Shown piece by piece: positions 1-64,000 of a DNA stretch of 64,000 nucleotides. The position numbers and the translations under genes are program-made. Positions within the stretch are counted from its first letter, which is position 1. Each line of letters opens with the position of its first letter. The stretch spans positions 2,445 to 66,444 of the forward strand of contig JAVBQS010000019.1 in the NCBI GenBank assembly GCA_031548835.1, in the 5' to 3' direction. The stretch is from Spirochaetia bacterium (GTDB lineage: Bacteria; Spirochaetota; Spirochaetia; CADAEX01). The notes beneath the pieces were generated by a model, which was given only the letters and a program-made list of their open reading frames with translations, had not been told where the DNA came from and searched no databases.

Positions 1-1
1 G

Positions 2-1201
2 GAAGGAAAGAATGTAGTCTTTGTGATAGCAGATATGTTTAATGGGAATTATTTTGGAAATATAGTTGATGAAGATGCTAAATATGCAGAGATATTTTCA
101 GGATTCTCATATTATCCTGACTGTCTTGCTGTTTCATCTTTTACAGCAGTTTCTCTGTCAGGTATATTTGGAGGATATGATTATATACCTGTAAAATTAA
201 ATAATAATGGCAAGACTGGCATTGAAGAATTAGAAGAATCTGCAAGATTATTTTTTAAAAATATTTACAATTCAGATTATGCAATGACTGTTGCTTCTGC
301 TGAAAATATGTATCTTGGTAAAGATCTGGGTGGAAAAATAGAATATCCTGGAAATTATGTAAACTACTGGAAGAAGAAACAAGGGTATGAGAATGAAGGT
401 GGATCAAATAAAACAGTGATATTATTTATGTTGTCTATTTTTAATTCATCACCTTATCACTTTAAATATATCATATATGATAACTCGAGTTGGATAATAT
501 TAAGAAAATCAGCCTTAATAAAGCAATTAAGAAATAATTCGATATATAATTTAGCTTATATTGACTTGCTTCCTGAAATATCGTCGACAAAAGGAAAAGG
601 AAATAAGTTTTTTTATATTCATAATAATCTTCCCCATAATCCTTATGGAATAGACGCGAATGGTAATCTTGTAGGAGATGAATCATCCAGTCATGAAGCA
701 ACTAGCTTCTTTTCTTCGACCGCAGCCTATTATTCAGCCAGAAAATTTGTTGATGTGATGGGAAATTGGATTAACTGGATGAAAGAAAATAATGTATATG
801 ACAATACAATGATTATTATTCTTTCTGATCATGGTAATAGATTTGAAGATAATGATATCAAACTGCCTGTGGAACTAGGTAATTCAAAAAACGATATCTC
901 CTATGCACAGGCATTATTGCTTGTAAAAGGCTTTGGCGACAGCGGTGCGGTGAACATTGATTCTGCCAGGGTGAGTTCTGCTGATATTCCTGCAATATTA
1001 ACAGCTAAAACTGATATTCAATTTTCATCTGATGATAAAGATTATCGTAAAATATCACAATTAAGAAATATTATTTATAGTTTTACTGTAAATAAATGGG
1101 ATTATGGAAATAAAGACAATACAAAATATAGGTCTTATCAGGTAAGAGGTTCAATATTTGATTCTGACTCATGGAGCATCTATAATGATCCAAATGAATA
1201 A
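2..1201 (+). CDS. Sulfatase/alkaline-phosphatase-superfamily domain protein (LTA-synthase / phosphoglycerol- or phosphoethanolamine-transferase-like), 5' end outside the window
   Basis: The reading frame is open to the window edge. The N-terminal 'NVVFVIADM' resembles the start of a sulfatase domain. The 'LSDHGN' motif is typical of the sulfatase/phosphotransferase superfamily. It ends in TAA at 1199-1201. Confidence 0.55.
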   Translation, partial: EGKNVVFVIADMFNGNYFGNIVDEDAKYAEIFSGFSYYPDCLAVSSFTAVSLSGIFGGYDYIPVKLNNNGKTGIEELEESARLFFKNIYNSDYAMTVASAENMYLGKDLGGKIEYPGNYVNYWKKKQGYENEGGSNKTVILFMLSIFNSSPYHFKYIIYDNSSWIILRKSALIKQLRNNSIYNLAYIDLLPEISSTKGKGNKFFYIHNNLPHNPYGIDANGNLVGDESSSHEATSFFSSTAAYYSARKFVDVMGNWINWMKENNVYDNTMIIILSDHGNRFEDNDIKLPVELGNSKNDISYAQALLLVKGFGDSGAVNIDSARVSSADIPAILTAKTDIQFSSDDKDYRKISQLRNIIYSFTVNKWDYGNKDNTKYRSYQVRGSIFDSDSWSIYNDPNE

Positions 1202-1415
1202 AAGTTTTAATTGAATAAACTTTTATAGAACATATAATAATAAAGATAAAAACAATCTCAAAACAAATATTATTAAGCTGATTCTATTTTTGCAAAATGT
1301 TTTAAAATAGATATTTAAAACATTTTATCTAAAAATAAGCAATTTTTCTGGAAGTTGTTTTACATATATTTTAAACTGCTTAATGATATTGTGCTAAAAA
1401 TGAAAAGGGGATGTT

Positions 1416-2237
1416 ATGAAAAAAATAATAAATACAGTTGTTATAATATTAATTTTCTTTGCTGTTTTGTCATGCAGCGCTAAAGGCGGGGCAGGGCAGA
1501 ATAGAGATACAAGTCTTGTAGAAGAAATATCAAGGCGCGGCGTTCTTAAAGTTGGAATATCTACATTTGTCCCCTGGGCAATACAGGATAAAACAGGTGA
1601 ATTTATAGGATTTGAAATAGATGTTGCAAGACGACTTGCAGACGACATGGGTGTTAAAATCGAATTTATACCCACAAAATGGTCAGGCATAATTCCTGCT
1701 CTTCTTACAGAGAAATTTGATATAATAATCTGCGGAATGGGAATAAGAGCAGAAAGAAATTATAAAATAAATTTTTCCATTCCCTATGATTATACAGGCA
1801 TGTCAATTGTTGCAAGTAAAGAGCTTGTGCCAGGACTTACAACAATTGAGCAGTTTAACAGAAAAGATTTTATAATTGCTGCAAGAATAGGAACAACAGC
1901 TGCAGATTCTGTTAAAAAGAGAATTCCTCTTGCACAATTAAAGCTGTTTGATGATGAATCCCAGGCAATACAGGAACTTTTAAACAAAAAAGCACATGCT
2001 GTTGTTGCATCTGCTCCGCTTCCGGCATATCAGGCAATAGAATACCCTGATCAGTTTTATTTGCCTATTAAGGAAAATTTTACAAAAGAACCTATTGGAT
2101 TTGCGCTTAGAAAAGGCGATGTCGATACATTAAACTTTTTTGACAGCTGGATAAGAGTTGCAGATGCAGAAGGTTTTCTTGCTGAAAGAAAAAATTACTG
2201 GTTTAATACAAGAGACTGGGCCCTGTTAGTTGAATAG
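1416..2237 (+). CDS. Polar amino-acid ABC transporter substrate-binding lipoprotein (family 3 SBP)
   Basis: Signal peptide with lipobox 'VLSCSA'. Family-3 SBP-like sequence throughout ('GVLKVGISTFVPWA', 'GFEIDVARRLADDMGVKIEF'). The GGGG SD sits 7 nt upstream of the ATG. Confidence 0.85.
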   Translation: MKKIINTVVIILIFFAVLSCSAKGGAGQNRDTSLVEEISRRGVLKVGISTFVPWAIQDKTGEFIGFEIDVARRLADDMGVKIEFIPTKWSGIIPALLTEKFDIIICGMGIRAERNYKINFSIPYDYTGMSIVASKELVPGLTTIEQFNRKDFIIAARIGTTAADSVKKRIPLAQLKLFDDESQAIQELLNKKAHAVVASAPLPAYQAIEYPDQFYLPIKENFTKEPIGFALRKGDVDTLNFFDSWIRVADAEGFLAERKNYWFNTRDWALLVE

Positions 2238-2347
2238 ATTTACCGGGCGATACTGGAATAAAAGGCATAATTCTGAAACCCGATATTTTAAAAAATAAAA
2301 TACGCTTCTCTTTTCTTGATTATTTACTGCTTGCGCTGGTATTAGCG

Positions 2348-3160
2348 ATGACAGTCTTTATTGTTTATAGAATAAAAGTAAGCCTTAACTATAAATGGAA
2401 GTGGGAATCTGTTTTTCAATATATTATAAGAAAAGATGCAGATACCGGCATGTTTGTTCCAGGGCTTATTTTAAATAGTTTTGCAATAACTATTAAACTT
2501 TCAATATGGTCTACTGTTTCAGCTTTAATTATTGGCATTATTGCAGGAATAATAAGAAGCAGCAGTGGCGCAGCATCAAAGCTTACAGGCTTTTTTTATA
2601 TCCAGCTTGTAAGAAATATTCCTCCCATAGTTCTTGTTTTTATTTTTTATTTTTTTGTAGGCAATTATGTTACTGCATTTACAGGACTTGAGACAGCTGT
2701 TTACAATTTTCCGGAATATGTGAAAAAAATAATAGCTTTTCTTTTTATAAATCCAGCCTATTTTCCTGCATTTCTTTCTGCAATAATTACTATGGGGATT
2801 TATGAAGGCGCTTATATTACCGAAATTATAAAAGCAGGAATAAATTCTGTTGCAAAAGGAGAATGGGAGGCTGGAAGAGCTCTTGGTTTTAGCAGGGGGC
2901 AAATACTGCGTTATATTGTTCTTCCCCAGGCTGTTAAGTATACATTACCGCCTCTGGCAGGACAGTTTATATCATGTATAAAAGACTGCGCAATTGTTTC
3001 TGTTATTTCAATTCCTGATCTTACGTTTCAGGGGCTTGAAATAATATCTGCTACATATTTAACATTTGAAATATGGATTATAATAACTTTTCTCTATTTT
3101 GTTTTAACTTTTAGCTGTTCTTTGATTTTTGATAGATTTTTCCGCTATTCAAATAGATAG
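2348..3160 (+). CDS. Polar amino-acid ABC transporter permease (HisM/GlnP family)
   Basis: Multi-TM protein with the EAA-loop motif 'EAGRALGFSRGQILRYIVLPQA'. It follows the SBP gene. No ABC ATPase gene is adjacent. Confidence 0.85.
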   Translation: MTVFIVYRIKVSLNYKWKWESVFQYIIRKDADTGMFVPGLILNSFAITIKLSIWSTVSALIIGIIAGIIRSSSGAASKLTGFFYIQLVRNIPPIVLVFIFYFFVGNYVTAFTGLETAVYNFPEYVKKIIAFLFINPAYFPAFLSAIITMGIYEGAYITEIIKAGINSVAKGEWEAGRALGFSRGQILRYIVLPQAVKYTLPPLAGQFISCIKDCAIVSVISIPDLTFQGLEIISATYLTFEIWIIITFLYFVLTFSCSLIFDRFFRYSNR

Positions 3161-3163
3161 AAC

Positions 3164-3190
3164 ATGTACAACATGTACAACATGTACATA
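3164..3190. repeat. 3 x 9-bp tandem repeat (ACATGTACA)3
   Basis: 'acatgtaca acatgtaca acatgtaca' lies directly between the permease stop and the exchanger gene start. Each unit carries overlapping ACATGT and TGTACA palindromes. Confidence 0.8.
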
Positions 3191-3221
3191 AAATGTATTT
3201 AACCGCATCGGAGGATTTTTT

Positions 3222-4181
3222 ATGGTATGGATTCAATTCCTTATTGTTTCAGTAATTGTCGTAGTTTTCGGCTATATTATTGCAACCCAGGCAGATAAGC
3301 TTGCTGAAGCAAAAAATTTTGGAAAAGGACTTGTAGGATTTATACTTCTTGGATTTACAACATCAATACCGGAACTAATATCTACGCTATCCTCAACTAT
3401 TATTCTTAATAATCCGCTTATGGGCTCCGGAAACATAATTGGCAGTAATAATGCAAATATGTTAATTCTTTTTGTTTCATTCTTAATGGTAAAAAGCCTT
3501 AGGAAAAAAAATGGAAAACATGACGGAGAAAGCCTTGTTTCTCTTTCTTTCTGTTTAATTATAACAACTATTTTTATGATAGCTGTTATTTTATCAGGAA
3601 AACCTTTTGTTTTTACTGCTCCTGTTTATTGCTACTTAATATTATTTATATTTGCTGTAAGTATTTATGAATTATATAAAGTAGGGGCATTGGAAGTAGA
3701 GGAAAAAGAAAAAAAGAGTCTTCCGCCTTCCTTTTATATAGGTTTTGCTTTTTCCCTGGCTGTTCTTATTGTTGCAAGCTACTATTTATCTTTTGTTGTG
3801 GACAGAATAAGCAAGGAAACAGCTTTTGGAGCAACAGAATCAGGAGCTATTTTTCTTGCATGGTCAACATCTCTTCCTGAACTTGCTGTAACAGTATCTG
3901 CGCTTATAATCGGAAGCAGTGAGCTGGGTATAGGAAATATACTTGGCAGCAATATCTTTAATATGTTTGTAATTTCTGTTTCAGAAATATTTTCCAGAAG
4001 CAGTAAACCTGTATTTGATTTTGATAAAAGCCTTGTTTTTCTTTCTATGCTTCAGATACTTCTGCTGTCCATGCTTTTACTTGCTCTTTCGCAAAATAAG
4101 TTAGTGAAAATATGGAAAATATCTTTTATTCCTTTATGCGCGATTTTACTTTATGTAGGAGGAATGGTAATTATTTTTTAA
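3222..4181 (+). CDS. CaCA-family cation/Ca2+ exchanger (YrbG-like, two Na_Ca_ex alpha-repeat domains)
   Basis: Two internal repeats with 'GFTTSIPELISTLSS' and 'AWSTSLPELAVTVSALIIGSSELGIGNILGSNIFN'. Polytopic membrane protein. Confidence 0.8.
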   Translation: MVWIQFLIVSVIVVVFGYIIATQADKLAEAKNFGKGLVGFILLGFTTSIPELISTLSSTIILNNPLMGSGNIIGSNNANMLILFVSFLMVKSLRKKNGKHDGESLVSLSFCLIITTIFMIAVILSGKPFVFTAPVYCYLILFIFAVSIYELYKVGALEVEEKEKKSLPPSFYIGFAFSLAVLIVASYYLSFVVDRISKETAFGATESGAIFLAWSTSLPELAVTVSALIIGSSELGIGNILGSNIFNMFVISVSEIFSRSSKPVFDFDKSLVFLSMLQILLLSMLLLALSQNKLVKIWKISFIPLCAILLYVGGMVIIF

Positions 4182-4290
4182 AATAATTTTATAAAAGTAA
4201 AATATTTTGATTTTTTTAACTATTTTTCAGATATTATAATATTTTTATGAATAGTTATTTTATTTTTATAATAAAAAATTTTATATTGGC

Positions 4291-4330
4291 TTGACATTTT
4301 ATGACCACTAAATAAATATTAAAATATAAA
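4291..4330 (+). promoter_or_regulatory. Candidate sigma70-type promoter of the V-ATPase operon
   Basis: TTGACA at 4291-4296 is followed by an AT-rich region with TATTAA/TAAAAT-like hexamers about 60 nt upstream of atpE. The -10 assignment is ambiguous. Confidence 0.35.
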
Positions 4331-4352
4331 TCCACCCTGTGCGAGGAATGTT

Positions 4353-4973
4353 ATGGAAGTCCAACTTAAGGAACTGATTGATAAAATTAAAAGCGACGGT
4401 GTAACTGTTGCTGAATCGAAAGCTGCTGAAATAATTAAGAATGCTGAAGCAAAGTCTCAGGAAATTATTGAAAAAGCTAAAAAAGAAGCTGCCCAGATTG
4501 TTTCAAAAGGCAAGGAAGATGCTCTTAGATCTGAAAATTCAGGAAAAGAGGCTCTCCGTCAGGCAGGAAGAGATCTTGTTTTAAATCTTCAATCTAAAAT
4601 AATAGATCTTTTTAATGTAATAATTAAAAACGAAGTTGCAGGCGCAATGGATGAAAAAGTATTAGGCGATGCAATTACAAAACTTATTACTTCATGGAAT
4701 GGGGATGTATCAAATCTTAAAATTCTTCTTTCTGAAAAAGATTATGAAAAAGTGGAAAAAGGTTTAAAAGCAAAATTAGCTGAACAGATTAAAAAAGGAT
4801 TTGAAATAAAACCTTCTAAACAGCTTGATGCAGGTTTTCTTGTTTCTGTGAAAGATGGTTCTGCATACCACAATTTTTCAGCTGAAGGAATCGCAGAGGT
4901 GCTTTCAGAATATTTAAACCCCAGGCTTTCAGCTCTGCTTGAAGAAGGGGTCAAGGGAAAAGCGGGGGCATAA
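4353..4973 (+). CDS. atpE: V-type ATP synthase subunit E
   Basis: 206 aa, Lys/Glu/Ala-rich helical N-terminus ('AEIIKNAEAKSQEIIEKAKKEAAQI') typical of V/A-type subunit E. First gene of the operon. Confidence 0.85.
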   Translation: MEVQLKELIDKIKSDGVTVAESKAAEIIKNAEAKSQEIIEKAKKEAAQIVSKGKEDALRSENSGKEALRQAGRDLVLNLQSKIIDLFNVIIKNEVAGAMDEKVLGDAITKLITSWNGDVSNLKILLSEKDYEKVEKGLKAKLAEQIKKGFEIKPSKQLDAGFLVSVKDGSAYHNFSAEGIAEVLSEYLNPRLSALLEEGVKGKAGA

Positions 4974-4976
4974 GCC

Positions 4977-5531
4977 TTGGCAAATCAGTATTACTATTTA
5001 GTTTCTTCTCTTCCAATGCTCTCTTATGATATGGAAAAGTCCATGTCTGAGGAAGAATTTTTTGATTCTTGCGAATCAATATTAACTGAAAAAGATTATA
5101 AAACTGTTAAAAATTCCAGAATTATTCCTTTAGAAGAAAAACCTGCAAATCAGGTTCTGGAAAAATGGAACAACTGGGAGAGAAGCCTCAGAAATGAACT
5201 TGTAAAAATGAGGGCAGGCAAAAAAGGGCAGGATAGTGAAAAATATGTTTCTGCCGGAGGGCTTGAGACAGGAACAGCCGAAGTTGCCCGCGAAGCTTTT
5301 CAAGCTTCAATGCCGCTTGATGCTGAATCAATTCTTAACAAAGCAAGATGGGACTATCTTGAAATGCTTGAAGCAGGACACTATTTTGATCTTGGCAAAA
5401 TTATTATCTATTTTTTAAAGCTTCAAATCCTGCAAAGAAAATTACAGATCAATAAAGAAAAAGGAAAAGCTGCTTTTGCGGAAATTTATTCCAGCATTCA
5501 CGGCAAAAACAACCAGCAGAAAAGCAGCTGA
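4977..5531 (+). CDS. Conserved small protein of spirochaete-type V-ATPase operons (function unknown, possibly C-like accessory subunit)
   Basis: Probable TTG start 3 nt after the atpE stop. Its position between atpE and atpA matches the E-X-A-B-D-I-K arrangement. Ends with TGA. Confidence 0.55.
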   Translation: MANQYYYLVSSLPMLSYDMEKSMSEEEFFDSCESILTEKDYKTVKNSRIIPLEEKPANQVLEKWNNWERSLRNELVKMRAGKKGQDSEKYVSAGGLETGTAEVAREAFQASMPLDAESILNKARWDYLEMLEAGHYFDLGKIIIYFLKLQILQRKLQINKEKGKAAFAEIYSSIHGKNNQQKSS

Positions 5532-5650
5532 TGGCTGGTTAATTAATTATTATTAAAATATATATCTTTACAAACTGAAAATAGATGTTTGTAATTTTTG
5601 GAATTTATAGAAAGAACAGGGATGAGGAATATTTGTTGTAGGGGTATTTT

Positions 5651-7435
5651 ATGGCGGATATAAAGAGTACAGGTAAGGTTGTCGGCGTAAACGGCAACAT
5701 GGTAACTATCGAATTTGAAGGCGAAGTTCTGCAAAATGAAGTAGGTTATGTTCAGGTAGGCGCAGCTGAAGGAAAAAACAGCCTTAAATCAGAAGTTATT
5801 AGAATAAAAGGAAACAGGGCAGACATGCAGGTCTTTGAAATGACCCGCGGCATAGGTATTGGAGATAGTGTAGAACTTACAGAAAACCTTCTTGCAGTTA
5901 CTCTAGGCCCTGGTCTTTTGGGACAGGTTTTTGACGGTCTTCAAAACCCTCTTCCAAAACTTGCAGAAAAGGAAGGATTCTTTCTTAAAAGAGGTGTTTA
6001 TTTAAACCCGCTTCCTGATAAAAAATGGGATTTTACACCTTCTGTAAAACAGGGCGACACAGTAACAAGAGGCGATTCTTTGGGAACAGTTCCTGAAGGA
6101 ATTTTCTCGCACCAGATAATGGTTCCTTTCAATATGTATGACACATATAAGGTTAAATCAATTGCAGGAAAAGGTTCATACTCGGTAAATGATAAAATTG
6201 CTGAAATTGAAGATTCAAAAGGAAAAGTTTTTCCTCTTACAATGAAATTTCAGTGGCCTGTAAAAAGAGCAGTTGATGCCTATGCAGAAAGACTTAAACC
6301 TGTTGACCCAATGATTACAAAGTTAAGACTTATAGATACATTTTTTCCTGTAGCAAAAGGCGGTACATATTGTACTCCAGGTCCTTTCGGCGCAGGCAAA
6401 ACAGTTTTACAGCAGATAACAAGCCGAAATGCAGAAGTAGATATAGTAATTATTGCTGCATGCGGTGAAAGAGCCGGAGAAGTAGTAGAAACACTTAAAG
6501 AGTTTCCTGAGCTTGCTGACCCAAGAACAGGCAGATCTCTTATGGAAAGAACAATAATAATATGTAATACAAGCTCCATGCCTGTTGCAGCAAGAGAAGC
6601 TTCTGTATATACAGCAGTAACTCTGGCCGAATATTACAGACAGATGGGACTTGATGTTCTTCTTCTTGCAGACTCAACATCAAGATGGGCGCAGGCAATG
6701 AGAGAAATGTCTGGACGTCTTGAGGAGATTCCCGGCGAGGAAGCTTTCCCTGCATACCTTGAGTCTGTTATAGCTTCTTTCTATGAAAGGGCAGGACTTG
6801 TAAGACTTAAAAGCGGAAAAAAAGGTTCTGTAACAATAGGCGGAACAGTAAGCCCTGCAGGCGGTAACTTTGAAGAGCCAGTTACCCAGGCTACACTTAA
6901 AGTAGTAGGAGCTTTCCACGGCCTCTCAAGAGAGAGATCAGATGCAAGAAAATATCCTGCAATAGATCCTCTTACAAGCTGGAGCAAATATAAAACATCT
7001 CTTGATGAAGAAAGAACAGAATATGCAAGAAATGTGCTTGTTAAGGGAAGCGATGTTGCGCAGATGATGAAGGTAGTAGGCGAGGAAGGAACAAGCACTG
7101 CTGACTATATTACCTATCTTAAAAGCGATTTTCTTGATGCTGTTTATATGCAGCAGAACTCTTTTGACCCTGTTGATAACTCTGTTTCACTTGAAAGACA
7201 AAAACATATTTTTGAAATAATATTTAAAATTCTTGGAATAATTTTTGATTTCCAGACAAAAGATGAAGCAAGACAGTATTTTAACCAGTTAAGGCAGCTT
7301 TTCCTTGATTACAATGGAACAGGTTGGCAGACCGATGAATTCAAGGCAAAAGAAAAAGAACTTCTTGAATTGATTTCCTCAAAACAGAAAGGTATTGAGG
7401 AAAATGCAGCAGCCATGCTGGAAAATACAAAGTAA
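5651..7435 (+). CDS. atpA: V-type ATP synthase catalytic subunit A
   Basis: 594 aa. Walker A 'GPFGAGKT'. The non-homologous insert region and overall A-subunit architecture are present. Confidence 0.95.
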   Translation: MADIKSTGKVVGVNGNMVTIEFEGEVLQNEVGYVQVGAAEGKNSLKSEVIRIKGNRADMQVFEMTRGIGIGDSVELTENLLAVTLGPGLLGQVFDGLQNPLPKLAEKEGFFLKRGVYLNPLPDKKWDFTPSVKQGDTVTRGDSLGTVPEGIFSHQIMVPFNMYDTYKVKSIAGKGSYSVNDKIAEIEDSKGKVFPLTMKFQWPVKRAVDAYAERLKPVDPMITKLRLIDTFFPVAKGGTYCTPGPFGAGKTVLQQITSRNAEVDIVIIAACGERAGEVVETLKEFPELADPRTGRSLMERTIIICNTSSMPVAAREASVYTAVTLAEYYRQMGLDVLLLADSTSRWAQAMREMSGRLEEIPGEEAFPAYLESVIASFYERAGLVRLKSGKKGSVTIGGTVSPAGGNFEEPVTQATLKVVGAFHGLSRERSDARKYPAIDPLTSWSKYKTSLDEERTEYARNVLVKGSDVAQMMKVVGEEGTSTADYITYLKSDFLDAVYMQQNSFDPVDNSVSLERQKHIFEIIFKILGIIFDFQTKDEARQYFNQLRQLFLDYNGTGWQTDEFKAKEKELLELISSKQKGIEENAAAMLENTK

Positions 7436-7450
7436 GAGAGGCTAAAGAGA

Positions 7451-8743
7451 ATGCGTAAGGTTTATAGTAAAATAGAATCAATATCAGGAAACGTTATTAC
7501 AGTATCTGCAGAAGGGGTAAAATATGATGAGCTTGCAGAAGTTACATCAGCTCATGGTAAATCTCTTGCCCAGGTTATAAAACTGAGCGATGATAAAGTT
7601 TCTCTTCAGGTTTTCTCTGGAGGAAGAGGTATTTCCACAAATGATGAAGTGCGTTTCCTCGGCCATTCAATGCAGATATCTGTTTCAGATAATCTTTTAG
7701 GCAGAATTTTTAACGGCAGCGGCGAGCCAAGAGATAATGGCCCTGCTCTTCATGAAAACATGATAGAAACAGGAGGCCCGTCTGTTAACCCTGCAAAAAG
7801 AATAATTCCAAGGAATATGGTAAGAACTGGTATTCCTATGATAGATGTTTTCAACTCTCTTGTTGAATCACAGAAACTTCCTATTTTCTCATCATCAGGA
7901 GAGCCATATAACGAACTTCTTGCACGAATTGCGATGCAGGCAGAAGTTGATATGATTATTCTTGGAGGAATGGGCCTTAAATATGACGACTACCTCTTTT
8001 TTAAAGATACACTTGAAGAAGGAGGAGCTCTTAGCAGAGCAATCTTCTTTGTCCATACAGCATCAGACCCTATAGTTGAATGTCTTCTTGTTCCAGATGT
8101 TTCTCTTGCAGTTGCAGAACAGTTTGCGCTTAAAGGAAAAAAAGTTCTTGTTCTTCTTACAGATATGACAAACTTTGCAGATGCTCTTAAAGAAATTTCT
8201 ATTACAATGGAGCAGGTTCCTTCAAACAGAGGCTACCCGGGAGACCTTTACAGCCAGCTTGCTTCCAGATATGAAAAAGCAGTTGACTTTGAAGGCGCTG
8301 GTTCAATTACAGTTCTTGCTGTAACAACAATGCCTGGCGATGATGTAACCCACCCTGTGCCTGATAATACAGGATATATTACAGAAGGGCAGTTTTACCT
8401 TAAAGGCGGAAGAATTGAACCTTTCGGATCTCTTTCAAGACTTAAACAGCAGGTAAACAAAGATACCAGGGAAGACCACAGAGCTCTTATGGATGGTATG
8501 ATTAAACTTTATGCTGCATATAAAGAGACAGTTGAAAAAAAATCAATGGGTTTCAGAATGTCAGATTGGGATACTAAACTTCTCAAATATGGCGATATAT
8601 TTGAAAAAGAACTTATGGATCTTTCAGTAAATACACCGCTTGAAAAAGCTCTTGATAAAGGCTGGGAAATTCTTGCAGCTTGTTTCAAACCGGAAGAAAC
8701 TGGAATGAGATCAGAACTTCTTAAAAAGTTCTGGCCTAAATAA
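7451..8743 (+). CDS. atpB: V-type ATP synthase subunit B
   Basis: 430 aa, ATPase alpha/beta-family fold lacking a canonical P-loop Lys, as expected for regulatory subunit B. Immediately downstream of atpA. Confidence 0.95.
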
Positions 8744-8758
8744 GGACTAAAAATAAAA

Positions 8759-9355
8759 ATGGCAAAAATCAAACTGACTAAAAATGAGCAGAAAAAACAG
8801 AAAGACAGCTTAAAAAGATATACCAGATATCTTCCTACTCTTATGCTTAAAAAGCAGCAGCTTCAGCTTGTAATAAGACAGGTTGAAAATAGCCTTAGGG
8901 AAAAAAAAGAGGAAAGAGACAGGTTTCAAAATGAAATCTACTCCTGGGTTGATGTTTTTGGAGAAAAAGTTGATTTTGATAGCCTTGTAAAGATCAAATC
9001 TCTTGAAATTGAAAATGGAAATATAGCAGGTGTTGATATACCTACTTTTAAAGGAATATCTTTTGACCTGCCTGAATATGATCTTTTTGAAAAACCGCTT
9101 TGGATAGATGCTGCAGTTGAAAAAGTTTCAAAACTGCTTGCATTTGATGAAGAAGTTAAAATTCTTGAAAAACAGATTGAACTTCTCGGCGCTGAATTAA
9201 GAGTAACAACCCAGCGTGTAAATCTTTTTGAAAAGGTAAAAATACCTGAGACAAAAGAAAGTATCAGAAAGATTCAGATATACCTTGGCGACCAGCAGAC
9301 TGCAAGCGTTGTGCGCGGAAAGATGGCCAAGAATAAGCTGGTAAAGGTGTCATAG
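8759..9355 (+). CDS. atpD: V-type ATP synthase subunit D
   Basis: 198 aa basic coiled-coil protein ('MAKIKLTKNEQKKQKDSLKRY...') in the D-subunit position. Confidence 0.9.
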   Translation: MAKIKLTKNEQKKQKDSLKRYTRYLPTLMLKKQQLQLVIRQVENSLREKKEERDRFQNEIYSWVDVFGEKVDFDSLVKIKSLEIENGNIAGVDIPTFKGISFDLPEYDLFEKPLWIDAAVEKVSKLLAFDEEVKILEKQIELLGAELRVTTQRVNLFEKVKIPETKESIRKIQIYLGDQQTASVVRGKMAKNKLVKVS

Positions 9356-9357
9356 TT

Positions 9358-11172
9358 ATGATAGTAAAAATGAATAAAGTTTTTCTTGTAATTCTTGACT
9401 CAACCAGGGAAAAGTCGCTTGAAAAACTACGGAAATTAGGTGTTGTTCATATTGAAAAAGAAAATAAATCAAATGAAACACTTAACTCATTAATTGAAAA
9501 AAGAGTTCTTTTTGAAAAAACTATTTTTGCTCTTCCCAAACATCATAATGAGCATAAGGAATCTGCTCCTCTGCATGTTGATTTTTCAGAAGCTGAAAAA
9601 GTTGCAGAAGAGGTAAATGGAATTCTTGAAAAAATACACAGCCGCGAAGATGGAAAAGAAAGGGATAAAAAAGATATCCAGACTCTTACGCCATGGGGTG
9701 AATTTGATCCTTCAACTATAGCTCTTCTTGAAAAAGATGGAATCTCTTTAAGATTTTATACTCTTACAAAAGAACAGTTTGCAAATCTGCCGCAGGATCT
9801 GAAATATATAACAATAAATAAAATAAAAGATATAACTTATATTGTTTCTATCTTTTTGAAAGGAGAATCTCCTGTTGAAATTGCAGGAGAAAAACTTGTT
9901 CTTCCTGCTGCAGGCATAAAACAGCTTTCTGAAAATATGAACAAGAAAGATGAAGAAATTGCAGAATTGCACAAAGAGCTTGAAAACCTGGCAGATAAAA
10001 AAGAAATTCTTGAAGAAGGCCTTAAAGAACTTAAAACAACTCTTGAGTTTGAAACTGTTAGCGCAGAAATGAATATGGAACAACAATTTTCCTATATTTC
10101 AGGTTATGTTCCTGTTAATCTTTTAGAAGATGTTAAAAAAGAAGCAGCAGCAAATAATTGGGCTCTTCTTATCCGCGAGCCTGATAAGGAAGAGAATCCT
10201 CCTACTCTTATCAAAAATAATAAATTTGTAGAATTTATAAAACCGCTTTTTAGCTTTCTTGATGTAACTCCCGGTTATAAAGAATTTGACATAAGTTTCT
10301 TTTTCCTTATTTTCTTTATACCATTTGTGGCAATGATTGTAGGAGATGCAGGATATGGATTATTTGTTTTAATTTTTACAATAATCCTGCGTATTAAGGT
10401 CAAGAATTTTCCAGGAAAACTGTTTGGCCTTTTATGTGTATTAGGCTGCGGAATTCTAGCCTGGGGAACGGTAACTGGAAACTGGTTTGGCTCATCAGCA
10501 ATCGCACAACTGCCATTTGTTAAAGCGCTTACAATTCCTCAAATTGCAAGCTTTGGGGCTTATGATACTTCAGATAATATTAAGCAAATTGCATTTACAA
10601 TTGGTATGATACAGCTTACTCTTGGTATTATTATAAGCTTTATAAGAAAAATGCCGTCGCTTGCAGCATTTGCAGATATTGGCTGGCTTTTTGTTCTATA
10701 TGGAATGTATTTCTTTGCGCAATACTTTGTAATGGGAGCAGCGTTAAATCCTCTTGCAATAATATTGGTTCTTGTAGGCTTTGTAATTTTAATTCTCTTT
10801 TCCTATCAGGGGGGAAAAAATATTTTTAAGGGAGCTTTGCTTGGAATAGCATGGTCGCCGCTTACAGCTCTTAACTGTGTAAGTTTGTTTGCTGACCTTG
10901 TTTCATATATAAGGCTTTTTGCTGTTGGCCTTGCAGGTGTGGCAGTTGCTTCAAGTTTTAACAATATGGCTGCAGAAATTGCCAATAACGGAATTGTTGG
11001 CATAATATGCGCAGCTCTTATTATTATTGTTGCACAATCATTTAATATAGTGCTTTGTGCTCTTTCTGTAATTGTTCATGGCGTAAGGCTTAACATGCTT
11101 GAATTTGGAAATAAAATCGGAATGGAATGGAATGGTCATAGCTATGATCCATTCAGAAAAAAAAGTTTCTAA
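9358..11172 (+). CDS. atpI: V-type ATP synthase subunit I (membrane a-subunit)
   Basis: 604 aa with a hydrophilic N-terminal half and a C-terminal polytopic membrane domain. The start overlaps the atpD stop. Confidence 0.9.
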   Translation: MIVKMNKVFLVILDSTREKSLEKLRKLGVVHIEKENKSNETLNSLIEKRVLFEKTIFALPKHHNEHKESAPLHVDFSEAEKVAEEVNGILEKIHSREDGKERDKKDIQTLTPWGEFDPSTIALLEKDGISLRFYTLTKEQFANLPQDLKYITINKIKDITYIVSIFLKGESPVEIAGEKLVLPAAGIKQLSENMNKKDEEIAELHKELENLADKKEILEEGLKELKTTLEFETVSAEMNMEQQFSYISGYVPVNLLEDVKKEAAANNWALLIREPDKEENPPTLIKNNKFVEFIKPLFSFLDVTPGYKEFDISFFFLIFFIPFVAMIVGDAGYGLFVLIFTIILRIKVKNFPGKLFGLLCVLGCGILAWGTVTGNWFGSSAIAQLPFVKALTIPQIASFGAYDTSDNIKQIAFTIGMIQLTLGIIISFIRKMPSLAAFADIGWLFVLYGMYFFAQYFVMGAALNPLAIILVLVGFVILILFSYQGGKNIFKGALLGIAWSPLTALNCVSLFADLVSYIRLFAVGLAGVAVASSFNNMAAEIANNGIVGIICAALIIIVAQSFNIVLCALSVIVHGVRLNMLEFGNKIGMEWNGHSYDPFRKKSF

Positions 11173-11247
11173 TTACTGTCTTGGGAAGAGTTTTTTCCTT
11201 GATAGAATAATATAACTTAAAGTTATTTTTAAGGAAGGAGTTAATAT

Positions 11248-11679
11248 ATGGGTATCGCTCAAATGGGAATAGCAGCAGCATTTGCTCTTGCGGCAGCGGG
11301 ATCAGCAATTGGTATTGGATTGGCAGGTATGTCTACAATAGGGGCATGGAAAAAAGCTTATGCACAGAATAAACCAGCTTCTTTTCTTCTTATTGCTTTT
11401 GTTGGCGCTCCATTTACACAAACAATTTATGGAATGATTCTTATGAATCAGCTTAAAAGTGCAGTAGAATCAACAGATCCGGGAGTTATTCTTGGCGCTG
11501 GTATTTTCGGCGGACTTGGTATTGGTATGTCAGCATGGTTTCAGGGAGCAGCTGCAGCTTCAGGAGCTGATGCTCTTGCAAGCACAGGAAAGGGATTTAG
11601 TAACTATCTTATAGTTTTAGGACTTATAGAATCTGTAGCGCTTTTCGTTATGGTTTTCCTTATGGGAATTTTAGGCTAA
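11248..11679 (+). CDS. atpK: V-type ATP synthase proteolipid subunit K
   Basis: 143 aa, Gly/Ala-rich, four predicted TM helices ('GAGIFGGLGIGMSAW'). Confidence 0.9.
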   Translation: MGIAQMGIAAAFALAAAGSAIGIGLAGMSTIGAWKKAYAQNKPASFLLIAFVGAPFTQTIYGMILMNQLKSAVESTDPGVILGAGIFGGLGIGMSAWFQGAAAASGADALASTGKGFSNYLIVLGLIESVALFVMVFLMGILG

Positions 11680-11716
11680 AAGCTAGTTTGGCTTTCACTG
11701 CCTAAACATAATGAAG

Positions 11717-11735
11717 ATCAGGATTATATCCTGAT
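11717..11735. repeat. 19-bp perfect palindrome ATCAGGATtatATCCTGAT
   Basis: Read directly from the sequence. It shares the ATCCTG core with the repeats at 11843-11879 and 38439-38528. Confidence 0.7.
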
Positions 11736-11802
11736 TATAGGTAGTTTTGCCAGGGTTTTTATCCCAGATGAATCATGGCAGGGTATTACACAAAGAAAGG
11801 AA

Positions 11803-11840
11803 GGCAGGCATGGAGTTAAAAATTCATGCCTGTTTTTTTA
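11803..11840 (+). terminator. Rho-independent terminator of the V-ATPase operon
   Basis: 8-bp GC-rich stem caggcatg/catgcctg (11805-11812 / 11825-11832) with a 12-nt loop, followed by T8 at 11833-11840. Confidence 0.7.
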
Positions 11841-11842
11841 TT

Positions 11843-11879
11843 ATCCTGGCATGTATAGTAAGCCGTGTCAGGGTTATTT
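11843..11879. repeat. Short intergenic repeat ATCCTGG-N22-CAGGGTTATT (copy A)
   Basis: 'atcctggcatgtatagtaagccgtgtcagggttattt'. Related copies with the same ends occur at 38439-38471 and, inverted, at 38507-38528. A degenerate copy 'atcccag...cagggtatta' lies at 11761-11789. Confidence 0.6.
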
Positions 11880-12055
11880 ATACTTTATAGCTTAACTATT
11901 TTTATTTAAAAAATGCTAAAAATATATTCTGATATTTACAATATTATAAATAATTAAATATTTATTTAAAAATAGAAAAGATCCTATTCATAACTGTTCT
12001 TTTTTCTTTTATAATTGATATTATCTAAATTAAATAATTTATACAGGAGGTCAAA

Positions 12056-12955
12056 ATGAAACTTTCCAGCCTTCTGAAGCCGGACTATATTAAGATTAAT
12101 AAAGATGTTCGGACCAAGGGCGACGCAATAAAAGAGATTCTCAAAAATTTCAGAGAAACTTATGATTTTACAGTTGATAACGCTTATCTATTAAATGCGG
12201 TAGAAGAACGTGAAAAACTTGGAGGCACAACTTTTCCCACAGGTATTGCAATACCTCATGCACGTCTTGATAATTTTGATGATATTCTTATAGGCATTCT
12301 TATTCCTCAAAATCCTATAAAAGACGAAAATATTGATATCAAAATGGTAGTTCTTATCCTTACATCAAAAACTGTTTCAACTGTCTACCTTAATGCTCTT
12401 GCTGCGCTTATAAAAGTATCAAGAGATAAAGATGCATTTTCAAAAATAGCAGCTGCGGCAAACGGACAGGAGTTGGTAAACATAGTTGATAAACTGGATA
12501 TAACAGTAAAAAAAGAGATGACTGTTGCAGACATAATGTCTGAAGAAGTTTTTTCTGTGACTCCAAAAACTACAATAAAAGAGCTTGCTGATATTTTTTA
12601 TGTAAATAAAACAGTTTATGTGCCTGTTGCTGATGAAAAAGGCGAATTTATCGGCGAAGTAAATTTAATGATACTTATAGAGGAAGGAATTCCCGATTAT
12701 GCAACCCAGCTCGGTAATCTTAATTTTCTTAAAACTTTTGAACCTCTTGAAAGGCTTTTCAGAAAAGAAGATGAGATTACTGTTGGCCAGATAATGAAAA
12801 AACCTTCTATTGTTTTTACCAGGGAAACATCAATTGTAGAAGCTGCTCTTGAATTTACCAAAACACAAAGAAGACATATTCCTGTTGTTGAAGGCAAAAA
12901 AGTAATCGGTGTTCTTGCGCTGGTTGATTTCCTTAACAAGATATTAAGGAGCTAA
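12056..12955 (+). CDS. PTS EIIA(Fru/Ntr-type) domain fused to a tandem CBS pair (regulatory protein)
   Basis: N-terminal 'GIAIPHARLD' with the phosphorylatable His of PTS_EIIA_2. The C-terminal half has two CBS-like repeats ('VADIMSEEVFSVTP', 'VGQIMKKPSIVFTRE'). Confidence 0.75.
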   Translation: MKLSSLLKPDYIKINKDVRTKGDAIKEILKNFRETYDFTVDNAYLLNAVEEREKLGGTTFPTGIAIPHARLDNFDDILIGILIPQNPIKDENIDIKMVVLILTSKTVSTVYLNALAALIKVSRDKDAFSKIAAAANGQELVNIVDKLDITVKKEMTVADIMSEEVFSVTPKTTIKELADIFYVNKTVYVPVADEKGEFIGEVNLMILIEEGIPDYATQLGNLNFLKTFEPLERLFRKEDEITVGQIMKKPSIVFTRETSIVEAALEFTKTQRRHIPVVEGKKVIGVLALVDFLNKILRS

Positions 12956-12958
12956 ATT

Positions 12959-14233
12959 ATGACAACTATGATTATTGCATTGATAATATTTATTGTTCTT
13001 TATTTAATTATTTCATTTGAACTTATAAATAAGACTGTCGTAGCTCTTTTCGGCGCAGCTCTCTTTATGGTTATGAAAATTATTGGAGAGGAAGAAGCAT
13101 TTAGGGTAATTGACTGGAATGTAATATTTCTTCTTGTAAGCATGATGATAATTGTCGGAATAACCAAAAATACAGGACTTTTCCAGTATGTAGCAATTAA
13201 GGCAGCAAAGCTGGCAAAAGGGGAGCCAATAGTTATTCTAATACTGCTTGTAATTATAACAGCAGTATTTTCAGCTTTTCTTGATAATGTAACTACAGTA
13301 TTAATTATTATTCCTGTTACAATGCTTATAGCTGTAGAGCTTGGTATATCTCCTGTTCCTTTTGTAATAAGCATTGCAATTGCCTCAAATATTGGAGGCA
13401 CTGCAACACTTATAGGAGATCCTCCCAATATAATGATTGGAAGCGCTGCAAAACTTGATTTTATGCAATTTTTGGTTAATCTTGGGCCGCCTGTTCTTGT
13501 ATCTCTTGTTGCCTTTAATATAATTATCTATTTTATTTTTAGGAAAAAATTAAAAGTATCTACAGAAAGGCGGGCAAGAATTCTTGAATTTGATGAATCA
13601 AAAGCTATTACAGATAAAAAATTATTAATTAAATGCCTTATTGTATTAACACTGGTTATTGTAGGATTTCTGCTGCATGGAATTCTCCATCTTGAAGCTT
13701 CTATAATTGCAATGTTTGGCGCAACCACACTAATGCTTATTACAGGTGTTAAAGAGATTGAAGAAGTTTTAAAAGATATAGAATGGGGAACAATCTTTTT
13801 CTTTATAGGCCTTTTTATTTTGGTTGGAGGCCTTGTAGAAACAGGAGCAATAAAAATTGCTGCTCAATATATTATAGGATTAACACAGGGCAATATTGCA
13901 AATACATCAATACTTATAATATGGGTTTCAGGTATTTTTTCTGCATTTGTAGATAACATACCATATGTTGCCACAATGATTCCTCTTGTGCAGGACATGG
14001 GAAACAGCCTTGGGGCACAAGCAATAGTTCCTGTATGGTGGTCCCTTGCTCTTGGAGCCTGTCTTGGCGGCAACGGAACTCTTGTTGGAGCTTCCGCAAA
14101 TGTTGTTTCTGCAGGACTTGCAGGCAAGAGCGGTTATAAAATAACATTTATGCAATTCACAAAGTATGGCTTTGGGTTCATGATTCTTACCCTTGTCATA
14201 TCTACTATTTATGTAGCATTATTTTTGTTATAA
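12959..14233 (+). CDS. ArsB/NhaD-superfamily anion permease (divalent anion:Na+ symporter-like)
   Basis: 424 aa polytopic protein with the 'GGTATLIGDPPNIMIG' signature. Starts 4 nt after the EIIA-CBS gene. Confidence 0.8.
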   Translation: MTTMIIALIIFIVLYLIISFELINKTVVALFGAALFMVMKIIGEEEAFRVIDWNVIFLLVSMMIIVGITKNTGLFQYVAIKAAKLAKGEPIVILILLVIITAVFSAFLDNVTTVLIIIPVTMLIAVELGISPVPFVISIAIASNIGGTATLIGDPPNIMIGSAAKLDFMQFLVNLGPPVLVSLVAFNIIIYFIFRKKLKVSTERRARILEFDESKAITDKKLLIKCLIVLTLVIVGFLLHGILHLEASIIAMFGATTLMLITGVKEIEEVLKDIEWGTIFFFIGLFILVGGLVETGAIKIAAQYIIGLTQGNIANTSILIIWVSGIFSAFVDNIPYVATMIPLVQDMGNSLGAQAIVPVWWSLALGACLGGNGTLVGASANVVSAGLAGKSGYKITFMQFTKYGFGFMILTLVISTIYVALFLL

Positions 14234-14414
14234 AAAATTATGAAAAATATCATGCTGGTGTATAAAAAATAATACACTGGCATGAACAATATTCCAATCC
14301 ACTTTTATTAAAAATAATAAATCCTTATACCGCAAGTAATTATTTAATTAAAAAAACTTTTATAGATGGCACGGTAATTGCATGTTAGTTAGCAAATCTA
14401 TATTGAGGTGATTT

Positions 14415-15038
14415 TTGAATAATTTACTTAGTGTTATTACAACAAAAACTTTTCCCGCAAACATTTTGGAATTAAGAACAGAGTTGTTTAGAAAAAGCAT
14501 TCATATGCTTATTGCTTTAGTTCCAATGATAGCTGCAATTGATAAAGGAATTGCGCTTGCATTGCTTGGCGGCGGAGCAATAATATACACTTATTCAGAA
14601 ATGTTAAGAGCCAGAGGGCTTAGCCTTATATTTATTTCAGGCATTAAGAATTTTGCATTAAGAGAAAAAGATAAAAATAGTTTTGCAGGAGGGCCTGTAA
14701 CACTTGCTCTTGGCGCAATGATTGCTCTTCTTTTTTATCCATCTGATGTGGCAAAAATTGCAATCTATGCTCTTGCTTTTGGCGATGGTTTTGCAAGTCT
14801 TATAGGAAAAACTTTTGGTGTAACTAAAATACCTTTTACAGGGGGAAAAAGCTTTGAAGGAAGTTTTGCATGCTTTTTTGCAATATTGATTTCATCTTTT
14901 AAAATTACATCAAATATTGGAGTATCTTTTACAACAGCTCTTGTTGTTACAGTTGTGGAAGCTTTTCCGCTTGGCGACTATGATAACATTATTATTCCCA
15001 TAGTTGCAGGTTCCACTGCTTTAATAATGATTGGCTAG
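14415..15038 (+). CDS. CTP-dependent polyprenol (dolichol/phytol) kinase-like membrane protein (CdsA superfamily)
   Basis: Probable TTG start after SD 'gaggtga'. Multi-TM protein with 'AFGDGFASLIGKTFG' (GDGxAxxIGxxxG motif of the VTE5/Sec59 kinase family). Confidence 0.45.
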   Translation: MNNLLSVITTKTFPANILELRTELFRKSIHMLIALVPMIAAIDKGIALALLGGGAIIYTYSEMLRARGLSLIFISGIKNFALREKDKNSFAGGPVTLALGAMIALLFYPSDVAKIAIYALAFGDGFASLIGKTFGVTKIPFTGGKSFEGSFACFFAILISSFKITSNIGVSFTTALVVTVVEAFPLGDYDNIIIPIVAGSTALIMIG

Positions 15039-15139
15039 CCAAATCTCTTCCTAAGAATTTCCATAATTTCCTAAAAGTTTAAAAAGGTGATTAGCAGAAA
15101 TGTTAATCACCTCCTTTTTTAGCGTCTAAAAGACAACTG

Positions 15140-15931
15140 TTAATACCATTTGTAAATTTCATGAAGTTTGTTTGAGAACAAAATAGTTCCTGCAATCATA
15201 AATGCCATTCCAGCTATAAAATATTCAATTGATACAAGATAAAATGTTATTTCCCGTCCTATAACAATAAGCATTGTGCTTAATGCAAGGTAAAAATATT
15301 CATTATTTCTTTTTTGAAAATAATTTATAACAAAAATAAGAACAGTAAGAAATTCTATAAAAAGAAAAGTAAAAATAAAATAGTTAAAAAAACCAGGCAT
15401 ATAATAACCGCTGTCAAGTATATTATCTGAAAGAGGAACAGCAGAAGAAAACATAAAAGAGAGAACAGCTATAATTATTATTGGCGTATTAAGTTTACTA
15501 ATTCCAATATCAGAAGATGAAAGCGCTGATACAAAAAGTGAAAAAACGCCGCATATTTTGCCGAAATAAGCTGCTCTTGAAAGAAACATTATATAAACAA
15601 ATGAAGAATTAAGCTCTTTAAGCAGTAAAATAAGCGATCTTGAAGATTCAAAAAGCAGACTTATCAAATATAGCATAAAGAAAAAAACTTCTGTGCTGTT
15701 TGTTTTATAAAAAAACAATCTTACAAAAAATAAACTTACAGCAGAATATAAGAGCAGTGTAAAGCCGAAAATATAATTGGGAGAAGTGCAAAATTTTTTG
15801 TAAGCAGCTGTAAAGCTCTCTATTTCTCCAGCTTCATAAAGAATATAGGGTGCAAATGCCAGAAATAAAAGAATAACCAGCAATATTCCGATAACAACTA
15901 GTAAAGTGTTATTTCTCTGTGTTATAGTCAT
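15140..15931 (-). CDS. Hypothetical polytopic membrane protein
   Basis: 263 aa, about 7 hydrophobic segments, no recognisable motif. Confidence 0.55.
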   Translation of the reverse strand: MTITQRNNTLLVVIGILLVILLFLAFAPYILYEAGEIESFTAAYKKFCTSPNYIFGFTLLLYSAVSLFFVRLFFYKTNSTEVFFFMLYLISLLFESSRSLILLLKELNSSFVYIMFLSRAAYFGKICGVFSLFVSALSSSDIGISKLNTPIIIIAVLSFMFSSAVPLSDNILDSGYYMPGFFNYFIFTFLFIEFLTVLIFVINYFQKRNNEYFYLALSTMLIVIGREITFYLVSIEYFIAGMAFMIAGTILFSNKLHEIYKWY

Positions 15932-16009
15932 ATAATTTCAATAATAATATAAAAAACTTTCATGAAAGACAATGTTCTGTACGATAAAGAAGTTAAAGGA
16001 AGAAGAAAA

Positions 16010-16687
16010 ATGCGGAAAATATTAATATTAATTATATTTATTTTTGGAAGTCATTTCCTTTTTGCAGGCGATATTGCTAATTTTGTAAATATTGGATTTT
16101 CGGGAGATTCCCGCTATTTTATGTTTGCCCAGTATGGTATGACAGATTCTGCAGTATATTCAGATATATATACTGTTGATGTTCTCAATAATAGTTTTGT
16201 TCAAAATGGCGTAAACAGTAAAGAATATCCTGTAAAAGCTTATTCTATGGATGATGGCACAGGCGCATTTTATAAAGGTTTGCTTGCATCAAGCCAGATT
16301 ATCCAGAAATTCGGCATAGATACTCTTTTAAAAGGCCGCTCCCTCTATGTAAATATCAATGGCGATCCTATACATGTTCTTGAATTCCGCGATTTTAAGA
16401 CAGGAAAAACTTATAAAATAAATCTACAGGAAAAAAGTGAAATTAAATCATCTGTTTATGAATCATCATTTTCTTTAAATATTTTAGTTGAAAAGGAAGG
16501 ATTGCCTTCCAAGGTATATTCTGCAGGTTCTCCAACTGTAAAAAGAAAAGGTATAAAAGGTTATAATATTAAAACTATTTTTCTTTCTCCTGATGAAAAA
16601 AACATGGTGCTTGTAATTGAAAAAACAGAAGTAAATAAAGATTCTGTATCTATAAGATATATGGTTGAGACATTGCCTTTACAGTGA
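16010..16687 (+). CDS. Hypothetical secreted protein
   Basis: A signal peptide begins at the internal Met ('MRKILILIIFIFGSHFLFA'). The ORF is open from 15962. No recognisable domain. Confidence 0.55.
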   Translation: MRKILILIIFIFGSHFLFAGDIANFVNIGFSGDSRYFMFAQYGMTDSAVYSDIYTVDVLNNSFVQNGVNSKEYPVKAYSMDDGTGAFYKGLLASSQIIQKFGIDTLLKGRSLYVNINGDPIHVLEFRDFKTGKTYKINLQEKSEIKSSVYESSFSLNILVEKEGLPSKVYSAGSPTVKRKGIKGYNIKTIFLSPDEKNMVLVIEKTEVNKDSVSIRYMVETLPLQ

Positions 16688-16802
16688 TTTAAAAAGTATT
16701 TTTAGCTTTTCTTGAGAGGTTATGCCGGCAGTTTTAGCTGTAAAAGATATGTTATTAATTTATTCTCATAAAAATATTCAAGTATTATCAGTTGTCAGGC
16801 TG

Positions 16803-17993
16803 ATGGCAATAATCTGGATTATCTTTTTTTCTCTCTTTCAAACAGGCTGTTCAAATAAAAAAGATAATAAAAAAGAATCTGTTGAATTTAAAAATCCTGT
16901 CTCAATTTATCTATTATCTCCTCCTGCACGGGAAGAGTGGTTTACAGGTATTAAAGATTTTTCAGCAGCTACAGGCGCAAGTGAAATGGTTCCATGGCCG
17001 CAGGCTGTTAGAATTACAGATATAGCAGAAACAGAAAATGGCGCAATTGTTATTTTAGTAAATAAAAGAGGTGTTATTGCAGGCAAAGTATCTGCTGCAG
17101 ATAGCGGAATATCTCTGCAAAATAGTAAAGCATCTTCTATTAATAAAGACCAGCCGGCAAATGCCAAAAAAAAATCTAATAATAATGATAATAATCCATC
17201 ATATTCTCTTATATCGCAGATAACACATGAGAGCCTGGATGCATGTACCTCCGGCAAAATAGTTAAAGGGGGCGGCTCTATATTGTGCCATGTTTATATC
17301 GATAGTTTTTTTGATAATTCTCTCTCTTTGCCATCATCTCCTTTTGTTGAAATAGATATTGATAATAGCAAAAGCATATATAGCAGGCACAGTTATCCTG
17401 ATGCTTTAAGTAAATTATCTCTTATAAATCTTAAGAAAATAGATGATAAATGGTTTTCTGCATGGAAAAAAAGCGATAACAATGGAACATTTTTTAAATA
17501 TTTTATACATAATAGCGCTATTGGTGAAAATGCATCTGAAATAGCAGAATCAAGATTTATGCTTGCTAATCAATTTTTAAATAAGAGCAATTTGCCTGAT
17601 AATATAAAAGAATTTATTTTTAATATTACAAAAACTGAACAGGATAATAATTCTGTTATAGAGCTTGAATTAAGAAGTAAAAATATATCTGCTGTAAGCA
17701 CATATTTATTAGGAGCAGCAGAAAGCAATAGCAGCAAATATGAAAAAATATGCGCTGCATCTGAACAGGGAAAATATTTTATTTCCTATAAGGGAGAGAT
17801 TTATCTTATAGAAAATAGCGGAATATTCAAACTTTCGGGAGCTGGAAAATTGCCGGATAATTACAACTATACTGTGCTGTATGCAGCAGAAGATACACTC
17901 TATGCTGCATGGGAGCAGCAGAATTTTTTTCTTACAGGAGCTTCAGGTTTTAGCTTAATAGATATAAAAAGGGTTGATAAAATTCCGCAATAG
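16803..17993 (+). CDS. Hypothetical lipoprotein
   Basis: Start placed at the Met preceding the lipobox 'LFQTGCSNKK' (ORF open from 16722). Low-complexity Asn/Ser-rich regions. Confidence 0.55.
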   Translation: MAIIWIIFFSLFQTGCSNKKDNKKESVEFKNPVSIYLLSPPAREEWFTGIKDFSAATGASEMVPWPQAVRITDIAETENGAIVILVNKRGVIAGKVSAADSGISLQNSKASSINKDQPANAKKKSNNNDNNPSYSLISQITHESLDACTSGKIVKGGGSILCHVYIDSFFDNSLSLPSSPFVEIDIDNSKSIYSRHSYPDALSKLSLINLKKIDDKWFSAWKKSDNNGTFFKYFIHNSAIGENASEIAESRFMLANQFLNKSNLPDNIKEFIFNITKTEQDNNSVIELELRSKNISAVSTYLLGAAESNSSKYEKICAASEQGKYFISYKGEIYLIENSGIFKLSGAGKLPDNYNYTVLYAAEDTLYAAWEQQNFFLTGASGFSLIDIKRVDKIPQ

Positions 17994-18013
17994 TAATTTA
18001 ATAGAATACATAG

Positions 18014-18694
18014 ATGCTTAATAAGAGACTAGCTTTACTTCCAGTTTTATTTTTTCTTTCTCTGACACTTTATGGGCTTGAGTCATTCGGGATAACAGCT
18101 GGAGTAATGTATGTAAGAAATTCCAGCGATGAAGGAGCTCCTTCCCCAATATTGCCATACCTTGGCGCAACAGCAAGTTTTGCCTTGGGTGAAAAATCTT
18201 TTCTTGAGCCATCTCTTATTTTTAACTGGAATTATTATTTATGGTCCAGCGATGAAGAAATGGCATTGCCTGCTGAAATTGAATATGCGGATTCTGTTTT
18301 GTTATTAAATATTGTTCTTGATTGCCCTTTTGTCATGAAATATAAAATTAAGAATAATGTTTCTTGGGGATGGCTTGCTTCTCCTGCTTTTATTTTTAGA
18401 ATTCCTCTTAAATCATGGGGCGAGGGAGATTCTGATAAATCTGATATTTTATCCTATTTTTACGGCGGAAGATTTATTTTTCTTGAAGCAGGCGGCCTTG
18501 TCGAATGGGATTATTCTGCAAAAAATTCGCTAAAAGCCAAGATTGATGTATTGCTTCCAATATACAATATTTGGGATGGCGGCTCTTTCAGCAACCAGCT
18601 TTCTGTAAGGCTTGGCCTTACATTTTCCTTTATACCGAAAAGTGCGCAGAAGCAGCAACCTGCCGCAGAGATTGCTCCTTCTGCTGCTGAATAA
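18014..18694 (+). CDS. Hypothetical secreted/outer-membrane protein
   Basis: Signal peptide 'MLNKRLALLPVLFFLSLTLYGLES'. Alternating aromatic/hydrophobic pattern suggestive of beta strands. C-terminal Phe-containing tail. Confidence 0.55.
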   Translation: MLNKRLALLPVLFFLSLTLYGLESFGITAGVMYVRNSSDEGAPSPILPYLGATASFALGEKSFLEPSLIFNWNYYLWSSDEEMALPAEIEYADSVLLLNIVLDCPFVMKYKIKNNVSWGWLASPAFIFRIPLKSWGEGDSDKSDILSYFYGGRFIFLEAGGLVEWDYSAKNSLKAKIDVLLPIYNIWDGGSFSNQLSVRLGLTFSFIPKSAQKQQPAAEIAPSAAE

Positions 18695-18722
18695 CAATTT
18701 TCAATTATAAAGCTTATCTCTG

Positions 18723-19958
18723 TTATATAAAATCTTTTGCATCAACATCATCCCTGTTATCTCTGCTTTTGTATGAAATCATAAGCGAACAGATTCCTGC
18801 AGCAATAACATCTATAAGAACAGCAAAGCTTAAAAGCAGGGGCAATATCGGCCTAAACATTAAGTAGCCGTCTTCTATTCCGTTTCCATACATTGAACAA
18901 ACAGTTGTAAGCAGCACAAGAACGCCATTTCCAGGCGCTGAACAAAAAACAAAAGAAATTATAAAAATAAGAAATGATATATATACTATTTGGGAAAAAC
19001 CAGCTTCAATGCTTGAATAAGATCTTAACATTACGATAAAACAGATTGCAGATACAATGGCTGTTCCAGGCCTTCCAAACATTGAAAACATTGAAATTGA
19101 AATAGTGCCTGTAGGCCTTGATATTCCAAGGTTTTCATGGCTGTGGCGGATAAGCACATTATTTGCAAGATAATTATCGCCGGAGAGAAATCCTGCAATG
19201 CCTGCTCCCAGGATGCCATACAAATATTTATATGGTTTTTCCTTAAATCCAATCAGATATAAAACTGCAGGAAATATAAGAAAAATTACAAAAACAGTTG
19301 TAATAAAAAGAATTAGAAAAAGCTGTTTATAAAGAGCTATCTGGCTTACCGAAGATATTGTAAAAAAAAGGTATGCAGAAAAGAATCCCATTCCGGGAGC
19401 TATTACTTCCATTATAAGACTGTTGATATTATATATAATACGGTTGAATGAATCAAAAAGTGTTACAACAGGCTTTGTTATTGTTTTATCAAAACCAAGA
19501 TTAACTCCAAGCAATAAAGCAAGAAATGCAGTAGGAATTAAAAAGTTGCCATTATCTGCAAAGATGCTAAAAAGGTTTTTAGGAAATATTGCAAAAATTT
19601 GAGAAGAAAGAGGAGGGAAAACTTCAACTGATTTTTTTTCAAGAAGCACAGGTATTCTTTCAGGTGAAAATACCAAGGTTATAAGTACTCCCAGTATTGT
19701 TGAAAAAAATACTGCAGCAACCATAATTATTATAGCATTTTTATGTATTTGAAAAAATTTTTTGTTAAGAAGAAGTTCATGCACTCCAATTGTCAAAGAA
19801 AAGAATACCAGCGGATAGAAACTATATCGTCCGATATTTATAAAAATATCAACGAAAGGTTTTACTACCTGCAAAGCAGCTGCAGAATTATTTGAAAAAA
19901 TAATTCCAGCTATAAGACCAAGTATTAGGCCTGCAAGATATTTAACCCATATTTTCAT
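18723..19958 (-). CDS. Polytopic membrane transporter, possibly DAACS-like (sodium:dicarboxylate symporter fold), assignment uncertain
   Basis: 411 aa. The N-terminus 'MKIWVKYLAGLILGLIAGIIF' resembles SDF-family starts. The remaining motifs are degenerate. Confidence 0.4.
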   Translation of the reverse strand: MKIWVKYLAGLILGLIAGIIFSNNSAAALQVVKPFVDIFINIGRYSFYPLVFFSLTIGVHELLLNKKFFQIHKNAIIIMVAAVFFSTILGVLITLVFSPERIPVLLEKKSVEVFPPLSSQIFAIFPKNLFSIFADNGNFLIPTAFLALLLGVNLGFDKTITKPVVTLFDSFNRIIYNINSLIMEVIAPGMGFFSAYLFFTISSVSQIALYKQLFLILFITTVFVIFLIFPAVLYLIGFKEKPYKYLYGILGAGIAGFLSGDNYLANNVLIRHSHENLGISRPTGTISISMFSMFGRPGTAIVSAICFIVMLRSYSSIEAGFSQIVYISFLIFIISFVFCSAPGNGVLVLLTTVCSMYGNGIEDGYLMFRPILPLLLSFAVLIDVIAAGICSLMISYKSRDNRDDVDAKDFI

Positions 19959-20030
19959 AAAAAAACAATATAGAATTAGAGGCTATAAGTCAATTGCTGT
20001 ATTTGTTGTTATTATGTTGTTATCAATATG

Positions 20031-20660
20031 TTAAAAAAGAGTATACCGGAACTGTTTAAACCATTTTCCCCTGTTTTTTATTCCTTTATCCTGTACAGTT
20101 GAGAAAACATAGTCTGCAAATACATCTGGATTTTCTTTTCCAATTTCAAATGCATTTATATTTATTTTTGACAATTCTGCATCTTCAAGAATATTTGTTA
20201 TAAAAGATTTAAAAAAATCTTTATAAGGATTACTTGTATCTGAACTTCCCAAAACCAGAAAAAGGTTGGGTGATTTATTATTTCTGGAAAGTTCATTGAT
20301 AAGTTCGCTGGTAATAGAAATTTGGCTTTTTATATAAAGATCAATTGTTTTTTGTATATCTGTCTGACTCTGTTTATAAAATGGTGCAGTTTCTTCAGGT
20401 ATGGAATATAAAATAATATAATACTTTATATCAGGGTATTGTCTTAGATTAAGAATAATATTTTTGGAAGAAAAAGGAGAATAGCTGTTCCAGTTAAGCT
20501 CTGTAAGCATGTTTTCCCTGCCTGAAGCAGGTGTTTCAGATATTTCATCTTCCAGCTCAGTTACTGTTTTTATTACTCTATAACTGTTAGCTAAAAACTT
20601 ATCTGCAATCTTTCTCCCATAACGCGATCCCTGACTAACAATAAAAACAGAATTTTCCAT
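20031..20660 (-). CDS. Hypothetical protein
   Basis: 209 aa. The weak Rossmann-like N-terminus 'VFIVSQGSRYGRKIA' is not convincing. Confidence 0.45.
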   Translation of the reverse strand: MENSVFIVSQGSRYGRKIADKFLANSYRVIKTVTELEDEISETPASGRENMLTELNWNSYSPFSSKNIILNLRQYPDIKYYIILYSIPEETAPFYKQSQTDIQKTIDLYIKSQISITSELINELSRNNKSPNLFLVLGSSDTSNPYKDFFKSFITNILEDAELSKININAFEIGKENPDVFADYVFSTVQDKGIKNRGKWFKQFRYTLF

Positions 20661-20802
20661 TAAGAAAAGATTTTATCAATATTTTATGGTTTGTCAACAA
20701 ACACATCTGCCTGTAAAATTTTATTACCTGGAAAGTGTTTTATATATAGTGTTGCTGTTTTTTATTTAATCATATAAATTTAAAATAATAACAGGAAAAA
20801 TA

Positions 20803-22446
20803 ATGAAAATTGCAATAGCTCAGATTAATACAATTATTGGCGATTTCTCTGGCAACAGGGAAAAAATTATTGAATATATAAAAAAAGCCCTAAAACAGGA
20901 AGCAGATATTGTTGTCTTTCCTGAACTTTCAATATGCGGCTATCCTCCTCTTGACTTACTTGACCAGCCTCTTTTTTATGAAAAAAATGAAGAATCTTTA
21001 AAATGGCTTTTAAAAAATATTCCAGAAAATATTACTGTCTTGGCCGGCCATGTATCAAAAAATATATTGCACAATGGTAAAGGTTACTGTAATAGCGTAA
21101 CTGTTATAAAAGATGGAAATATATTATTTAGCCAGGCTAAAACACTTCTTCCTTCCTATGATGTTTTTGATGAATCAAGATATTTCCAGCCTGCAGTTTG
21201 GCGGAATATTTTTGAACTTAATGGTATAAAAATAGGAATAGCAATTTGCGAAGATTTATGGTGGAACTCAAGTGTCGGCCAGCAGGAGCGTTATGATATT
21301 GACCCAGTGGAAGAACTTATTAATAAAGGTGTGGAGCTTATAATTGCTCCATCTGCATCTCCATTTTTTGCAGGAAAAAGAAAAATAAGATTTGATTTAA
21401 TAAGTAATATTAGCAAGAGAGGGGCTGTTTCTGTTATATATGTTAATTCAATAGGAGGCAATGATAGCCTTATATTTGACGGCAACTCAATGGTAACTGA
21501 TGGCAAAGGCAGCCTTGTGCTTCTGGGCAAGGAATTTGAAGAAGATCTCTTTTTTTATGATACTGAAAAAAAATATAACAGTATGGATTTTAAAGAAGAT
21601 TATTATAATGATATAGAAAAAGCACTAATTCTTGGACTTAAAGATTATCTCGCAAAATGCAGTTTTAAAAAAGTTCATTTAGGATTATCCGGCGGTATTG
21701 ATTCTGCTATTGTTGCCTATCTTGCTGTAAAAGCTTTGGGAAAGGAAAATGTAAAAGTTTTTGCAATGCCTTCGGAATTTTCATCTGAAGGAAGTATTAC
21801 AGATGCACAAAAACTTTCAGATAACCTTGGCCTTAAAATGGAAGTAATTCCAATAAAAAATATTTATAGCCAGTTTTTGTTCCAGCTTGATCCTTTTTTT
21901 AAAGATACGTCTTTTGGCCTTGCAGAAGAGAATCTTCAGGCAAGAGTAAGGGGCACTCTTATGATGGCATATTCCAATAAATTTAATTCACTTCTTCTTA
22001 CAACCGGAAATAAAAGCGAACTTTCAGTCGGCTATTGCACATTATATGGAGACATGGCAGGCGGGCTTGATATATTGGGAGACCTTTTTAAGACAGATGT
22101 TTTTGAATTATGTAGGTATATAAATAGAAGAGAAGGGGAAGTTATTCCGGAATCTATAATTTCAAAACCTCCCTCAGCAGAACTAAGGCCTGATCAAAAA
22201 GATGAAGATTCTCTTCCTCCTTATAATATTCTTGATAATATATTAAAATTATATATTCTGGATAATCTTTCAAAAAAAGATATTATTGAAAAAGGATATG
22301 ATGAAAAAACTGTAAGTTTTGTTATTTCGCTTGTTGCCAAAGCAGAATATAAAAGAGTACAGGCTCCTCTTGTTTTAAAGATTTCTCCAAGAGCTTTTGG
22401 AATAGGAAGAAGAGTCCCGCTTGCCAGAAAAATTTACGAGAATTAG
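20803..22446 (+). CDS. nadE: Glutamine-dependent NAD+ synthetase (CN-hydrolase domain plus NAD synthetase domain)
   Basis: N-terminal nitrilase-like domain ('KIAIAQINTIIGDF'). C-terminal PP-loop 'GLSGGIDSAIVAYLA'. 547 aa. Confidence 0.9.
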   Translation: MKIAIAQINTIIGDFSGNREKIIEYIKKALKQEADIVVFPELSICGYPPLDLLDQPLFYEKNEESLKWLLKNIPENITVLAGHVSKNILHNGKGYCNSVTVIKDGNILFSQAKTLLPSYDVFDESRYFQPAVWRNIFELNGIKIGIAICEDLWWNSSVGQQERYDIDPVEELINKGVELIIAPSASPFFAGKRKIRFDLISNISKRGAVSVIYVNSIGGNDSLIFDGNSMVTDGKGSLVLLGKEFEEDLFFYDTEKKYNSMDFKEDYYNDIEKALILGLKDYLAKCSFKKVHLGLSGGIDSAIVAYLAVKALGKENVKVFAMPSEFSSEGSITDAQKLSDNLGLKMEVIPIKNIYSQFLFQLDPFFKDTSFGLAEENLQARVRGTLMMAYSNKFNSLLLTTGNKSELSVGYCTLYGDMAGGLDILGDLFKTDVFELCRYINRREGEVIPESIISKPPSAELRPDQKDEDSLPPYNILDNILKLYILDNLSKKDIIEKGYDEKTVSFVISLVAKAEYKRVQAPLVLKISPRAFGIGRRVPLARKIYEN

Positions 22447-22454
22447 ATTCAGCT

Positions 22455-22493
22455 TATTGCTGCATCATCCCGGCTTTGCCTGCTGCGGCCGGG
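22455..22493. terminator. Candidate bidirectional terminator hairpin between convergent nadE and the MCP gene
   Basis: 9-bp stem catcccggc/gccgggatg with a 12-nt loop. No clear U-tract. Confidence 0.3.
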
Positions 22494-22524
22494 ATGGCAA
22501 TAGAGAAGAAAAACACAGCATAAG

Positions 22525-24324
22525 CTAGGCAAGTTTAAATTTATTTACCTCATTATCAAGGTGTTTTGCAATATTGTTGTTGCTATCGATAAGCACTGAA
22601 AGATTTGACATAGATAATTTAATCTCATTTATACATTTATCAATTTCCAGGACAGCTGAATTAGTATCCATATATGTTGAATTAAGATCTTTTATAATAT
22701 TATCTATCTGGACAGTTCTTTTATTAATGTCATAAGCATCTGCTTTAATTGCCTTTGTAATATTGGCTAAATTCAAAGCTGCTCCATTAAGCTCTCCTGT
22801 TCCTGAAGACATTTCATTCATATTATTATTAATTGTTGTAAATCCATTTATAAATTCTTCCAGTTTTGTATTTATTGTTGAAAACCCGGTCTGGCTTTCT
22901 GCAGAAATATTTGATGCAAGAGAAATTTTTTCATTTATAATTCCAAGAATATTTTTTATTTTATTTGAATTTTCACTTGTAGATTCTGCAAGATTTCTTA
23001 TCTCATTTGCCACAACTGCAAAACCTTTCCCAGCCTCGCCTGCATGAGCAGCTTCAATTGCTGCATTTATTGCAAGCAGATTTGTCTGCCTTGTTATATT
23101 GTTTATTATCTGTAGTATTTCATACATTTTTGATGCTTCTCCTTTTATATCATCAACAATACTTTTTGTTTTTTCTATTTTTCCGCCGCCTATAATAGTA
23201 ATTTGTGTAAGCTCTTTTGATTCTGTTAAATTTTCATTTGAGATAGAATTTACATTGGTAATTGTAGAATAAAGCTGCTGGACAGCAGAAGATGTCTGTG
23301 TAACTATGGAAGACTGGCCATCTATTTTTTCTGTAAGTGTATTTATATTTCCGGAAATATTCTCAACTGATTCAGAAGTTATGCTGACTGCTCTTGAAAG
23401 ATTTTCAAAAAGATTTTTTATTGCTTCTATTCTTGTAATTATGTTTGATATATTTCCATAAGTTTCATTTGCAGAATCTATAACTTTTCCGCTTATATCT
23501 ACAGTATTATTTGAGGCATCTTTAACCTCATGTATCAGGCTTTTCAAGCTATTAAGCGCAATAGAAAAATTTTTGTAAAATTTGCCAATCTCATCATTTT
23601 TTTTATAAACAGGAAAGGTCGAAAGATCTCCTTCTGCAATTTTTGAAGTAGTATCTATAATAATGCTTATCGGTTTTGATATAGATCTTGCCACTACTCC
23701 AGATATAATAATAGCTATAATAATACTCACAATTATTGATATCAACGTGATATTTTTTGAAACATCCAGGAGTCTCGATGTTTCGGCGCTTGTTGTTTCC
23801 AGATCTTCTCTTAGTTTTAAAACAATAATTTCAATTTCATCCTGGAGTTTTTGTGAAAGAGGCTCAAAATTCATTTTCCTCATTGAATCGCCATGATTAT
23901 TGCCTCTTTCAATATATGTGTCAGCCATTCTTAAACCTTCATCAAAAAAGACATTATAGACACCTTTTGATATTTTAAAATAGTCAGATATATCTGTGAA
24001 CTGGGTCTGCTCAAGAGATTTTTCTATAGCATCTGTCTTTGAGATAAGATTGTTATAAAGTTTTTTGGCGCTGTTTATAAGCAAATCTTTCTCTTTTGTA
24101 AGAGAAGCAGTGTAAAAAAGTGTTTCAATATCTTTAATATTATTACTAATATCAAAAAGCTGGACAGTAATAGGCATAAGCTCCTGTGTTACATATTGCA
24201 TTGAATTTCTATTTCTGCTGCTGCTGTAAAACATAAATCCAATAGCAATACAAAATATAATTACAAGAGAAATGCAGCTAATAAAGATTTTAGCTTTGAT
24301 GGAATTTAAGTTCAGGAAATTCAT
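22525..24324 (-). CDS. Methyl-accepting chemotaxis protein (TM sensor, HAMP, MCP signalling domain)
   Basis: 599 aa with an N-terminal TM helix, a second TM helix followed by HAMP, and a highly conserved signalling region ('[29 protein letters not shown]'). Confidence 0.9.
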
Positions 24325-24394
24325 TAGTTGTTACCTCTTTTTTAAATGATAGCAACTAATATAGCATATTTTTCTGCTTCCGGATAATCTTTTT

Positions 24395-25735
24395 TTATCT
24401 TTCTGCCAACGGAATATATTTTTTCCTTGGCGCAACATTTTTATATGCCGGGCGTATGATTCTTCCGCCATTTACAAGCTCTTCTATTCTATGGGCAGAC
24501 CAGCCTGCTATTCTTGCTATTGCAAATATTGGAGTATAAAGCGCTGTAGGAATATTTAGCATTTTATAGACAAAGCCTGAGTAAAAATCAACATTTGCAG
24601 AGCCTCTTTTGTCTGAATGTTTTTCCTGAGATATAATTTGCGGCGCAATTTTTTCAACTTTGGTAAAAAGGTTAAATTCTGCCTCAAGCCCTTTTTCTGC
24701 AGCAAGATCTGAAGCTTTTTCTTTCAATAATATTGCCCTGGGATCTGAAAGTGTATAGATTGCATGGCCGTATCCATATATAAGGCCTGCTTTGTCAAAA
24801 ACTTCTTTATTAAGAATTCTGCGGAGGTAATTTCCTATCTCATCTTCATCATCCCAATCTTTTATATTTTCCATCATATTTTCCATCATATTGAGAGCTT
24901 TCTTGTTTGCTCCTCCATGCCTGGGGCCTTTCATGGAGCACAATGCTGCTGCAATTGCAGCATAGGTGTCTGTATGGCTTGATGTTACCACATGATTTGT
25001 AAAAGTAGAGTTATTTCCTCCGCCATGTTCTGCGTGAAGAACAAGCGCAAGGTCAAGAACCTGTGCTTCCAGTTTTGTATATTTACTGTCGCTGCGTATA
25101 AGGTGTAAAAGATTTTCTGCTGTGCCTATTCCAGATTGCGGTTTATGGATATAAAGGCTGTTGCCTTCATGATAATGGGATTTTGCCTGGTAGCCGTAGG
25201 CTGCCATTGTCGGGAATCTTGCTATAAGCTCTATACATTGTCTTAATACATTTTCAATACTTATATCATCTGCATTTTTATCATAAGAATATGAAACAAG
25301 CACGCTTCTTGCAAGCTTGTTCATTATATCGCGGCTTGGAGCCCTCATTATCATATCTTCTGCAAAACCGTCAGGCAGCTCCCTGTAGGAATCAAGAAGG
25401 CTGTTAAACTCATCAAGTTCGTTTTTTGAAGGCAGCTCGCCAAAAAGAAGAAAATAGGTAGTTTCTTCAAAGCCGTGCCTGTCTTCAGCTATCATTCCTT
25501 TTACAAGTTCAGTTATATTTACGCCTCTGTAAAGAAGCCTTCCCTCATCAGGCTGCATTTCTCCTTCATCAAAGACATAGCCGTGGACATCTCCTATTTC
25601 TGTAAGCCCTACAAGCACTCCTGACTCATCGCTGTTTCTAAGCCCTCTTTTTACATTATATCTGGTATATAAACTGGGATCTATTTTATTACTCAAAATC
25701 TTGTCTTTCATTTTTTCAATAAAATTTGCAGCCAT
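24395..25735 (-). CDS. gltA: Citrate synthase
   Basis: All the catalytic motifs are present: 'GPRHGGAN', 'GYGHAIYTLSDPRA', 'NVDFYSG', 'ARIAGWSAHRIEE'. 446 aa. Confidence 0.9.
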   Translation of the reverse strand: MAANFIEKMKDKILSNKIDPSLYTRYNVKRGLRNSDESGVLVGLTEIGDVHGYVFDEGEMQPDEGRLLYRGVNITELVKGMIAEDRHGFEETTYFLLFGELPSKNELDEFNSLLDSYRELPDGFAEDMIMRAPSRDIMNKLARSVLVSYSYDKNADDISIENVLRQCIELIARFPTMAAYGYQAKSHYHEGNSLYIHKPQSGIGTAENLLHLIRSDSKYTKLEAQVLDLALVLHAEHGGGNNSTFTNHVVTSSHTDTYAAIAAALCSMKGPRHGGANKKALNMMENMMENIKDWDDEDEIGNYLRRILNKEVFDKAGLIYGYGHAIYTLSDPRAILLKEKASDLAAEKGLEAEFNLFTKVEKIAPQIISQEKHSDKRGSANVDFYSGFVYKMLNIPTALYTPIFAIARIAGWSAHRIEELVNGGRIIRPAYKNVAPRKKYIPLAER

Positions 25736-25743
25736 TTTTTCCC

Positions 25744-25758
25744 CCTGATGATGTCAGG
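25744..25758. promoter_or_regulatory. Palindrome CCTGA-TGATG-TCAGG immediately upstream of the gltA start codon
   Basis: A perfect 5-bp inverted repeat with a 5-nt spacer, 9 nt upstream of the gltA ATG (minus strand). A near-identical element occurs at 28233-28255. Confidence 0.5.
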
Positions 25759-26025
25759 CAGTAATGATATAGATAATAGCATTCCTGCTTACATTTTAAT
25801 TTATTTTAATATAAAATAAAAACAATGGAAATAGCGTAATTTATTACTGTTAAATTTGAAATTTAAGTTAAATAATTGTCCAGTCAGGAAAGTTTTAGCC
25901 GTAATGTTTAGCTTATAAATAATCATAAAATAATATTTTTATTTTTTAATAACTTTATATATAAAATAAAAATAATTATATAAAATTATACAATTTAATA
26001 ACTTTAAGTTATTAAAGAAATGAAA

Positions 26026-26065
26026 ATAAATGAGTTGTCTTTATAGATAAATGAGTTGACTTTAT
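26026..26065. promoter_or_regulatory. Two 19-bp direct repeats (ATAAATGAGTTG[T/A]CTTTAT) with 21-bp periodicity in the gltA / CS-like divergent intergenic region
   Basis: 18 of 19 positions are identical. The repeats lie about 120 bp upstream of the 26187 gene. Their two-helical-turn spacing is typical of transcription-factor tandem sites. Confidence 0.45.
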
Positions 26066-26186
26066 GCAAGGAATAATTTAGGGTTGTATAAAAAATATTG
26101 ATTTTTACCTGTTGTTATCTGCATTTGTAGAGTCCTTTCAGGTAGAAACATTATATTAAATGTAACTTAATATAGGAGGAGAGAGA

Positions 26187-27083
26187 ATGGATCGGAAACC
26201 ATTGATCCAAAGGAAAACTGCAATCTGTTACAAAACAGAAGAAAAAACAGTTTTACGCGGTTTTAATGTAAGTGATCTTGCTGAAGCAGGCTACACTTTC
26301 ATAGATGCTCTGTATGTTCTTTTTCAGGGAAGAATTCCTGCTGAAAATGAGAAAAAAATGCTTGATTATGAGGTAGCAGAGTTTCTTGAACACTCAATGT
26401 CACCTTCAGCTGTATCTGCTATAGCTGTTATTAACGGACATCCAATGCTTCCAGCTGCTGTTGCATCATCAATCATGACTTTTGGTGGAGCTCACGGCCC
26501 AGGTGCAGCACACGGATATATGATGAAAAAATACCTTGACAGAGCTGCTGACACAGGAAAAAGCATCAAAGAAGTTGCTATTGAATGTGTAAACGAGTAT
26601 ATGGATGCAGGTCTTGCTGTAATGGGTATGGGACAGCCGCAGCACCTTGACGGTGACCCAAGAGCAGAACCCACACACCTCAAACAGGAAGAACTTGGAG
26701 TTACAGGTGTATATCTCCAGTTCCAGAGAGCTCTTGAAGATAAATTCTATGCAAGAAGAAAAGAAGAAGGCAGAGCTTATGTTGCTGTAAACATGGTTGG
26801 CGCTGGTAATACTGCTCTTTCTGACATGGGATTTGCTCCAAATGCAGGATGGGTTATCGGTTGTGTAACAAGAGGTTACAGCTGTGCTTGTCACGCTCTC
26901 TATACACTTAAAAAAGGAAGAGCATGGGCAGCATCAAGAAGCGAGCCAATGGTTCAGATGCTTGACCTTGCAATGATTAAATATGTAGGGCCGGAAGACA
27001 GGGAAGTTCCTCCTATGTCAGAAAGACAGGCATATGCAAAAAAACAGTTAGAATCAGGAGAATATAAGAAATGGGCGCTGTAA
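26187..27083 (+). CDS. Citrate-synthase-family protein, subunit 1 of a putative heteromeric enzyme (retains the His264-equivalent and the DPRA motif)
   Basis: 'GGAHGPGAAHG' aligns with 'GPRHGGAN', followed about 35 aa later by 'GMGQPQHLDGDPRAE' (the GxGHxxY His is replaced by Gln). The C-terminal 'GWVIGCVTRGYSCACHALY' matches the 'ARxxGWxAH' motif. The N-terminus matches the CS region 'LRGFNVSDLAEAGYTFIDALYVLFQGRIP'. Strong SD 'aggagg'. Confidence 0.7.
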   Translation: MDRKPLIQRKTAICYKTEEKTVLRGFNVSDLAEAGYTFIDALYVLFQGRIPAENEKKMLDYEVAEFLEHSMSPSAVSAIAVINGHPMLPAAVASSIMTFGGAHGPGAAHGYMMKKYLDRAADTGKSIKEVAIECVNEYMDAGLAVMGMGQPQHLDGDPRAEPTHLKQEELGVTGVYLQFQRALEDKFYARRKEEGRAYVAVNMVGAGNTALSDMGFAPNAGWVIGCVTRGYSCACHALYTLKKGRAWAASRSEPMVQMLDLAMIKYVGPEDREVPPMSERQAYAKKQLESGEYKKWAL

Positions 27084-28144
27084 AATATTCAGATGACAGA
27101 ATTGCACAAATGAAATTTGCAAAAAGGCCAACTCTCGGTAACCTTGCAGATCCAAGATTAAAATATGACTATACAAACAGAGAGATTGGAACACTTCCTC
27201 CAGATAACAGGGAAAGTTTTAAATGGGTTTCTGAAGTAGCATACAAAAATATCCACAGAATCGTAGCTAGAGGTTATGATACAACAGAAATTGTAGAAGC
27301 TGGTTACGGAGTATGCGAAGTACTCTTTATAGACTATCAGTCAAGAATTCCTCTTGTTGAAGAGAAAGAAGTTCTTGATTACTGCATGGTTTTAGGACTT
27401 GAAGACGGCCTTTCAAACCCAGCTCTTCTTGCAAGACTTATTGCAAGAGGTAAATCTTACGTAACACAGGCTTGCGGCGGTTCAGTGCTTGCTTTCGGAC
27501 ATGCATATGCTTCTTACGATGCAACAGGAAAAATGATTGTTAAATATGCTTCAAAAGTAGAAGAAGGAATGAGCCTTACAGATGCTGCAAAGCTTTGTAT
27601 AAAAGAATGCCAGAAAGAAGACCATTTTGGTATTTCTACTCTTTATGCTAAAGATGCTGCGCCAAAAAAACTTCTTGACTTTGCAGAGAAAAAACTCTCA
27701 GGCGTAAAGAAACTCAGATATGTAAACTTCATGAAAGAACTCGACAAACAGGCTAAAGCAGCGCTTGGTGCTAATTATGGCGTAGACATGATTGGCGCTC
27801 TTTCAGCAGCAATGCTTGAACTCGAATTCTCAAGTGATGGAGCATGGTGTTTAATGGCTGTTACAAGATCATTTGCAGCAGGCGCTCATGCAATTGAAGA
27901 AATGGAAAGAGAGACACTTGATGTTCTTGGCCAGACACTTACTCCAAAAGATTGGTACGACGGTCCGGCAGACAAACCAGTTCCTTCACAGAAAGAAAGA
28001 TCAGGCTTCAAAGGCGGCCAGGCTCAGACAGCTGCTGAATGGAGAGCTCTCTGGAAAAAGAATGAAGCACTCAAAGGTTCTGGATATTCAATCCCATTTG
28101 TTGTTGAAGATCCAAGAAAAGCTAGTGTAACAAAAAAGAAATAA
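27071..28144 (+). CDS. Citrate-synthase-family protein, subunit 2 (paralog; retains the His305- and Asp362-equivalents)
   Basis: 'AFGHAYASYDATG' aligns with 'GYGHAIYTLSDPRA', 'GANYGVDMIG' with 'ANVDFYSG', and 'AVTRSFAAGAHAIEEME' with 'ARIAGWSAHRIEE'. The N-terminus is paralogous to ORF 26187 ('RGYDTTEIVEAGYGVCEVLFIDYQSRIP'). It overlaps the upstream gene by 13 nt. Confidence 0.7.
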   Translation: MGAVKYSDDRIAQMKFAKRPTLGNLADPRLKYDYTNREIGTLPPDNRESFKWVSEVAYKNIHRIVARGYDTTEIVEAGYGVCEVLFIDYQSRIPLVEEKEVLDYCMVLGLEDGLSNPALLARLIARGKSYVTQACGGSVLAFGHAYASYDATGKMIVKYASKVEEGMSLTDAAKLCIKECQKEDHFGISTLYAKDAAPKKLLDFAEKKLSGVKKLRYVNFMKELDKQAKAALGANYGVDMIGALSAAMLELEFSSDGAWCLMAVTRSFAAGAHAIEEMERETLDVLGQTLTPKDWYDGPADKPVPSQKERSGFKGGQAQTAAEWRALWKKNEALKGSGYSIPFVVEDPRKASVTKKK

Positions 28145-28159
28145 TTTCTTTTTACAATA

Positions 28160-28191
28160 TCTGCAGAGTGTTATCATAGACATTCTGCAGA
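28160..28191. promoter_or_regulatory. Two TCTGCAGA palindromes spaced 24 bp centre-to-centre
   Basis: Seen in the 147-bp gap between the second CS-like gene and the aldehyde dehydrogenase gene. Confidence 0.3.
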
Positions 28192-28232
28192 ATAGTTTTA
28201 ATAAAATAAAATTTTTTTTTTACAGAAAAAAT

Positions 28233-28255
28233 ACCCTGATGATGAGTCAGGGTAT
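28233..28255. promoter_or_regulatory. Palindrome TACCCTGA-tgatgag-TCAGGGTA (8-bp stem), second copy of the gltA-upstream element
   Basis: It shares 'CCCTGATGATG..TCAGG' with the site at 25744-25758 and lies 37 nt upstream of the ALDH start. Confidence 0.5.
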
Positions 28256-28291
28256 AACTATGTATAACTAATTTATTAGGAGAAGGTAGAG

Positions 28292-29698
28292 ATGTCAGAT
28301 AACATTAAGGAAATGTATGCTAAAGCAAGAAAAGCTTTTGAAGTTGTTGAATTCTGGGATCAGGAAAGAGTTAACGAAGTAGTTGCTGCTGTTGCTTGGC
28401 AGTGGATGAAAAAAGAAGTTGGAGAAGAACTTGCAAAACTTGCAGCTGAAGGCTCTGGAATGGGTAAATATGAAGATAAATGCCAGAAAGCAAACAAGGT
28501 TAGAGGAATAATGTGGGATATGAAAGATGCTAAAACAGCAGGCATCATTAAAGAAGATAAAGAAAAAGGTATTACAACATATGCAAAACCAATGGGTGTT
28601 GTTGCAAACGTTGTTCCTACAACAAACCCAACAATAACAGCATGTTTTATCGGTCTTTCACTTCTTAAGACAAGAAATGCAATGATCTGTTCACCGCACC
28701 CAAGATCAAAAGATTCTACATATAGAACAATTGAATGGGGAAGAGCAGCTCTTAAAGCTGTTGGCGCTCCGGAAGATCTTTTCCAGTGTATTCAAGATCC
28801 TACAAATGAAAAAACAGTTGAACTTATGTCAACATGCGATTATGCAGTTGCAACAGGCGGAAAAGCTCTTATTAAAGTAGTACATTCAGCAGGAACACCT
28901 TCTGTAACAGTAGGCGCTGGTAACGTAAGAGCAATTATTGATCCATCTGCAGATCTTGCTAATGCAGCTTTCTGCGTAGCTAAATCAAAGACATTTGACA
29001 ATGCTACATCATGTTCTTCAGAAAATGCTGTTTCTATCCATGTGTCAATATATGACAAAATGATGGAAGAGCTCAGAAAAGTTGGCGGATACATGCTTAA
29101 CACAGAAGACAGGGAAAAACTCAGAAAAGCTATGTGGCCTGACGGACACACACTTAACAGAGACATTGTTGCAAAACCTGTACAGCATATTGCAAAACTT
29201 GCTGGCATTAGCGTTCCAGAAGGAACAAAATTCATCATGGTAAAAGGTGAAAAAATCGGACCAGAAGATATGTTCTCTAACGAAAAACTTTCACTCGTTC
29301 TTACTGTATGGACATGGGAAGATTTTGACACAGAGATCAAAACACTTAAGAAAAACCTTCTTTTCTCTGGTATTGGCCATTCATGTGCTCTTCACTCAAC
29401 AAAACCGGAACAGTGGCACAAACTTGCTGCTTTTATTCCTACAGGAAGAGTTAACATAAACATGCCTAACACAACTGTAAACAGCGGAAGCTGGTTTGCT
29501 GGCCATGAATTTACAACAACAATTGGTTGCGGTACATGGGCAGGCAACAGCCACAGCGATAACATCAACTACAGACATTTTATGAATACAACAAGACTTG
29601 CCACACCTCTTAAAGAATATGTTCCTACAGACGAAGAAGTTTGGGGAAAATATCTTGATAAGGCTAAAAAAGCAACAGCAAATCTTAAATTAAACTAA
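28292..29698 (+). CDS. CoA-acylating aldehyde dehydrogenase (EutE/PduP/AdhE-N-terminal family)
   Basis: 'GVVANVVPTTNPT' and the catalytic-Cys region 'FDNATSCSSENAV' correspond to 'FDNGVICASEQSV' of AdhE-type enzymes. 468 aa. SD 'aggagaagg'. Confidence 0.85.
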   Translation: MSDNIKEMYAKARKAFEVVEFWDQERVNEVVAAVAWQWMKKEVGEELAKLAAEGSGMGKYEDKCQKANKVRGIMWDMKDAKTAGIIKEDKEKGITTYAKPMGVVANVVPTTNPTITACFIGLSLLKTRNAMICSPHPRSKDSTYRTIEWGRAALKAVGAPEDLFQCIQDPTNEKTVELMSTCDYAVATGGKALIKVVHSAGTPSVTVGAGNVRAIIDPSADLANAAFCVAKSKTFDNATSCSSENAVSIHVSIYDKMMEELRKVGGYMLNTEDREKLRKAMWPDGHTLNRDIVAKPVQHIAKLAGISVPEGTKFIMVKGEKIGPEDMFSNEKLSLVLTVWTWEDFDTEIKTLKKNLLFSGIGHSCALHSTKPEQWHKLAAFIPTGRVNINMPNTTVNSGSWFAGHEFTTTIGCGTWAGNSHSDNINYRHFMNTTRLATPLKEYVPTDEEVWGKYLDKAKKATANLKLN

Positions 29699-29717
29699 TA
29701 TTATATTGGTTTAAACA

Positions 29718-29747
29718 GGGGCTCCTTAACCGGAGCCCTTTTTTTTC
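29718..29747 (+). terminator. Rho-independent terminator after the aldehyde dehydrogenase gene
   Basis: Stem gggctcc/ggagccc with a 6-nt loop, followed by T9. Confidence 0.75.
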
Positions 29748-29917
29748 TTTTTAAAAAACTGATGGGCTGCGAAGCGTACTGTATAGATAACATATAACAA
29801 ATATAAATTTGATAATTAAATACAGTATACACTTCGTTATCCAGCACAATTTTGGTAGATAAATTTATAGACTGTTAAAGTAAAATAGTTTAGTTTAAAT
29901 ATATAAAGAGGAAAAAA

Positions 29918-30619
29918 ATGATAAAAGCTATTGTATTTGATTTTGTTCAGACACTTGGCAGCGCTGCAGATGGCTATAAAGATGCTGAAAAAAAATCTCA
30001 GAAAAAACTATATGAAAAACTTGGCATCAATGACTGGGATAAATATATGGATCTATACAGGGAAGAGAGAAAACAGCATTTTTTAAGATCTGATTTTTCA
30101 AGAAAAAATGTCTGGATAAAACTTTGTGATTATTTTAATGTTCCTGTGGATAATAAATTTCTTGATCAGCTTGAAGACCAGTATTGGGAAATTGTAAAAA
30201 ACAGCATGAAACTTTTTCCTGAAGCGCTTGATGTAATTAAGAAATTAAAGCCCAGATATAAGCTTGGCATGGTTTCCAATTCCCAGAAAGACGGCAGCAC
30301 AAAAGCTCTTGAAAATGATGAATATAAAAAGCTTGAAAAACTGTTTGATGCAATTGTTATATCAGGAGAAGGAAATATTCCTGCCAAACCAGACCCTGCG
30401 CCGTTTAAAATAGTTTTGGAAAAACTTGGTGTTAAGTCGGAAGAAGCTATTTTTGTTGGAGATGATTTTAGAGTAGATATTGAAGGCAGCAAAAATGCAG
30501 GAATGACACCTGTATGGCTTAAGCATTACTCTGTTGAACGCAACTGGCCTGAAGCATCATTCAAAGTTATAGAAATAACCAATCTTGAAGATGTAGTTGA
30601 TATAGAGAAAAAGCTTTAG
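29918..30619 (+). CDS. HAD-superfamily hydrolase (phosphatase-like)
   Basis: N-terminal 'IVFDFVQTL' (motif I). Motif IV 'GDDFRVDIEGSKNAGM'. 233 aa. Confidence 0.8.
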   Translation: MIKAIVFDFVQTLGSAADGYKDAEKKSQKKLYEKLGINDWDKYMDLYREERKQHFLRSDFSRKNVWIKLCDYFNVPVDNKFLDQLEDQYWEIVKNSMKLFPEALDVIKKLKPRYKLGMVSNSQKDGSTKALENDEYKKLEKLFDAIVISGEGNIPAKPDPAPFKIVLEKLGVKSEEAIFVGDDFRVDIEGSKNAGMTPVWLKHYSVERNWPEASFKVIEITNLEDVVDIEKKL

Positions 30620-30663
30620 GGTATTGACCTGTTAGAAAGTAATCGTTAACATGAAAAATAGTT

Positions 30664-31569
30664 ATGAATCTCTATCATTTAAAGACTTTTTATTATACTG
30701 CAAAATGTAAAAGCCTTACAAAGGCAGCAGATATGCTGTGTATTACTCAACCTGCTGTTACCAAGCAGATTAAACAGCTCCAGAGCTACTATGACCTTAA
30801 ATTCCTTGATATTATAGGGAAAAAAGTTATTCTTACTGATGCAGGTGAACATCTCTATAGCATTGCAGATAAAATTTTTGATATGGAAAGCCAGGCAGAG
30901 GAAAGCATCAAGGATTTCCAGCATTTTAACAAAGGCAAGATTTCAATATTGTCATGCGAAAGTTTTGGAGCTTACTATCTTCCCTATATTATTAAATATT
31001 ATAGCAAAGCAAACCATGATATAAATGTTTCCATGATTATTGGTCATAACGAAAGTATTATTGAAAATACAGCAGAGCTTAATAATGATATAGGATTTAT
31101 ATCAAAACCTATTCAGAATCCAAAAATATCAGTGCAGGAAATTCTTGAAGATAATATTGTGTGTATTGTTCCGCGCAACCATCAGCTTACAAGAAAAGAT
31201 CATCTTGAAGTAAAAGATATTGAAGGATACAACCTTATTGTACATGAAAAAGGTTCTGTAACCAGAAAAATAACAGAAACTTTTATAAGAAAAAATAGAA
31301 TTAATGTAAATATGCATTATGAAATTTCAAATAATGAAACTATAAAAAGGCTTGTTGAACAGGGCCTTGGAGTCGCATTTATATCAAACAATATGGTAAA
31401 TGAAGAAGTAAAAACAGGGAGATTAATTGCCCTGCCTGTTGAAGATAAAAATTTTAAAAGAAAATATTATATGATCCACCACAGCGATAAATATTTTTCA
31501 AAACCTCTTAAAGATTTTGTAGACCTTGTGCACCAGTGGTCTAATATTTATCCTACGCCAATGTTTTAA
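30664..31569 (+). CDS. LysR-family transcriptional regulator
   Basis: N-terminal wHTH 'LKTFYYTAKCKSLTKAADMLCITQPAVTKQIKQLQ'. About 300 aa with a C-terminal substrate-binding domain. Confidence 0.9.
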   Translation: MNLYHLKTFYYTAKCKSLTKAADMLCITQPAVTKQIKQLQSYYDLKFLDIIGKKVILTDAGEHLYSIADKIFDMESQAEESIKDFQHFNKGKISILSCESFGAYYLPYIIKYYSKANHDINVSMIIGHNESIIENTAELNNDIGFISKPIQNPKISVQEILEDNIVCIVPRNHQLTRKDHLEVKDIEGYNLIVHEKGSVTRKITETFIRKNRINVNMHYEISNNETIKRLVEQGLGVAFISNNMVNEEVKTGRLIALPVEDKNFKRKYYMIHHSDKYFSKPLKDFVDLVHQWSNIYPTPMF

Positions 31570-32057
31570 AGAAACAGTATTTTAAATTCTTTTTCAAAAT
31601 TAGGTGTAAAAATATTTTTGCCCAGCCTATCTTTAATTTCTTTTATTGAAAAAAATCTGCCGTCTGTTACTTCATTGTTATCTATTTTAAATGGGCCATT
31701 ATAATTTGTTTTATATACAAAAGAAAGCTCTGTTTCTGTCTCATCTTTGTTAAGCTGTGTAAATAAAAATTCAGCATTTTTTAGATCAATTCCCAATTCT
31801 TCTTTTGCTTCTCTTACAAGCGCTGTATAAATATCTTCACCTGCTGATACATGGCCGCCTACAGCTGTATCCCACATATCAGGATATGTATCTTTGGTTG
31901 CTGCTCTTTTCTGGAGAAAAATTTCTCCTCTTGAGTTAAGTATTAATAAGTGGACAACCATCTGAATCATCGAAGGGTCTTTGTGGCAAATACTGCGCGG
32001 AGCGCTTCCTTCAGGAATTCCATCGGAGTTACATAACTGAATCATCTCTTCTTTCAT
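31566..32057 (-). CDS. Nudix hydrolase
   Basis: Nudix box 'GGHVSAGEDIYTALVREAKEELGI'. 163 aa. Confidence 0.85.
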   Translation of the reverse strand: MKEEMIQLCNSDGIPEGSAPRSICHKDPSMIQMVVHLLILNSRGEIFLQKRAATKDTYPDMWDTAVGGHVSAGEDIYTALVREAKEELGIDLKNAEFLFTQLNKDETETELSFVYKTNYNGPFKIDNNEVTDGRFFSIKEIKDRLGKNIFTPNFEKEFKILFL

Positions 32058-32187
32058 AAAATTAATAATAACAGTGCAGAATATAGATGTAAAGCAGTGC
32101 CATCTTTATTAATTAAACTGCTGCATTAAAAAATTATATATTTTGAAATAACAATAAAAGCCAAGTTTAAAGTTATTTTAGTAATTA

Positions 32188-32358
32188 GGCCTGTTCGACA
32201 ACCTGGTTAGAAGTTATTTTGTGAATACCAAATAAGTACTAATTTGGAGACAATGTATGATTTTTTACAGGTAGTTCATAATCTTAAAGGTTTTATTTTA
32301 TAACCCCGGCATGACTTACCATACCGGGGTTACCATTTTTAGGTTGTCGAACAGGTCT
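32188..32358. repeat. 171-bp element bounded by 15-17-bp perfect inverted repeats (CCTGTTCGACAACCT), containing a small ORF and a strong internal hairpin. MITE-like, or a structured leader/ncRNA.
   Basis: The left IR is at 32190-32204 and the right IR at 32341-32355 (aggttgtcgaacagg). The internal 9-bp hairpin taaccccgg/ccggggtta at 32301-32332 is followed by 'ccattttt'. A 16-codon ORF (MYDFLQVVHNLKGFIL, 32253-32303) has GGAG 3 nt upstream. Confidence 0.6.
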
Positions 32359-32408
32359 ATTATATAAAATATATACATTTATATTTATATGGCTTAAAAT
32401 AATAAACT

Positions 32409-34169
32409 ATGGGGTATTTCTTAAAATACAGAATTAATATTAAAATTTTTATATCTTTTATCTTTATAATTCTTGTCACAACCGTTACTTCTCTGTTAAT
32501 CAACTACTTGTTATTTAAGGATTCTGTTAAAAAATCAAATATAATAAGACTGCAGGACAGCACCACTGCTTACTATAATGAAATCAAATTTACCGAAGAT
32601 ATATGCCTTAAAGCAGTAAGCACGTTATCCAAAGATAATACTCTTTCTGATTTAATACTGTTAAAAAATACAGATACTCTTGGTAAAATACTTGGCAATT
32701 ATTACAAAATGGGATTGTTTGATATTGTTGAAATTGAAAATCCTGACGGAACTGTTTTTATAAGAGCTCACGATCCTGATCAAAGCGGAGATCTTAAAGC
32801 AGAACAAAATATTGTAAAAGAAGGACTTGCAGGAAAAATAGCTGTCAGTTATGAAAGCGGTAAATCAGGCATTGCGATAAGAGCAGTCGCCCCTCTTGAG
32901 AAAGACGGCAAAATAATAGGACTTCTGATGCTTGGAAAACTTTTCTCGGAAGAACTTGTGGCAAATATGAAAAAGCTTACAGGGCTTGATAATGGAATAT
33001 ACTGGAAAGATAAAAAAATAATTTCTACCTATGATGGAATTCAAACTATTTATAATGATAAAATGGAAAAACTTTTGGAAAATGGCTCTGTCATATTTGA
33101 TGAAGTAATTGGCAAAGATAGATATTATTTTATGATCAAGGCTTTATATACAGATGATCAGCGCTACTGGGGAGCAGTAACTTTATTTATTAAAGAAAAA
33201 GATAATGCAGGCTATCTTTCATATATAAAAAGCATTCTGTTTTTTATGGTAATGATAGGTTTTTTTCTTTCTTTTTTAGCTTATCTTCTTCTTGCAAATG
33301 ATATAAACAATTCTTTAAGTAAAATTATTGATAGAATCAATAATTTTAACATAGATGACAGTTCTCAAATAATAGATGTAAAAGCAAATGATGAATTTAA
33401 AATAATTGCAGACAGTATAAATAATCTTTCAAAAAAAATATATAAATATAACCAGCAAATAGTAAAGCTTCAGGATGACATGATAAGGTCTGCAAAACTG
33501 GCAGTTGTCGGTCAGCTTTCGGCAGGACTTGCCCATGAAATAAGAAATCCGTTGAGCTCTATAAAAATGATGTCGCAGATAATAAAGGCCAGATATTTGC
33601 ATAATAAGGAAGGCCTTGAAGAAATTAATACAGTACTTGAAGAAATTGAAAGAATTGATAATTTAATTAAGGATTTGCTGGAATTTTCAAAACCAGGGCC
33701 TATGTATTTTGCGCAGCATGATATTAATAAATTAATTCTAAATACTTTAAATAAATACAGATATAATATTGAACATCAAAAAATAACAGTTGAATATAAT
33801 TTTGAAAAAAAATTGCCTCTAATATCTGTGGATAGTGAAAAAATACAAATCTGTTTTATAAACTTTATTGTTAATGCAATTCAGGCAATGGCTGAAGGCG
33901 GAAAACTTACAATAAATACAATGCTGCAAAATGATAAAATAGTTATAGAATTTAAAAATAACGGGCCTTTAATTTCTGAAAAAGATATAGATAAAATATT
34001 TGAACCATTTTTTACTACAAAAAAAGAAGGCACAGGATTGGGCCTTGCTCTTACAAAATTAATAATTGAAAGACATTATGGAAAAATATTTTCTTCAAGC
34101 AATGAAAAAGAAACAGTTTTCAGCATAATCCTTCCTTTGGTAAATAATAATATTATTCCAATTGTATAA
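32409..34169 (+). CDS. Sensor histidine kinase with periplasmic (Cache-like) sensor domain
   Basis: Two TM helices flank a roughly 250-aa extracytoplasmic domain. H-box 'HEIRNPLSSI'. HATPase motifs 'GTGLGLALTK'. Confidence 0.85.
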   Translation: MGYFLKYRINIKIFISFIFIILVTTVTSLLINYLLFKDSVKKSNIIRLQDSTTAYYNEIKFTEDICLKAVSTLSKDNTLSDLILLKNTDTLGKILGNYYKMGLFDIVEIENPDGTVFIRAHDPDQSGDLKAEQNIVKEGLAGKIAVSYESGKSGIAIRAVAPLEKDGKIIGLLMLGKLFSEELVANMKKLTGLDNGIYWKDKKIISTYDGIQTIYNDKMEKLLENGSVIFDEVIGKDRYYFMIKALYTDDQRYWGAVTLFIKEKDNAGYLSYIKSILFFMVMIGFFLSFLAYLLLANDINNSLSKIIDRINNFNIDDSSQIIDVKANDEFKIIADSINNLSKKIYKYNQQIVKLQDDMIRSAKLAVVGQLSAGLAHEIRNPLSSIKMMSQIIKARYLHNKEGLEEINTVLEEIERIDNLIKDLLEFSKPGPMYFAQHDINKLILNTLNKYRYNIEHQKITVEYNFEKKLPLISVDSEKIQICFINFIVNAIQAMAEGGKLTINTMLQNDKIVIEFKNNGPLISEKDIDKIFEPFFTTKKEGTGLGLALTKLIIERHYGKIFSSSNEKETVFSIILPLVNNNIIPIV

Positions 34170-34181
34170 AAGAGGTGTTGT

Positions 34182-34529
34182 ATGGCATCAATACTTGTAA
34201 TAGATGATGATAAAGGCATTCAAAAAAGTTTTGCTAACCTATTGAGTAAAGAACACGAGGTTTTAAGCGGATATAACGGAAAAGAAGGGCTTGAAATTCT
34301 TGAAGCCAGGGAAGCTGATATGGTTTTTCTTGACTATCAAATGCCGGGAAGCGACGGCATTGAAGTATTAAAAATAATAAAAAAGAAAGAACCTGAATTG
34401 CCTGTAGTCATGATTACAGCGCATGGCAGTTTTGAAACAATAATAGAAGCAATATCTTTAGGCGCATATGATTATATAGAGAAACCTCTTGATATTGATA
34501 AAATTAATATTATCGTAAAAAGAGCATGA
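34182..34529 (+). CDS. Response-regulator receiver domain (N-terminal part of an interrupted NtrC-type activator)
   Basis: 'ILVIDDDKGI', 'DMVFLDYQMPGSDG' and the conserved Lys region 'VVMITAHGS'. It ends with TGA at 34527-34529, in frame with the next ORF. Confidence 0.85.
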   Translation: MASILVIDDDKGIQKSFANLLSKEHEVLSGYNGKEGLEILEAREADMVFLDYQMPGSDGIEVLKIIKKKEPELPVVMITAHGSFETIIEAISLGAYDYIEKPLDIDKINIIVKRA

Positions 34530-34541
34530 GAATCCTGCAGG

Positions 34542-35570
34542 ATGAACAAATATGTGAATGCTGTGCAATCTGAACAGATAAAAAACTATGGATTTAAAAA
34601 AATTATAGGAAATTCAACCGCAATACAGGAGGTTTTTAAATCTATAGGAAGGCTTGTTAATAATGATGTTATTGTTCATATAGCAGGAGAAAGCGGGACA
34701 GGAAAAGAGTTGGTTGCACATGCGCTGCACTTTAATGGCAAGAGAAAAAATGAACCTTTTATTGCTGTTAACTGTTCCGGCCTTATAGAATCTATTTTGG
34801 ACAATGAACTTTTCGGCCATGAACCGCAGGCTTTTACAGGCGCTGTATCGCTTAAAATAGGAAAATTTGAAGCAGCAGGAGAAGGAACAATATTTCTTGA
34901 TGAAATTGGAGATATGCCTCTTACAATACAAACAAAATTCCTGAGAATTCTTCAGGAAAATGAATTTCACAGAATGGGTGGACTTAAAAATATTAAATTA
35001 AAGGCAAGAGTTATAACTGCAACAAACAGAAATCTTTTTGAAGAAGTACAGGCAGGCCGCTTTCGGGAAGATCTTTATTACAGAATAAATGTTGCAAAAA
35101 TAATTTTGCCGCCCCTTCGGGAAAGAAAAGAAGATATTCCTGAACTTACAGATTTTTTTGTTCAAAAAATTTCAAGAAAAATTAACAAAAGTTTTATATC
35201 TGTGCCTGAGCAAATAAAAAATGAATTTATAAATTATGATTGGCCTGGAAATGTAAGAGAGCTTGAAAATCTAATTACAAGTATGTGTATAAATGCAAAA
35301 GGAGCTGTTCTTGCATTAGACGATATGCCGGCTACTGTTTTAAAATCATCAAGAGAAGATTGTCTTTCCAAAGTTATAGATAAATTTTATATGGAAAATA
35401 AACATTCAAAAAATCTGCTTCCTCTGCTTTATGAAAAACTTGAAAAAATAATGATAGATAAAATTGCACATGAGCAGAACAATAATAAATCTGCCATGGC
35501 AGAAATACTTGGGATAAGCAGGGTTACGCTTACAAAAAAAATGAATCAGGATGAAAAAAGCCATAATTAA
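34542..35570 (+). CDS. Sigma-54 interaction (AAA+) domain plus Fis-type HTH (C-terminal part of an interrupted NtrC-type activator)
   Basis: Walker A 'GESGTGKE'. The GAFTGA-like 'GHEPQAFTGA'. 'VRELEN'. C-terminal HTH 'SAMAEILGISRVTLTKKM'. It is in the same frame as the receiver ORF, separated by TGA plus 4 codons. Confidence 0.85.
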   Translation: MNKYVNAVQSEQIKNYGFKKIIGNSTAIQEVFKSIGRLVNNDVIVHIAGESGTGKELVAHALHFNGKRKNEPFIAVNCSGLIESILDNELFGHEPQAFTGAVSLKIGKFEAAGEGTIFLDEIGDMPLTIQTKFLRILQENEFHRMGGLKNIKLKARVITATNRNLFEEVQAGRFREDLYYRINVAKIILPPLRERKEDIPELTDFFVQKISRKINKSFISVPEQIKNEFINYDWPGNVRELENLITSMCINAKGAVLALDDMPATVLKSSREDCLSKVIDKFYMENKHSKNLLPLLYEKLEKIMIDKIAHEQNNNKSAMAEILGISRVTLTKKMNQDEKSHN

Positions 35571-35761
35571 AAAATGCTTTTGTAAAAAAGCTTATCAATA
35601 GTGATAAATTGCTTTACATATTTTTTATCTTTTGGAAAAAACTGCCCATTTGTTTGGACAGTTTAATTAAAATTTATTTTAATTATTTATAATATAACTA
35701 TTTATTTCTAAATATCATTTTCAAAGATATTATACAACTTGGCATATTTTATGCATATATA

Positions 35762-36382
35762 ATGGCAGATAGTAAAATGTTTAAGCATTTATTCAAAAAA
35801 AGAGTAGGGCTGGAAAATAAAATTATTGAAGAGATTGATATAGTTCTCTCACTCATTGAAACTATGGGCAAAACAGCAACTGAGCCAAATTCTTTTATTA
35901 TTGCAAATAATATACTTGAACTTGAAACAGTTTTAGATAAGCAGGAACAAGAATTTATAGAACAGATCAACAAGCAAAACCATCTGCCTGATTGCTGGGA
36001 GGAGCTATTTAAAATAAGTAATAGTTTAAAACAACTGTTTAAACAGCTTTCTATGGCTTTTAATAAAATTCAGATATTTAAAGATAATGAATCTTATTTT
36101 TCATTCTATGAGCATGAAAAAAGATTTCTTTTTAATATTAAAAATTTTATTTATGAATATGTTAAAAACCGCAAATATGCATATCAGCTTGTGGTAAATA
36201 ATCAGCATGAACTTAAAGATTTTATGAAAATATATTATACAAAACTTAATGCTGCATTTGGCGGCAGCCCAGAGCATTCTGATATAAAAATAAAAATGCT
36301 GGAGATTTTTCAGCAAATAAATAAAATAAACGAAGAGGTGCAGGAAACAGTAACTAAAATATATGTTAGTTCAGGTGTTTGA
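35762..36382 (+). CDS. Hypothetical all-helical protein (possibly a PhoU/DUF47-like accessory protein of the downstream Na/Pi transporter)
   Basis: 206 aa, predicted helical, no diagnostic motif. Placement upstream of a Na/Pi cotransporter is the only basis for the PhoU-like suggestion. Confidence 0.4.
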   Translation: MADSKMFKHLFKKRVGLENKIIEEIDIVLSLIETMGKTATEPNSFIIANNILELETVLDKQEQEFIEQINKQNHLPDCWEELFKISNSLKQLFKQLSMAFNKIQIFKDNESYFSFYEHEKRFLFNIKNFIYEYVKNRKYAYQLVVNNQHELKDFMKIYYTKLNAAFGGSPEHSDIKIKMLEIFQQINKINEEVQETVTKIYVSSGV

Positions 36383-36641
36383 TTATATAAAAATAAAAAT
36401 ATATATCGTTATTTTTATAGGCTTGTTTACCTATTGATATTTTGCCATAAAAGATATTTAATTGTTAAATATTTTTTAGAGAATAGTTAGGTAAATGTTA
36501 GCAAATAGTTAATTTAAATATAAATTATTTCAAACAGTAAATTATTTAAAAACAGTTTTAAAAATACTGTAATAAATAATATATATACATGAAACATAGA
36601 GTCTAGTGTTTCTGTAAAAAATAGAAGAGGGGAGATAATAA

Positions 36642-38312
36642 ATGAGTGTCTGGAATGTGTTTACACTGATAGGAGGGCTTGCTGTTTTTCTCTATGGAAT
36701 GATGGTAATGAACAGAAACCTCACATCAATAGCAGGTGAGAAAATGAAATCCATAATGCTCACACTGACTAAGAGCAGGCCAAGAGGTTATATTACTGGC
36801 CTTGGTATTACAATGATTAATCAGTCATCGTCAGCAACAACAGTACTTGAAGCTGCGCTTGTCGGTGCCGGATTAATGACTTTTCACCAGAGTGTTGCTG
36901 TTACTTTGGGTGCTGAGCTTGGTTCAACTTTCCTGGCACACATTGTAGCTTTTCCATCAATAACCAAATTTGCAGCTCTTATAATTGCCGGCGGTTTTTT
37001 CGCTTCTATTATGCTTAAAAAACAGAAAGCTATTAATGCAGCTCTTGCTATTTTTGGTTTTGGTCTTTTATTTATGGGAATGGACATGATGTCTGAATCT
37101 CTTAAACCATTAAGAACATATCAGCCTTTCCTGGATCTTATGATAAAAGTTGAAACTCCTATCCTTGGTATACTTTTGGGCCTTGTTTTTACAATGGTAG
37201 TTCAGTCATCTGGCGCAACAAGTGGCCTTACCATAGCTATGGCAATGGCAGGAACAATAAGTCTTGAACAGGCTGTTCCAATTAACCTTGGCGCTGCAGT
37301 AGGAACATGTATTACCGCAATTCTAGGAAGCCTTGCATTAAACTGGGAAGCTAAAAGATCTGCCTATATCCATGTAATGTTCCAGGTTATAGGTACTATT
37401 TGGGTTTATATACTTTTAATGATACGTATGCCAAACGGAGAAAGAGTTTTTATCTGGCTTGTAAAATGGGTTACAGCAACTGTTTTCAGAACAGATAATC
37501 TTGGAAGAGAAATTGCAACAGGTTTTACACTTATGCCTGTAATTAACCATATACTTTTATTTGCTGTTCCAAAATTTCTTGATACAGTTGTTGCTATTTT
37601 TGAGAAAATATTCCCGCCGAAAGAGAGCGAAAAGCCTTTCAGTGTAAAATATCTGCAGGAGCAGCTTATTGACGGAAGTGTTGAAATAGCTCTTGAAATG
37701 GCTAAAAAAGAAATTCTTATTGATGCAGACCTTGTAAAAAGCATGTTTGAAAAGGTTGATCTGGCATTTAAACATAAGGATATGAAATTAATAAATCAGA
37801 TTTCAGAAACAGACTCAAAAGTCGATCTTCTTCATAAAACCATAATTCTATTTCTTGCAAGAATATCGCGCAAAGAACTTGGCCAGGATGAATCCAAGAG
37901 AAGTATGAACTATCTTTATATAGAGAATGAACTTGAATCTATTGGAGATGTTATTGATAAAAACCTTATGGTAATGGCTAAAAAGATGATAAATCTTGGA
38001 CTTAATTTTTCAGAACAGGGCGGCAAAGAACTTACCGAACTTCATGGAAAAGTAATGGAAAATATTAATAGAATGGTTAAAGCTCTTGCAGAAGAAAATG
38101 CTGAGCTTGCAAAAGAAATAAAAGAAGTATATGCAGATGTTAATGAGACAAAATATCAGCTTTCACATATTGAAAGGCTCCATAAAGGCCTTAAAGTATC
38201 AATTGATACATCATCTGTGCATCTTGATGTAATAAACTATTATGCAAGAATAAATGAACATGTTGCTTATATTGCAGACAGGATAATCTGGCTTACAAAG
38301 AAGCATGTTTAA
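36642..38312 (+). CDS. Na+/phosphate cotransporter (NptA/Na_Pi_cotrans family) with C-terminal PhoU-like domain
   Basis: 'GGLAVFLYGMMVMNRNL' and a repeated transporter half. The C-terminal roughly 200 aa are helical and PhoU-like. 556 aa. Confidence 0.85.
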   Translation: MSVWNVFTLIGGLAVFLYGMMVMNRNLTSIAGEKMKSIMLTLTKSRPRGYITGLGITMINQSSSATTVLEAALVGAGLMTFHQSVAVTLGAELGSTFLAHIVAFPSITKFAALIIAGGFFASIMLKKQKAINAALAIFGFGLLFMGMDMMSESLKPLRTYQPFLDLMIKVETPILGILLGLVFTMVVQSSGATSGLTIAMAMAGTISLEQAVPINLGAAVGTCITAILGSLALNWEAKRSAYIHVMFQVIGTIWVYILLMIRMPNGERVFIWLVKWVTATVFRTDNLGREIATGFTLMPVINHILLFAVPKFLDTVVAIFEKIFPPKESEKPFSVKYLQEQLIDGSVEIALEMAKKEILIDADLVKSMFEKVDLAFKHKDMKLINQISETDSKVDLLHKTIILFLARISRKELGQDESKRSMNYLYIENELESIGDVIDKNLMVMAKKMINLGLNFSEQGGKELTELHGKVMENINRMVKALAEENAELAKEIKEVYADVNETKYQLSHIERLHKGLKVSIDTSSVHLDVINYYARINEHVAYIADRIIWLTKKHV

Positions 38313-38321
38313 TTTTTAAAC

Positions 38322-38349
38322 GAGGGCATCTTTTTGATGCCCTTTTTTA
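38322..38349 (+). terminator. Rho-independent terminator of the Na/Pi cotransporter gene
   Basis: Stem gggcatc/gatgccc with loop ttttt, followed by T6. Confidence 0.75.
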
Positions 38350-38438
38350 TCCCGGCATAGTACCGCCACAATGGTTATTGCCCTAAAATCTACGGAACCG
38401 CTGATTAAATTGACTCTAATCATCGGTTTCATATTACT

Positions 38439-38528
38439 ATCCTGGTTTGGCAAAGCCATATCAGGGTTATTTTTCCCGTTTTCCATGGAAAACTGCGAAA
38501 AACAATAATAACCCTGGTGTGCCAGGAT
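38439..38528. repeat. Composite palindromic element: ATCCTGG..CAGGGTTATT (copy B1), central 16-bp perfect palindrome GTTTTCCATGGAAAAC, and an inverted copy AATAACCCTG..CCAGGAT (B2)
   Basis: B1 is at 38439-38471, the central palindrome at 38478-38493, and B2 at 38507-38528. It is the same repeat family as 11843-11879. Confidence 0.6.
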
Positions 38529-38615
38529 AAAAAAATAGTGCTGATTTATTCTCTACCCTGAAACAAGTATACTTCGCTACCCAAAGGGTGCTTCGCAACT
38601 TTTGAATAAATCAGC
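38528..38615 (-). terminator. Candidate terminator of the minus-strand zinc-ribbon gene: 12-bp stem (gctgatttattc/gaataaatcagc) with a long structured loop, followed on the minus strand by U7
   Basis: The inverted repeat at 38540-38551 / 38604-38615 was read from the sequence. The A7 run at 38529-38535 gives a U-tract on the minus strand. The loop is unusually long (52 nt). Confidence 0.35.
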
Positions 38616-38630
38616 GTTGCTCTAATTAAA

Positions 38631-39020
38631 TTATTTTGCCTTACGGCACAAGGTACAGCCCAGCACATGAAGATGTTTTTTTCCCGGCCGTATAAAATAT
38701 CTTCCCACAACATATCCGTCTGCAGGCAGCTTTTTTTTACATACCGGACATATTCTGCTTTTTGTTCCATATGGCGGAATACATTTGGGGCACCCAAAAA
38801 CATCCATAAGAGTATCTTTACTTTCTGTAGGATAAGTTTTTGATTTTACATTTTCTCCTTTGGAAAGCGATGAATTGCACAAAGGACAGAATTTTGATGA
38901 TTTACTCTCTTCCTGACGATTTTTTTGCCTATTATTTGCTGTTTTTTGGGGAAATGAGAAACCAAGCCGTAGAAGTATAAAAATAATAGCTAAAAGAAGA
39001 ACAATAATAAGATATTCCAT
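38631..39020 (-). CDS. Small membrane-anchored protein with four CxxC pairs (zinc-ribbon-like)
   Basis: N-terminal TM 'MEYLIIVLLLAIIFILLRLGF', followed by 'CPLC', 'CPKC', 'CPVC' and 'GCTLC'. Confidence 0.55.
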   Translation of the reverse strand: MEYLIIVLLLAIIFILLRLGFSFPQKTANNRQKNRQEESKSSKFCPLCNSSLSKGENVKSKTYPTESKDTLMDVFGCPKCIPPYGTKSRICPVCKKKLPADGYVVGRYFIRPGKKHLHVLGCTLCRKAK

Positions 39021-39211
39021 AATTCTCTTTTGTATTATTCATCAAAACAGATTTATTGTAAATTATATTAAATATGTGGGAAAAGTTATAATAACTTATT
39101 TATAAATTTATTATCTTAAATGCTAAAAAAAATAATTTTTCAATCACATGATTTTATATCTTTAAAAAGATAAAACTCGACATTTATTCTATTAATGATT
39201 AAAGTTACCCT

Positions 39212-39892
39212 ATGGGAACTCTTTATATAGTAGCAACTCCTATCGGAAATCTTGATGATATTACCTATAGAGCTGTTGAAACACTTAAAAATGTTGATAC
39301 TATTGCATGTGAAGATACAAGGCATACTCTGGGGCTTTTAAATAAATATGGCATAAAAAAGCCTCTTATAAGCTATTATGCAGCAGCAGAAGAAAAAGGC
39401 ATATTCAACATATTATCAAAGCTTGAAAAAGGCGGATCTGTCGCTTATGTAAGCGATGCAGGCACTCCTGGGATAAGCGATCCTGGAGGAGCTCTTGTAA
39501 GAGCAGCAAGGGAAGCAGGCCATGATATTATTCCAATTCCAGGGCCTTCTGCATTTGCAGCATTGGTAAGTATAGGAGGAATTTCCGGAAAAACAATTCT
39601 TTTTGAAGGATTTTTATCTCCAAAAAAGGGAAAAAGAAAGAACAGGCTTAGCCAGCTTCTGGAACGGGAAGAGAGTTTTGTTATATATGAGTCCCCCTTT
39701 AGGGTTGTAAAAGTGCTGGAAGAGCTTAAAGAGCTTGCCCCGGAACGAAAAATAGTGGCTGGAAGGGAACTTACAAAGAAATTTGAAGAAATATTGACTG
39801 GAACAGCAGAATCTATTCTTGACATTTTAAACACAAAAGGTAAAATTCAAGGTGAATTCTCTATCCTTATATGTGAAAAAAAATATGATTAA
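39212..39892 (+). CDS. rsmI: 16S rRNA (cytidine1402-2'-O)-methyltransferase
   Basis: 'GTLYIVATPIGNLDDITYRAVETLKNVDTIACEDTRHT' matches the RsmI/tetrapyrrole-methylase-fold N-terminus. Confidence 0.85.
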   Translation: MGTLYIVATPIGNLDDITYRAVETLKNVDTIACEDTRHTLGLLNKYGIKKPLISYYAAAEEKGIFNILSKLEKGGSVAYVSDAGTPGISDPGGALVRAAREAGHDIIPIPGPSAFAALVSIGGISGKTILFEGFLSPKKGKRKNRLSQLLEREESFVIYESPFRVVKVLEELKELAPERKIVAGRELTKKFEEILTGTAESILDILNTKGKIQGEFSILICEKKYD

Positions 39893-39939
39893 ATTTCAAG
39901 GAAAAGAATGTCGATATTCCTAATGTAAGGAAGGTAAAT

Positions 39940-40224
39940 ATGACAATTGATAAGCTTGGATCTATCAATCCTTTGCAGCATTACAACAGACCGGAAAAAG
40001 CAGCAAAATCTGCCTATAACAATGAACAGGATTCTATAAGTGTATCAATTGAAGCAAGAACTATGGGTGAAATATATCAGGCAGCTGAAATAGTAAAAAA
40101 TGCTGATGATATAAGAATTGATAGAGTTGAAGAAGTCAGAAGAAAACTGGAAGACCCTTCTTATATAAATAATGCAATTATAGATGTAGTTGCTGACAGA
40201 ATAATGGATGTATTTAAAATATAA
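39940..40224 (+). CDS. flgM: Anti-sigma-28 factor FlgM
   Basis: 94 aa. C-terminal 'IRIDRVEEVRRKLEDPSYINNAIIDVVADRIMDVF' is characteristic of FlgM. Confidence 0.7.
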   Translation: MTIDKLGSINPLQHYNRPEKAAKSAYNNEQDSISVSIEARTMGEIYQAAEIVKNADDIRIDRVEEVRRKLEDPSYINNAIIDVVADRIMDVFKI

Positions 40225-40300
40225 TAATGGCATAACTTGACTTAAAGCAGAGAGTGTTTAACATTTCTCTGCTTTTTTTTTATTAAAAAGGGGGAAAACA

Positions 40301-41437
40301 ATGGCAGAGTTAAATATCAATATAAAAAGTACTCTTATATCAGGCAGGGGGAAAATAGAAAAACTTTCTGCTTTTTTAAGAAAAGAGTGCAGAAGAGCTG
40401 TTATTGTCCGCGACCCCAATACTCCTCCCGATATTGCTTCTGATATATCAGGTATATTATTAAAAAAAGGGGTGGATTGTGTTTTTTATACTGATATTTC
40501 ATCAAAATCTGCCTCAAAAGATGCAGAAATTCTTGTAAATTTTATAAAAAAAGGCTTTGTTCAATGTGTTATAGGATTTGGCGGGCCAAAAGTTGTTAAT
40601 ATTGCAAGAATTTCAGCTTTTGCAGCAGAAAATAATCTGAATATTGATGATATTCTGGATGGGCTTGCTAATATAACTCCAGACAGTGTAAAAAGCAGTA
40701 AAGATAGAATTGATTATATGGAAATTCCTTCTTCTATAAGAAATCCTTTAATGTTTACGCCTTTTGCAGCAGTCACAGACAGCAGAAGCAAAAATGTTAA
40801 AATAACTGATATAGGCTGCCAGCCTTCTTTTATTATAAAAGACTCATCTATTTTTGAAAAACTGTCAAAAATTTCTATTGATTCAATTAGTTTTGAGCTT
40901 CTTTTAATTATGTTTGAAGTTCTTGTCTCAAGGGAAAAAAACTATTTTACAAATACACTTGTAACAGAACCTCTTTCCAGGCTTTATAATGCTCTTGATA
41001 AAGATGAAGCTTTTTCAATAGATGATTATTCAGATATTGCGCTATGCAGCGATTATGCATATTCTATCCACGGCCCCGGCATAAGCTATTATATTGCCCT
41101 TGTTATAAATAGTATGACAGGAATTCCTTTATCAATTATTTCAGCAATTCTTTTTCCCCATATTGTAGAATATTATTCAGAATTTTCTTCTGATACAGTT
41201 AAAAATATTATTGGCAAAATATATAAAGATCAAACTATTGATACTGAAGATTTTATTACTATTGCCCGTAAATTGATAAAAAAGAAAAACCTGCCGATTA
41301 GGCTTTCAGAAACAGGGATAAAAAAAGAAAAACTCAACAGTATTATATCTTCCATAAACCAATATCCTGCTATAATAAAAAACAGCTGTAACCTGGAAGA
41401 AGACAAAATTAATTCAATTTTGCATAATGCTTTATAG
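40301..41437 (+). CDS. Divergent Fe-ADH/dehydroquinate-synthase-like superfamily protein
   Basis: 378 aa. 'VIGFGGPKVVNIARISAF' corresponds to the GGGS-xxD-xAK nucleotide-binding segment of Fe-ADHs, but is degenerate. Confidence 0.4.
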   Translation: MAELNINIKSTLISGRGKIEKLSAFLRKECRRAVIVRDPNTPPDIASDISGILLKKGVDCVFYTDISSKSASKDAEILVNFIKKGFVQCVIGFGGPKVVNIARISAFAAENNLNIDDILDGLANITPDSVKSSKDRIDYMEIPSSIRNPLMFTPFAAVTDSRSKNVKITDIGCQPSFIIKDSSIFEKLSKISIDSISFELLLIMFEVLVSREKNYFTNTLVTEPLSRLYNALDKDEAFSIDDYSDIALCSDYAYSIHGPGISYYIALVINSMTGIPLSIISAILFPHIVEYYSEFSSDTVKNIIGKIYKDQTIDTEDFITIARKLIKKKNLPIRLSETGIKKEKLNSIISSINQYPAIIKNSCNLEEDKINSILHNAL

Positions 41438-41439
41438 AG

Positions 41440-42234
41440 ATGTTTTTTTCAGAAAAAAAAATTAAAAAACTTAGCCTCAGTAATAGATTTCAGAAAACTG
41501 CTTTAATTATTCTGGAAATAGAACAGCAGCTATATGCAGGGAAAAAAATAGACTCATCTTATATAAAAAATATTCTTAATATTATTGAAAAAGAGATAAG
41601 CAGTGAATGGAAAGAGCTTTTTTTATCTTCTTTTTCCAAGCTTCCTGAAATACTTTCAGGTGAAAATATAAGAGATTTAACTAATTTAAGATATGTAATT
41701 CTTTCAGATATAGGAAAAGAACCTGCTGAATGGGATTTGCCTTTTCTCTCGCCAGATGGAGCAAAGAGAAAAGAACGGGAGATTTTCCCAATAAATGTTT
41801 ATCTTGATGATTTAAGATCTCCTTTTAATGTAGGGTCAATATTCCGCACTGCAGAATCATTTTGTTATGAAAATATTTTTTTATCGCTGCATACTCCTTC
41901 CCCTACTCATAGAAGAGCTGCCAGAAGTTCTATGGGAACTGTCGAAGCAGTAAAGTGGAGCAGAGCATCTATTGATAATCTTCCGCAGCCTCTTTTTGCG
42001 CTTGAAACAGGCGGAACTCCTGTTTCTGATTTTGTCTTTCCTGAATCAGGGACTGTAATTATAGGATCTGAAGAAAGCGGAATAAGCCATGCTGTTATTG
42101 AGAGTGCAAAAAAAAGTCTGGGAGTTGTTTCAATACCTATATATGGCGTAAAAGGCTCTCTAAATGTCGGAGTTGCTTTTGGAATACTATCTTTTTGCTG
42201 GGTTAATATGCTTAAAAGTGAAAAAAAATTCTAA
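41440..42234 (+). CDS. SpoU/TrmH-family RNA 2'-O-methyltransferase
   Basis: C-terminal SPOUT domain 'NVGSIFRTAESFCYENIFL', 'IIGSEESGIS', 'SLNVGVAFGIL'. Confidence 0.75.
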   Translation: MFFSEKKIKKLSLSNRFQKTALIILEIEQQLYAGKKIDSSYIKNILNIIEKEISSEWKELFLSSFSKLPEILSGENIRDLTNLRYVILSDIGKEPAEWDLPFLSPDGAKRKEREIFPINVYLDDLRSPFNVGSIFRTAESFCYENIFLSLHTPSPTHRRAARSSMGTVEAVKWSRASIDNLPQPLFALETGGTPVSDFVFPESGTVIIGSEESGISHAVIESAKKSLGVVSIPIYGVKGSLNVGVAFGILSFCWVNMLKSEKKF

Positions 42235-43718
42235 TGGGTTTTTTCACTTTCAGTTTCTTTATCATAAGTTTCAATAAGCTTGCTTAAAAGAAGGTTAAAC
42301 TGTTCTTCTGTTGATATACCAAACCTTTTGAGAACATTTTTTGATATCTGTTCAAATGTTATATCAGTTTCTTCATAATTTGCCATTGAATTGGCAAGAT
42401 AAATTGTTGCAACAGTTTCCCATTTATCAGCAGGCGCTGCATCAGGTTCATGATGATATTTTATTGAAATTACAAGATCTTCAGGAAAATTCCATTTTTC
42501 AGCTATAAGAGCGCCTATTTCCGCATGATTAAGCCCTGCAGAAAGAGCCTCAAATATATCTCTGTCCATTTCCTTTTCTTTTGAAAATTCAGATATTTTT
42601 CCAATAAGCTTTGGATGTGCATTAAAAAATATAATTTTACCTATATCATGCAGGATTCCGCCAATATAGACATCATCCAGTATATCTTTTTTCTTTATAT
42701 AGCTTTTTGCAAGAGCATAGGCATAGAATGCTGTTCTGTTTGCATGATTCCACAGCTCTTTTAATCCTGACTTAAGTATTTTTTGTGTTCCATAGGAATA
42801 TAAAAGGTTTTTAAGTCCTCGTAATCCTACAAGTTTTACAGCTTCTGTTATGCTGTCAACTTTTTTTGATAGCATATACTGGGCAGAATTTACTATTTTT
42901 AAAAGATCTGCAGTAAGGCTCATATCCATTGCAATATGTCTTGATATATCTGTTATTTCAGATTCAGGGTCATCAATCATTTTCTGGAGTTCTACAATAT
43001 TTTCCGGGAATTGCGGAAGTTCATTGATTTCTTTAACAATTTCCCTGGATAAAACATGAAGATTTTCTTTGTGGACTTTTGAAAATGGAACAACAAGTTT
43101 TGCTACAGTTTCTTCGCCTTCCACATCAAGATCAAAAGCATCTTCACTTAATCCAAGTTTTTTAAGCATTAAAACAAGAATTACAAGGCCAAGGCCGGCG
43201 CCTTCAGAGCTATCCATTACAGATGACATTGCTTCATCAAGAGTATTAAAAGCTCTTGACCTTGCTATTCTGTCATAAACTCTCATTTGCTCTCTTCTTG
43301 AAATTTTTGAATTATTGCGTATAGCTACTGTCAGCTCTCCGTTTGCTGCCTGAAAAATTATTTTTATATATAAACCTGAATCTTTTTGTTTTTCCAGATA
43401 ATATTCAATATTATCAAGTGTATCTGTTTTAAAAGATTCCATTCCTATTTTATAATCTTCTTCATCTTCAATATCGAGTTCTTTATCCATAAAATAGGTT
43501 CTTTTTGTATTTGCTTTGTTGGCATTTACTGCAAGTTCTCTCATGCAATAGGATATTTGCGGCAGGATTTCTTTTTGCCCAAATTCAGCAAGAAAGACTG
43601 ATAAAACCTGTTCAAGCTGTTCTTCTATTTCATGATTAATTTTGTAAGTCTTAATTATAAGAGGTAGAGAGTTTCGGGCTGCTTTTTGAATTTTAGGAAC
43701 ATCAATATTAACTGCCAT
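42231..43718 (-). CDS. Signalling protein with N-terminal GHKL/anti-sigma-like ATPase domain and C-terminal HDOD domain
   Basis: N-terminus 'EGAGLGLVILVLMLKK' (G2 box-like). C-terminal HDOD 'IGGILHDIGKIIF', 'LNHAEIGALIAEKWNFPEDLVISIKYHHEPD'. Confidence 0.7.
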   Translation of the reverse strand: MAVNIDVPKIQKAARNSLPLIIKTYKINHEIEEQLEQVLSVFLAEFGQKEILPQISYCMRELAVNANKANTKRTYFMDKELDIEDEEDYKIGMESFKTDTLDNIEYYLEKQKDSGLYIKIIFQAANGELTVAIRNNSKISRREQMRVYDRIARSRAFNTLDEAMSSVMDSSEGAGLGLVILVLMLKKLGLSEDAFDLDVEGEETVAKLVVPFSKVHKENLHVLSREIVKEINELPQFPENIVELQKMIDDPESEITDISRHIAMDMSLTADLLKIVNSAQYMLSKKVDSITEAVKLVGLRGLKNLLYSYGTQKILKSGLKELWNHANRTAFYAYALAKSYIKKKDILDDVYIGGILHDIGKIIFFNAHPKLIGKISEFSKEKEMDRDIFEALSAGLNHAEIGALIAEKWNFPEDLVISIKYHHEPDAAPADKWETVATIYLANSMANYEETDITFEQISKNVLKRFGISTEEQFNLLLSKLIETYDKETESEKTH

Positions 43719-43899
43719 TTTCCTTATCCATGGATAGCATTTTTTAAATAAATAATAATTAGCCTGTTGCCAATACTATTTAGCTAATTTATCTATATCT
43801 ATACTATAGAGAAGTATAGTATTTAATTTTTCTTAATGTCAATAAAATAACTATATTATAGAAAATTATAAAAAATAACTTTTTATATAAACAAATATT

Positions 43900-46311
43900 T
43901 TAACGCCATAAACTTTTACCTTTCTTTGATAAAATTTTAAGCTTTTTTCCTATAATAGCATTAAAAGAATCTGATGGAAATTGTCCTTTTTTATTAATTT
44001 CTCCTGCATATATTCCTGATAATATAGTTATGCCTTCATTTATATTTTTTATCGGATAGATAGAAAAATTTCCATTTTTTACAGCTTCTTTAATATTTTT
44101 CCGCAGTATAAGATTTTTAACATTTGATTCAGGGATTATTACTCCCTGCGAACCTGTTAAGCCGAATTTTTCGCAAACTGAATAAAATCCTTCAATTTTT
44201 TCATTAACCCCGCCTATAGGCTGTATTTGCCCAAGCTGATTAACAGATCCTGTTATTGCAATATCTTGTCTAAATGGCGCTTCTGCAATAGCTGATAATA
44301 GTGCAAATATCTCTGTAGATGATGCAGAATCGCCTTCTATTTCTCCATAAGACTGCTCAAAACAGATACTTGCAAATATTGATATTGGAAAATCTTTGCC
44401 ATAAAAAGATCTTATATATCCCTCAATTATCATTGCTCCTTTGTTATAGATTTCTCCCGAAAGCCCTGCTTCCCTCTCAATATTGATTATTCCTTCATCT
44501 CCGGGAGCTACAGTTGCTGATACAAGAAATGGCCTTCCAAATGTGTAGAAACCTCTGTCATAAACTGCAAGTCCATTAACTACACCTATTTTTTTGTCTT
44601 TTACTTCAATTCTTATAGTGCCTTCTTCTATTAGGGATGTAAGTTTTTCTTCAGGAAGATTGTTCATACAATTGCGTTTTTCTATTGCATGTTCTACTTC
44701 TTCCCTATCTATTTTTTCTGAACCTATTTCTCTTGCCCAATAATCAACTTCAACAAGAAGATCAAGAATTTTTGAGAATTTTGTTGAGTATTTTTTCCTG
44801 TGGCCTGTCATTCTTATGCCAAAATCAATTATTGCCTGGATTCCGGCATCTGTAATTGGTTTTAGATTTTTACCTTTTATCTGTTCATCTATAAAACTTA
44901 TATATTGGCCTGTGTTTTCATTGCTTATATCCATTTCAGAATCAAATTCTGCAATAACTTTAAAAAATTTTTCAAAATCCTGGTCTGTGTTATAGAGAAT
45001 GTCATAAATATTTTCATTTCCTATAATTATTATTTTTGTATCAATTTTTACAGGTTCAGGCTTTAAAAATCCTCCAGAAGGATTAAATGGAGATATAGGC
45101 TGCTGTATCTGTACTTCGCCGCTTTTTAAAGCTCTTTTAAGATGCTCCCAGGAGTTTTCTTCCTGGAAAAGAGATTCTGCATCCAGTATCAAAAAGCCGC
45201 CAGATGCTTTTATAAGTGAACCTGCCTTTGCCATCATAAATGAAGTTTTGACTTCAATATTATGTTCCATTTTGTTCTCTATTGTTCCAAATAGATTTGA
45301 AAAAGATGGATATGATTCAAAAATTACAGGAGCATGTTTTACTTTTGAGTTATCAACAAGAATATTTATCTGGTATCTTTCCTGTTCATTTTCGCTATAA
45401 AACTCTAATTCACTCTCTTCTTCGCCGTGTTCTTCCTCTTCATCAATAAATAGATAAAGCCTCTCAAGTATATCTTTTTTAAGATCTGTAAGATATTTTT
45501 TTACATCTCCCTGCCTGTATTCAGAGGTAAGGTCATCGATTTCAGATGTAATAATAGGTTCTATAAATTTTTTTTCTTCTTCAAGCAGCCTGTTTTCAAG
45601 TTCAATCCTGTTATGCTGCATTTTTCTTAAAAGTTCCTGGAGCGAATCAAGATGTTTAAAATAATCATTTCTTATTTTTTCTTCATCTTTTGAACTTATT
45701 TTGTTTTCACTTACCATCTGCTGGATTTCATCAAAATCCACAGGTTTGCCTTTTATGGCAGGCATTATGTCAGAGATCATTTCATTATCTTCTGTTTTTG
45801 AATTTACAAGAAGAAATCCGCTTGATTTAAGGTTATTTTCAAATTTTGTAAGAAGTTCTTTTTCCATATTGTCGTGTGATTTGATTATGGAATTTCTTTT
45901 CTTTTTGAAACTGTCGCTTTCTATTCTGCTTTTAATTCTCTTGCGGACTATTGTAATTAAATTATTGAGGCTGTTTCTGAAATTCTTGGCTCTTCCTGCA
46001 GGAAGGTAGAGAATTCCGGGCGATTCAGGATTTGAGAAATTAAAAACACATACAATGTCTTTTAAAGGCGCTTCCCAGTCTAAATTTTCAAGTATTTTAT
46101 TTATTGCGCTGTGCCTTCCAGTGCCAGTGCTTCCTGTAACAAAGATATTGTATCCTGGTTTACGCAATTTAGTTCCAAAAGCCAAAGCATCTGCAGCTCT
46201 CTTTTGCCCTGCAATAAATGTTTTTATTTCTGATTCTCTTAAAGATTTTATTAATTCAATTGGAATGCTGAATTCAAGTTCTTCTGCATTAAGTTTTTTA
46301 TATAGATTCAT
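43900..46311 (-). CDS. Lon-like ATP-dependent protease (COG1067/LonB-LonC type: AAA+ module plus Lon S16 proteolytic domain)
   Basis: C-terminal 'GDSASSTEIFALLSAIA' (catalytic Ser) and 'PIGGVNEKIEGF' (catalytic Lys). The N-terminal P-loop-like 'VTGSTGTGRHSA' has Arg in place of the Walker-A Lys. Start chosen at the internal Met 'MNLYKK' (46311). The ORF is open to 46389. Confidence 0.75.
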   Translation of the reverse strand: MNLYKKLNAEELEFSIPIELIKSLRESEIKTFIAGQKRAADALAFGTKLRKPGYNIFVTGSTGTGRHSAINKILENLDWEAPLKDIVCVFNFSNPESPGILYLPAGRAKNFRNSLNNLITIVRKRIKSRIESDSFKKKRNSIIKSHDNMEKELLTKFENNLKSSGFLLVNSKTEDNEMISDIMPAIKGKPVDFDEIQQMVSENKISSKDEEKIRNDYFKHLDSLQELLRKMQHNRIELENRLLEEEKKFIEPIITSEIDDLTSEYRQGDVKKYLTDLKKDILERLYLFIDEEEEHGEEESELEFYSENEQERYQINILVDNSKVKHAPVIFESYPSFSNLFGTIENKMEHNIEVKTSFMMAKAGSLIKASGGFLILDAESLFQEENSWEHLKRALKSGEVQIQQPISPFNPSGGFLKPEPVKIDTKIIIIGNENIYDILYNTDQDFEKFFKVIAEFDSEMDISNENTGQYISFIDEQIKGKNLKPITDAGIQAIIDFGIRMTGHRKKYSTKFSKILDLLVEVDYWAREIGSEKIDREEVEHAIEKRNCMNNLPEEKLTSLIEEGTIRIEVKDKKIGVVNGLAVYDRGFYTFGRPFLVSATVAPGDEGIINIEREAGLSGEIYNKGAMIIEGYIRSFYGKDFPISIFASICFEQSYGEIEGDSASSTEIFALLSAIAEAPFRQDIAITGSVNQLGQIQPIGGVNEKIEGFYSVCEKFGLTGSQGVIIPESNVKNLILRKNIKEAVKNGNFSIYPIKNINEGITILSGIYAGEINKKGQFPSDSFNAIIGKKLKILSKKGKSLWR

Positions 46312-46378
46312 ACAAAGAATAATATTGTAAAGTAACAGTTTGTTGTCAAGGATAGTATAAAAATATATAATTATTTTT

Positions 46379-47140
46379 ATGCATATCAATGAAATTGACA
46401 GGTTTTTCCATGAATTATTGCCTATTGATAATATTAAAAAAGCAGACAGGGCAATTAATGGGCTTCAGGTTTCAAATAAATCAAAATCTGTATCAAAAAT
46501 AGCTTTTGCTGTTGATGGTTCGCTTGAGTCTTTTAAAAGAGCAGCACACTGGGGAGCTAATATGCTTTTTGTCCACCACGGTATTTTTTGGGGAACAGAA
46601 AGAGCAATTACAGGAGACTATTTTAACCGCATCTTTTTTTTAATTGAAAACAATATTGCTCTCTATGCTGTCCATCTTCCGCTTGATGTTGATCCTGTGA
46701 TTGGAAATAATATATCTGTAACAAAAAAAGCAGGGCTTGAAGATATAGAAGCTTTCGGAGAGTACCACGGAATAAAGATAGGATATAAAGGAATTTTTAA
46801 AAAACTTGTAAGTTGTGATGAAATTCTTTCTGCTTTGGGATTTAATGCTTCAGAAATGCTTGCTATACTTAAATTCGGCCCTGAAAAATGCAGGAGCGCT
46901 GCTGTTATTACAGGAGGCGCATGCAGGGAAGTAGAGCAGGCTATTGATGAAAACCTTGATCTTTATATAACAGGAGAGATAACACATCAGATTTATCACC
47001 AGTGTCTTGAAGCAGGCATAAATATTATTTCTGCAGGACACTATCTTACAGAGACTTTTGGCGTAAAAAATGTTGCCAAAGCAGTTAATGAAAAACTTTC
47101 TATTGAAACCTGTTTTATTGATATACCTACAGGACTTTAA
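46379..47140 (+). CDS. Nif3/YqfO-family dinuclear-metal-centre protein
   Basis: 'MLFVHHGIFWG', 'LYAVHLPLDV', C-terminal 'ISAGHYLTE'. 253 aa. Confidence 0.8.
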   Translation: MHINEIDRFFHELLPIDNIKKADRAINGLQVSNKSKSVSKIAFAVDGSLESFKRAAHWGANMLFVHHGIFWGTERAITGDYFNRIFFLIENNIALYAVHLPLDVDPVIGNNISVTKKAGLEDIEAFGEYHGIKIGYKGIFKKLVSCDEILSALGFNASEMLAILKFGPEKCRSAAVITGGACREVEQAIDENLDLYITGEITHQIYHQCLEAGINIISAGHYLTETFGVKNVAKAVNEKLSIETCFIDIPTGL

Positions 47141-47187
47141 AATATAATATTAAAAGATATCTGAATGATTTTTTATTGGGGATATAG

Positions 47188-47694
47188 ATGAATTTTAAAA
47201 ATAAAATACTGCCATTTTCTCTTTCTTTTCTTATAATAGCAATTGATCAAATTACTAAAATTATTGTTGTAAACACTATACAGCCCTATACTATAAAATT
47301 TTCATTTTTTGATGGCCTTATAAGAATTGTGCATGTAAGAAATAAAGCAATAGCTTTTAGTATTGGCCATGGAATTCCGGAAGAGGTAAGAATTATGATT
47401 TTTTCTCTTTTACCTCTTATTATTCTTATTTTGCTTATTGTTTATATTATAAGAACAAATGATCTTAATATGCCTCAAAGGTGGTTTCTTGCCGGCATAA
47501 TCGGCGGCGGATTCGGTAATCTTATAGACAGATTTTTCCGCCCTGCAGGCGTTGTTGATTTTATTGATGTAAAATTTTTTGGAATTTTCGGACTTGAAAG
47601 ATGGCCTACATTTAATGTTGCAGATTCATCTATTGTGGTGTGCGGTATTCTGCTTTTTGCCTCTCTTTTCTGGTGGAAAAAAAGTAAAATTTAA
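47188..47694 (+). CDS. lspA: Lipoprotein signal peptidase II
   Basis: 168 aa, 4 TM helices. 'FNVADSSIVVCGILLF' signature. Confidence 0.85.
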   Translation: MNFKNKILPFSLSFLIIAIDQITKIIVVNTIQPYTIKFSFFDGLIRIVHVRNKAIAFSIGHGIPEEVRIMIFSLLPLIILILLIVYIIRTNDLNMPQRWFLAGIIGGGFGNLIDRFFRPAGVVDFIDVKFFGIFGLERWPTFNVADSSIVVCGILLFASLFWWKKSKI

Positions 47695-48070
47695 TAGAAT
47701 TTTACTTAAAAAGTATTTTTCTTTAAAATTTATATAAAAAGTTGAAAATTTTATATAAAAAATATAAAATAGTATTTTTGACAATATTTTATTTTATCCC
47801 GCTATTTTCAATAAAATTAAAAATAGAAAAGCATTAAAATATAAAATTTTTCCCTGCAAATTTTAAAATTAATGAATTTATTAATAAAAATTAGAAAAAC
47901 AATAAAAAAAGATTAAATTTTAAGCAGGTAGATTCCAAAAATTATATAAAAGAGTTGGTTGTTCAGATTTAGAAAAATAAGGCAACTTTAAGAAAATAAT
48001 ATTTTCTTTTAAAATGGGATATGATACAATGTGGTTTGCCTAAAAGCTAATTCTATATGTAATTTATAGA

Positions 48071-49897
48071 ATGAGAGGAGCATCTATGAGGTGTAACAAA
48101 TTATTAAAAATTACAAAAAGTTTAATACCTATATTAGGTATATTATTTATATTTGGCTGCGATAGTTCTGGAGGAAGCGGAGGGCCAAAAGGCGGAGCAG
48201 CGCCGGCAGTGCCGACAGGAGTTACATTAACTGAACAGGAAAATCAGTTAATGGTAAACTGGAGCGCTTCTGAGGGAGCCGAAAAATATACAGTTTACTG
48301 CGGCACAGTAGAAAACCATGCTGTCGCAGACAAGAAACTGGAAAATATAACATTAACAAATACATTAATTCCCGGCCTTGCCGGCGATACAACATATCAT
48401 GTATGGGTACAGGCTCATAATAGCTATGGCTCAAGCAATGTAAGTACAAGAGCAAGCGGGTCTCCAAGAGGAACAGAGGGTCCTGTAATACCAGTAGTGC
48501 CTGCAGCGCCGACAGGCGTTACAGTAACAGCAGCAGATAGCCAGTTAACAGTAAGCTGGAATGCCTCACAGGGGGCAAGTTCATATAAGGTTTATTACAG
48601 TGCAGCAAATACCAAACCGGCAAATACAGATAAAACAGGAATAACAGGCACAACAGTAGTTTTAACAGGCCTTGCAAATAATACAACCTATAATGTATGG
48701 GTAGTTGCAGGAAATACCGCTGGAGACAGCGCTGCAAGCACAGTTACAAGCGGAATGCCGAAAGCAGCAGTTACAGCGCCAGCAGCTCCAATAAATGTAA
48801 CAGCAACAGCAGAAGGCTTTGGAGAACTTATACTAAACTGGAGTGCGCCTGAAGGTGCAACTATATACAAGGTTTATTCCAGTAAAACAAATACAATGCC
48901 TGCCACAGTTACTAAATCAGGAATAACAAGCACAACCTTAACCATAACAGGACTTATAAATGATACAACCTATTATGTATGGGTAGTTGCATCAAACAGC
49001 GCAGGAGACAGCTTGCCGAGCGCAGTTGCAAGCGGAAAAACAAAATTGCCGTTGCCTGAAGCGCCTCTAGATGTAACAGTAACAACAGCAGGCAATGGAG
49101 CTTTTAAGGTAAAGTGGAGCGCTTCACAGGGAGCAAGTTCATATAAGATTTATTATAATACATCAGATAGCATGCCGGCTGAGGCAAATAAGACAGGAAT
49201 AACAGGAACAGCAGAAACCATAACAGGACTTGCCAATGACACAACCTATTATATATGGGTAAAAGCTGCTAACAGCGCCGGAGAAAGCATTGCAAGTAAT
49301 GTTGCAAGTAAAAAAACAATATTACCAGCGCCGGCAGTACCTGCAGGAGTTACAGTTACAGAAGCAGATAGACAATTAACAATAAATTGGAATGATGTTC
49401 CAGGAGCAGAATTTTATATTGTTTATTGGAATACTGAAGATAATTATGAATCTGCAAATATTTTTCATACAATAACAACAGACAGTGATGGTTTTTTATA
49501 TACAGAAGTTTTAGTTGATGGACTTATTAATGGCGCTACCTATTATTTCTGGATAGCTGCAGGCAACAGCGCTGATTCAAGTGAAGTAAGTACAGTTGTG
49601 AGCGGAATTCCAAATCTATTATATGGACCTATTACAGCTCCCACAGATATAACAGTATTTGTAAAGAAAAAAAATATGACAGTATCTTTTAGTGCAGTAC
49701 CGGGCGCTGTATTATACGTAGTTTATCGTACTACATCTCCTACTCCTCCAAATATTGAATCTAAGTCAGGAGCTAATACAAAGATAAAAGTACAAAATAG
49801 TGTATCTGGAACAACATATTATATATGGGTTAAAGCAGTTAGCAGTAGTGGCGACTATAGTGATTTTAGCGAAATGATAACTTTTACAATGCCTTAA
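48071..49897 (+). CDS. Surface lipoprotein composed of about 6 tandem fibronectin type-III-like repeats
   Basis: Lipobox 'IFGCDSSGG'. About 90-aa repeats '(A/V)P(T/A)GVTVT..QL(T/M)V.W..S.GA..YKVYY......TGITGT...TGL.N.TTY.VWV.A.N.AG.S'. Confidence 0.8.
   Translation: MRGASMRCNKLLKITKSLIPILGILFIFGCDSSGGSGGPKGGAAPAVPTGVTLTEQENQLMVNWSASEGAEKYTVYCGTVENHAVADKKLENITLTNTLIPGLAGDTTYHVWVQAHNSYGSSNVSTRASGSPRGTEGPVIPVVPAAPTGVTVTAADSQLTVSWNASQGASSYKVYYSAANTKPANTDKTGITGTTVVLTGLANNTTYNVWVVAGNTAGDSAASTVTSGMPKAAVTAPAAPINVTATAEGFGELILNWSAPEGATIYKVYSSKTNTMPATVTKSGITSTTLTITGLINDTTYYVWVVASNSAGDSLPSAVASGKTKLPLPEAPLDVTVTTAGNGAFKVKWSASQGASSYKIYYNTSDSMPAEANKTGITGTAETITGLANDTTYYIWVKAANSAGESIASNVASKKTILPAPAVPAGVTVTEADRQLTINWNDVPGAEFYIVYWNTEDNYESANIFHTITTDSDGFLYTEVLVDGLINGATYYFWIAAGNSADSSEVSTVVSGIPNLLYGPITAPTDITVFVKKKNMTVSFSAVPGAVLYVVYRTTSPTPPNIESKSGANTKIKVQNSVSGTTYYIWVKAVSSSGDYSDFSEMITFTMP
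48200..49890. repeat. Intragenic tandem DNA repeats (about 270 bp period, about 6 copies, divergent) encoding the FN3 modules
   Basis: The periodic recurrence of 'acaggcgttacagtaacagcagcagatagccagttaacagtaagctggaatgcctcacagggggcaagttcatataaggtttattac'-like blocks is visible in the DNA. Confidence 0.7.
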
Positions 49898-49930
49898 AAT
49901 CAATTTTGATTGATTATTTTGGAATAAACT

Positions 49931-49980
49931 AAAAAGAATATATTCATCAAATATCATTACATGGTATTTGATGAATATAT
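49931..49980 (-). terminator. Rho-independent terminator of the 551-aa hypothetical gene (16-bp perfect stem)
   Basis: Stem at 49938-49953 / 49965-49980 (atattcatcaaata/tatttgatgaatat, extended by 2 bp) with an 11-nt loop. The A5 run on the plus strand gives a U-tract on the minus strand. Confidence 0.6.
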
Positions 49981-50139
49981 AAAAACAAAAAGTTCTGGAT
50001 ACAGCAATATGTTTTCTATTTGATCTGCTATATATAAAATCACAATTTAATAAATATCAGTTTTATTAAAATATTTTTCCCTAAATTATGAAAAATAGGT
50101 TTTTTACTATTATTCAACGCAAAACTAAAAATTCTATAA

Positions 50140-51795
50140 TCAATAACCGTCAGACATAGCAATATTCATATCTTTCTTATAAAGTTCGTTATATACAAAG
50201 CCCCTGTTTCTAAGCCTGTCTTTAATTTCCTGCGGAAATGGAATATTGCGCCAAAAAATACCTCTTATATCTTTATCAAGTTTCTGCATTCCATCAGACT
50301 CTTTTGTTATCCAGAGATAGTAGTTATTTATAAAAGATTCTTTTACATCACCGCGCATTTTCTGGTCTGTAAACCACTGATAATACCTGCCGGTAAGACC
50401 TTCTTCCATCCAGTAATATGAAGCTGTTTCTTTGGCAACCTGCCACCTGAGATCGCCCATTGCATAAATTATTGCTATTTTTAGGTCTTTCGGATAAATG
50501 GGAATAGCTATTCTTCCTCTTCCTGTTGCTCTGTTGAATTTTTCATAAGGCTCCCAGCATACTCCAAACTCTCCATAACTGGGAATCAATATAGTGTATG
50601 GAACAATTCTGTTTGTCTGGCGCTTAAATGTTCTTTTAAAAAGCCCTGGATCTATTTTTTCAATCTCTGACATTATTGTTATTACATTTTCACGTGTTGC
50701 AATATCTTTTATATTTGCTCTCATATATTGCTGCATCAGAATTGGAAAATGGTTTCCTTTTCGTCCGACACTCATCTTTGCCATCTGTTTTACTGTCATA
50801 AACTCTTCTACTATGACCTGCGAATCAACACCTTCGTCAGCGCCTTCTTCTTTTGCTTTTTGTTCAAGTTCTTTTACTTTTTCCACAGCAGTTTCCATAT
50901 TTTCAATAGCAAAAGCGAGGTCTTTATCATATTGAAGAAGTTTTTTGGAAAGCTCCTGTATTTCACTTATGAAATTTCTCTGTTCAGTAGAATATGGGCC
51001 TGCTATATTTCCATATTTTCCAATTAGCTCATGTTTTTTTAAAGCAGTTGCTTTTTCTATAATCAGGCTTTCCATCTCTTGAATAGCAGCAGTCTTATTT
51101 TTCATAAGAACAAAAATTGCCTCTTTATGGCCGCGTTCCCGTTCAAGAGCGCTATTTACTTTTCTTGCCTGTTTCCCCTTACCTTTCTTTGTTTCATCAA
51201 CAATTGACGGATTTATCTCTCCTGATGCTATTTTTGCAAGCCATTCATCTACATAGAATACAGGTTCGCCTGTATCATTCTCTTCTATTACTTTTGAGAG
51301 AACAAGACGCTGATCTTTATTTATAAGTGTTGGCAACAACACGCCGAACCGCAAAAGCATTTTTTTAGGTATGGGAATTGTTCTACCGCTTTTTGCAGAA
51401 ATTGATGATGCAAGCTCCCAATAAGCTACTATAAGCCTTTCCCTGTATGTTATTTTAGCTTTAGGATCTTCTGCTTTTAAAAAATCAGAGAGCAGGGAAT
51501 GTACTTTTTGTGATATTTCACCCTCTCCAGAAAGAGCAATTTTATAATAATCTTTATCATTAAAATAAGGTTTGGGAGCCTGTTCAAATTTGGTAATTTC
51601 TGTAAATTTACCTTTAATCTCAAGTCCGTCGCCCTGTACAACATCCTCTTCTTCAGGAGCCTCTTCTGCAAAAAGATCAAAAAAATCAGGATTATCTGAC
51701 GGCTTATTATCTTCAAGCCCGATAAGATCTGCAATTTCAGGATCCAGGTCATGAGAACTATTATTTGATTTACCTTTACTTTTTAAATCGCTCAT
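50140..51795 (-). CDS. Hypothetical protein (acidic N-terminus, central coiled-coil, aromatic-rich C-terminal domain)
   Basis: 551 aa, no recognisable motif. Good-sized ORF with consistent codon usage. It lies immediately downstream of tRNA-Ala on the same strand. Confidence 0.6.
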   Translation of the reverse strand: MSDLKSKGKSNNSSHDLDPEIADLIGLEDNKPSDNPDFFDLFAEEAPEEEDVVQGDGLEIKGKFTEITKFEQAPKPYFNDKDYYKIALSGEGEISQKVHSLLSDFLKAEDPKAKITYRERLIVAYWELASSISAKSGRTIPIPKKMLLRFGVLLPTLINKDQRLVLSKVIEENDTGEPVFYVDEWLAKIASGEINPSIVDETKKGKGKQARKVNSALERERGHKEAIFVLMKNKTAAIQEMESLIIEKATALKKHELIGKYGNIAGPYSTEQRNFISEIQELSKKLLQYDKDLAFAIENMETAVEKVKELEQKAKEEGADEGVDSQVIVEEFMTVKQMAKMSVGRKGNHFPILMQQYMRANIKDIATRENVITIMSEIEKIDPGLFKRTFKRQTNRIVPYTILIPSYGEFGVCWEPYEKFNRATGRGRIAIPIYPKDLKIAIIYAMGDLRWQVAKETASYYWMEEGLTGRYYQWFTDQKMRGDVKESFINNYYLWITKESDGMQKLDKDIRGIFWRNIPFPQEIKDRLRNRGFVYNELYKKDMNIAMSDGY

Positions 51796-51807
51796 TTTAG
51801 CTTATTG

Positions 51808-51881
51808 TGGAGGTGGTGGGAATTGAACCCGCGGCCTCGTGAATGCCATTCACGCGCTCTAGCCAACTGAGCTACACCCCC
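51808..51881 (-). tRNA. tRNA-Ala (anticodon GGC)
   Basis: The reverse complement folds as a cloverleaf. Acceptor stem GGGGGTG/CACCTCC with the G3:U70 alanine identity pair. D-arm GCTC/GAGC. Anticodon stem CGTGA/TCACG with loop ATGGCAT. T-loop TTCAATT (one mismatch in the T-stem). Discriminator A, no encoded CCA. Confidence 0.85.
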
Positions 51882-52131
51882 GTTTTTCCCTTTTATTTAT
51901 GATAATATATTGTATACTATAATAGAATTATTTTATTCACAATATAGCATATTTTTTTAAACCAGCAAACTGGTTATCATTTCCTGATTATTTTAACAAA
52001 TTATACTATTTGAAATTATAATATATTTTAGTTATAATATATATAAGTATAAATTTTTTATGAAACTTATTGATATAGACAATCTTAATTTATTGAAATC
52101 TTTTACTTAATTATCTATTGTATAAAAAATT

Positions 52132-52923
52132 ATGATAACGATTAAGCCGCTTATTAAATATGTAAAAAAAGCAGGAAAAAAAGCTGCTAGAGAGCAGTTC
52201 AAAGTAAAAAGAAATTTTAAAAGTGACGGTTCTGTCGTTACATATGTAGATAAAGAGTTAAATGAATATCTTTCAAAAGTTATCTCTTCTCTTTATCCAG
52301 ATGCAAATCTTATTACAGAAGAGTCTGAAGGAGAGTTTGATAGCAATAAAGAATACTGTTTTGCTGTTGATCCAATAGATGGGACAGATTCTTTTAGCCA
52401 GTCAATGCCTGGCTGGTGTGTTGCCGTAGGTTTGCTTAGAAAAGGCGAGCCTGTTGCAGGTATTGTATATGCTCCTTTATGGGGAGGAAAAGATGGAACA
52501 TTTATCTATACAGATATTGACGGCCCTGTTTTTATAAATGGAGAAAAATTATCTGCAGATAAAATGAAAAATTTGCCGGATCTTGATAAAATTCAGCTTG
52601 CTGTTGCATCAAAAATTCATCATTATTTTAATTTTTCCTCTTTTAGGGGAAAAATAAGAGTGACAGGATCTGCTGTAATTAACATTATATCGCCTGTTAT
52701 TCATAGCGTTATGGGCGGTGCAATTATACCTCAATGCAGCATATGGGATATTGCAGCTCCGCATGCTATTGTAAAAAAGGCAGGACTTGAATTTTCTTAT
52801 ATTGATGGTTCTAATGTGGATTATAGTAAACTCTATGACCGGTCGATAATAAAGAATGTAGTTATCTGCGGTTATAATAATGTTTGTGATATGATAAAAA
52901 ATAGCTTTGAAAAGATAAGTTGA
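52132..52923 (+). CDS. Inositol-monophosphatase family protein (IMPase / CysQ-like)
   Basis: 'AVDPIDGTDSF' (the DPIDGT metal-binding motif) and 'WDIAAPHAIVKKAG'. 263 aa. Confidence 0.8.
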   Translation: MITIKPLIKYVKKAGKKAAREQFKVKRNFKSDGSVVTYVDKELNEYLSKVISSLYPDANLITEESEGEFDSNKEYCFAVDPIDGTDSFSQSMPGWCVAVGLLRKGEPVAGIVYAPLWGGKDGTFIYTDIDGPVFINGEKLSADKMKNLPDLDKIQLAVASKIHHYFNFSSFRGKIRVTGSAVINIISPVIHSVMGGAIIPQCSIWDIAAPHAIVKKAGLEFSYIDGSNVDYSKLYDRSIIKNVVICGYNNVCDMIKNSFEKIS

Positions 52924-53010
52924 GAAAAATAACGCTGCGGAGGATATTATCTAAAAGATAATTTTTAATTTTAAAAGTTTTAAATTGCTTTATGGAGAAT
53001 TTTATATTTA

Positions 53011-54912
53011 ATGCATAATATTTTATATATAAGTAAAAATATTGATTTGCCTCTTTCTATTAAAGAAGCTTATAAAGATGATATAGTTTTTGCCGCTGAA
53101 TTTTCGCCTGCCATAGCAAGCTATTCCGGAATTATTATTGGAAGTGATGAAATTAATAACAAAAATACTGAAAGAATAAAAAGCAGCAATTATCCGATTA
53201 TTATATGGCCTGGCGCTGATAAAAAAAGAAACAGCAAAAATTTTGAAAAAGATGGGAAAAATCTGAATATCTATTTTTCCTTTAAATCTGTGCCTGCCAA
53301 AAATATTTTTTCACAGGTTATAAAAAACTATGTTGATGTTTTAACAGAAAAGAAAAATAAACAGCTGTTTGAAGACAGATTTTCAAGTCAGGAAAAACTT
53401 AATCAGGAACTTCTAAATATTGGCGTTGCTCTTTCTGCAGAGCGGAATAATTCAAAACTGCTTAATTATATTATGGTTAAAGCTTGTGAAATAACCAAAG
53501 CAGATGCAGGAAGCCTTTACCTGCTGGATGTGGATAAAGCGACCGGCCAATCATCAATGATTTTTAAAATATCGCATAATGATTCAAACAAAACTGATTT
53601 TACAGAATTCAGAATGCCTCTTTTAAAAAAATCTATAGCAGGCTATGTAGCTATAACAGGAAAAGCATTAAAACTTGATGATGCATACTCAATTCCCAAA
53701 GATGCAGAGTATGGATTTAATAAAAGCTATGATGAAAGCACAGGCTACAGGACAAAAAGCATGCTTACAGTTCCTATGAAAAACCATAAAGATAAAATCA
53801 TAGGAGTAATTCAGCTTATAAATAAGAAAAAAGAACGCACAATTATACTTTCAGACCATCAGGCTGTTGAAGAAGGTGTAATTCCATTCAATAAACTGGA
53901 TGAAGAAATTATATTATCGCTTTCTTCGCTTGCTGCAGTAAGCCTTGATAATAACCTTCTGTATAATGAAATACAGGAACTTTTTGAATGTTTAGTATCA
54001 GCTTCTGCAAAAGCAATTGAACAGAGAGATCCTGCAACAAGCGGCCACTCAGCAAGAGTTGCCCAGTATACTGTTGCTCTTGCTGAAGCTGTAGCTCTGG
54101 AAAAAGAGCGTTTTAATGGTGTTACTTTTTCAGAAGAACATCTTAAAGGACTTAAATTTGCAAGCCTGCTGCATGATTTTGGAAAAGTAGGCGTAAGGGA
54201 AAATGTTCTTGTAAAAGCAAAAAAACTTTATCCTGGAATGCTTGAACAGATACTTTTAAGGCTTGATAATATTGTCAGCAATATAAAGCTAAAAACACTT
54301 GAAACAAAATTTGCACTTGATCCTGAAGATGCTTCATATAATAAAGAGATAAAAGAACTTGATTCCCGCGAATCAGCTGAAATTGCAAAAATTGATAAAT
54401 ACAGGGATGCTATTATAAAAGCAAATGAACCTACTGTTCTTGATTCTGCGCCTGAACATATTCTGGCTGAAATAAAAAATGATAAGAAAAACAATATTCT
54501 TTCCAATACAGAACTTGAATATCTAAGTGTTAAAAAAGGTTCTCTTACAAAAAAAGAACGGGAAGAAATTATGCTTCATGCATCCCATACATATGATTTT
54601 TTAAAAAATATTCCATGGCCTGAAAGTATGGAGTGGATTCCTGAAGTTGCAAGATGGCACCATGAATCAATCGATGGCAGCGGCTATCCTGACGGCAAAA
54701 AAATGGGAGAACTGCCTCTTGATTCAAGGCTTATGGCTGTAGCAGATGTATTTGATGCATTAACATCAAGCGACCGTCCATATAAAAAATCAATCACTCC
54801 TGAAGAAGCTCTAAAAATACTAAAAGAAGAGGCTAAAAGAGGCAAGCTTGACAGCAATGTGGTAGATATCTTTATTAAAAGAGAAGTCTATAAAGTTGCG
54901 GGGCTTAACTAA
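53011..54912 (+). CDS. GAF-domain / HD-GYP c-di-GMP phosphodiesterase-type signalling protein
   Basis: Central GAF domain. HD motif 'LLHDFGKVGV'. 'HHESIDGSGYPDG' (HD-GYP signature). 633 aa. Confidence 0.85.
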   Translation: MHNILYISKNIDLPLSIKEAYKDDIVFAAEFSPAIASYSGIIIGSDEINNKNTERIKSSNYPIIIWPGADKKRNSKNFEKDGKNLNIYFSFKSVPAKNIFSQVIKNYVDVLTEKKNKQLFEDRFSSQEKLNQELLNIGVALSAERNNSKLLNYIMVKACEITKADAGSLYLLDVDKATGQSSMIFKISHNDSNKTDFTEFRMPLLKKSIAGYVAITGKALKLDDAYSIPKDAEYGFNKSYDESTGYRTKSMLTVPMKNHKDKIIGVIQLINKKKERTIILSDHQAVEEGVIPFNKLDEEIILSLSSLAAVSLDNNLLYNEIQELFECLVSASAKAIEQRDPATSGHSARVAQYTVALAEAVALEKERFNGVTFSEEHLKGLKFASLLHDFGKVGVRENVLVKAKKLYPGMLEQILLRLDNIVSNIKLKTLETKFALDPEDASYNKEIKELDSRESAEIAKIDKYRDAIIKANEPTVLDSAPEHILAEIKNDKKNNILSNTELEYLSVKKGSLTKKEREEIMLHASHTYDFLKNIPWPESMEWIPEVARWHHESIDGSGYPDGKKMGELPLDSRLMAVADVFDALTSSDRPYKKSITPEEALKILKEEAKRGKLDSNVVDIFIKREVYKVAGLN

Positions 54913-54939
54913 AAGTTACAATAAATTACTATATAAAAA

Positions 54940-55932
54940 TTACCATTTTATATAGTTGCCGCCATATGTAAGCCCGCCGCCAAAACCAACAGTAAGTATA
55001 TTATCGCCGCGCTGTATAAGTTTTTTATCCACAACTTCTGTTAATGCTATAGGTATTGTTGCAGCAGAAGTATTTGCGAAATTTTCAATATTTAAATAAA
55101 ATTTTTCAAGCGGAATTGAAACTCTTTTTGCAGCTGCTTCCACTATTCTTATATTTGCCTGATGCGGAATAATATATTTTACTGAATCAATGGTAAGATT
55201 ATTATTCTCCATTAATTTAAAAATAGTATCTGTCACAGCTTTTACTGCAAAATTATAAACCTGCCTGCCGTTCATATATAAAAAAAGCTCTTTTGGGTCT
55301 GTAACTCCCGGAATAAAAAGATGTGCTGTGCCTCCTGCCGGCCTTTTAAGAGCGTCAGCTCCGCTTCCATCCATTCTTAAAAAAGAGGATACTATTTCAC
55401 TTTTTGATTCTTTATCTCCATTTCCTGTTATTAAAGCAGCTCCTGCTCCGTCTCCAAAAAGAACTGCTGTATTTCTGTCTGATAAATCCATGATCCGGGA
55501 AAGCACCTCGGAACCTATAACAATAATATTTTTATAATTGCCTGATCTTATAAAATTGGCAGCTGTTTCTACTCCATAGATAAATCCTGTGCAGGCAGCA
55601 CCAAGATCATATCCCCCTGCATTTTTTGCTCCAAGTTTATCCTGCACAAGACATGCTGTTGCAGGAAAACCAAGATAATCAGCGCTGCTTGTGCATACAA
55701 TAATAAGATCTATCTCTTCTGCTGTAACTCCTGCCTTTTCCATTGCAATTTTGGCAGCTTTTGTTGCTAAATCAGAATTATTTTCATTTTCGCCTGCAAA
55801 ATATCTTTTTTTAATACCTGTGTGGGAGACAATCCATTCATCAGAAGTATCCATTATTTTTGAAAGATCATTATTTGTCATAACTTTTTCAGGCACATAG
55901 TACCCAATAGATTTTATATAAGGTTTAATCAT
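54940..55932 (-). CDS. fabH: 3-oxoacyl-ACP synthase III
   Basis: 'MIKPYIKSIGYYVPEKVMTNNDLSKIMDTSDEWI'. The active-site Cys region 'GAACTGFIYG' and the C-terminal 'GFGGGLTYG'. Confidence 0.9.
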   Translation of the reverse strand: MIKPYIKSIGYYVPEKVMTNNDLSKIMDTSDEWIVSHTGIKKRYFAGENENNSDLATKAAKIAMEKAGVTAEEIDLIIVCTSSADYLGFPATACLVQDKLGAKNAGGYDLGAACTGFIYGVETAANFIRSGNYKNIIVIGSEVLSRIMDLSDRNTAVLFGDGAGAALITGNGDKESKSEIVSSFLRMDGSGADALKRPAGGTAHLFIPGVTDPKELFLYMNGRQVYNFAVKAVTDTIFKLMENNNLTIDSVKYIIPHQANIRIVEAAAKRVSIPLEKFYLNIENFANTSAATIPIALTEVVDKKLIQRGDNILTVGFGGGLTYGGNYIKW

Positions 55933-56093
55933 ATTTCCCTCCCGTAAAAATAATAATCTATGGAACTATAATTTATATATCATAAAACCGATAATTGTAT
56001 AAATTTAAGTCAATAAACTAAAAAATGTATATATTTTAGATGATAAGGTCAATATTGCTTGCTTGTAAATAATATAAAAGGTATGGATTAAGT

Positions 56094-57410
56094 ATGGGTT
56101 ATATTGGAATAGTAAATTCAGAAGAAGAAATAGGCAATAACATAGTAAATTTGCTTAAAAAAGATGGGATAACTAACTATAAGATATTAACAAATGAGGA
56201 AGAAATTGTTGAATTTATTAGCTTTGAACTTCCTGAGCTTGTAATAATCAATTTTAGCGATTCAAGTTTAAATATAGATTCAATTATGGAAAGAATAAGC
56301 CATGATATATGGGTAAATAATTTTGGAATTATTGGATTATATAACCAGGAACAGACAACAGAAGATGCAATTATGAAAAAATATCTGGAATTTAATGTCC
56401 TGACATTGCTTGATAATATTATATTTAAGGTAGTATTAACAAAATGCGTAAAAATAATTCTGGAAAATAAGCAGCTTTTATTTAATAGAGATCTTTCAGA
56501 AAAGCTTTTTGATAGAGATGTGGGGTCTTTTGCAATAGGAAATGATCCTTTTACAGTTTCAATATATGCAGGCCTTGCTTCATCAATGCTTATGCAAAGA
56601 GGCCTTATAAAACCTGAATCAAGAATGCATCTTCAGCTTATTCTTGCCGAGTTGATTATAAATGCTATTGAACATGGTAATTGCGGAATAACTTATGATG
56701 AAAAAACAGAATTTCTGGAATCTGGCGGAAATATTATAGATCTTATATCTCAGAAATGTTCAGATCCGGGTATAGGGAATAAAAAAGTTTTGCTGGAGTG
56801 GGAAATAACACGCGACAGAAGTAAATTTGTTATAAAAGATGAAGGAAACGGATTTGATATATTTAAGCTTAAAAATAAGATAGAAAAAGAGGGAGCTTAT
56901 GCGCTTCATGGAAGAGGCATAAGAATGGCCAGTCTTTTTGCAGAAAGGCTTGCTTATAACAGAAAGGGAAATGCTGTGCTTGTACAGATAAGGCATGATA
57001 AAGATATAGCCCCCAAAGCGCCTCAAAGCCTTTCCAAAGAAGAGATAATTGATGTTAAAAAAGGAGATATAGTTTGCAGGGAAGGGGAATTCGGCGATTC
57101 TCTTTATTATATTTCTTCAGGAAAATATAGTGTATGGCATGCAAATAAAAGAGTTGGAGAACTTGACCCTTCAGATATTTTTATGGGAGAGATGGCATTT
57201 TTTCTTAATAATGAAAGAAGCGCAACTGTAATTGCTGAAACCAGCGGAAGAATAATAAAAATACCAAGAAAAAATTTTATTCAAATAATTAAAGAATATC
57301 CTCAATACGGCCTTTTTCTTGCCAAACTACTATCTGTTAAACTTGTGCGGGCAAATAGCAGTAATGCAGAACTTCAGACTAATCTTGCCCATATGAAACC
57401 AACTGTATGA
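56094..57410 (+). CDS. Regulatory protein: pseudo-receiver-like N-terminus, RsbW/SpoIIAB-like GHKL kinase domain, C-terminal cyclic-nucleotide-binding domain
   Basis: 'LILAELIINAIEHGN' (anti-sigma kinase N-box-like). C-terminal cNMP motif 'GEFGDSLYYISSGKYSV...GEMAFF...RSATVIA'. Confidence 0.65.
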   Translation: MGYIGIVNSEEEIGNNIVNLLKKDGITNYKILTNEEEIVEFISFELPELVIINFSDSSLNIDSIMERISHDIWVNNFGIIGLYNQEQTTEDAIMKKYLEFNVLTLLDNIIFKVVLTKCVKIILENKQLLFNRDLSEKLFDRDVGSFAIGNDPFTVSIYAGLASSMLMQRGLIKPESRMHLQLILAELIINAIEHGNCGITYDEKTEFLESGGNIIDLISQKCSDPGIGNKKVLLEWEITRDRSKFVIKDEGNGFDIFKLKNKIEKEGAYALHGRGIRMASLFAERLAYNRKGNAVLVQIRHDKDIAPKAPQSLSKEEIIDVKKGDIVCREGEFGDSLYYISSGKYSVWHANKRVGELDPSDIFMGEMAFFLNNERSATVIAETSGRIIKIPRKNFIQIIKEYPQYGLFLAKLLSVKLVRANSSNAELQTNLAHMKPTV

Positions 57411-57493
57411 TTATTTGTTTATACTTTATAGATTAATAGAATTGTTGAATTTTACCTTTAGTTTACTTATATTTAGAAATGTGATAGGTTTTA

Positions 57494-59755
57494 ATGAAAA
57501 AGAAAAATATTTATTGTTTTTTATATTTGTTTCTTTTAATTTCTATTCTTTTTCAGGTGTCATCATGTAAAAAAAAGAAAGAACAGGCTGAAGAAATAAA
57601 AAAACTGGATGCTGTTGTAACATTTGTGTCAGGAGATGTTTTTGTAATTTCTGAAAATGCAATTCTTCCTGCTATAGTTGGAAATATTTTGAAAATAGGA
57701 GATTCTCTTAAAACAGCGTCAGACTCATATCTTGAAATACTTATTGATGGAAAATCAGTAATAAGAATGGATGAAAATACAGAACTTGCAATAGAACGGC
57801 TTGTATCTTCCGGAACAGAAACAGATATTTCCGTTTCTCTTTTAAGCGGAAGCATTATAAATAAAGTTGAAAAAATAGTAAGCTCATCAGAAAATTATTC
57901 TGTAAAAACAAAAAGCGCTGCTTTTGGAGTAAGAGGAACAGAATTTATGGTTTCTTCTCCTGAATCAGGAGAACCTGTTCTTGCTGTAAAATCAGGAAGC
58001 GTGCAGATGATTCCTCATTCAGATGTTATTGAAAGACTTAAAGAAAAAGCTCCTGCTCGTGATGAAAATGTTGAAACATTTATAAAATTGGTTGAAGAAA
58101 GTTTTCCTGTTGTAACAGGAGGAAGCGAGATAGCTATAACACCTGATTTATCAGCAGAAATTTTAAAATCTCTTTCAACAGTTGAGACAGCTGTTGATGA
58201 TGTCAGAGCTGGAAGATTAAGGGCAAGAGATCTTTCCGAAGTTGTTTCAAGCTCTTCTATTACTGCCAGATCTGAAGCAGAAAAAACCCTGGCTTTGGTA
58301 AAAAGCATTGATAATGCCAATCTTGAAAAACTTAAAATAACAGATTTTATGCAGGTGTATGATAATAGTGAAAAACTTAAAGAAGTTATTTTTAAAACAG
58401 AACCTGCAGGAGCCAGAATTTATTTTGACGGAAGTTTTATAGGTCTGGGTTCTGTCAGCGCGCTTCTTGCAGAAGGGCGTACAGTAAAAGTAACTGCTGA
58501 ATATGAAGGCTATGAATCTTTTGAAAAAGAACTTGTGATTTCTGAAATTACTGAAAAGCCGTACATAATAACACTTAAACCAAAAGAGCCGGCAAAAGGC
58601 TATTTTGAATTATCTGTCCTGCCTGCTGATGCTGAAATCTTTATTGGAAACAGGGGCGCAGGAAGAGGAATGTATACAGGCAGCTATGCTCCTGGAACAA
58701 AGCTTGATATTTCTGTGCAGAGAAAAGAATATAAAACTGAAAATCTCTCTGTTGAAATTAAAGAGGGAGAAACTTTAAAAAGAAATATTGCGCTATCTGT
58801 GCTGCTTGTGCCATATTCATTTGATACAGGATTTAATAAAGCAGATGCAATTATTCCTGCAGGAAGAGGCTACTATACAGTTTCTTCAAGCGGAAATGGT
58901 TTTTCTGTAATAAATTCAGAAGGAAAAACTCTGTTTAAAAATAGCGATGCTAATGCAGGTGTTCCTGTATTTTCAGGAGGAAAACTCTTATTTGTATCTG
59001 AAAATAATTTCAAAGCTATAGATACAGCAAGCTGGAAAGAAGCAGGAACTATTGAACTTGAAGAAGCTCCGTATAGAACTCCTGTCCTTGATGGTAATTC
59101 TGTTCTTATAAACAGCGGAGATTCAATTCTTGTTGTAAATAACGCTGATTTTAAACTTGGCAGAAAAGTAAAAGTGCCTGATACAGTTGTTTCATATCCG
59201 TATTCCTATAACAGCAGAATTTTAACAGTAACTGATAAAGGAGTTCTCCAGGTTTTCGGACAGGAAGATACACCTCTCTCTTCTGTGCCTGTAACACTGG
59301 GAAGCCCTAAAGGCATAAGCATTGCTGTAAATAGCAATGTAGGTTATTTTGCAAATGTAAATGGCTCTATTAATGCTGTAGAGCTTCAGACAGGCAATTT
59401 TCTTTGGGGCGGAAAATTCCAGCCTGATATTTTAGGCAAGCTTCCGTATTTAAGCGCATCTGAACGCGGCATTATGATTTACTCAAATAATGCACTGAAA
59501 TTTTTTAAATTAAGCGGAGAGGAAATAAAAGAGATAGAAAAAGTAAAAAGCTTTTGTCAGGGTGAGAATTTTCTTATTTATGCAGCTTCTGAAACTGGAA
59601 GAATTACAGCATATAATCCTGTATCAGGCGCTGCTGTAAAATATGCAGACACAGGCATCTCTCTTGAAAGTATTGTTTATAGAGATGGAAAAATTCATGG
59701 AGCATCGGAAAACGGAAAATATGTTGTTATAAATCCCGCTGCATTCAGGCAGTAG
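57494..59755 (+). CDS. Lipoprotein with FecR-like domain, PEGA domain and C-terminal beta-propeller-like region
   Basis: Lipobox 'FQVSSCKK'. N-terminal FecR-like 'VVTFVSGDVFV...GDSLKTASDSYLEILIDGKSVIRMDENTEL'. PEGA-like 'TEPAGARIYFDGSFIGLG'. Confidence 0.65.
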   Translation: MKKKNIYCFLYLFLLISILFQVSSCKKKKEQAEEIKKLDAVVTFVSGDVFVISENAILPAIVGNILKIGDSLKTASDSYLEILIDGKSVIRMDENTELAIERLVSSGTETDISVSLLSGSIINKVEKIVSSSENYSVKTKSAAFGVRGTEFMVSSPESGEPVLAVKSGSVQMIPHSDVIERLKEKAPARDENVETFIKLVEESFPVVTGGSEIAITPDLSAEILKSLSTVETAVDDVRAGRLRARDLSEVVSSSSITARSEAEKTLALVKSIDNANLEKLKITDFMQVYDNSEKLKEVIFKTEPAGARIYFDGSFIGLGSVSALLAEGRTVKVTAEYEGYESFEKELVISEITEKPYIITLKPKEPAKGYFELSVLPADAEIFIGNRGAGRGMYTGSYAPGTKLDISVQRKEYKTENLSVEIKEGETLKRNIALSVLLVPYSFDTGFNKADAIIPAGRGYYTVSSSGNGFSVINSEGKTLFKNSDANAGVPVFSGGKLLFVSENNFKAIDTASWKEAGTIELEEAPYRTPVLDGNSVLINSGDSILVVNNADFKLGRKVKVPDTVVSYPYSYNSRILTVTDKGVLQVFGQEDTPLSSVPVTLGSPKGISIAVNSNVGYFANVNGSINAVELQTGNFLWGGKFQPDILGKLPYLSASERGIMIYSNNALKFFKLSGEEIKEIEKVKSFCQGENFLIYAASETGRITAYNPVSGAAVKYADTGISLESIVYRDGKIHGASENGKYVVINPAAFRQ

Positions 59756-59930
59756 GATTGCTAGTCCGGCTCTATATAAACAAGCAGGCTTTTGCTTAAT
59801 TAAGTTTATAAGTCAAATTGGCTCAGGCATATAATCATGCCTGAGCTTACAATAATATAATACCTGTTATTTTAATTTGGGCAGCTGCAGCGAAGTAGAC
59901 ATTTAGGCTGTAAACTAATATTATTAAATT

Positions 59931-61232
59931 ATGGAACAACAAAAACCTGAATTATATAAATCAAAAGAAGAATATTTAAACGAGCTTGAAAAAAGGGGAA
60001 AACTTCCCGAAGGTTTTAAAATATCTGTTATTTCGCTGGAATTTTTTCCTGTTGAAAGGCCTGTTGAAAAACCTCTTCCAATGAGAATGTCTCTCTTGGC
60101 GCTTGATGAACCCACAGATGTTTTTGGCGCAGTATTTACAAGAAATAAATGCCCGGGCGCTCCTGTAATAATAGGCAAAGAAAGGCTTTTATCTGAAAAA
60201 ATACGCGGAGTTATTATTAACAATAAAATAGCTAACGTTTGTACAGAAACAGGAATCAAGGATTCAACTCTTCTGCTTGAATATCTTGCAAAAGAGACAG
60301 GAGCTTCTGCAGAAGAGTTTATTCCATCATCAACCGGAATTATAGGCTGGCGACTTCCTGTTGAAGATATGGTAAAAAATATTCCAAGGCTGGTTTCAGG
60401 AATTTCTCCAGGTTCAGGTGTAGATCTTGCAAAAGGAATAATGACTACAGACTCTTTTCCAAAGCTGCGGTCAGCAGAAGTTGGAGACGGCCGTATTGTT
60501 GCTGTTGCAAAAGGCGCAGGAATGATAGAGCCCAATATGGCCACAATGCTCTGTTTTATTATGACAGATGTTACAATAGAAAGAGAATCTGCAAGAAATA
60601 TTTTAAAAAAAGTTGTGGAAAAAACTTATAACTGTATCTCTGTAGACGGCGACCAGAGCACAAGCGATACTGCTATTATAATGAGTTCCTGCAAAAAGAA
60701 AAAAGTTTCAGAAGAAGAGTTTGAAGCTGCTCTTTATAAAGTATGTTCAGATCTTGCAGTAGATATAGTAAGAAATTCAGAAGGCTGCGGGCATGTGGTA
60801 AAAGTTTCTGTCACAGGCGCATCTGATTTTGAAACAGCAAGAAATGTAGGAAAAGCTGTTGTAAATTCTCCGCTTGTTTCAACTGCAATATTCGGCAATG
60901 ATCCAAATGTTGGAAGGCTGCTTTCTTCCATAGGAGATTATGCAGGCAACAATAAAATGGAACTTAACAAAAATAAACTTATTATCTCGCTTGGCGGCGA
61001 AGTTGTTTTTGACAAAGGAGCTTTCCGGCTTAATCAGGAAAAAGAAATCAGGCTGTCAAACTATCTTAAAGCAAGATCTCTTGATTCTGAACATAAAGAA
61101 TTTCCCCAGCATAACCATACAGTTAACATTGATATAGATCTTGGCACAGGACATGACAGCGGCAGCGCCGCAGTGTTTGGAAGTGATCTTTCATATGGAT
61201 ATGTAAGGGAAAATGCTGACTACAGATCATAA
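59931..61232 (+). CDS. argJ: Glutamate N-acetyltransferase / amino-acid acetyltransferase (ornithine acetyltransferase)
   Basis: The self-cleavage and active-site motif 'PNMATMLCFIMTDV' (ATML Thr). 433 aa. N-terminal 'GFKISVISLEF'. Confidence 0.85.
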   Translation: MEQQKPELYKSKEEYLNELEKRGKLPEGFKISVISLEFFPVERPVEKPLPMRMSLLALDEPTDVFGAVFTRNKCPGAPVIIGKERLLSEKIRGVIINNKIANVCTETGIKDSTLLLEYLAKETGASAEEFIPSSTGIIGWRLPVEDMVKNIPRLVSGISPGSGVDLAKGIMTTDSFPKLRSAEVGDGRIVAVAKGAGMIEPNMATMLCFIMTDVTIERESARNILKKVVEKTYNCISVDGDQSTSDTAIIMSSCKKKKVSEEEFEAALYKVCSDLAVDIVRNSEGCGHVVKVSVTGASDFETARNVGKAVVNSPLVSTAIFGNDPNVGRLLSSIGDYAGNNKMELNKNKLIISLGGEVVFDKGAFRLNQEKEIRLSNYLKARSLDSEHKEFPQHNHTVNIDIDLGTGHDSGSAAVFGSDLSYGYVRENADYRS

Positions 61233-62220
61233 TATTCATGATAGGAATGAGGTATTTAAATTGGATAGCAGCTTAAATAAACTTGCAGGAATTTTTGACA
61301 AACTTGAGACAGCAAAAAAATATTTTCTTGATACAGTTATTGATGGAGAATTTATTTATAACAGGTTTATAACAGCCTATATAGCTGGCGGGCATGTTTT
61401 AATCGAAGGAGTTCCCGGTCTTGCAAAAACCAGGGCTGCAAAAGCTCTTTCAGAAATTGCAGGAGCTGATTTTTCAAGAATCCAGTTTACTCCCGACCTT
61501 CTTCCGTCAGACATTATAGGAAACCTTGTTTTTATTCCAGTAACGGGAGAATTTACTGTAAGAAAAGGCCCTGTTTTTTCAGGCATTGTTCTTGCAGATG
61601 AAATAAACCGCGCTCCTGCAAGGGTTCAATCTGCGCTGCTTGAAGCAATGGAAGAACGTCAGGTTACAATAGGAGAATCAACCCATAAGCTTTCCGCCAA
61701 TTTTTTTGTAATTGCAACGCAGAACCCTATTGAGCAGGAAGGAACATACAGGCTTCCCGAAGCGCAGCTTGACAGATTTTTAATAAAGATTGATCTTGTT
61801 TATCCTTCCCATGATTCAGAGCTTAAAATTCTTGCAATGCATGATAAAGAAGAAAAAGCATTTCCCAAATTAAAAGATAAAATTACATCGGAAGATATTT
61901 TAAAGCTTTCAGATGCTGCTGAAAATATAACATTAAATGATGATATAAAAAAATATATTGTTGATATTGTAAGAGAAACAAGAAAGAAAAATAAATATAT
62001 TGAATTTGGAGCATCGCCAAGAGCATCTATCGGAATAATGAGATGCTCCCGCATAAAAGCGCTTTTGGAAAAACGCAAATTTGTGACACCTGATGATATT
62101 AAAGAAATTGCTCCTGATATTTTAAGGCACCGCATAATAAGAAGCTTTGAGGCTGAAGCTGAAGGAGCAGATGCCAATATTATAGTTTCCGCCATACTTG
62201 GTGCTGTTAAAACTCCATAA
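61213..62220 (+). CDS. MoxR-family AAA+ ATPase
   Basis: 'HVLIEGVPGLAKTRAAKALSEIAGADFSRIQFTPDLLPSDIIG', 'VLADEINRAPARVQSALLEAMEERQVTI'. Confidence 0.9.
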   Translation: MLTTDHNIHDRNEVFKLDSSLNKLAGIFDKLETAKKYFLDTVIDGEFIYNRFITAYIAGGHVLIEGVPGLAKTRAAKALSEIAGADFSRIQFTPDLLPSDIIGNLVFIPVTGEFTVRKGPVFSGIVLADEINRAPARVQSALLEAMEERQVTIGESTHKLSANFFVIATQNPIEQEGTYRLPEAQLDRFLIKIDLVYPSHDSELKILAMHDKEEKAFPKLKDKITSEDILKLSDAAENITLNDDIKKYIVDIVRETRKKNKYIEFGASPRASIGIMRCSRIKALLEKRKFVTPDDIKEIAPDILRHRIIRSFEAEAEGADANIIVSAILGAVKTP

Positions 62221-63100
62221 GATGAACAAGAAAGAAATTCTTTCTGAGATAAAAAAAATTGAAATTGTAATCAGAAAGCGCCTGAGCGGAAACTCTGCAG
62301 GCCTATATATCTCTGCCTATAGAGGTAACGGCATAGAACTTGAAGGGATTAAAGAATATTCTGATGAAGATGATTTCAGGCTTATTGACTTTAATGCTTT
62401 TGCAAGAACAGGCCGGCCTTTTACTCTTGTTATGCAGGAAGAGAGAGAGCTTGAGCTTTATCTTATTGTAGATGTTTCAGCATCTATGGGAGCAGGAGGC
62501 TCGCTCTATCCTGTAAGAAAAACAAAACTTGAAACAGCAGCAATTGCTGCTGCAATACTTGGGCTTTCCGCTGCTTCAAACCGTGATAAAACAGCAGCAA
62601 TTCTTTTTTCAGGAAATGTTGAAGAAACAGTGCTTCCTGCATCAGGAAGAAGCCATATTCTTTCAATTGCAGAAAAAATTATTGATTCCCAGCCGAAACA
62701 CAAAGGTTCCAATCTTGAAACAGCCTGCAATGCTTTGCCTAAAAGTTTTAGGAAAAAAGGAATATGTATAATAATTTCCGATATGGAATATGATATACCG
62801 TGGAAAACTCTGTTAAGAATTTCCTCCAGAGTTGAAACTGCAATTTTACGCATAAAAGATAATGCTGAAAATAACAATATAAATTTGTTTTCATATAAAT
62901 CTGAAAGCAGCGATCCTGTTCCTTTTAATTATTTTTATATAAAAAAACCGAAAACAGATAGAATAAAAAATCCTGCTGTTAAAAGCAGCGATAAAGATTT
63001 TTCAGAAGCTGCGAAATTCGGCATTCCGCTTGTTGATATATATACTGGCGATAATATTGTTGAAAAAATAAACACTTTTTTTAAATCAAGGAAAAGATGA
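62198..63100 (+). CDS. DUF58 protein (vWA-fold MoxR partner, Bat-operon type)
   Basis: 'LYLIVDVSASMG' and position immediately after MoxR with an overlapping start. Confidence 0.85.
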   Translation: MVLLKLHKMNKKEILSEIKKIEIVIRKRLSGNSAGLYISAYRGNGIELEGIKEYSDEDDFRLIDFNAFARTGRPFTLVMQEERELELYLIVDVSASMGAGGSLYPVRKTKLETAAIAAAILGLSAASNRDKTAAILFSGNVEETVLPASGRSHILSIAEKIIDSQPKHKGSNLETACNALPKSFRKKGICIIISDMEYDIPWKTLLRISSRVETAILRIKDNAENNNINLFSYKSESSDPVPFNYFYIKKPKTDRIKNPAVKSSDKDFSEAAKFGIPLVDIYTGDNIVEKINTFFKSRKR

Positions 63101-63945
63101 AAAAAATATTTTTATTGCTGTTTATTTTTATTTTAATTACTTTCTCATATTCCCAAAACATGGAATCAAAAGGAACTATTGTAAGTTACACTTTAAATCC
63201 TCCCGCGCTTAAAACAGGAGAAAAAGGATTTGCAAGAATCAGAATTGCAGAAAATTTTGCATTGCCTGAAAGCAGGAAATTTTCAATCAGAAATAATCAG
63301 TGGTTTCATATTGATGATATAAAAATAAATTATGAAGAAAATGAAATTCTTGTCTGGTTCATGCCTCTTGATCCATCTATTACTGCTTTCCCGGATTTTA
63401 AAATACAAAATAAATTATATTCAGGCATTCCTCTTACTGTAAAATCACAGCTTGGAAATGTAAATTTAATTAGTCTTTTGGATGAAAAACTTTTATTGCC
63501 CTGGACAAAACTTTTATTTGCAGCATGTTTTACATTGCTTATTCTGTTTTTATCTTTATGTTATTATATAGTTAAGGTAGTTCCTGAAAATATCAGAAAA
63601 ACATTTATTTTAAAAAACGCTGTCTTTAAAAGAAAGCAGCTGCTTAAAAAAATTACAAAACTTACAAATAAAATAAAGTTATATGAACAGGCTGATTATA
63701 TAAAGCAGCTTTTAAAATTATTAAAACAATATCTTGAAATTGTTACAGATAAAAAAGCTACCTGTTTTACCACAGGAGAGATGATTAAAGAATTTCCTGA
63801 CGCTCCTTCAAAAGAACTTCTTTTCCTTGACTCTGTCCGTTTCGGAAACAGCAGCGCAGACTCAGGCACAATAGCAGAAGCTTCGGGATCTGTTTATAAT
63901 TTTGCATTAATGTTTGAAGAAATTGCGGGGGGTAAAAAAATATGA
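63097..63945 (+). CDS. Hypothetical membrane protein of the Bat-type MoxR operon
   Basis: Signal peptide plus a central TM helix. ATGA overlaps with both neighbours. Confidence 0.55.
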   Translation: MKKIFLLLFIFILITFSYSQNMESKGTIVSYTLNPPALKTGEKGFARIRIAENFALPESRKFSIRNNQWFHIDDIKINYEENEILVWFMPLDPSITAFPDFKIQNKLYSGIPLTVKSQLGNVNLISLLDEKLLLPWTKLLFAACFTLLILFLSLCYYIVKVVPENIRKTFILKNAVFKRKQLLKKITKLTNKIKLYEQADYIKQLLKLLKQYLEIVTDKKATCFTTGEMIKEFPDAPSKELLFLDSVRFGNSSADSGTIAEASGSVYNFALMFEEIAGGKKI

Positions 63946-64000
63946 TGTTTGAAAATCCTGCAATGCTTTTAATAGTGCCTGTTGTTTTTTTCCTTATGTG
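63942..64000 (+). CDS. Start of a BatA-like membrane/vWA protein (3' end outside the window)
   Basis: 'MMFENPAMLLIVPVVFFLM' resembles BatA N-termini. The ATGA overlaps the upstream stop. Confidence 0.3.
   Translation, partial: MMFENPAMLLIVPVVFFLM

Follow-up and report, generated by a model that had tools for sequence, protein, structure and literature searches.

Short palindromic intergenic repeats of a probable REP/REPIN-like family in a marine-type spirochaete

The DNA considered here, called the window, is a stretch of 64,000 nucleotides from an uncultured, marine-type spirochaete. It is AT-rich (about 33% GC), and the closest named proteins of the two window proteins that were queried, at about 60% identity, are from 'Spirochaetia bacterium', Oceanispirochaeta and Spirochaeta isovalerica. 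Locus 1 is the 376-bp gap between atpK (11248–11679), which is the last V-ATPase gene, and a PTS-EIIA/CBS gene (12056–12955). From left to right, it includes a perfect palindrome, two degenerate repeat units (c1 and c2), the terminator of the V-ATPase operon and an intact unit (A). Locus 2, a gap of 318 bp, separates a Na/Pi cotransporter gene (36642–38312) from a convergent gene (38631–39020) encoding a zinc-ribbon-like protein of 129 amino acids; in this gap, a terminator is followed by a decayed unit (E), an inverted doublet of two intact units (B and C) and a separate 12-bp inverted repeat. These features, together with two variant sites between the loci, are as follows:

11717–11735, no strand: perfect 19-bp palindrome ATCAGGATTATATCCTGAT, composed of ATCAGGAT-TAT-ATCCTGAT
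11727–11760, + strand: degenerate unit c1, TATCCTGA-N16-CAGGGTTTTT, matching a relaxed pattern
11760–11788, + strand: degenerate unit c2, TATCCCAG-N11-CAGGGTATTA
11805–11839, + strand: intrinsic terminator of the V-ATPase operon, CAGGCATG-N12-CATGCCTG and then T7, not a repeat unit
11842–11878, + strand: intact unit A, TATCCTGG-N19-CAGGGTTATT, exact match
28224–28260, − strand: possible variant unit, ATACCCTGA-N7-TCAGGGTAT and then T6, with a perfect 9-bp stem, intergenic
32296–32340, + strand: symmetric variant unit, ATAACCCCGGCATG and CATACCGGGGTTA around a spacer, significant match to the model described below
38322–38347, + strand: intrinsic terminator of the Na/Pi cotransporter gene, GAGGGCATC-N5-GATGCCCTT and then a T-run, found by terminator scan
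38348–38379, + strand: degenerate unit E, TATCCCGG-N14-CAATGGTTATT, relaxed match
38438–38471, + strand: intact unit B, TATCCTGG-N16-CAGGGTTATT, exact match, left half of the inverted doublet
38478–38493, no strand: GTTTTCCATGGAAAAC, a perfect palindrome of 16 bp, central, in the spacer between B and C
38507–38529, − strand: intact short unit C, TATCCTGG-N5-CAGGGTTATT, exact match, right half of the inverted doublet
38540–38615, − strand: separate inverted repeat GCTGATTTATTC / GAATAAATCAGC, 52 nt apart

Units of this kind are about 23–37 bp long and are delimited by the ends TATCCTGG and CAGGGTTATT, which are found in exact form three times, 5, 16 or 19 nt apart (11842–11878 and 38438–38471 on the + strand, 38507–38529 on the − strand). 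An earlier note on this DNA had pointed to three related motifs downstream of atpK. Two of them, the palindrome ATCAGGATTATATCCTGAT (11717–11735) and ATCCCAG-N11-CAGGGTATTA (11761–11788), are present as described, and the third, ATCCTGG-N-CAGGGTTAT, is also present (11843–11877), with a spacer of 19 nt instead of the claimed 22 nt. The same ends do recur in both orientations at the second locus (38439–38470 on the + strand, 38508–38528 on the − strand), as had been noticed, while the relaxed copies at 11727–11760 and 38348–38379 had been missed. The note had placed a further copy, ATCCTGCAGGAT, after the in-frame stop of a split NtrC gene. This sequence does occur (34532–34543), but it belongs to the NtrC-type regulator's reading frame and is translated as E-S-C-R-M, aligned with ESRKL/ESSKM in relatives. 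Since it is part of a coding frame, it is not an intergenic repeat, and it has been rejected as a member of the family. The exact units and the degenerate ones co-located with them are without exception intergenic.

The recurrence of the ends in the window exceeds chance. For the pattern ATCCTGG-N(3–30)-CAGGGTTAT, three matches were found versus 0.00 expected from 100 dinucleotide-preserving shuffles, none of which gave a copy. Relaxed patterns, with one or two mismatches permitted at each end, gave five to six matches versus 0.4–0.7 expected from 200 first-order Markov simulations of the whole window, and the extra matches c1 (11727–11760) and E (38348–38379) share the two intergenic regions of the exact copies. 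Another relaxed match, at 10380–10418, sits within a gene and looks like chance. A set of 80 metagenome loci (492 kb), each chosen for one exact match, served as a control: a second relaxed match was present in 3 of the 80, versus six relaxed matches in the 64-kb window. A generic stem search (ATCC-xy...y'x'-GGRT), with 13 matches versus 8.4 expected, was too unspecific to be of use.

A covariance model built from the three exact copies (A, B and C) only has revealed one further significant site, the variant at 32296–32340 (28.6 bits, E=3.9e-4). The site at 28224–28260 is matched weakly (E=0.076 and E=0.29), and its membership is uncertain. None of c1, c2 and E is individually significant with this model (c1 alone: 13.9 bits, E=3); they are counted as members because of their co-location and shared interior sequence. 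In alignments, an ATAG(G)TA interior is common to A, c1 and E, which together with its co-location supports the membership of c1, and E and A also have GGCAT..AGTA..CCG in common, while AAGCC-R-T-R-TCAGGGTTATTT is common to A and B. The shared interiors and the finding of a fourth locus, besides A, B and C, by the model point to common descent of the units rather than convergence. A palindromic repeat family in the window is thus confirmed as real, and it is a fairly ordinary one.

What kind of structure do these units form? The conserved ends TATCCTGG and CAGGGTTATT constitute the base of an imperfect hairpin, in which AUCCUGG is apposed to CCAGGGU in seven pairs, one of which is a U.G pair in each of the three exact copies. 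This stem base is preceded by one conserved base and followed by UAUU. Beyond this base, stem and loop vary among the exact copies, both in length and in sequence, leaving 5, 16 or 19 nt between the ends. In RNA folding, the motif strand is more stable than its complement in unit A (−13.8 vs −5.4 kcal/mol), in unit B (−15.2 vs −9.7 kcal/mol) and in unit C (−9.2 vs −7.8 kcal/mol), with fold z-scores of −2.4 to −3.4 for the exact copies. This advantage of the motif strand comes from the G.U pairs, and the same strand trend has been obtained with DNA parameters. The predicted hairpin of c2 is weak, and that of E has decayed. B and C, arranged tail-to-tail, are predicted to fold together (38432–38535) into a single hairpin of about 90 nt (z = −4.8 and −5.5), the tip of which is the 16-bp palindrome at 38478–38493. 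At locus 1, c2 adjoins c1 head-to-tail, and the palindrome at 11717–11735 consists of the left end of c1 and an inverted partial copy of that end before it; that is, it is a head-to-head junction with a stub. A covariation count on eight aligned units gave nothing beyond shuffles, apart from one compensatory pair. The symmetric variants at 32296 and 28224 suggest that the family may have come from a perfect palindrome, AATAACCCYGG...CCRGGGTTATT, and we infer that the common form would be this ancestral palindrome minus three bases of its left arm. The variant at 32296–32340 sits within a 166-bp element with 15-bp inverted repeats at 32190–32204 and 32341–32355.

Three of the units have a peculiar position with respect to terminators. 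Unit A begins 2 nt past the T-run of the V-ATPase operon terminator, and unit E is directly 3′ of the T-run of the Na/Pi cotransporter terminator. On the − strand, the inverted repeat at 38540–38615 is followed by a T-run and then by unit C, which directly follows this hairpin and T-run. Thus, A, E and C all start 0–2 nt after a hairpin and T-run on their own strand (n=3), which suggests that terminators are preferred landing sites of the units, three cases being few. The inverted repeat at 38540–38615 is likely the terminator of the convergent 129-aa gene. In contrast to A, c1 and c2 are positioned upstream of the operon terminator, in the 3′ UTR of atpK.

Related spirochaete contigs whose flanking proteins are 75–87% identical have made it possible to see what the two gaps look like elsewhere. 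At locus 1, the gaps were compared by eye, anchored on the terminator, as a MAFFT alignment was too diverged for exact insertion edges. The terminator hairpin and T-run are kept in both L126 and L125. L126 has the terminator but no units, and its gap is 217 bp versus 376 bp in the window. L125 has, upstream of the terminator, an adjoining two-unit array, TATCCTGGCAT...AGGATTAA and then TATCCCGGC...GGAATATTAT, preceded by an inverted AGGATA stub (AGGATAaaaaaTATCCT), an architecture that matches c1–c2 of the window. Unit A after the terminator is found in the home lineage only, being absent in L126 and L125.

At locus 2, the gap of 318 bp in the window corresponds to 67 bp in L130, 69 bp in L215 and about 75 bp in L127, the last being an alignment figure from a contig that stops inside the gap; these three have one bidirectional terminator only. 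The L129 contig stops 130 bp past the gene; in it, GCTCTAATT comes immediately after the T-run, whereas the window has this sequence 269 bp further on, at 38617. Since 38348–38616 is missing in L129, the whole block, including the inverted repeat at 38540–38615, is an insertion. L128 has a different palindrome at locus 2. The units of this locus are found in the home lineage only, and the site is empty in L127, L129, L130 and L215. On this comparison, the intact repeats are lineage-specific insertions relative to related genomes. Because the units are absent where relatives keep the genes and the terminators, they are not conserved regulatory elements. The coexistence of old, decayed copies (c1, c2 and E) with intact, lineage-specific ones (A, B and C) is the pattern that would be expected of a family adding copies.

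Exact-protein look-ups with window genes have retrieved only two Logan assemblies, both of the identical strain. These two independent short-read assemblies break at 38423/38424, and one of them also at 38596/38597, so that the break points bracket the B/C doublet. The breaks are compatible with repetition or allelic heterogeneity and prove neither; strain heterogeneity and palindromic k-mers are other possible causes.

Wider searches have added little. In a genome collection, TATCCTGG-N(4–24)-CAGGGTTATT gave at least 117 single matches in unrelated taxa, with no spirochaete among the matches listed; as this pattern has 18 fixed bases, about 360 chance matches are expected and the scan is uninformative. 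In a metagenome collection, the doublet pattern had no match, and a 19-base monomer pattern gave 84 singletons in separate samples, roughly as many as chance would give, and enrichment in none of them. Rfam has no family at either locus, where it returned only generic hairpin noise, and none for a structured region of L123. The L123 contig has GACG/CGTC-containing hairpins, which appear to be another family. A literature search with the end sequences yielded only unrelated primers. A GTAG or CGTC tag is absent from both ends of the units, GGTAG being present only in the loop of c1. No Y1/RAYT or other transposase domain was found among about 50 ORFs of the window (Pfam) or in the contig annotations. 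RAYT is normally single-copy, and therefore its absence from 64 kb says little.

Several readings other than a mobile repeat have to be weighed. The units might be functional RNA hairpins, either auxiliary terminators or 3′-end stabilizers, which are selected in place and resemble one another by local duplication or convergence rather than by mobility. All of them are hairpins with U-rich tails (UUAUUU...), c1 and c2 would be included in the atpK transcript, and the G.U pairs that favor the motif strand are relevant at the RNA level. In addition, the terminator scan picks up unit C on the − strand, where it could end transcripts of the convergent 129-aa gene, and the unit model weakly matches the genuine atpK terminators of relatives (E=0.04 for L126 and E=0.31 for L125). 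However, canonical terminators are already present at both loci and are conserved in the relatives, the units being add-ons that are missing there, and little transcript should reach unit A downstream of its terminator. The terminator scan does not call A and B, and unrelated terminators 26 kb from each other would not be expected to have 18 end bases in common, a fixed U.G pair among them. We regard selection in place as unlikely. Insertion of another type is conceivable for locus 2, where the doublet block could be a DDE-type MITE with a target-site duplication, leaving the single units as fragments or solo ends. A segment of about 195 bp (38422–38616) is indeed flanked by direct repeats, TTGACTCTAAT (38411–38421) and TTGCTCTAAT (38617–38626), and is bracketed by the breaks in the same-strain assemblies, and the 32296–32340 variant is within an element with perfect 15-bp terminal inverted repeats. 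Against this, the segment itself lacks terminal inverted repeats, and the unoccupied site of L127 contains its first 9 nt (CGGTTTCAT), so that its boundaries do not match a single clean insertion. The single units A and E lack a flanking duplication, and the element with 15-bp inverted repeats (32190–32355) occurs once only in all DNA examined. A MITE is thus quite improbable.

The inverted-repeat character of ATCCTG/CAGG(G)AT, the perfect palindromes ATCAGGAT-TAT-ATCCTGAT and ATACCCTGA-N7-TCAGGGTAT, and the exact conservation of the 18 end bases around a variable interior could all be understood if the ends were half-sites of a DNA-binding protein, such as a global regulator or a nucleoid protein. 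The earlier note had offered a global DNA-binding-protein site as one of its two options. It is disfavored, since spacings of 5, 16 and 19 nt in the exact copies are incompatible with a fixed dimeric operator, and since the sites are 3′ of genes beside terminators, not at promoters, and are not kept in relatives retaining the same genes; the supposed extra site, ATCCTGCAGGAT, is coding sequence. This makes half-sites the least credible of the readings considered. It is also very unlikely that there is no family at all and that one or two local duplications put similar hairpins at two loci with none comparable elsewhere. Exact copies are known from two intergenic regions only, and the scans of public collections are all at chance level among the matches listed; yet 26.6 kb separates the copies, which are found in both orientations and differ in their interiors, decayed and intact ones exist side by side, a related two-unit array is present in a different species-level relative (L125), and there is an independent variant at a third locus (32296–32340). 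Two other candidates have been rejected. An integron attC site does not fit, as the right end is GTTATTT versus the GTTRRRY core, the left end has no AAC-type core, and there are no cassette ORFs and no integrase nearby. A recombinase or operator site does not fit the variable spacing (5, 16 and 19 nt).

The remaining reading, to which we assign a probability of about 0.62, is that the units belong to a dispersed palindromic repeat of the REP/REPIN kind that is specific to this lineage, a genome-wide family being extrapolated from two loci with exact copies. Four features of REP/REPIN elements are seen here: a short (about 20–40 bp) imperfect palindrome that forms a stem-loop, with units of 23–37 bp; strictly intergenic placement; occurrence as single units, head-to-tail pairs, mixed orientations and one tail-to-tail inverted doublet; and presence/absence turnover between relatives at both loci. 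The element probably works like REP/REPIN, as a new family of that broad kind rather than as a demonstrated RAYT-associated member. The first option of the earlier note, a REP/BIME-type element, was therefore largely correct: short intergenic palindromes, mixed-orientation clusters and lineage turnover all agree with it, and the missing GTAG/CGTC tag does not.

An outline of how such a REP/REPIN-like family would arise is as follows. Its copies would have multiplied over time through an enzyme that acts in trans and is encoded at another place in the genome, most plausibly an HUH/Y1-like enzyme working on the single-stranded hairpin of the motif strand, in the way that HUH/Y1 transposases handle REPs and IS200/IS605 ends. 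Insertion would favor positions immediately 3′ of the T-run in intrinsic terminators. Effects on the host, if any, would be secondary: the atpK transcript might carry one more hairpin at its 3′ end, or the convergent 129-aa gene might obtain a substitute terminator.

A more specific proposal is that the units represent an undescribed, untagged REP-like class in Spirochaetota, with a fixed asymmetric stem base, that is inserted 3′ of terminator T-runs by a non-RAYT enzyme. Recognition would then be through AUCCUGG/CCAGGGU, the obligatory U.G pair and the 3′ UAUU tail, and the enzyme might be, for example, a divergent HUH nuclease or one that targets terminators as class C group II introns do. 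We offer this proposal tentatively and think it doubtful.

If the REP/REPIN-like family is confirmed genome-wide, it would add a family from a poorly studied, uncultured marine spirochaete lineage, one that is outside the two tagged REP superfamilies and has an apparent preference for sites directly after terminators. The combination of an untagged unit and a terminator-adjacent position could help to identify what mobilizes untagged REPs. Such repeats would account for the broken short-read assemblies around locus 2, and they are usable as strain markers. The current view of how REP-like elements work is unchanged.

REP copy number is typically more than 100, dispersed over the genome. The closest likeness is to REP/BIME elements and REPIN doublets of Proteobacteria (E. 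coli, Pseudomonas and Stenotrophomonas), which are mobilized by the Y1 transposase RAYT. Like the present units, they are extragenic, imperfect palindromes of 20–40 bp, usually positioned at the 3′ ends of genes and oriented by an asymmetric stem; they occur as singles, mixed-orientation arrays and inverted doublets that form one long hairpin, and their presence or absence varies between related genomes. The present units differ in having no GTAG/CGTC tag and no RAYT seen in the window, in their AT-rich host (33% GC) and AT-rich flanks, and in that only the base of the stem is fixed, the distal stem and loop being very variable (5–19 nt). Most REPs have been sorted into two superfamilies by a GTAG or CGTC end tag (PMC3733652), and CGTC-tagged REP-like repeats have been found in five phyla including Spirochaetes (Di Nocera et al., 2013; PMC3733652). 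The latter resemble the present units as short spirochaete stem-loop repeats with no dedicated transposase identified, whereas the present units are without the defining CGTC tag. According to a 2025 survey (PMC12306157), REP-like palindromes are spread over many phyla, Spirochaetota among them, and their motifs have little similarity from taxon to taxon; a further such family is thus unsurprising.

Two other kinds of mobile element share single features with the units. The ends of IS200/IS605 elements and of their transposase-less derivatives (palindrome-associated transposable elements) work through a subterminal imperfect hairpin on one strand and, like A and E, insert without target duplication, in their case beside a short specific sequence; A and E are also like them in folding better on one strand. 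Left and right hairpins of IS200/IS605 are in direct orientation around cargo or a spacer, whereas the units here each consist of a single hairpin, and B and C, the pair at locus 2, are inverted relative to each other. Class C group II introns and other terminator-targeting elements insert immediately downstream of the hairpin and T-run of an intrinsic terminator, the position occupied by A, E and C. These introns encode a ribozyme and are 0.7–2 kb long, in contrast to the present units of 23–37 bp, which have no ribozyme, no ORF and no Rfam match.

Besides the exact copies (A, B and C) of the REP/REPIN-like hairpin repeat, the window holds other short repeats and hairpins, listed here by window position.

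Repeats, hairpins and contig end points in the window
3161-3190: AACATGTAC, three times in tandem, inside a 61-bp intergenic gap
22467-22495: ATCCCGGC-N13-GCCGGGAT, perfect 8-bp stem between convergent genes
29770-29790, 38567-38600 and 59888-59900: words with CTTCGC or GCGAAG (also in related spirochaetes, at 2377-2510 of contig L125 and 4590-4610 of L126)
32190-32355: 166-bp element with perfect 15-bp inverted repeats (CCTGTTCGACAACCT) at its ends
38423/38424 and 38596/38597: contig end points to the left and right of the repeat doublet

The hairpin at 22467-22495, which is probably a bidirectional terminator, shares its ATCCYGGC start with several repeat units, and this word is found at six places in the window, where 1.6 would be expected. 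The covariance model built on units A, B and C also matches, weakly, the terminators of atpK, the last V-ATPase gene, in relatives. The 166-bp element, which is MITE-like, lies upstream of a histidine-kinase gene and encloses the symmetric hairpin variant (32296-32340), though only a single copy of the element was found across all DNA examined. Two relatives (L127 and L128) have none of the two-component module that separates the NUDIX gene from the Na/Pi gene. The words with CTTCGC or GCGAAG, which are short and G+C-rich and turn up in multiple intergenic regions of the window and of relatives, may constitute an additional small repeat family. Repetition is also seen within a coding region: the gene of a 608-aa protein has a tandem array of about six units, each 276-297 nt long (48248-49845), which correspond to fibronectin type III domains.

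Around the repeat doublet, the inverted pair of units B and C, short-read Logan contigs of the identical strain (L120, L121 and L122) stop at shared bases, the left one in two samples, a pattern suggestive of repeated sequence or of allelic variation within those samples. Elsewhere, an in-frame TGA (34527-34529) splits an NtrC-type sigma-54 activator (context 34180-35570). Intact orthologues of 466 aa (L130) and 462 aa (L129) have Val or Leu in its place, the surrounding residues being RA*ESCRM in the window and RAVESRKL and RALESSKM in the orthologues. The TGA could reflect a nonsense mutation that turned the gene into a pseudogene, a mistake in the assembly, or a codon that is read through.

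In the relative represented by L123 and L124, the PTS protein is 87% identical; its upstream region differs and does not follow atpK. Repeats of other kinds are found in such relatives.

Repeats in related spirochaetes
L123 830-1070 and 1620-1700, L124 1-80: repeated units of ~60 bp ending in GACG/CGTC-containing hairpins, e.g., GCGACATCCGTGTCGC
L123 ~1200-1270: (CTTGTTG)n tandem array in the same upstream region
L128 2968-2995 and 3260-3284: palindrome (C)TGTCGCAAATTTTGCGACA(G), two copies less than 300 bp apart

One of the L128 copies is located at a contig end, within a called ORF. Palindromic repeat families particular to single species appear to be present in these spirochaetes. A G+C-rich, structured-looking stretch of ~270 nt (L123 1340-1610) is also present in an AT-rich gap; an Rfam search of this stretch gave no match at E<=0.01, and it may be an RNA not yet catalogued. 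The hairpin-ended units of the L123/L124 relative call to mind the CGTC-tagged REPs.

Follow-up and report, generated by a model that had tools for sequence, protein, structure and literature searches.

A conserved RNA stem-loop upstream of an aldehyde dehydrogenase gene in gut Spirochaetia and its chance-level resemblance to a palindrome beside gltA

We show that an inverted repeat upstream of a CoA-acylating aldehyde dehydrogenase (ALDH) gene in a gut spirochaete is a conserved, covarying RNA stem-loop formed on the + strand only, not a dimer operator, and that its resemblance to a second inverted repeat beside the citrate synthase gene gltA is not beyond chance. Our analysis covered a 64,000-nt stretch of DNA (hereafter the window; Spirochaetia bacterium, GCA_031548835.1 JAVBQS010000019.1:2445-66444) together with related loci. 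An earlier note on this DNA had read the two palindromes as a common operator for gltA and the citrate synthase (CS)-like/ALDH genes, possibly served by a nearby LysR-family regulator, or alternatively as RNA hairpins. The operator proposal is not supported: the gltA-side element is absent from 21 of 21 related gltA leaders, the likeness of the sites is at chance level, and their half-sites are spaced differently (5 vs 7 nt). The hairpin alternative holds for the ALDH-side element, which is conserved, covarying and specific to the + strand, and not for the gltA-side one, which is unconserved and weak. A shared operator would have linked citrate synthase and the CS-like/ALDH pathway through one regulator, and the evidence indicates that this link is absent. 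The reading that we prefer, and to which we give an even chance, is that the palindromes are unrelated, the one before gltA being a coincidence on its ribosome-binding site and the other an intercistronic RNA processing and stability stem-loop.

A conserved stem-loop before the ALDH gene

The ALDH-side palindrome (site 2, TACCCTGA-tgatgag-TCAGGGTA) is located at 28232-28254 (+), one base away from the 28233-28255 reported previously, and it does lie, as had been described, 37 nt upstream of the ALDH ATG at 28292. The existence of both inverted repeats is likewise not in doubt. As RNA, site 2 forms hairpin 2, UACCCUGA(U)-loop-(G)UCAGGGUA (28232..28254, +), in the spacer between the second citryl-CoA-lyase-like gene (CSLb, an ORF at 27071..28144, +) and ALDH (28292..29698, +; Pfam PF00171). 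CSLb matched NCBIfam citryl-CoA lyase subfamilies, all below cut-off, and its nearest solved structure is the citryl-CoA lyase 6hxp (E = 8.7e-6); the ALDH is SauS/EutE/AdhE-N-like, yet it falls under every equivalog cut-off (NCBIfam NF047625, 482.6 bits vs 600). These genes belong to a cassette encoding two citryl-CoA-lyase-like proteins, the CoA-acylating ALDH and a HAD hydrolase, which is spread over many phyla and on which our literature search found nothing relevant.

The hairpin 2 stem comprises 10 bp when A28231-U28255 and a U-G pair are counted, with a folding energy of -12.8 to -14.9 kcal/mol. Only 1 of 200 shuffled sequences folded as well as the hairpin 2 region (z = -3.2), and none of 200 did so for the whole CSLb-ALDH intergenic region (z = -5.9). 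In the window, 29 genes have a long spacer upstream, and hairpin 2 is the sole non-terminator hairpin at or below -14 kcal/mol among them. We found a 9-10 bp stem between the CSLb-type gene and ALDH in all syntenic gut-Spirochaetia loci examined for which the region was available; it stands 27-51 nt upstream of the ALDH ATG in 17 of the 17 loci compared, downstream of a hairpin that comes behind the preceding stop codon, and 12-25 nt upstream of the ALDH Shine-Dalgarno sequence.

Across 19 distinct orthologous sequences, 97.7% of the pair positions carried standard pairs, against 34-46% in register-shifted controls. Compensatory double changes occurred in six of the nine pairs, a count equalled in 1 of 500 shuffles, and the covariation score was 0.503 compared with 0.168 in shuffles. 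One pair runs through the series U-A, U-G and C-G over the window, L002 and L086, respectively, and even a pair of the supposed core changes from C-G to U-A in L143; half-sites are altered while pairing is retained (CCTTG/CAAGG in L143, CCCCGG/CCGGGG in L086). Only two C-G pairs and one G-C pair near the stem base are invariant, which could reflect sequence-specific protein recognition instead of plain stability. The loop ranges from 3 to 10 nt and is free in sequence; in the closest relative (L140, whose CS-like protein is 95% identical) it reads UCAAA vs GAUGA. The G-U pairs form on the + strand only, and most by far of 20 sequences folded more stably as the + strand than as the minus strand. 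Therefore, the conserved pairing, the strand bias of the G-U pairs and the free loop identify hairpin 2 as an RNA stem-loop and not a dimer operator, and because the pairing is strand-specific, the spacer that holds it is presumably transcribed.

Hairpin 2 occurs once in the window and once per related locus, always 5' of the ALDH gene. No further target was detected in 64 kb of this genome plus approximately 0.6 Mb of relatives, where the remaining matches to the hairpin 2 model are ordinary terminators with T-runs; scattered copies, which would have marked a generic repeat, were thus not seen. With membership defined as a score at or above the gathering threshold of a family, Rfam 15 gave nothing near threshold in 24000-31000, 28140-28300 or 25700-26200 (best 25 bits vs 58.7), and matches obtained at relaxed thresholds, being far under the gathering scores, were taken as chance. 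It is thus well supported that hairpin 2 is an undescribed RNA stem-loop, so far found only in gut Spirochaetia relatives. In distant lineages with the same cassette, only 3-58 nt separate the genes and hairpins are lacking; therefore, the hairpin module is an add-on of gut Spirochaetia.

Possible roles of hairpin 2

Most likely, hairpin 2 serves RNA processing and stability, as an intercistronic or 5'-UTR element acting with a neighbouring hairpin. This neighbour, hairpin 1 (28160..28191, +), is a 13-bp terminator-like stem-loop (UCUGCAGAGUGUU...GACAUUCUGCAGA, then AUAGUUUUAA) that begins 16 nt past the stop codon of CSLb. The scan gave it a terminator-like character in the window and also in L005 and L010. 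Among the hairpins that relatives have at this position, those of L004-L006 are clearly intrinsic terminators, those of the rumen clade are weaker, and that of L002 does not reach the scan threshold. Between the two hairpins runs an A/U-rich single-stranded linker (28192..28231, +), in which an endonuclease may cut or a weak internal promoter may lie. Hairpin 1, linker and hairpin 2 would thus make up one intercistronic module acting in cis in the transcript that carries ALDH. Hairpin 1 would end or shield the upstream message of both citryl-CoA-lyase-like genes, read-through or processed transcripts would start at or just before hairpin 2, and its stable stem would guard the 5' end of the ALDH message, with presumed RNases acting at the module. 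The outcome would be an ALDH dosage set apart from that of the two upstream genes, as in selective RNA processing and stabilisation. Precedents exist: in the cip-cel operon, stem-loops between the genes are reported to stabilise both ends of processed transcripts and to serve as cleavage signals, and GC-rich stems are needed (PMC10311766; PMC4423207); operon stoichiometry can also be tuned by internal terminators (PMC9045158).

A possible but rather doubtful alternative is that ALDH translation or decay responds to a signal through a trans-acting RNA-binding protein or specific endoribonuclease, which would recognise hairpin 2 by the sequence of the invariant C-C/G-G and G-C pairs close to the base of the stem. 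The persistence of these three base pairs in 19 sequences with divergent flanks and loop, the position of the stem 12-25 nt before the Shine-Dalgarno sequence and the description of GC-rich stems as specific cleavage signals in the cip-cel system (PMC10311766) are all consistent with such a factor. Against it, no second target was found in 64 kb of this genome or approximately 0.6 Mb of relatives; nor was a gene for an RNA-binding protein found in the neighbourhood. The replacement of C-G by U-A in L143 and of U-A by C-G in L086 favours structure over sequence, and neither the length nor the sequence of the loop is constrained.

We regard with similar reserve the possibility that ALDH has its own promoter in the linker, so that hairpin 2 is the 5'-terminal stabiliser of a monocistronic mRNA, without processing. 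The terminator-like character of hairpin 1 agrees with this, as does the strong intrinsic terminator that ALDH has of its own (AGGGGCUCC-uuaacc-GGAGCCCU, then a U-run; 29717..29750, +). The linker is also fairly constant in length in the window clade (about 30-43 nt), and -10-like hexamers (TAAAAT, TAAATT, TACAAT) can be found by eye 5-12 nt 5' of the stem. A consensus scan, however, returned no + strand sigma-70-like match between the hairpins in the window, L005, L010 or L002, and the rumen clade, with approximately 10 nt from hairpin 1 to hairpin 2, has no room for a promoter. A weak promoter-like arrangement, CTGCAG-16-TAAAAT, is readable by eye in the window clade, where the DNA is A/T-rich, and an internal promoter before ALDH may exist in such DNA.

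Two further candidates at hairpin 2 were rejected. A small upstream ORF in hairpin 2 (28239-28271, MMSQGITMYN) has no Shine-Dalgarno sequence, and its frame and start codon are lost in L016, L017, L004 and L010. A promoter overlapping hairpin 2 does not serve as a general explanation, having no -35 element, lacking the hexamers in L004-L006 and suffering shifts in spacing from the variable loop. In many lineages, -10-like hexamers (TATAAC, TATATT, TAAAAT) do lie directly 3' of the stem; no match to sigma-54 or MerR-type promoter architectures was seen by eye.

Returning to the processing and stability reading, hairpin 2 probably sets the amount of ALDH relative to the two upstream enzymes. It should be useful in annotating these uncultured genomes and would illustrate intercistronic dosage control in bacteria other than Firmicutes and Proteobacteria, although it is conceptually not new. 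Of greater interest at this locus than the palindromes is what the widely conserved cassette of four enzyme genes does.

Site 1 and the less probable readings

The gltA-side palindrome (site 1, CCTGA-tgatg-TCAGG, 25744-25758) lies 8 nt off the ATG of gltA (24395..25735, minus strand). The common 11-nt core plus TCAGG that had drawn attention to the pair is real: CCCTGATGATG and TCAGG are present at both sites, amounting to 16 shared bases, and the 11-mer has two exact occurrences in the whole window. In the gltA mRNA, the shared 11-mer is antisense, and as RNA the two sites have only a 5-bp stem in common. Site 1 is the best local match in the window to the 23-nt site 2 sequence (score 13.0), and a score as good was reached in 9.7% of simulated 64-kb sequences (300 composition-matched windows). 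Unrelated real matches scored 12.5 (ending near 11785) and 12.0 (near 7888, in ORF 7451-8743). The window contains 1250 perfect 5-bp palindromes with a 3-9 nt loop, of which 119 have at least three G/C per arm. The resemblance between site 1 and site 2 is not beyond chance. Considering position, the occurrence of the 11-mer and TCAGG together exactly at the start of a neighbouring gene is unusual.

The pattern CCTGA-N3-9-TCAGG was observed five times in the window against 0.17 expected, and we considered whether it represents a family. The extra sites (3014, 34940 and 41644) have 5-7 bp stems and unalike flanks, the hairpin 2 model scored the three at about 13 bits or less (about 13 for two among the matches listed), and at least one of them is intragenic (34940, within ORF 34542-35570). 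The family was therefore rejected.

In the gltA 5' UTR, site 1 would form a weak 5-bp hairpin, CCUGA-cauca-UCAGG (25744..25758, minus strand; -4.3 kcal/mol), whose fold context is no better than shuffles (z = -1.2). A conserved promoter-like block lies approximately 65 nt upstream, and because of it site 1 appears to sit inside the transcribed leader, next to the start codon. The 3' arm in the mRNA is the gltA Shine-Dalgarno sequence CAGGGGGA (25740..25747, minus strand), conserved 5' of the gltA start in relatives, and its reverse complement gives the CCCCCTG portion of the motif held to be shared; (U)CAGGGGGAA or a near variant (CGGGGG, CAGGAGG) precedes gltA in L003, L007, L086, L089, L009, L016 and L004-L006. 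None of the 21 related gltA leaders has the other arm, not even those of relatives with 84-90% protein identity, and folding of 21 leaders showed no conserved hairpin sequestering the Shine-Dalgarno sequence. A contig of the same strain (L081) is 100% identical over the compared 542-nt intergenic region between gltA and the first CS-like gene (CSLa) and is uninformative. A covariance model of the ALDH-side hairpin missed site 1 even when matches with E <= 10 were admitted. If a regulator were shared, the gltA leaders of relatives would be expected to carry their own genome's version of the ALDH hairpin, and none does. Site 1 is lineage-specific and probably fortuitous: an upstream CCUGA would, in one lineage, chance to pair with the first bases of CAGGGGGA, with no evident function, although site 1 may have acquired one recently in that lineage.

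One such function, which we consider improbable, would be that of a new, lineage-specific translational attenuator of gltA, independent of site 2, with the Shine-Dalgarno sequence partly occluded. The minimum-energy fold of the leader does contain the site 1 hairpin, in which the Shine-Dalgarno sequence has its first three bases paired, and a weak CCUG...CAGG complementarity exists also in L003 and L089; however, the hairpin is weak, the GGGGGA core is left unpaired, its fold is matched by shuffles, and site 1 is not kept even at 89-90% protein identity. Very improbable, in our view, is a regulatory scheme in which hairpin 2 and a hairpin in the CSLa leader are sites of a dedicated RNA-binding regulator or endoribonuclease for the uncharacterised cassette pathway, with site 1 recruited of late as a third target, tying citrate synthase translation to that pathway in one lineage. 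The CSLa leader has a conserved long hairpin with a UACCUG/CAGGUA stem segment resembling hairpin 2. As a copy of the same motif, this was rejected: only UACCUG/CAGGUA is alike, and there is no within-genome correlation with hairpin 2.

There is only a slim chance that hairpin 2 acts as an intrinsic terminator, on the minus strand or in both directions, directed against antisense transcription into the CS-like genes. Read as the minus strand, hairpin 2 looks like a terminator (stem, then T-run) in the window and in about half of the orthologues, the scan calls a terminator in the window and L005 (stem, then TTTTTCTG or TTATTATT), and a + strand A-run lies 5' of the stem in the window clade and L005/L006. 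The T-run, however, is lacking in the rumen clade, L086, L004 and L003, no minus-strand gene or promoter downstream is in need of a terminator, and the minus strand turns G-U pairs into A-C mismatches, with folds 2-5 kcal/mol weaker in most sequences.

Least probable of all is the binding of both palindromes as double-stranded DNA by a dimeric repressor or the neighbouring LysR-type regulator (30664-31569), co-regulating gltA and ALDH: both palindromes are real with 16 common bases, the LysR-family gene remains syntenic with the cluster in L002-L015, and site 2 in the window formally fits a T-N11-A box (TGA-N7-TCA), but site 1 is missing from the related leaders though LysR and gene order are retained, a rigid dimer cannot fit spacers of 5 nt, 7 nt and, at orthologous ALDH sites, 3 to 10 nt, the arm asymmetries are nearly all of G-U type on the + strand, half-sites change in L143 and L086 with pairing kept, site 1 adjoins a start codon inside an apparent leader, and the similarity of the sites is at chance level.

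Comparison with known systems

The hairpin 2 stem resembles those of intrinsic terminators in having the form ACCCC.G...C.GGGGU, as in L005 (10582-10614) and L007 (2549-2578). It differs in that no lineage has a U-tract 3' of the stem on the transcribed strand, where the window has the tail UAUAACUAUG and relatives have GAGGUGCG or AUAUUCACG, and in that the gene just downstream is co-oriented and needs expression; a terminator call is made on the minus strand only and is not conserved. LysR-type regulators bind boxes with T-N11-A dyads, to which site 2 in the window formally conforms as a dyad-symmetric site near genes adjoining a LysR-family gene. In contrast to such boxes, spacing is unfixed among orthologues, site 1 would be T-N9-A, and pairing, not sequence, is conserved. 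Like REP-type elements, hairpin 2 is an intergenic, GC-richer palindrome within an A/T-rich genome, but it is present as one copy in a syntenic place and has been inherited vertically with compensatory changes; no other copies turned up in 64 kb plus approximately 0.6 Mb of relatives. ANTAR-type targets, as in eut operons, are built from two short hairpins side by side, in which positions of the hexaloop are conserved and a terminator overlaps the second hairpin, whereas hairpin 2 is a single long stem with loops of 3-10 nt lacking conserved positions and no terminator before the ATG.

Stem-loops at the 5' terminus stabilise mRNAs such as those with the E. coli ompA and B. subtilis aprE leaders, and a stabiliser of this kind must sit within a few nucleotides of the transcript 5' end. 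Hairpin 2 is similarly a simple perfect stem-loop near the start of its message, whose 5' end is here a predicted one, and 5' of the Shine-Dalgarno sequence, without internal loops or a ligand pocket. From selective RNA processing and stabilisation operons such as the cip-cel cluster of Ruminiclostridium cellulolyticum, the present case differs in that the best-studied stem-loops are 3'-end stabilisers, whereas the hairpin here lies 5' of the downstream gene, and in that the host is an uncultured gut spirochaete. The two systems are alike in that stable stem-loops containing GC lie between the genes of a co-oriented metabolic cluster and that paired hairpins stand around an A/U-rich stretch, with non-equimolar expression of neighbouring genes to be expected (PMC4423207, PMC10311766).

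The citrate synthase locus and its two palindromes

In the A/T-rich window (G+C 33.5%), the citrate synthase gene gltA lies on the minus strand (24395-25735; NF010635, 712 bits) and is followed on the plus strand by two citryl-CoA-lyase/citrate-synthase-like genes, CSLa (26187-27083) and CSLb (27071-28144), and by genes for a CoA-acylating aldehyde dehydrogenase (ALDH, 28292-29698), a HAD hydrolase (29918-30619) and a LysR-family regulator (30664-31569). Using the CSLa protein as query, we retrieved 80 related loci (L-numbers), the 17 closest of which belong to uncultured gut Spirochaetia from termite, rumen and horse. All 17 share the arrangement gltA(-)/CSLa CSLb ALDH HAD, in most cases with the LysR gene as well. 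Further close relatives came from gltA homologue look-ups (84-90% identity), an ALDH-protein scan of metagenomes, and CSLa homologues (94-95% identity).

Both palindromes described in the earlier note are present: site 1 (CCTGA-tgatg-TCAGG, 25744-25758), exactly where it had been placed and 8 nt away from the start codon of gltA, and site 2 (TACCCTGA-tgatgag-TCAGGGTA, 28232-28254), one base left of its reported position, with 37 nt between it and the ALDH start codon. The window contains the 11-mer CCCTGATGATG at two places and no others. When the 23-nt site-2 sequence was aligned to both window strands, site 1 was the top match (score 13.0), with unrelated places scoring 12.5 and 12.0, and 9.7% of 300 composition-matched simulated windows attained at least 13.0. 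The window holds 1250 perfect 5-bp palindromes with a 3-9 nt loop. Hairpin energy is -4.3 kcal/mol for site 1 versus -12.8 for site 2; relative to shuffles, folding is more stable for the site-2 region (z = -3.2) and for the entire intergenic region (z = -5.9), and is no better for the site-1 context (z = -1.2). On the plus strand the shared 11-mer is antisense to gltA, the site-1 loop in gltA mRNA reads CAUCA rather than GAUGAG, and the two sites have only a 5-bp stem in common as RNA.

The site-1 palindrome occurs in none of 21 related gltA leaders, including L082-L085 (gltA 88-90% identical), L001 (89%) and L143. The conserved gltA element is the Shine-Dalgarno sequence, with (U)CAGGGGGAA or a near variant before the start codon in L003, L007, L086, L089, L009 and L016; its reverse complement supplies the CCCCCTG of the "shared" motif, and only the CCUGA arm further upstream is specific to the window organism. 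Folding the 21 leaders revealed no conserved hairpin sequestering the Shine-Dalgarno sequence, and a covariance model of the site-2 hairpins failed to recover site 1, even with a cut-off of E<=10. L001 and L095, from the same termite metagenome, have the ALDH hairpin and lack the gltA palindrome, a comparison which suggests that site 1 is recent. Site 1 is best regarded as no feature at all: the palindrome observation is real, its significance overestimated.

The deposited gltA start of L089, a MAG contig, apparently lies 15 codons too far upstream (958-1005). Inside the annotated N-terminus are a Shine-Dalgarno sequence, CAGGGGGAAC, and an ATG matching other orthologues, with a perfect palindrome (GTCATC-T-GATGAC) just upstream.

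A conserved stem-loop before the ALDH gene

A stem-loop (hairpin 2) occupies the site-2 position in every syntenic locus with the region available, 27-51 nt from the ALDH start in the 17 loci measured. The window and L090 have AUACCCUGAU-gauga-GUCAGGGUAU; L091 has the same stem and loop, except that the pair next to the basal one is an A-C mismatch (...GUCAGGGCA). Elsewhere the element reads ...GAU-ucaaa-GUC... (L140), UGCCCUGAU...GUCAGGGCA (L016), UUACCCUGG...CCGGGGUAA (L002/L003), ACCCCGG...CCGGGGU (L086), ACCCCUGUC...GGCAGGGGU (rumen clade) and AGCCUUGA...UCAAGGUU (L143).

Among 19 distinct sequences, 97.7% of pair positions hold standard pairs, compared with a paired fraction of only 34-46% in register-shifted controls. 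Six of nine pairs show changes on both sides, equalled by 1 of 500 shuffles, and the covariation score is 0.503 versus 0.168 for shuffles. G-U pairs, possible on the plus strand only, fill 16 cells (about five independent events), alongside one A-C mismatch, and the plus-strand fold is the stabler in most sequences. The loop (3-10 nt) is unconstrained in sequence, even against the closest relative. An RNA stem-loop explains all of these features, and we are highly confident that hairpin 2 is a conserved plus-strand RNA structure.

Scanned with the covariance model, the 64-kb window and each related locus yield a single hairpin-2 copy, located upstream of ALDH in every case. All further matches, across ~0.6 Mb, belong to ordinary terminators that combine a similar ACCCC.G stem with a T-run; hairpin 2 is therefore not a dispersed repeat, and no Rfam family came near threshold. 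Nor does it qualify as an intrinsic terminator, having no U-tract on the transcribed strand. Of the 29 genes in the window that follow a long spacer, 2 are preceded by a hairpin of -14 kcal/mol or lower, one being the ALDH hairpin and the other resembling the preceding gene's terminator.

Genuine terminators in L005 (10582-10614) and L007 (2549-2578) carry nearly the hairpin-2 stem (AUACCCCGG...CCGGGGUAU and ACCCCUGCC...GGCAGGGGU, respectively). Hairpin 2 may have derived from a terminator after U-tract loss. A 10-codon ORF starting in its loop (MMSQGITMYN, 28239-28271) was rejected, having no Shine-Dalgarno sequence and being unconserved in L016, L017, L004 and L010.

The cassette and the CSLa leader

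The four-gene cassette (26187-30619; also L018-L080) encodes two citryl-CoA-lyase-like proteins, a SauS/EutE-like CoA-acylating ALDH and a HAD hydrolase. CSLa is ~70% identical across MAGs of Spirochaetia, Desulfobacterota, Syntrophales, Chloroflexota, Verrucomicrobiota and Gamma-/Alphaproteobacteria. All NCBIfam scores for the cassette fall under cut-off, CSLb has no Pfam match, public records call its proteins only "hypothetical" or "citrate synthase", and our literature search found nothing on the four-gene cassette, whose uncharacterised pathway is probably the most interesting item of the locus. The CSLb start overlaps the CSLa end by 13 nt (27071-27083), also in the relatives examined (L086-L088, L140-L143), an arrangement that suggests translational coupling and a heteromeric enzyme.

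The CSLa leader (26056-26156) contains a conserved sigma-70-like promoter (TTGACT, 26056-26061; 17 nt; TAGGGT, 26079-26084) followed by a long imperfect hairpin (AUAUUGAUUUUUACCUG ... CAGGUAGAAACAUUAU, 26095-26156) with 15 predicted pairs, 3 of them showing compensatory changes. Its UACCUG/CAGGUA segment loosely resembles hairpin 2, and Rfam gave it no match. The -35 region carries a tandem 21-bp duplication (26026-26065; ATAAATGAGTTGTCTTTAT then ATAAATGAGTTGACTTTAT), each copy with ATAAA...TTTAT dyad symmetry; many relatives conserve the block as a single copy. This duplication makes a likelier candidate binding site for a protein, possibly the LysR regulator, than either palindrome does.

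Possible role of the CSLb-ALDH spacer

The spacer runs from the CSLb stop through a terminator-like stem-loop (hairpin 1, 28160-28191; 13-bp stem, then AUAGUUUUAA), a 40-nt A/U-rich linker, hairpin 2 and ~20 nt to the Shine-Dalgarno sequence. The hairpin-1 equivalents range from a textbook terminator (L004-L006) through a weak one in the rumen clade, where the hairpins are only ~10 nt apart, to a hairpin below scan threshold in L002. A strong intrinsic terminator directly follows ALDH (29717-29750), so the HAD gene probably has its own start; a weak, probably spurious Rfam "L20_leader" match overlaps this terminator (29664-29753; 25 bits, threshold 58.7). In distant lineages (Desulfobacterota, Chloroflexota, Verrucomicrobiota, others) the same cassette has a CSLb-ALDH gap of 3-58 nt and no hairpins, indicating that the structured spacer is an addition in the gut Spirochaetia lineage.

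We tentatively propose, at slightly under even odds, that the spacer is an intercistronic module that frees ALDH dosage from that of CSLa and CSLb. Hairpin 1 would end or protect the upstream message, transcripts reading through or cut in the linker would begin at hairpin 2, and its stem would shield the 5' end of ALDH-carrying transcripts. Hairpin 2 could instead be the target of a specific RNA-binding factor, which three invariant pairs would fit, but "core" pairs covary and scanning the window and ~0.6 Mb of relatives gave no second target; we consider this unlikely. Equally unlikely is an independent ALDH promoter with hairpin 2 as 5'-terminal stabiliser; scans of the window, L005, L010 and L002 found no sigma-70-like plus-strand site between the hairpins. 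A minus-strand terminator is very improbable, with a T-run in only about half of lineages. Least credible is the earlier note's shared operator for both sites, which failed on spacing, too variable in hairpin 2 for a rigid dimeric DNA-binding protein, and on conservation at gltA; its RNA-hairpin alternative holds at ALDH, where the element is conserved and covaries, and not at gltA.

The proposed dosage-uncoupling module would work on the principle of selective RNA processing and stabilisation. Stem-loops between the genes of the cip-cel operon lend stability to both ends of processed transcripts and double as cleavage signals, GC-rich stems being required (PMC10311766; PMC4423207); other operons tune stoichiometry by internal terminators (PMC9045158). 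Hairpin 2 behaves like known intercistronic or 5'-UTR stem-loops and is a new, lineage-restricted case of them.

Follow-up and report, generated by a model that had tools for sequence, protein, structure and literature searches.

A three-gene cassette in a Spirochaetia genome encodes two paralogous citrate synthase (CS)-fold proteins of the citryl-CoA-lyase (CCL) branch, CSL1 and CSL2, followed by a CoA-acylating aldehyde dehydrogenase (ALDH; Table 1). From sequence and gene context, we put at about an even chance that this cassette provides the core enzymes for a branch of phosphonate catabolism that depends on CoA and in which the CSL pair cuts the C–P bond of phosphonoacetyl-CoA. The searched literature yielded no description of such a cleavage route and no described family matching CSL1/CSL2, in keeping with a preliminary description of this DNA that had recognized none; phosphonoacetyl-CoA was not found there as a documented metabolite, its sole mention calling it hypothetical.

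Table 1. Features of the cassette and its surroundings in the window (the whole 64-kb stretch of DNA analyzed)
Feature	Position	Strand	Description
CSL1 (ORF1)	26187..27083	+	Citryl-CoA-lyase-fold protein, 298 aa; proposed catalytic subunit
CSL2 (ORF2)	27071..28144	+	Divergent CSL1 paralogue, 357 aa; proposed noncatalytic/auxiliary partner
CoA-acylating ALDH, SucD/SauS clade	28292..29698	+	468 aa; proposed CoA-acylating phosphonoacetaldehyde dehydrogenase
CSL1 Shine-Dalgarno AGGAGG	26174..26179	+	Sequence inspection; 7 nt 5' of ATG at 26187
CSL1/CSL2 translational-coupling junction	27056..27083	+	AGGAG 27056-27060; ORF2 ATG 27071; ORF1 TAA 27081-27083
13-bp hairpin, weak T tract	28160..28191	+	Within 147-nt CSL2–ALDH spacer
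Intrinsic-terminator-like hairpin (9 bp, 6 GC) and T run	29717..29750	+	Closes three-gene unit
HAD-superfamily hydrolase, dehalogenase-like	29918..30619	+	Frequent fourth cassette member
LysR-family regulator	30664..31569	+	Likely cassette regulator; present in 27/84 related loci
NUDIX hydrolase	31566..32057	-	Context; recurrent in closest Spirochaetia loci
Canonical citrate synthase gltA	24395..25735	-	446 aa, divergent; outside conserved module
Na+/Pi cotransporter with PhoU domains	36642..38312	+	Context

Profile and structure comparisons agree that the two shortened ORFs are CS-fold paralogues, as first described, and place both nearest to citryl-CoA lyase. CSL1 scores 45 bits against PF00285, above the gathering score of 27, and CSL2 16.7 bits, below it; the best PDB sequence match of each is the citryl-CoA lyase 6hxp (E = 1.7e-18 and 8.7e-6, respectively). 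Foldseek searches with moderately confident AF2 models of the pair (pLDDT 74 and 69) rank 6hxp at the top, ATP-citrate lyase CCL modules next, and citrate synthases behind. The proteins share 25% identity across 293 residues (BLASTP, E = 3e-28), and their families align with probability 100 (hhalign, E = 7e-54). Both fall below the NCBIfam citryl-CoA lyase cutoffs (122 vs. 212 for CSL1; 68 vs. 193 for CSL2), and CSL2 carries an N-terminal extension of ~45 residues plus a C-terminal tail. They are also distinct from the neighboring housekeeping gltA, which matches the NCBIfam citrate synthase model NF010635 at 712 bits (cutoff 426).

Relatives of CSL1 were identified in 242 species-level genomes. 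We surveyed 84 neighborhoods, of which 62 had adequate downstream sequence and 36 were well covered and non-Spirochaete. The order CSL1-CSL2-ALDH recurs in 59 of the 62, far beyond chance. Translational coupling of the pair, already noted in the preliminary description, can be read directly at the junction—the ORF2 ATG follows an AGGAG at a distance of 10 nt, and the ORFs overlap by 13 nt—and is kept across phyla: of 61 pairs drawn from other phyla, 48 have the identical overlap, and the deviating lengths appear to stem from miscalled start codons. Because this overlap and the strict co-occurrence of the two genes are conserved, a CSL1/CSL2 heterodimer is a reasonable inference. Median identity to other-phylum orthologues is highest for CSL1 (72%), followed by ALDH (57%), CSL2 (49%), and the HAD protein (40%).

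Gene neighborhoods outside Spirochaetia link the cassette to phosphonates. At least one phosphonate gene above its NCBIfam cutoff lies in 27 of the 36 well-covered non-Spirochaete loci, with scores (and cutoffs) of 484 (296) for PhnW, 717 (525) for PbfA, 528 (408) for PhnA, 358 (328) for HpnZ, and 795 (593) for the AEP permease PhnU2; PhnC, PhnD, PhnE, an AEP ABC transporter, and Pi transporters, recurrently of the PiT type, are further neighbors. PhnW and PbfA both yield phosphonoacetaldehyde. The established C–P hydrolase PhnA is encoded in the cassette operon at ~12 loci and is missing from most; PhnX, PhnZ, and C–P lyase are not recurrent in the examined loci, so most clusters carry no other C–P-cleaving enzyme. 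Within the 64-kb window itself, PhnW, PbfA, PhnA, PhnCDE, and HpnZ are all absent, and the Na+/Pi cotransporter is the sole phosphate-related gene near the cassette. The assignment here rests on orthology (69 to 93% identity) and this nearby transporter.

Active-site correspondences come from an alignment of 85 sequences in which intermediate relatives served as anchors. CSL1 keeps the equivalents of CS His238 (H69), His274 (H103), Arg329 (R159), and Arg401 (R229), with Gln150 in place of His320 and Val204 in place of Asp375 (Val/Ile across the CSL1 family). CSL2 keeps Arg401 and has lost His238 (Asp), His274, His320 (Val/Ile), Arg329 (Ala), and Asp375, a position that is hydrophobic in both proteins. 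This alignment contradicts the earlier proposal that catalytic residues are split complementarily between the ORFs. The ORF2 motif AFGHAY, previously read as His305-type, aligns instead with the His274-type motif (GPxHGG) rather than the His320-type one, with Tyr at the His position. The invariant CSL2 Asp, previously taken as catalytic, falls at the Asn373 position, two residues N-terminal of Asp375; an hhalign comparison with gltA puts it on Asp375, but with very low probability. The heterodimer originally envisaged remains reasonable, but the residue split invoked for its composite site is not supported.

These residues bear on the possibility that the pair is a heterodimeric C–C enzyme of the CS/citryl-CoA-lyase type, with a composite site from both subunits and the ALDH feeding or draining acyl-CoA. 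The fold of both proteins, their conserved coupling, the invariant Asp so close to Asp375, and the gltA neighbor in Spirochaetia are compatible with such an enzyme. In CS, however, the catalytic triad residues all come from one subunit, so that by analogy His274 of one chain and an Asp of the other would not make one site. Single-gene CSL relatives in the same gene context also lack Asp375 (A/S/L/P instead), which argues that function is independent of ORF2 supplying this residue. The neighbors are phosphonate genes, with neither citryl-CoA synthetase nor oxo-acid-related genes among them, and adjacency to gltA is limited to one lineage, the Spirochaete group (18 loci). We consider a C–C enzyme very improbable; condensation or cleavage with oxaloacetate, glyoxylate, or pyruvate, as first suggested, does not fit a context of C–P catabolism.

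The third gene is a CoA-acylating ALDH with its catalytic Cys intact, as initially described: it aligns over its full length with Clostridium kluyveri SucD (PDB 8cei, E = 1.3e-94) and conserves the equivalents of Cys242, Ser243, and His364. Its NCBIfam scores are 482.6 bits for SauS (below the equivalog cutoff of 600), 388 for AdhE, and 340 for the EutE type. SauS and SucD, its closest relatives, share the catalytic Cys/His and the Ser beside Cys and act on anionic aldehydes or acyl-CoAs, but their gene partners differ; Lys70 of the C. kluyveri enzyme aligns with a Val flanked on both sides by basic residues. Sulfoacetaldehyde, the SauS substrate, is isosteric with phosphonoacetaldehyde. The ALDH belongs to a clade of acylating enzymes acting on anionic aldehydes, which supports phosphonoacetaldehyde as the predicted substrate.

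The same matches would suit malonate semialdehyde, sulfoacetaldehyde, or some other anionic aldehyde of the C2/C3 class. CSL would then form acetyl-CoA by stripping malonyl-CoA of CO2 or sulfoacetyl-CoA of its sulfo group. A malonyl-CoA decarboxylase gene 3' of the ALDH at three loci (L114, L117, L119), a match to MatB-like malonyl-CoA synthetase near the cassette, and the lack of phosphonate genes in the window lean this way. Yet the neighbors above curated cutoffs are phosphonate-specific (PhnW, PbfA, PhnA, PhnCDE, PhnU2); Xsc, Tpa, TauABC, and isethionate genes were not seen among recurrent neighbor clusters; and a malonyl-CoA decarboxylase adjoining CSL argues against CSL having that activity. 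We judge a different substrate improbable.

In the proposed C–P cleavage route, the acylating ALDH would first use NAD(P)+ and CoA to oxidize phosphonoacetaldehyde from PhnW/PbfA, yielding phosphonoacetyl-CoA, a step suggested by homology and context. The CSL1/CSL2 heterodimer would then convert phosphonoacetyl-CoA to acetyl-CoA and phosphate, as context and active-site logic suggest, for a predicted net reaction of phosphonoacetaldehyde + CoA + NAD(P)+ + H2O → acetyl-CoA + NAD(P)H + Pi. In this model the oxaloacetate site, with its retained His238, Arg329, and Arg401 equivalents, would hold the phosphonate, and the leaving group would be the acetyl-CoA enolate, stabilized by the retained His274 equivalent and mirroring citryl-CoA lyase. 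In CS, the Asp375 carboxylate normally adjoins the acetyl methyl carbon; a small or hydrophobic residue there could provide space for the PO3 group without repulsion. CSL1 would be catalytic and CSL2 a degenerate paralogue that completes the dimer, so that each heterodimer would have a single functional site. The entire phosphonate-associated clade lacks Asp375, and CSL1 and single-gene CSL alike keep His238, His274, Arg329, and Arg401.

Several observations count against C–P cleavage by CSL. The enolate would need a proton donor other than Asp375, and PhnA would be redundant at the ~12 loci where it shares the operon. Some single-gene relatives (L144–L147) lie in neighborhoods without phosphonate genes, and the ALDH is missing from the biosynthesis-like cluster that contains one CSL pair (L089). 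The HAD protein, present in 51 of the 62 CSL1/CSL2 loci with adequate downstream sequence, could itself be a C–P hydrolase.

Under this last reading, the HAD protein would use its Asp nucleophile on phosphonoacetyl-CoA or phosphonoacetate, much as PhnX does on phosphonoacetaldehyde. The CSL pair would serve the CoA ester in another way, by handling, delivering, or sequestering the thioester or by reacting jointly with the HAD protein. Its motif I, VFDFVQTL here and FDF[GV]QTL across loci, contains the nucleophile and lacks the Asp+2 general acid, a pattern typical of HADs inactive on phosphomonoesters, such as PhnX and dehalogenases, and the closest structure is the dehalogenase-like PH0459. 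Unlike single-gene CSL, moreover, CSL1 no longer has a His320 equivalent, and so might need a partner. The HAD gene is nonetheless missing from 11 of the 62 loci and from all single-gene loci, which still have PhnW/PbfA, CSL, and ALDH. The protein shows no detectable match to PhnX models, lacks a conserved cap lysine, is the least conserved member of the cassette, and as the C–P hydrolase would leave CSL1, the most conserved, without a role. We regard this division of labor as unlikely.

Single-gene CSL proteins, presumably homodimeric, occur at some loci as PhnW-PbfA-CSL-ALDH within the same kind of clusters and at others as CoA-transferase A/B–CSL–nonacylating PhnY-like ALDH, the CoA-transferase having two subunits. 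CoA-transferase genes also lie 5' of the CSL1/CSL2 pair at three loci (L037, L048, L050), and AMP-forming ligases occur at two (L048, L053). We infer that every architecture couples CSL with a means of producing phosphonoacetyl-CoA, an independent convergence. This coupling bears on whether CSL is instead a thioesterase that releases phosphonoacetate for hydrolysis by a PhnA encoded at the same locus or at another genomic site. Citrate synthases do hydrolyze citryl-CoA during their catalytic cycle, an analogy that, with PhnA in the operon at ~12 loci, lends this idea some basis. However, it would waste the thioester formed by the acylating ALDH, where PhnY would suffice directly; it is incompatible with a CoA-transferase or ligase beside CSL, as making a thioester merely to hydrolyze it would be futile; and PhnA is missing from most loci. 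Of the readings considered, a thioesterase is the least probable.

C–P cleavage by CSL would combine elements of several known systems. Like Hydrogenobacter thermophilus Ccl (6hxp) and the ATP-citrate lyase CCL module, the CSL proteins have a shortened CS fold (~260 to 300 residues), presumed acyl-CoA binding, and a proposed acetyl-CoA enolate leaving group. Citryl-CoA lyase, however, is a homo-oligomer rather than an obligate paralogue pair, its catalytic Asp is replaced in both CSL subunits, and CSL lacks a citryl-CoA synthetase partner; given the phosphonate context, CSL would cut a C–P instead of a C–C bond. PhnX also consumes phosphonoacetaldehyde, by β-carbonyl-assisted C–P cleavage, and, like the cassette HAD, has an Asp nucleophile without Asp+2, but it forms a Schiff base on the aldehyde through a cap-domain Lys that is not conserved in the HAD. 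The combination of CoA-transferase A/B with CSL suggests a two-step acyl-exchange cycle like those of citrate lyase (CitF+CitE) and malonate decarboxylase (MdcA+MdcD/E), in which the acid is swapped onto an acetyl thioester and cleavage of the acyl thioester regenerates it. Those systems use an ACP prosthetic group and CitE-fold or carboxyltransferase-fold cleavage, whereas CSL would use free CoA and a CS fold, and phosphate would be removed. The PhnY/PhnA route likewise oxidizes phosphonoacetaldehyde before cleaving the C–P bond beside the new carbonyl, and its clusters share upstream enzymes (PhnW, PbfA) and transporters with the cassette. The cassette dehydrogenase is instead CoA-acylating, and C–P cleavage would fall to a CS-fold enzyme in place of the alkaline-phosphatase-fold PhnA. 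If the proposed route is correct, its product would be acetyl-CoA, not acetate, keeping the thioester energy and making the cassette a thioester-conserving counterpart of PhnY/PhnA.

The cassette comprises two overlapping genes for citrate-synthase-like (CSL) proteins, CSL1 and CSL2, and a third gene for a CoA-acylating aldehyde dehydrogenase (ALDH). The two CSL ORFs, the ALDH, and the divergent gltA (canonical citrate synthase) are exactly as the preliminary description gave them, as judged from the window sequence and, for gltA, from its NCBIfam match. A strong AGGAGG lies 7 nt 5′ of CSL1, and the CSL2 ATG sits within the 3′ end of CSL1, giving a 13-nt overlap with an AGGAG upstream at proper distance. 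A good intrinsic-terminator-like hairpin 3′ of ALDH makes the three genes look like a single transcription unit. The CSL2–ALDH spacer also holds a hairpin with a 13-bp perfect stem and no proper T tract, which might act in the processing or stability of the mRNA.

Features of the window, with positions within the window
Feature	Position	Size	Remarks
Perfect sigma-54 promoter consensus TGGCACGGTAATTGCA	14367-14382		33 nt 5′ of the next ORF
ORF	14415-15038		
gltA, canonical citrate synthase	24395-25735	446 aa	opposite strand; NCBIfam NF010635 712 bits, cutoff 426
CSL1 (ORF1)	26187-27083	298 aa	
CSL2 (ORF2)	27071-28144	357 aa	
Spacer hairpin	28160-28191		
ALDH	28292-29698	468 aa	
Terminator-like hairpin	29717-29740		
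HAD hydrolase	29918-30619		downstream of ALDH
LysR regulator	30664-31569		downstream of HAD
NUDIX hydrolase	31566-32057		beyond LysR
AtoS-like histidine kinase	32409-34169		
Sigma-54 activator	34542-35570		no receiver domain
Sigma-54-promoter-like motif TGGCATATTTTATGCA	35740-35755		directly before the next ORF
ORF	35762-36382	206 aa	
Na/Pi cotransporter with PhoU domains	36642-38312		3′ of the 206-aa ORF

CSL1 and CSL2 are paralogs (25% identity, E 3e-28; family-to-family hhalign E 7e-54), and at 298 and 357 aa they fall short of the full-length citrate synthase (CS) architecture of ~370-450 aa with the N-terminal part of its large domain. Against PF00285 (Citrate_synt; gathering cutoff 27), CSL1 scored 45.4 bits in a match confined to profile positions 166-352, and CSL2 scored 16.7 bits, under the cutoff; citrate synthase NCBIfam models gave at most 34 bits for both, with cutoffs of at least 330. 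The top NCBIfam models were citryl-CoA lyase (CCL) PRK06224 subfamilies (CSL1, 122.3 bits vs. cutoff 212; CSL2, 68.4 bits vs. cutoff 193). The top PDB sequence match for both proteins was 6hxp, the H. thermophilus CCL, which also headed Foldseek searches with AF2 models of CSL1 (pLDDT 74; E 4e-8, TM-score relative to target 0.68) and CSL2 (pLDDT 69; E 6e-7, TM-score relative to target 0.73); ACLY CCL modules came next, and all preceded any citrate synthase. By sequence and model, both proteins are thus assigned to the CCL branch of the citrate synthase fold, with a CCL-type short CS homology domain. The original label "CS-like" was correct, and "CCL-like" is more precise given that 6hxp, PRK06224, and the ACLY CCL modules lead. 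The proteins would work like citrate synthase or citryl-CoA lyase yet are not members of either, because they lack the defining catalytic Asp and score below the curated NCBIfam cutoffs. No citryl-CoA synthetase (succinyl-CoA-synthetase-like CcsAB) or ACLY fusion occurred among the recurrent neighbor clusters of 84 + 52 loci, and ADP-forming acetate-CoA ligase was represented near CSL by two single matches only.

Motif register was ambiguous in pairwise alignments: When the CSL1 and CSL2 families were compared with gltA by hhalign, global mode forced end-to-end alignments that carried no meaning, and local mode gave low probabilities and partly contradictory registers near the NVD motif. We therefore searched a CSL1 profile against 1.84 billion representative proteins and recovered intermediates (P0245, P0256, P0265, P0272, and P0276) that link CSL1 to ordinary CCL-like proteins. 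Register was settled only after these relatives were added, and all residue assignments rest on the resulting 85-sequence alignment.

Residues at active-site positions (pig citrate synthase numbering)
Position	gltA	Ordinary CCL-like	Single-gene CSL	CSL1 family	CSL2 family
His238	H	H	H	H	D
His274	H	mixed (H 9/25)	H	H	Y
His320	H	H	H (mostly)	Q	V/I
Arg329	R	R	R	R	A
Asn373	N	N	N	N	D
Asp375	D	D (21/25)	A/S/L/P	V/I	L/I
Arg401	R	R (15/25)	R	R	R

The alignment overturns the complementary split of catalytic residues proposed in the preliminary description. The AFGHAY of CSL2 belongs to the His274 motif rather than the His320 motif; the invariant CSL2 Asp lies two residues off the catalytic position; and the catalytic Asp is missing from the whole clade. 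Most of the substrate-binding set survives in CSL1 and almost none of it in CSL2. Within one subunit, the His274/His320/Asp375 triad, complete in gltA, reads His/Gln/Val in CSL1 and Tyr/Val-Ile/Ile-Leu in CSL2. The clade-wide loss of Asp375, whose human ACLY equivalent we take to be Asp1026, extends to the relatives encoded by one gene instead of the CSL1/CSL2 pair. In a separate observation, P0241 (CSL1-type) and P0254 (CSL2-type) share a near-identical middle segment (…GTAG(I/K)YHDFQIEIQN…) that is shared by no other CSL1/CSL2 pair examined and could reflect gene conversion between paralogs in one lineage.

CSL1 relatives at ≥70% identity occur in 242 species-level genomes. The best 80 loci from these genomes, all from MAGs, represent Spirochaetia (closest), Desulfobacterales, Syntrophales, Opitutales, Planctomycetes, Anaerolineales, Paracoccaceae, and Gammaproteobacteria. 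The closest Spirochaetia relatives (80-93% identity) come from rumen, horse feces, and termite gut, and the closest named relatives of the window proteins are Spirochaetia MAG entries annotated "citrate/2-methylcitrate synthase." The three-gene arrangement recurs beyond the window: By tblastn, ALDH follows CSL in 59 of the 62 loci that had ≥6 kb of sequence 3′ of CSL, and the HAD hydrolase gene is present in 51. The 13-nt overlap is kept in 48/61 pairs, the divergent gltA occurs at 18 loci in the Spirochaete group only, and no natural CSL1–CSL2 fusion was seen in the homolog match lists. Median identity to orthologs of other phyla is 72% for CSL1, 57% for ALDH, 49% for CSL2, and 40% for HAD; CSL1 is much more constrained than the other three. 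The cassette has a GC content of 0.40 and its flanks 0.31-0.34; taken over the region 26001-30000, GC content is 0.37-0.40 vs. 0.29-0.34 in the 6-8 kb on each side, which together with the ≥70% protein identity across phyla suggests that the module has spread horizontally.

In lineages other than Spirochaetia, the cassette sits within gene clusters for phosphonate catabolism, with at least one phosphonate gene at 27/36 well-covered non-Spirochaete loci. Scored against curated NCBIfam cutoffs, representative neighbors included PhnW (484 bits, cutoff 296), PbfA (717, cutoff 525), PhnA (528, cutoff 408), HpnZ_proposed (358, cutoff 328), and the 2-aminoethylphosphonate (AEP) ABC permease PhnU2 (795, cutoff 593). 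PhnC and PhnE exceeded their equivalog cutoffs, and PhnD, at 234 bits, was over the TIGR01098 subfamily cutoff of 112 and under the PhnD equivalog cutoff of 261. Further neighbors were Pi transporters, an MFS protein of the organophosphate:Pi-antiporter type, and an EamA protein labeled "phosphonate utilization associated." PhnW and PbfA both produce phosphonoacetaldehyde; among the remaining neighbors of cassette loci, PhnX, PhnZ, and C–P lyase were not recurrent, and PhnA occurred at ~12 loci. The window itself departs from this pattern: tblastn of all 64 kb found no PhnW, PbfA, PhnA, PhnC/D/E, HpnZ, or PiT, and its only phosphate link is the Na/Pi cotransporter. Overall, the cassette probably serves phosphonate catabolism, with a CoA thioester as its substrate.

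The ALDH scored highest against SauS (NF047625; 482.6 bits, equivalog cutoff 600), which makes it, by sequence, a sister group of SauS rather than a member. The SauS substrate, sulfoacetaldehyde, is isosteric with phosphonoacetaldehyde, and we take the SauS/SucD clade to comprise handlers of anionic aldehydes and acyl-CoAs. The top structure match was 8cei, the C. kluyveri succinyl-CoA reductase SucD (E 1.3e-94, residues 4-452). Equivalents of the described SucD residues Cys242, Ser243, and His364 (PMC10249356) are conserved as the CSSE Cys/Ser and the GHS His and are invariant in 62 orthologs. The end-to-end SucD similarity and the retained Cys/Ser/His bear out the earlier call of a CoA-acylating ALDH with its catalytic Cys intact.

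A metagenome scan with single-gene relatives yielded 52 loci, many of them also phosphonate clusters, with architectures such as "MFS – PhnW – PbfA – PbfA – CSL – ALDH," "PbfA – CSL – ALDH," "HpnZ – CSL – ALDH," and "CSL – HpnZ – PhnA – ALDH." In a second architecture, "CoAT-A – CoAT-B – CSL – ALDH(non-acylating)," the acylating ALDH is replaced by a two-subunit CoA-transferase (PF01144, 103 and 90 bits; invariant Glu within the xESG motif) and a PhnY-like ALDH with ELGGK and GQSC motifs. CoA-transferase genes also lie upstream of the CSL1/CSL2 pair at three loci (L037, L048, and L050), and AMP-forming ligases occur at L048 and L053. We infer that all architectures share CSL and some means of making phosphonoacetyl-CoA, which would come from the aldehyde through the acylating ALDH or from phosphonoacetate through the CoA-transferase or ligase.

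For the chemistry itself, we regard it as an even call that CS-fold CSL proteins form a new class of C–P hydrolase that converts phosphonoacetyl-CoA to acetyl-CoA and Pi. In the window's form of the route, ALDH would catalyze phosphonoacetaldehyde + CoA + NAD(P)+ → phosphonoacetyl-CoA, and CSL1/CSL2 would then catalyze phosphonoacetyl-CoA + H2O → acetyl-CoA + Pi. The leaving group would be the acetyl-CoA enolate, stabilized by the His274 equivalent as in citryl-CoA lyase; the departing fragment, oxaloacetate in that enzyme, would here be phosphate seated in the oxaloacetate site, where His238, Arg329, and Arg401 are kept. In citrate synthase structures, Asp375 packs against the acetyl methyl carbon. 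Phosphonoacetyl-CoA would carry its PO3 on that carbon, which could explain why small or hydrophobic residues replace Asp375 throughout the clade. With the CoA-transferase, the module would run as a cycle, as citrate lyase does: phosphonoacetate + acetyl-CoA → phosphonoacetyl-CoA + acetate, then phosphonoacetyl-CoA → acetyl-CoA + Pi. We reject a plain thioesterase role for CSL because of this pairing with CoA-transferase. The route would have two enzyme forms, one homomeric and one a heterodimer of a catalytic subunit, CSL1, with a pseudo-subunit, CSL2, which is best read as a degenerate partner completing the dimer.

The frequent fourth member, HAD, bears on which protein cleaves the bond. 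We rejected its identification as PhnX: PhnX and PhnX-like models were absent from the best 25 of its 38 NCBIfam matches, and no conserved Lys that could serve as the Schiff-base Lys was found in the cap region of 39 orthologs. Its motif I, FDF[GV]QTL, lacks Asp+2, and among known structures it is nearest to the dehalogenase-like PH0459. HAD accompanies the heterodimeric form at those 51/62 loci and never the single-gene form; the heterodimeric CSL1 has lost the His320 that the single-gene form retains, so HAD may take part in the hydrolytic step. The same co-occurrence, motif I, and His320 distribution speak for a stronger version in which HAD is the actual C–P hydrolase, a reading we consider improbable.

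Several observations fit the CSL hydrolase proposal poorly. PhnA shares the operon at the ~12 loci, which would make sense only if its role were to scavenge free phosphonoacetate. A malonyl-CoA decarboxylase (PF05292, 344 bits), acting on a name substrate isosteric with phosphonoacetyl-CoA, lies directly 3′ of the acylating ALDH in "PhnW-PbfA-PbfA-CSL-ALDH" clusters at three loci (L114:10615-12060, L117, and L119). Some single-gene relatives occur in contexts without phosphonate genes, and the window has no PhnW, PbfA, PhnA, or PhnCDE. In a Tara Oceans contig (L089:8001-10408) and in L090 and L091, CSL1 carries a cytidylyl/adenylyl-transferase domain (PF01467) at its N terminus, the only CSL fusion found; the fused gene overlaps CSL2 by 13 nt, with no ALDH. 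Its neighbors—an HD phosphohydrolase, NTP_transferase, CDP-alcohol phosphatidyltransferase, second cytidylyltransferase, asparagine synthase, and VTC-domain protein—make this cluster look biosynthetic (lipid head-group or surface polymer) rather than catabolic.

Phosphonates such as AEP, first discovered in rumen ciliates, are a major organic P pool in oceans, sediments, and guts, and to our knowledge very few types of enzyme that cleave C–P bonds have been described. The searched full-text literature described no phosphonate degradation that involves a CS-like protein, an acylating ALDH, or a CoA ester, no CoA-transferase acting on phosphonoacetaldehyde or phosphonoacetate, and no citryl-CoA-lyase proteins in phosphonate catabolism; "phosphonoacetyl-CoA" appeared only as a hypothetical, unobserved product in one biosynthesis preprint. 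Text searches of two AEP-catabolism genomic-context papers (PMC10590968 and PMC12366243) likewise turned up no such protein, dehydrogenase, or ester. The fold and pathway family are known, and the reaction and intermediate are predicted to be new. The pathway resembles PhnY/PhnA and differs in its CoA dependence.

If correct, the proposal would add a C–P-cleaving type on the citrate synthase scaffold, with phosphonoacetyl-CoA as a new intermediate. The enzyme would join PhnX, PhnA, and phosphonopyruvate hydrolase as a fourth C–P hydrolase of the carbonyl-assisted kind and would be the first on a CoA thioester. The enolate-stabilizing machinery of an old enzyme would be reused on another bond, by a catalytic subunit with a degenerate paralog. 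The proposal would define an unrecognized thioester-conserving AEP catabolic route found mostly in anaerobes; all 80 genomes examined belong to uncultured bacteria. The route would retain carbon as acetyl-CoA, which matters for how much energy fermenters and syntrophs can gain. The proposal would also explain pathway completion in many PhnW/PbfA clusters that have no PhnX and mostly no PhnA, and would correct hundreds of database entries labeled "citrate synthase."

At L144:5285-7942 and L146:4066-6829, LysR, the two CoA-transferase subunits A and B, and single-gene CSL form a bare module with no other phosphonate genes nearby, which may amount to a complete "acid + acetyl-CoA" cleavage cycle in itself. 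In Spirochaetia loci from rumen and gut (L015-L023), a CysQ/inositol-monophosphatase-family gene comes after LysR on the downstream side of the cassette; NUDIX hydrolases are found repeatedly in the vicinity, in the window and at L032 and L033. Speculatively, a NUDIX hydrolase and a 3′,5′-bisphosphate nucleotidase are the pair needed to dismantle CoA esters. A histidine kinase and sigma-54 regulator from the same sequence clusters as those in the window flank the cassette in Desulfobacterales (L030, L032, and L033). Because of this recurrence, we searched for a sigma-54 promoter upstream of CSL1 and found no match in 25736-26186. Elsewhere in the window, a sigma-54-promoter-like motif precedes the 206-aa ORF next to the Na/Pi cotransporter, and a perfect consensus precedes the ORF at 14415.

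Follow-up and report, generated by a model that had tools for sequence, protein, structure and literature searches.

A Probable Nonautonomous Transposon with IS5-Family Ends Upstream of a Histidine Kinase Gene in a Spirochaetia Bacterium

Introduction

A conspicuous palindrome lies between a Nudix gene (31566–32057, − strand) and a dCache histidine kinase gene (32409–34169, + strand) of a Spirochaetia bacterium, and the question raised by this locus is what kind of element the palindrome bounds. Coordinates are those of the window, meaning the whole 64,000-nucleotide stretch of DNA that was analyzed (contig JAVBQS010000019.1, positions 2,445 to 66,444). On the 3′ side of the kinase gene come a receiver/sigma-54 activator gene and then a Na/Pi cotransporter gene. 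A first-pass annotation, made from the window sequence by itself, had placed the palindrome between the Nudix and kinase genes, which is where we find it. It offered three readings: a MITE-like mobile insertion, a leader-peptide attenuator controlling the downstream two-component/sigma-54 system, or a small structured RNA with a long closing stem formed by the inverted repeats. We asked which of these is borne out by the element itself, by the same locus in related genomes, and by occurrences of its ends in other bacteria. The features are as follows.

32183–32187, left flank AATTA; putative target duplication, either TA at 32186–32187 or, with the left end of the element moved out by one base, ATT at 32184–32186
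32188–32357, no strand, the whole element, 170 bp, with no transposase ORF; probable MITE-type nonautonomous transposon, its ends matching an IS/MITE family
32188–32204, + strand, left terminal inverted repeat GGCCTGTTCGACAACCT; 16/17 against the family consensus GACCTGTTCGAYAACCT
32205–32340, no strand, AT-rich interior of 136 nt; unique
32253–32303, + strand, 16-codon ORF MYDFLQVVHNLKGFIL, with GGAG 3 nt upstream; conserved nowhere
32301–32340, + strand, GC-rich hairpin followed by CCA and TTTTT; 9-bp core, 13 bp with one mismatch, 6-nt loop
32341–32357, − strand, right terminal inverted repeat, reading inward as GACCTGTTCGACAACCT; 17/17 against the family consensus
32358–32362, right flank TATTA; putative second copy of the duplication, either TA at 32358–32359 or ATT at 32359–32361
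32372–32400, + strand, promoter-like core of the kinase gene, TATACA-17-TAAAAT; conserved in relatives and outside the element

The sequence abutting the element is GTTATTTTAGTAATTA on the left side and TTATATAAAATATATACATT on the right side.

Results

Boundaries and Copy Number of the Element

The element is delimited by an exact 15-nt inverted repeat, CCTGTTCGACAACCT at 32190–32204 and its reverse complement AGGTTGTCGAACAGG at 32341–32355, with a spacing of 136 nt. By a dinucleotide-shuffle control, 0.01 chance matches to the arm 15-mer are expected per whole window. Allowing one mismatch, each arm can be lengthened outward by two bases (left, GGCCTG...; right, ...CAGGTC) to 17 nt, and with this extension the element becomes 32188–32357, or 170 bp. 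The perfect 15-bp terminal repeats and the AT-rich body described in the first-pass annotation are both there; of the bounds it gave, 32188–32358, the start stands, and the end is one base too long. A repeat search also proposed a 31-nt extended repeat. This was rejected as the boundary because its outer part, TATAAAATA, is conserved promoter-proximal sequence in relatives that have no element.

Within the 64-kb window, the element is present in a single copy, with no second copy detected by pattern match, blastn-short or nhmmer. A two-mismatch match to an arm at 59250 was set aside as chance, being inside a coding region and having no partner arm. The two-arm pattern GTTCGACAACCT-N121-151-AGGTTGTCGAAC gave 0 matches in genome contigs and 0 in metagenome contigs, and blastn of the element against plasmids and phages returned only noise (E ~0.6). 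On viral contigs, the bare 15-mer, which is too short for specificity, gave single chance matches only among the matches listed. A full-text literature search with the repeat sequence brought up unrelated primer matches and nothing else. The 136-nt interior has no detectable similarity to the IS sampled below, to the other short elements with the same ends (131 loci), or to the rest of the window.

Contents and Predicted Fold of the Interior

The ATG of the 16-codon ORF, at 32253, follows a GGAG at 32246–32249 with a gap of only 3 nt, and its TAA stop is at 32301–32303. That TAA is also the first triplet of a hairpin with arms TAACCCCGG (32301–32309) and CCGGGGTTA (32324–32332), and a TTTTT run at 32336–32340 begins 3 nt past the stem. 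The GGAG-preceded mini-ORF, the hairpin based at its stop codon and the T-run had all been noted in the first-pass annotation, and all are present at 32246–32340. The hairpin has the form CCCCGG-N-CCGGGG, and no second one like it occurs in the window. A consensus terminator scan called 0 sites; the hairpin was not called a terminator because the T-run begins 3 nt after the stem. There is no competing anti-terminator helix in the predicted folds, and a consensus scan found no promoter-like site within the element on either strand. Counterparts of the mini-ORF and hairpin were found in none of the relatives or other family elements examined. It is most likely that the 16-codon ORF is fortuitous.

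The element has a predicted folding energy of −67.5 kcal/mol, with z = −8.5 on the + strand and z = −7.7 on the − strand. Since the fold is strong on both strands, the structure is strand-symmetric, as expected for a DNA palindrome, and in itself is no evidence for an RNA. Rfam 15 returned nothing over the element at the gathering threshold or at a permissive E-value threshold. The best sub-threshold scores over it were ≤23 bits, compared with gathering scores of 39–136 for the models concerned. The sole Rfam match in the window is a tRNA at 51808–51881.

The Locus in Related Genomes

The nearest relatives of the kinase have ≤70% amino-acid identity to it and come from Spirochaetaceae metagenome-assembled genomes. 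In the four nearest relatives that keep the Nudix–kinase gene order (L003–L006), the intergenic region is 135, 143, 80 and 80 bp, respectively, compared with 351 bp in the window, and in none of the four is there a sequence like the element. Three others (L001, L007 and L010) have two phosphate-related genes between the Nudix and kinase genes, and element-like sequence is likewise absent upstream of their kinase gene. By comparison of these loci, the element is an insertion relative to the related genomes, which are distant (≤70% kinase identity) and yield no precise empty site.

What the relatives do share with the window is a promoter-like core before the kinase ATG, conserved in alignment A1 as ...AAATATATACATTTAT...ATATGGNTTAAAAT... 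In the window, it reads TATACA-17-TAAAAT and is the sole + strand sigma-70-like site called by the scan. The right end of the element is ~14 nt upstream of the −35-like hexamer. Because the element is upstream of the conserved promoter core, it is probably not part of the transcribed kinase leader, on comparative and consensus evidence.

Several other observations were made at this locus. Only 8 nt separate the end of the −10-like TAAAAT from the kinase ATG, which has no Shine–Dalgarno sequence before it in the window (32372–32411) or in relatives (L003, L004, L005, L001 and L010; alignment A1); this suggests a kinase mRNA that is leaderless or nearly so. Genes for a PHO4 phosphate transporter and a PhoU_div protein occur between the Nudix and kinase genes in L001, L002, L007, L009 and L010 and are missing from that position in the window, L003, L004 and L005. 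Together with the downstream Na/Pi cotransporter, these PHO4/PhoU_div neighbors suggest that the two-component system is linked to phosphate. One relative (L004:555–600) has a GC-rich hairpin of its own, ACCCCGTCCTTCAGGGCGGGGT, on the Nudix side of this intergenic region; it is unrelated in sequence to the one in the window.

The receiver/sigma-54 activator gene (34182–35570) is split by an in-frame TGA (34527–34529) into a 115-aa receiver and a 342-aa AAA+/HTH protein. Relatives have a single activator protein of 462–469 aa, and L003 has Leu at the TGA codon (VKRALETVKM versus VKRA*ESCRM here). The TGA might reflect a nonsense mutation of TTA to TGA, a fault in the assembly, or a genuine division of the protein in which the ATPase is released from its receiver domain. 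A sigma-54-type promoter-like sequence, TGGCATATTTTATGCA, is found at 35740–35755 (+ strand), just upstream of a 206-aa ORF at 35762 that precedes the Na/Pi cotransporter gene; the adjacent activator could plausibly act on it. A perfect sequence of this type, TGGCACGGTAATTGCA, is at 14367–14382 (+ strand), upstream of an ORF at 14415. At ≤2 mismatches, 46 sigma-54-type promoter-like sequences were found versus 32 expected.

One further contig bears on the strain. Logan contig L262 (SRR23967709; 1761 bp), found through the LysR protein, is 100% identical to window positions 30324–32084. It shows that the same strain is in run SRR23967709, and it stops ~100 bp before the element and so is silent on the presence or absence of the element there.

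The Same Ends in Other Bacteria

Sequenced genomes were scanned with TAGRCCTGTTCGACAACCT, a 19-mer common to both ends of the window element. The 11 matches are about the number expected by chance, and three of them have the opposite arm nearby, under a paired-arm criterion of ≤1 mismatch in the 15-nt core (≤4 for the second copy in L135). In Leptotrichia (L132), the arms bound a 903-bp element; in an Acutalibacteraceae genome (L135), they bound a pair of ~160-bp elements, each the reverse complement of the other; and in a Clostridiales genome (L137), they bound an 88-bp element. A metagenome scan with this pattern, relaxed to C or T at one position, gave at least 120 matches.

Among the matches listed from genomes and metagenomes together, there are at least 48 insertions with distinct flanks: at least 23 are 892–920 bp long, and at least 25 are 88–338 bp long. 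The short derivatives fall into at least five size classes. The 96 arms among the matches listed have the consensus GACCTGTTCGAnAACCT, with conservation stopping after position 17, and the consensus ends GACCTGTTCGAYAACCT bound both the ~900-bp IS and the short elements. Loci with these ends are in Bacillota and Fusobacteriota that are gut or oral anaerobes (genome scan) and on metagenome contigs of unassigned origin; none of the loci found could be assigned to a spirochaete. The ~900-bp IS5-family IS with ends GACCTGTTCGAYAACCT and its short derivatives appear to be uncatalogued in the resources searched.

One group of the short elements has its own pattern. These ~100-bp elements (L142, L144, L155, L187, L203 and ~17 more metagenome loci) have one perfect arm, GACCTGTTCGACAACCT, and one degenerate arm, GACTTGTTCGGAAACTT. 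They are inserted at many different sites, and in every insertion among the matches listed, the W of the flank signature described below is the same on both sides.

The Candidate Autonomous Partner

The ~900-bp elements contain two overlapping ORFs, one matching HTH_Tnp_4 and the other DDE_Tnp_4/DDE_Tnp_1. The two ORFs become a single one, for a protein of 274–276 aa, if a conserved A7/A8 run is lengthened or shortened by one A. The joined protein scores 172 bits on NCBIfam NF033581 (IS5 family transposase; cut-off 140), and its homologues are annotated as IS5 family transposases, those that are named being from other phyla. No match in the homologue search was named as a spirochaete, and tblastn detected no transposase of this kind in the window or in 10 spirochaete loci. 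Blastn of the IS DNA against plasmids gave no match. Judged solely by its architecture and its NCBIfam family, the ~900-bp IS probably belongs to the ISL2 group.

The A7/A8 run is at about position 451 of the IS (L194:5254–6153, L132:7050–7952 and at least 21 other loci). The two-frame arrangement of the transposase is compatible with programmed transcriptional slippage or with frameshifting.

Flanking Sequence and Target Duplication

Looking for a target-site duplication had been suggested in the first-pass annotation, and a candidate TA or ATT is found on both sides of the window element, within flanks that match the signature of the family. That signature, YAWTA to the left of the element and TAWTR to its right, was derived from 48 insertions among the matches listed. 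TA is on both sides in 45 of these 48, and flank positions −4, −2, −1, +1, +2 and +4 are each conserved in at least 46 of the 48 listed. The window flanks, AATTA and TATTA, conform to this signature, W being T in each. Position −5 is A in the window in place of the usual T or C, and A is also found there in four of the 48 family members among the matches listed.

Among the matches listed, 21 of 25 short elements (p = 8e-4) have the same central W left and right, as do 16 of 23 full elements (p = 0.05). This identity is consistent with an AWT duplication of 3 bp, in which case the element has one extra base on each side; the alternative is a TA duplication with a strong target preference. A 5-bp duplication was rejected, since it is exact in only 14 of the 48 among the matches listed. 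Duplications of 0, 2 or 3 bp are described for Harbinger relatives in the IS5 family (PMC12730594). A 2–3 bp duplication in AT-rich sequence is weak evidence for transposition when it comes from a single copy.

Discussion

The Element as a MITE

We consider it very probable that the element is a MITE, that is, 170 bp of noncoding DNA with 17-nt ends recognized by the transposase of a ~900-bp IS5-family IS. The reading of the first-pass annotation as a MITE-like mobile insertion is supported by the ends, which are those of an IS5-family IS and its short derivatives, by the family signature in the flanks, and by absence from orthologous loci. In the terms by which MITEs are recognized, the ends match those of an IS (16/17 and 17/17), the 170 bp contain a 16-codon ORF at most, the target signature is present, and the relatives lack the element. 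The putative link to the family is carried entirely by the 17-nt ends and the flanks, the interior matching neither the sampled IS nor the other short elements. Since the interior is unlike the sampled IS, the element is no simple internal-deletion derivative of that IS. It may be derived from a diverged relative of the IS, or it may be unrelated DNA that was caught between two ends.

The proposed course of events is that a transposase supplied in trans would bind both ends and excise the element, which would then be pasted into an AT-rich, TAWTA-like site in the Nudix–kinase intergenic region, with the insertion duplicating 2–3 bp (TA or ATT). The mini-ORF and hairpin would be cargo, and the long closing stem would simply arise from pairing of the transposon ends with each other. 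Any influence on the kinase operon would be a side effect, by an altered context upstream of the promoter or by blocking read-through from the left, and it would not be exerted as a leader.

So read, the element is ordinary, and there is no new regulatory RNA here. This accounts for the conspicuous palindrome and removes a false lead towards an attenuator or small RNA for annotation. It also marks a recent insertion right beside the promoter of a two-component/sigma-54 system. The family of IS and short derivatives could be of use in strain typing, or in studying how MITEs with unrelated interiors arise.

Alternative Readings

The alternative that deserves the most attention is still an unlikely one, namely that the element arrived by transposition and now serves the host. 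It might act as a terminator or insulator, stopping + strand read-through (from the LysR gene and antisense through the Nudix gene) into the kinase promoter, or it might yield a short RNA with its 3′ end at the hairpin and T-run. MITEs in other bacteria alter the expression of neighboring genes, and here the hairpin followed by CCATTTTT is oriented towards the kinase gene, is the only such hairpin in the window, and belongs to an element that adjoins the conserved promoter core. Against this, no terminator was called, the T-run having five T and beginning 3 nt past the stem; there is no promoter-like site in the element on either strand; the relatives do without the element in intergenic regions of 80–143 bp; and there are no homologues in which selection could be shown. 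There is little to favor recruitment of the element as a regulatory module, whether insulator-terminator or short hairpin RNA, of the kinase/sigma-54 activator operon with its apparent link to phosphate transport. If it had been recruited, the unique interior would be host-selected cargo between borrowed IS5-family ends. The occurrence of the same ends around unrelated interiors in Bacillota, Fusobacteriota, metagenome contigs and a spirochaete would then, if true, speak for a system spanning several phyla in which arbitrary short DNA is packaged over and over between these ends.

The remaining readings take the element to be something other than a transposon, and each is a very poor prospect. 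A leader-peptide attenuator, in which translation of the 16-codon ORF would control the hairpin and hence read-through into the kinase/sigma-54 activator operon, has going for it the GGAG before the ATG and the overlap of the stop codon with the base of a GC-rich hairpin with a T-run. Counting against it are the position of the element upstream of a promoter-like core that is common to relatives without the element (the −10 ending 8 nt before the ATG), the absence of the element from all the orthologous loci compared, and the lack of an alternative anti-terminator pairing in the predicted folds. The ORF has no regulatory codon run and, like the hairpin, no conservation, its GGAG is just 3 nt from the ATG, and the whole unit is bounded by transposon ends; we therefore regard this proposal of the first-pass annotation as highly improbable. 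Its other proposal, a structured small RNA gene with a stem closed by the repeats and unrelated to transposition, draws on the very stable fold (z = −8.5), but the opposite strand folds equally strongly, as an inverted-repeat transposon or any other DNA palindrome would. With no Rfam match at either the gathering or the E-value threshold, no promoter-like site found, no homologue in relatives or in large genome and metagenome collections, and the same 17-nt ends bounding transposase genes elsewhere, it is left with no positive evidence and very little likelihood. A chance palindrome or a paired protein-binding site, for example DNA-looping half-sites for the nearby LysR or NtrC-type regulators, would suit a divergent regulatory region beside regulator genes. 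However, a 15-nt exact match is expected only 0.01 times per window, neither arm is a dyad by itself, the arms are 151 bp apart center to center, relatives with the same regulators have no such arms, and the arms are transposon ends elsewhere, so this too we hold to be most improbable.

Comparison with Known Systems

The trp and his attenuators resemble the element in having a short ORF that ends at a hairpin followed by a T-run. They differ from it in that the element is upstream of the promoter core, is unconserved, shows no alternative pairing in the predicted folds, lacks regulatory codons, and has transposon ends.

Reading the element as a MITE invites comparison with the Correia elements of Neisseria and the RUP elements of Streptococcus pneumoniae, which are TA-flanked bacterial MITEs of 100–170 bp. 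RUP is attributed to an IS630-type transposase, and no partner is known for the Correia elements. Both are like the window element in their 100–170 bp length, terminal inverted repeats, TA flanks, intergenic positions near promoters, and potential to form a long RNA hairpin. They are unlike it in their end sequences and in the presumed transposase family, and there is no sequence similarity.

The IS5 family is the closer comparison. It includes prokaryotic relatives of the PIF/Harbinger–ISL2EU transposons, from which Tourist-type MITEs arise in eukaryotes. The end GGCCTGTTCG may resemble plant Tourist ends. IS5-derived MITEs, like the window element, are short, noncoding and intergenic, have the terminal repeats of an autonomous IS5-family element, and have an AT-rich target with a 2–3 bp duplication (0, 2 or 3 bp for the Harbinger relatives in PMC12730594). 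The window element is unlike them in that its interior is unrelated to the sampled IS and in being known here from one copy in 64 kb.

Among individual elements, ISCaa2 and ISCaa3 of Amoebophilus asiaticus are ISL2-group elements of 914–916 bp with two ORFs, a 275-aa transposase, and inverted repeats of 19/20 and 22/23 (PMC3196728, Table 2). The frames are joined there by −1 ribosomal frameshifting (PMC3196728), whereas a change of ±1 nt at the A7/A8 run, by slippage or frameshifting, would join them here. While the window element itself differs from ISCaa2 and ISCaa3 in having no transposase, its putative partner IS is like them in having a length of 892–920 bp among the matches listed, two overlapping ORFs, a transposase of ~275 aa, and terminal repeats of ~17 nt.
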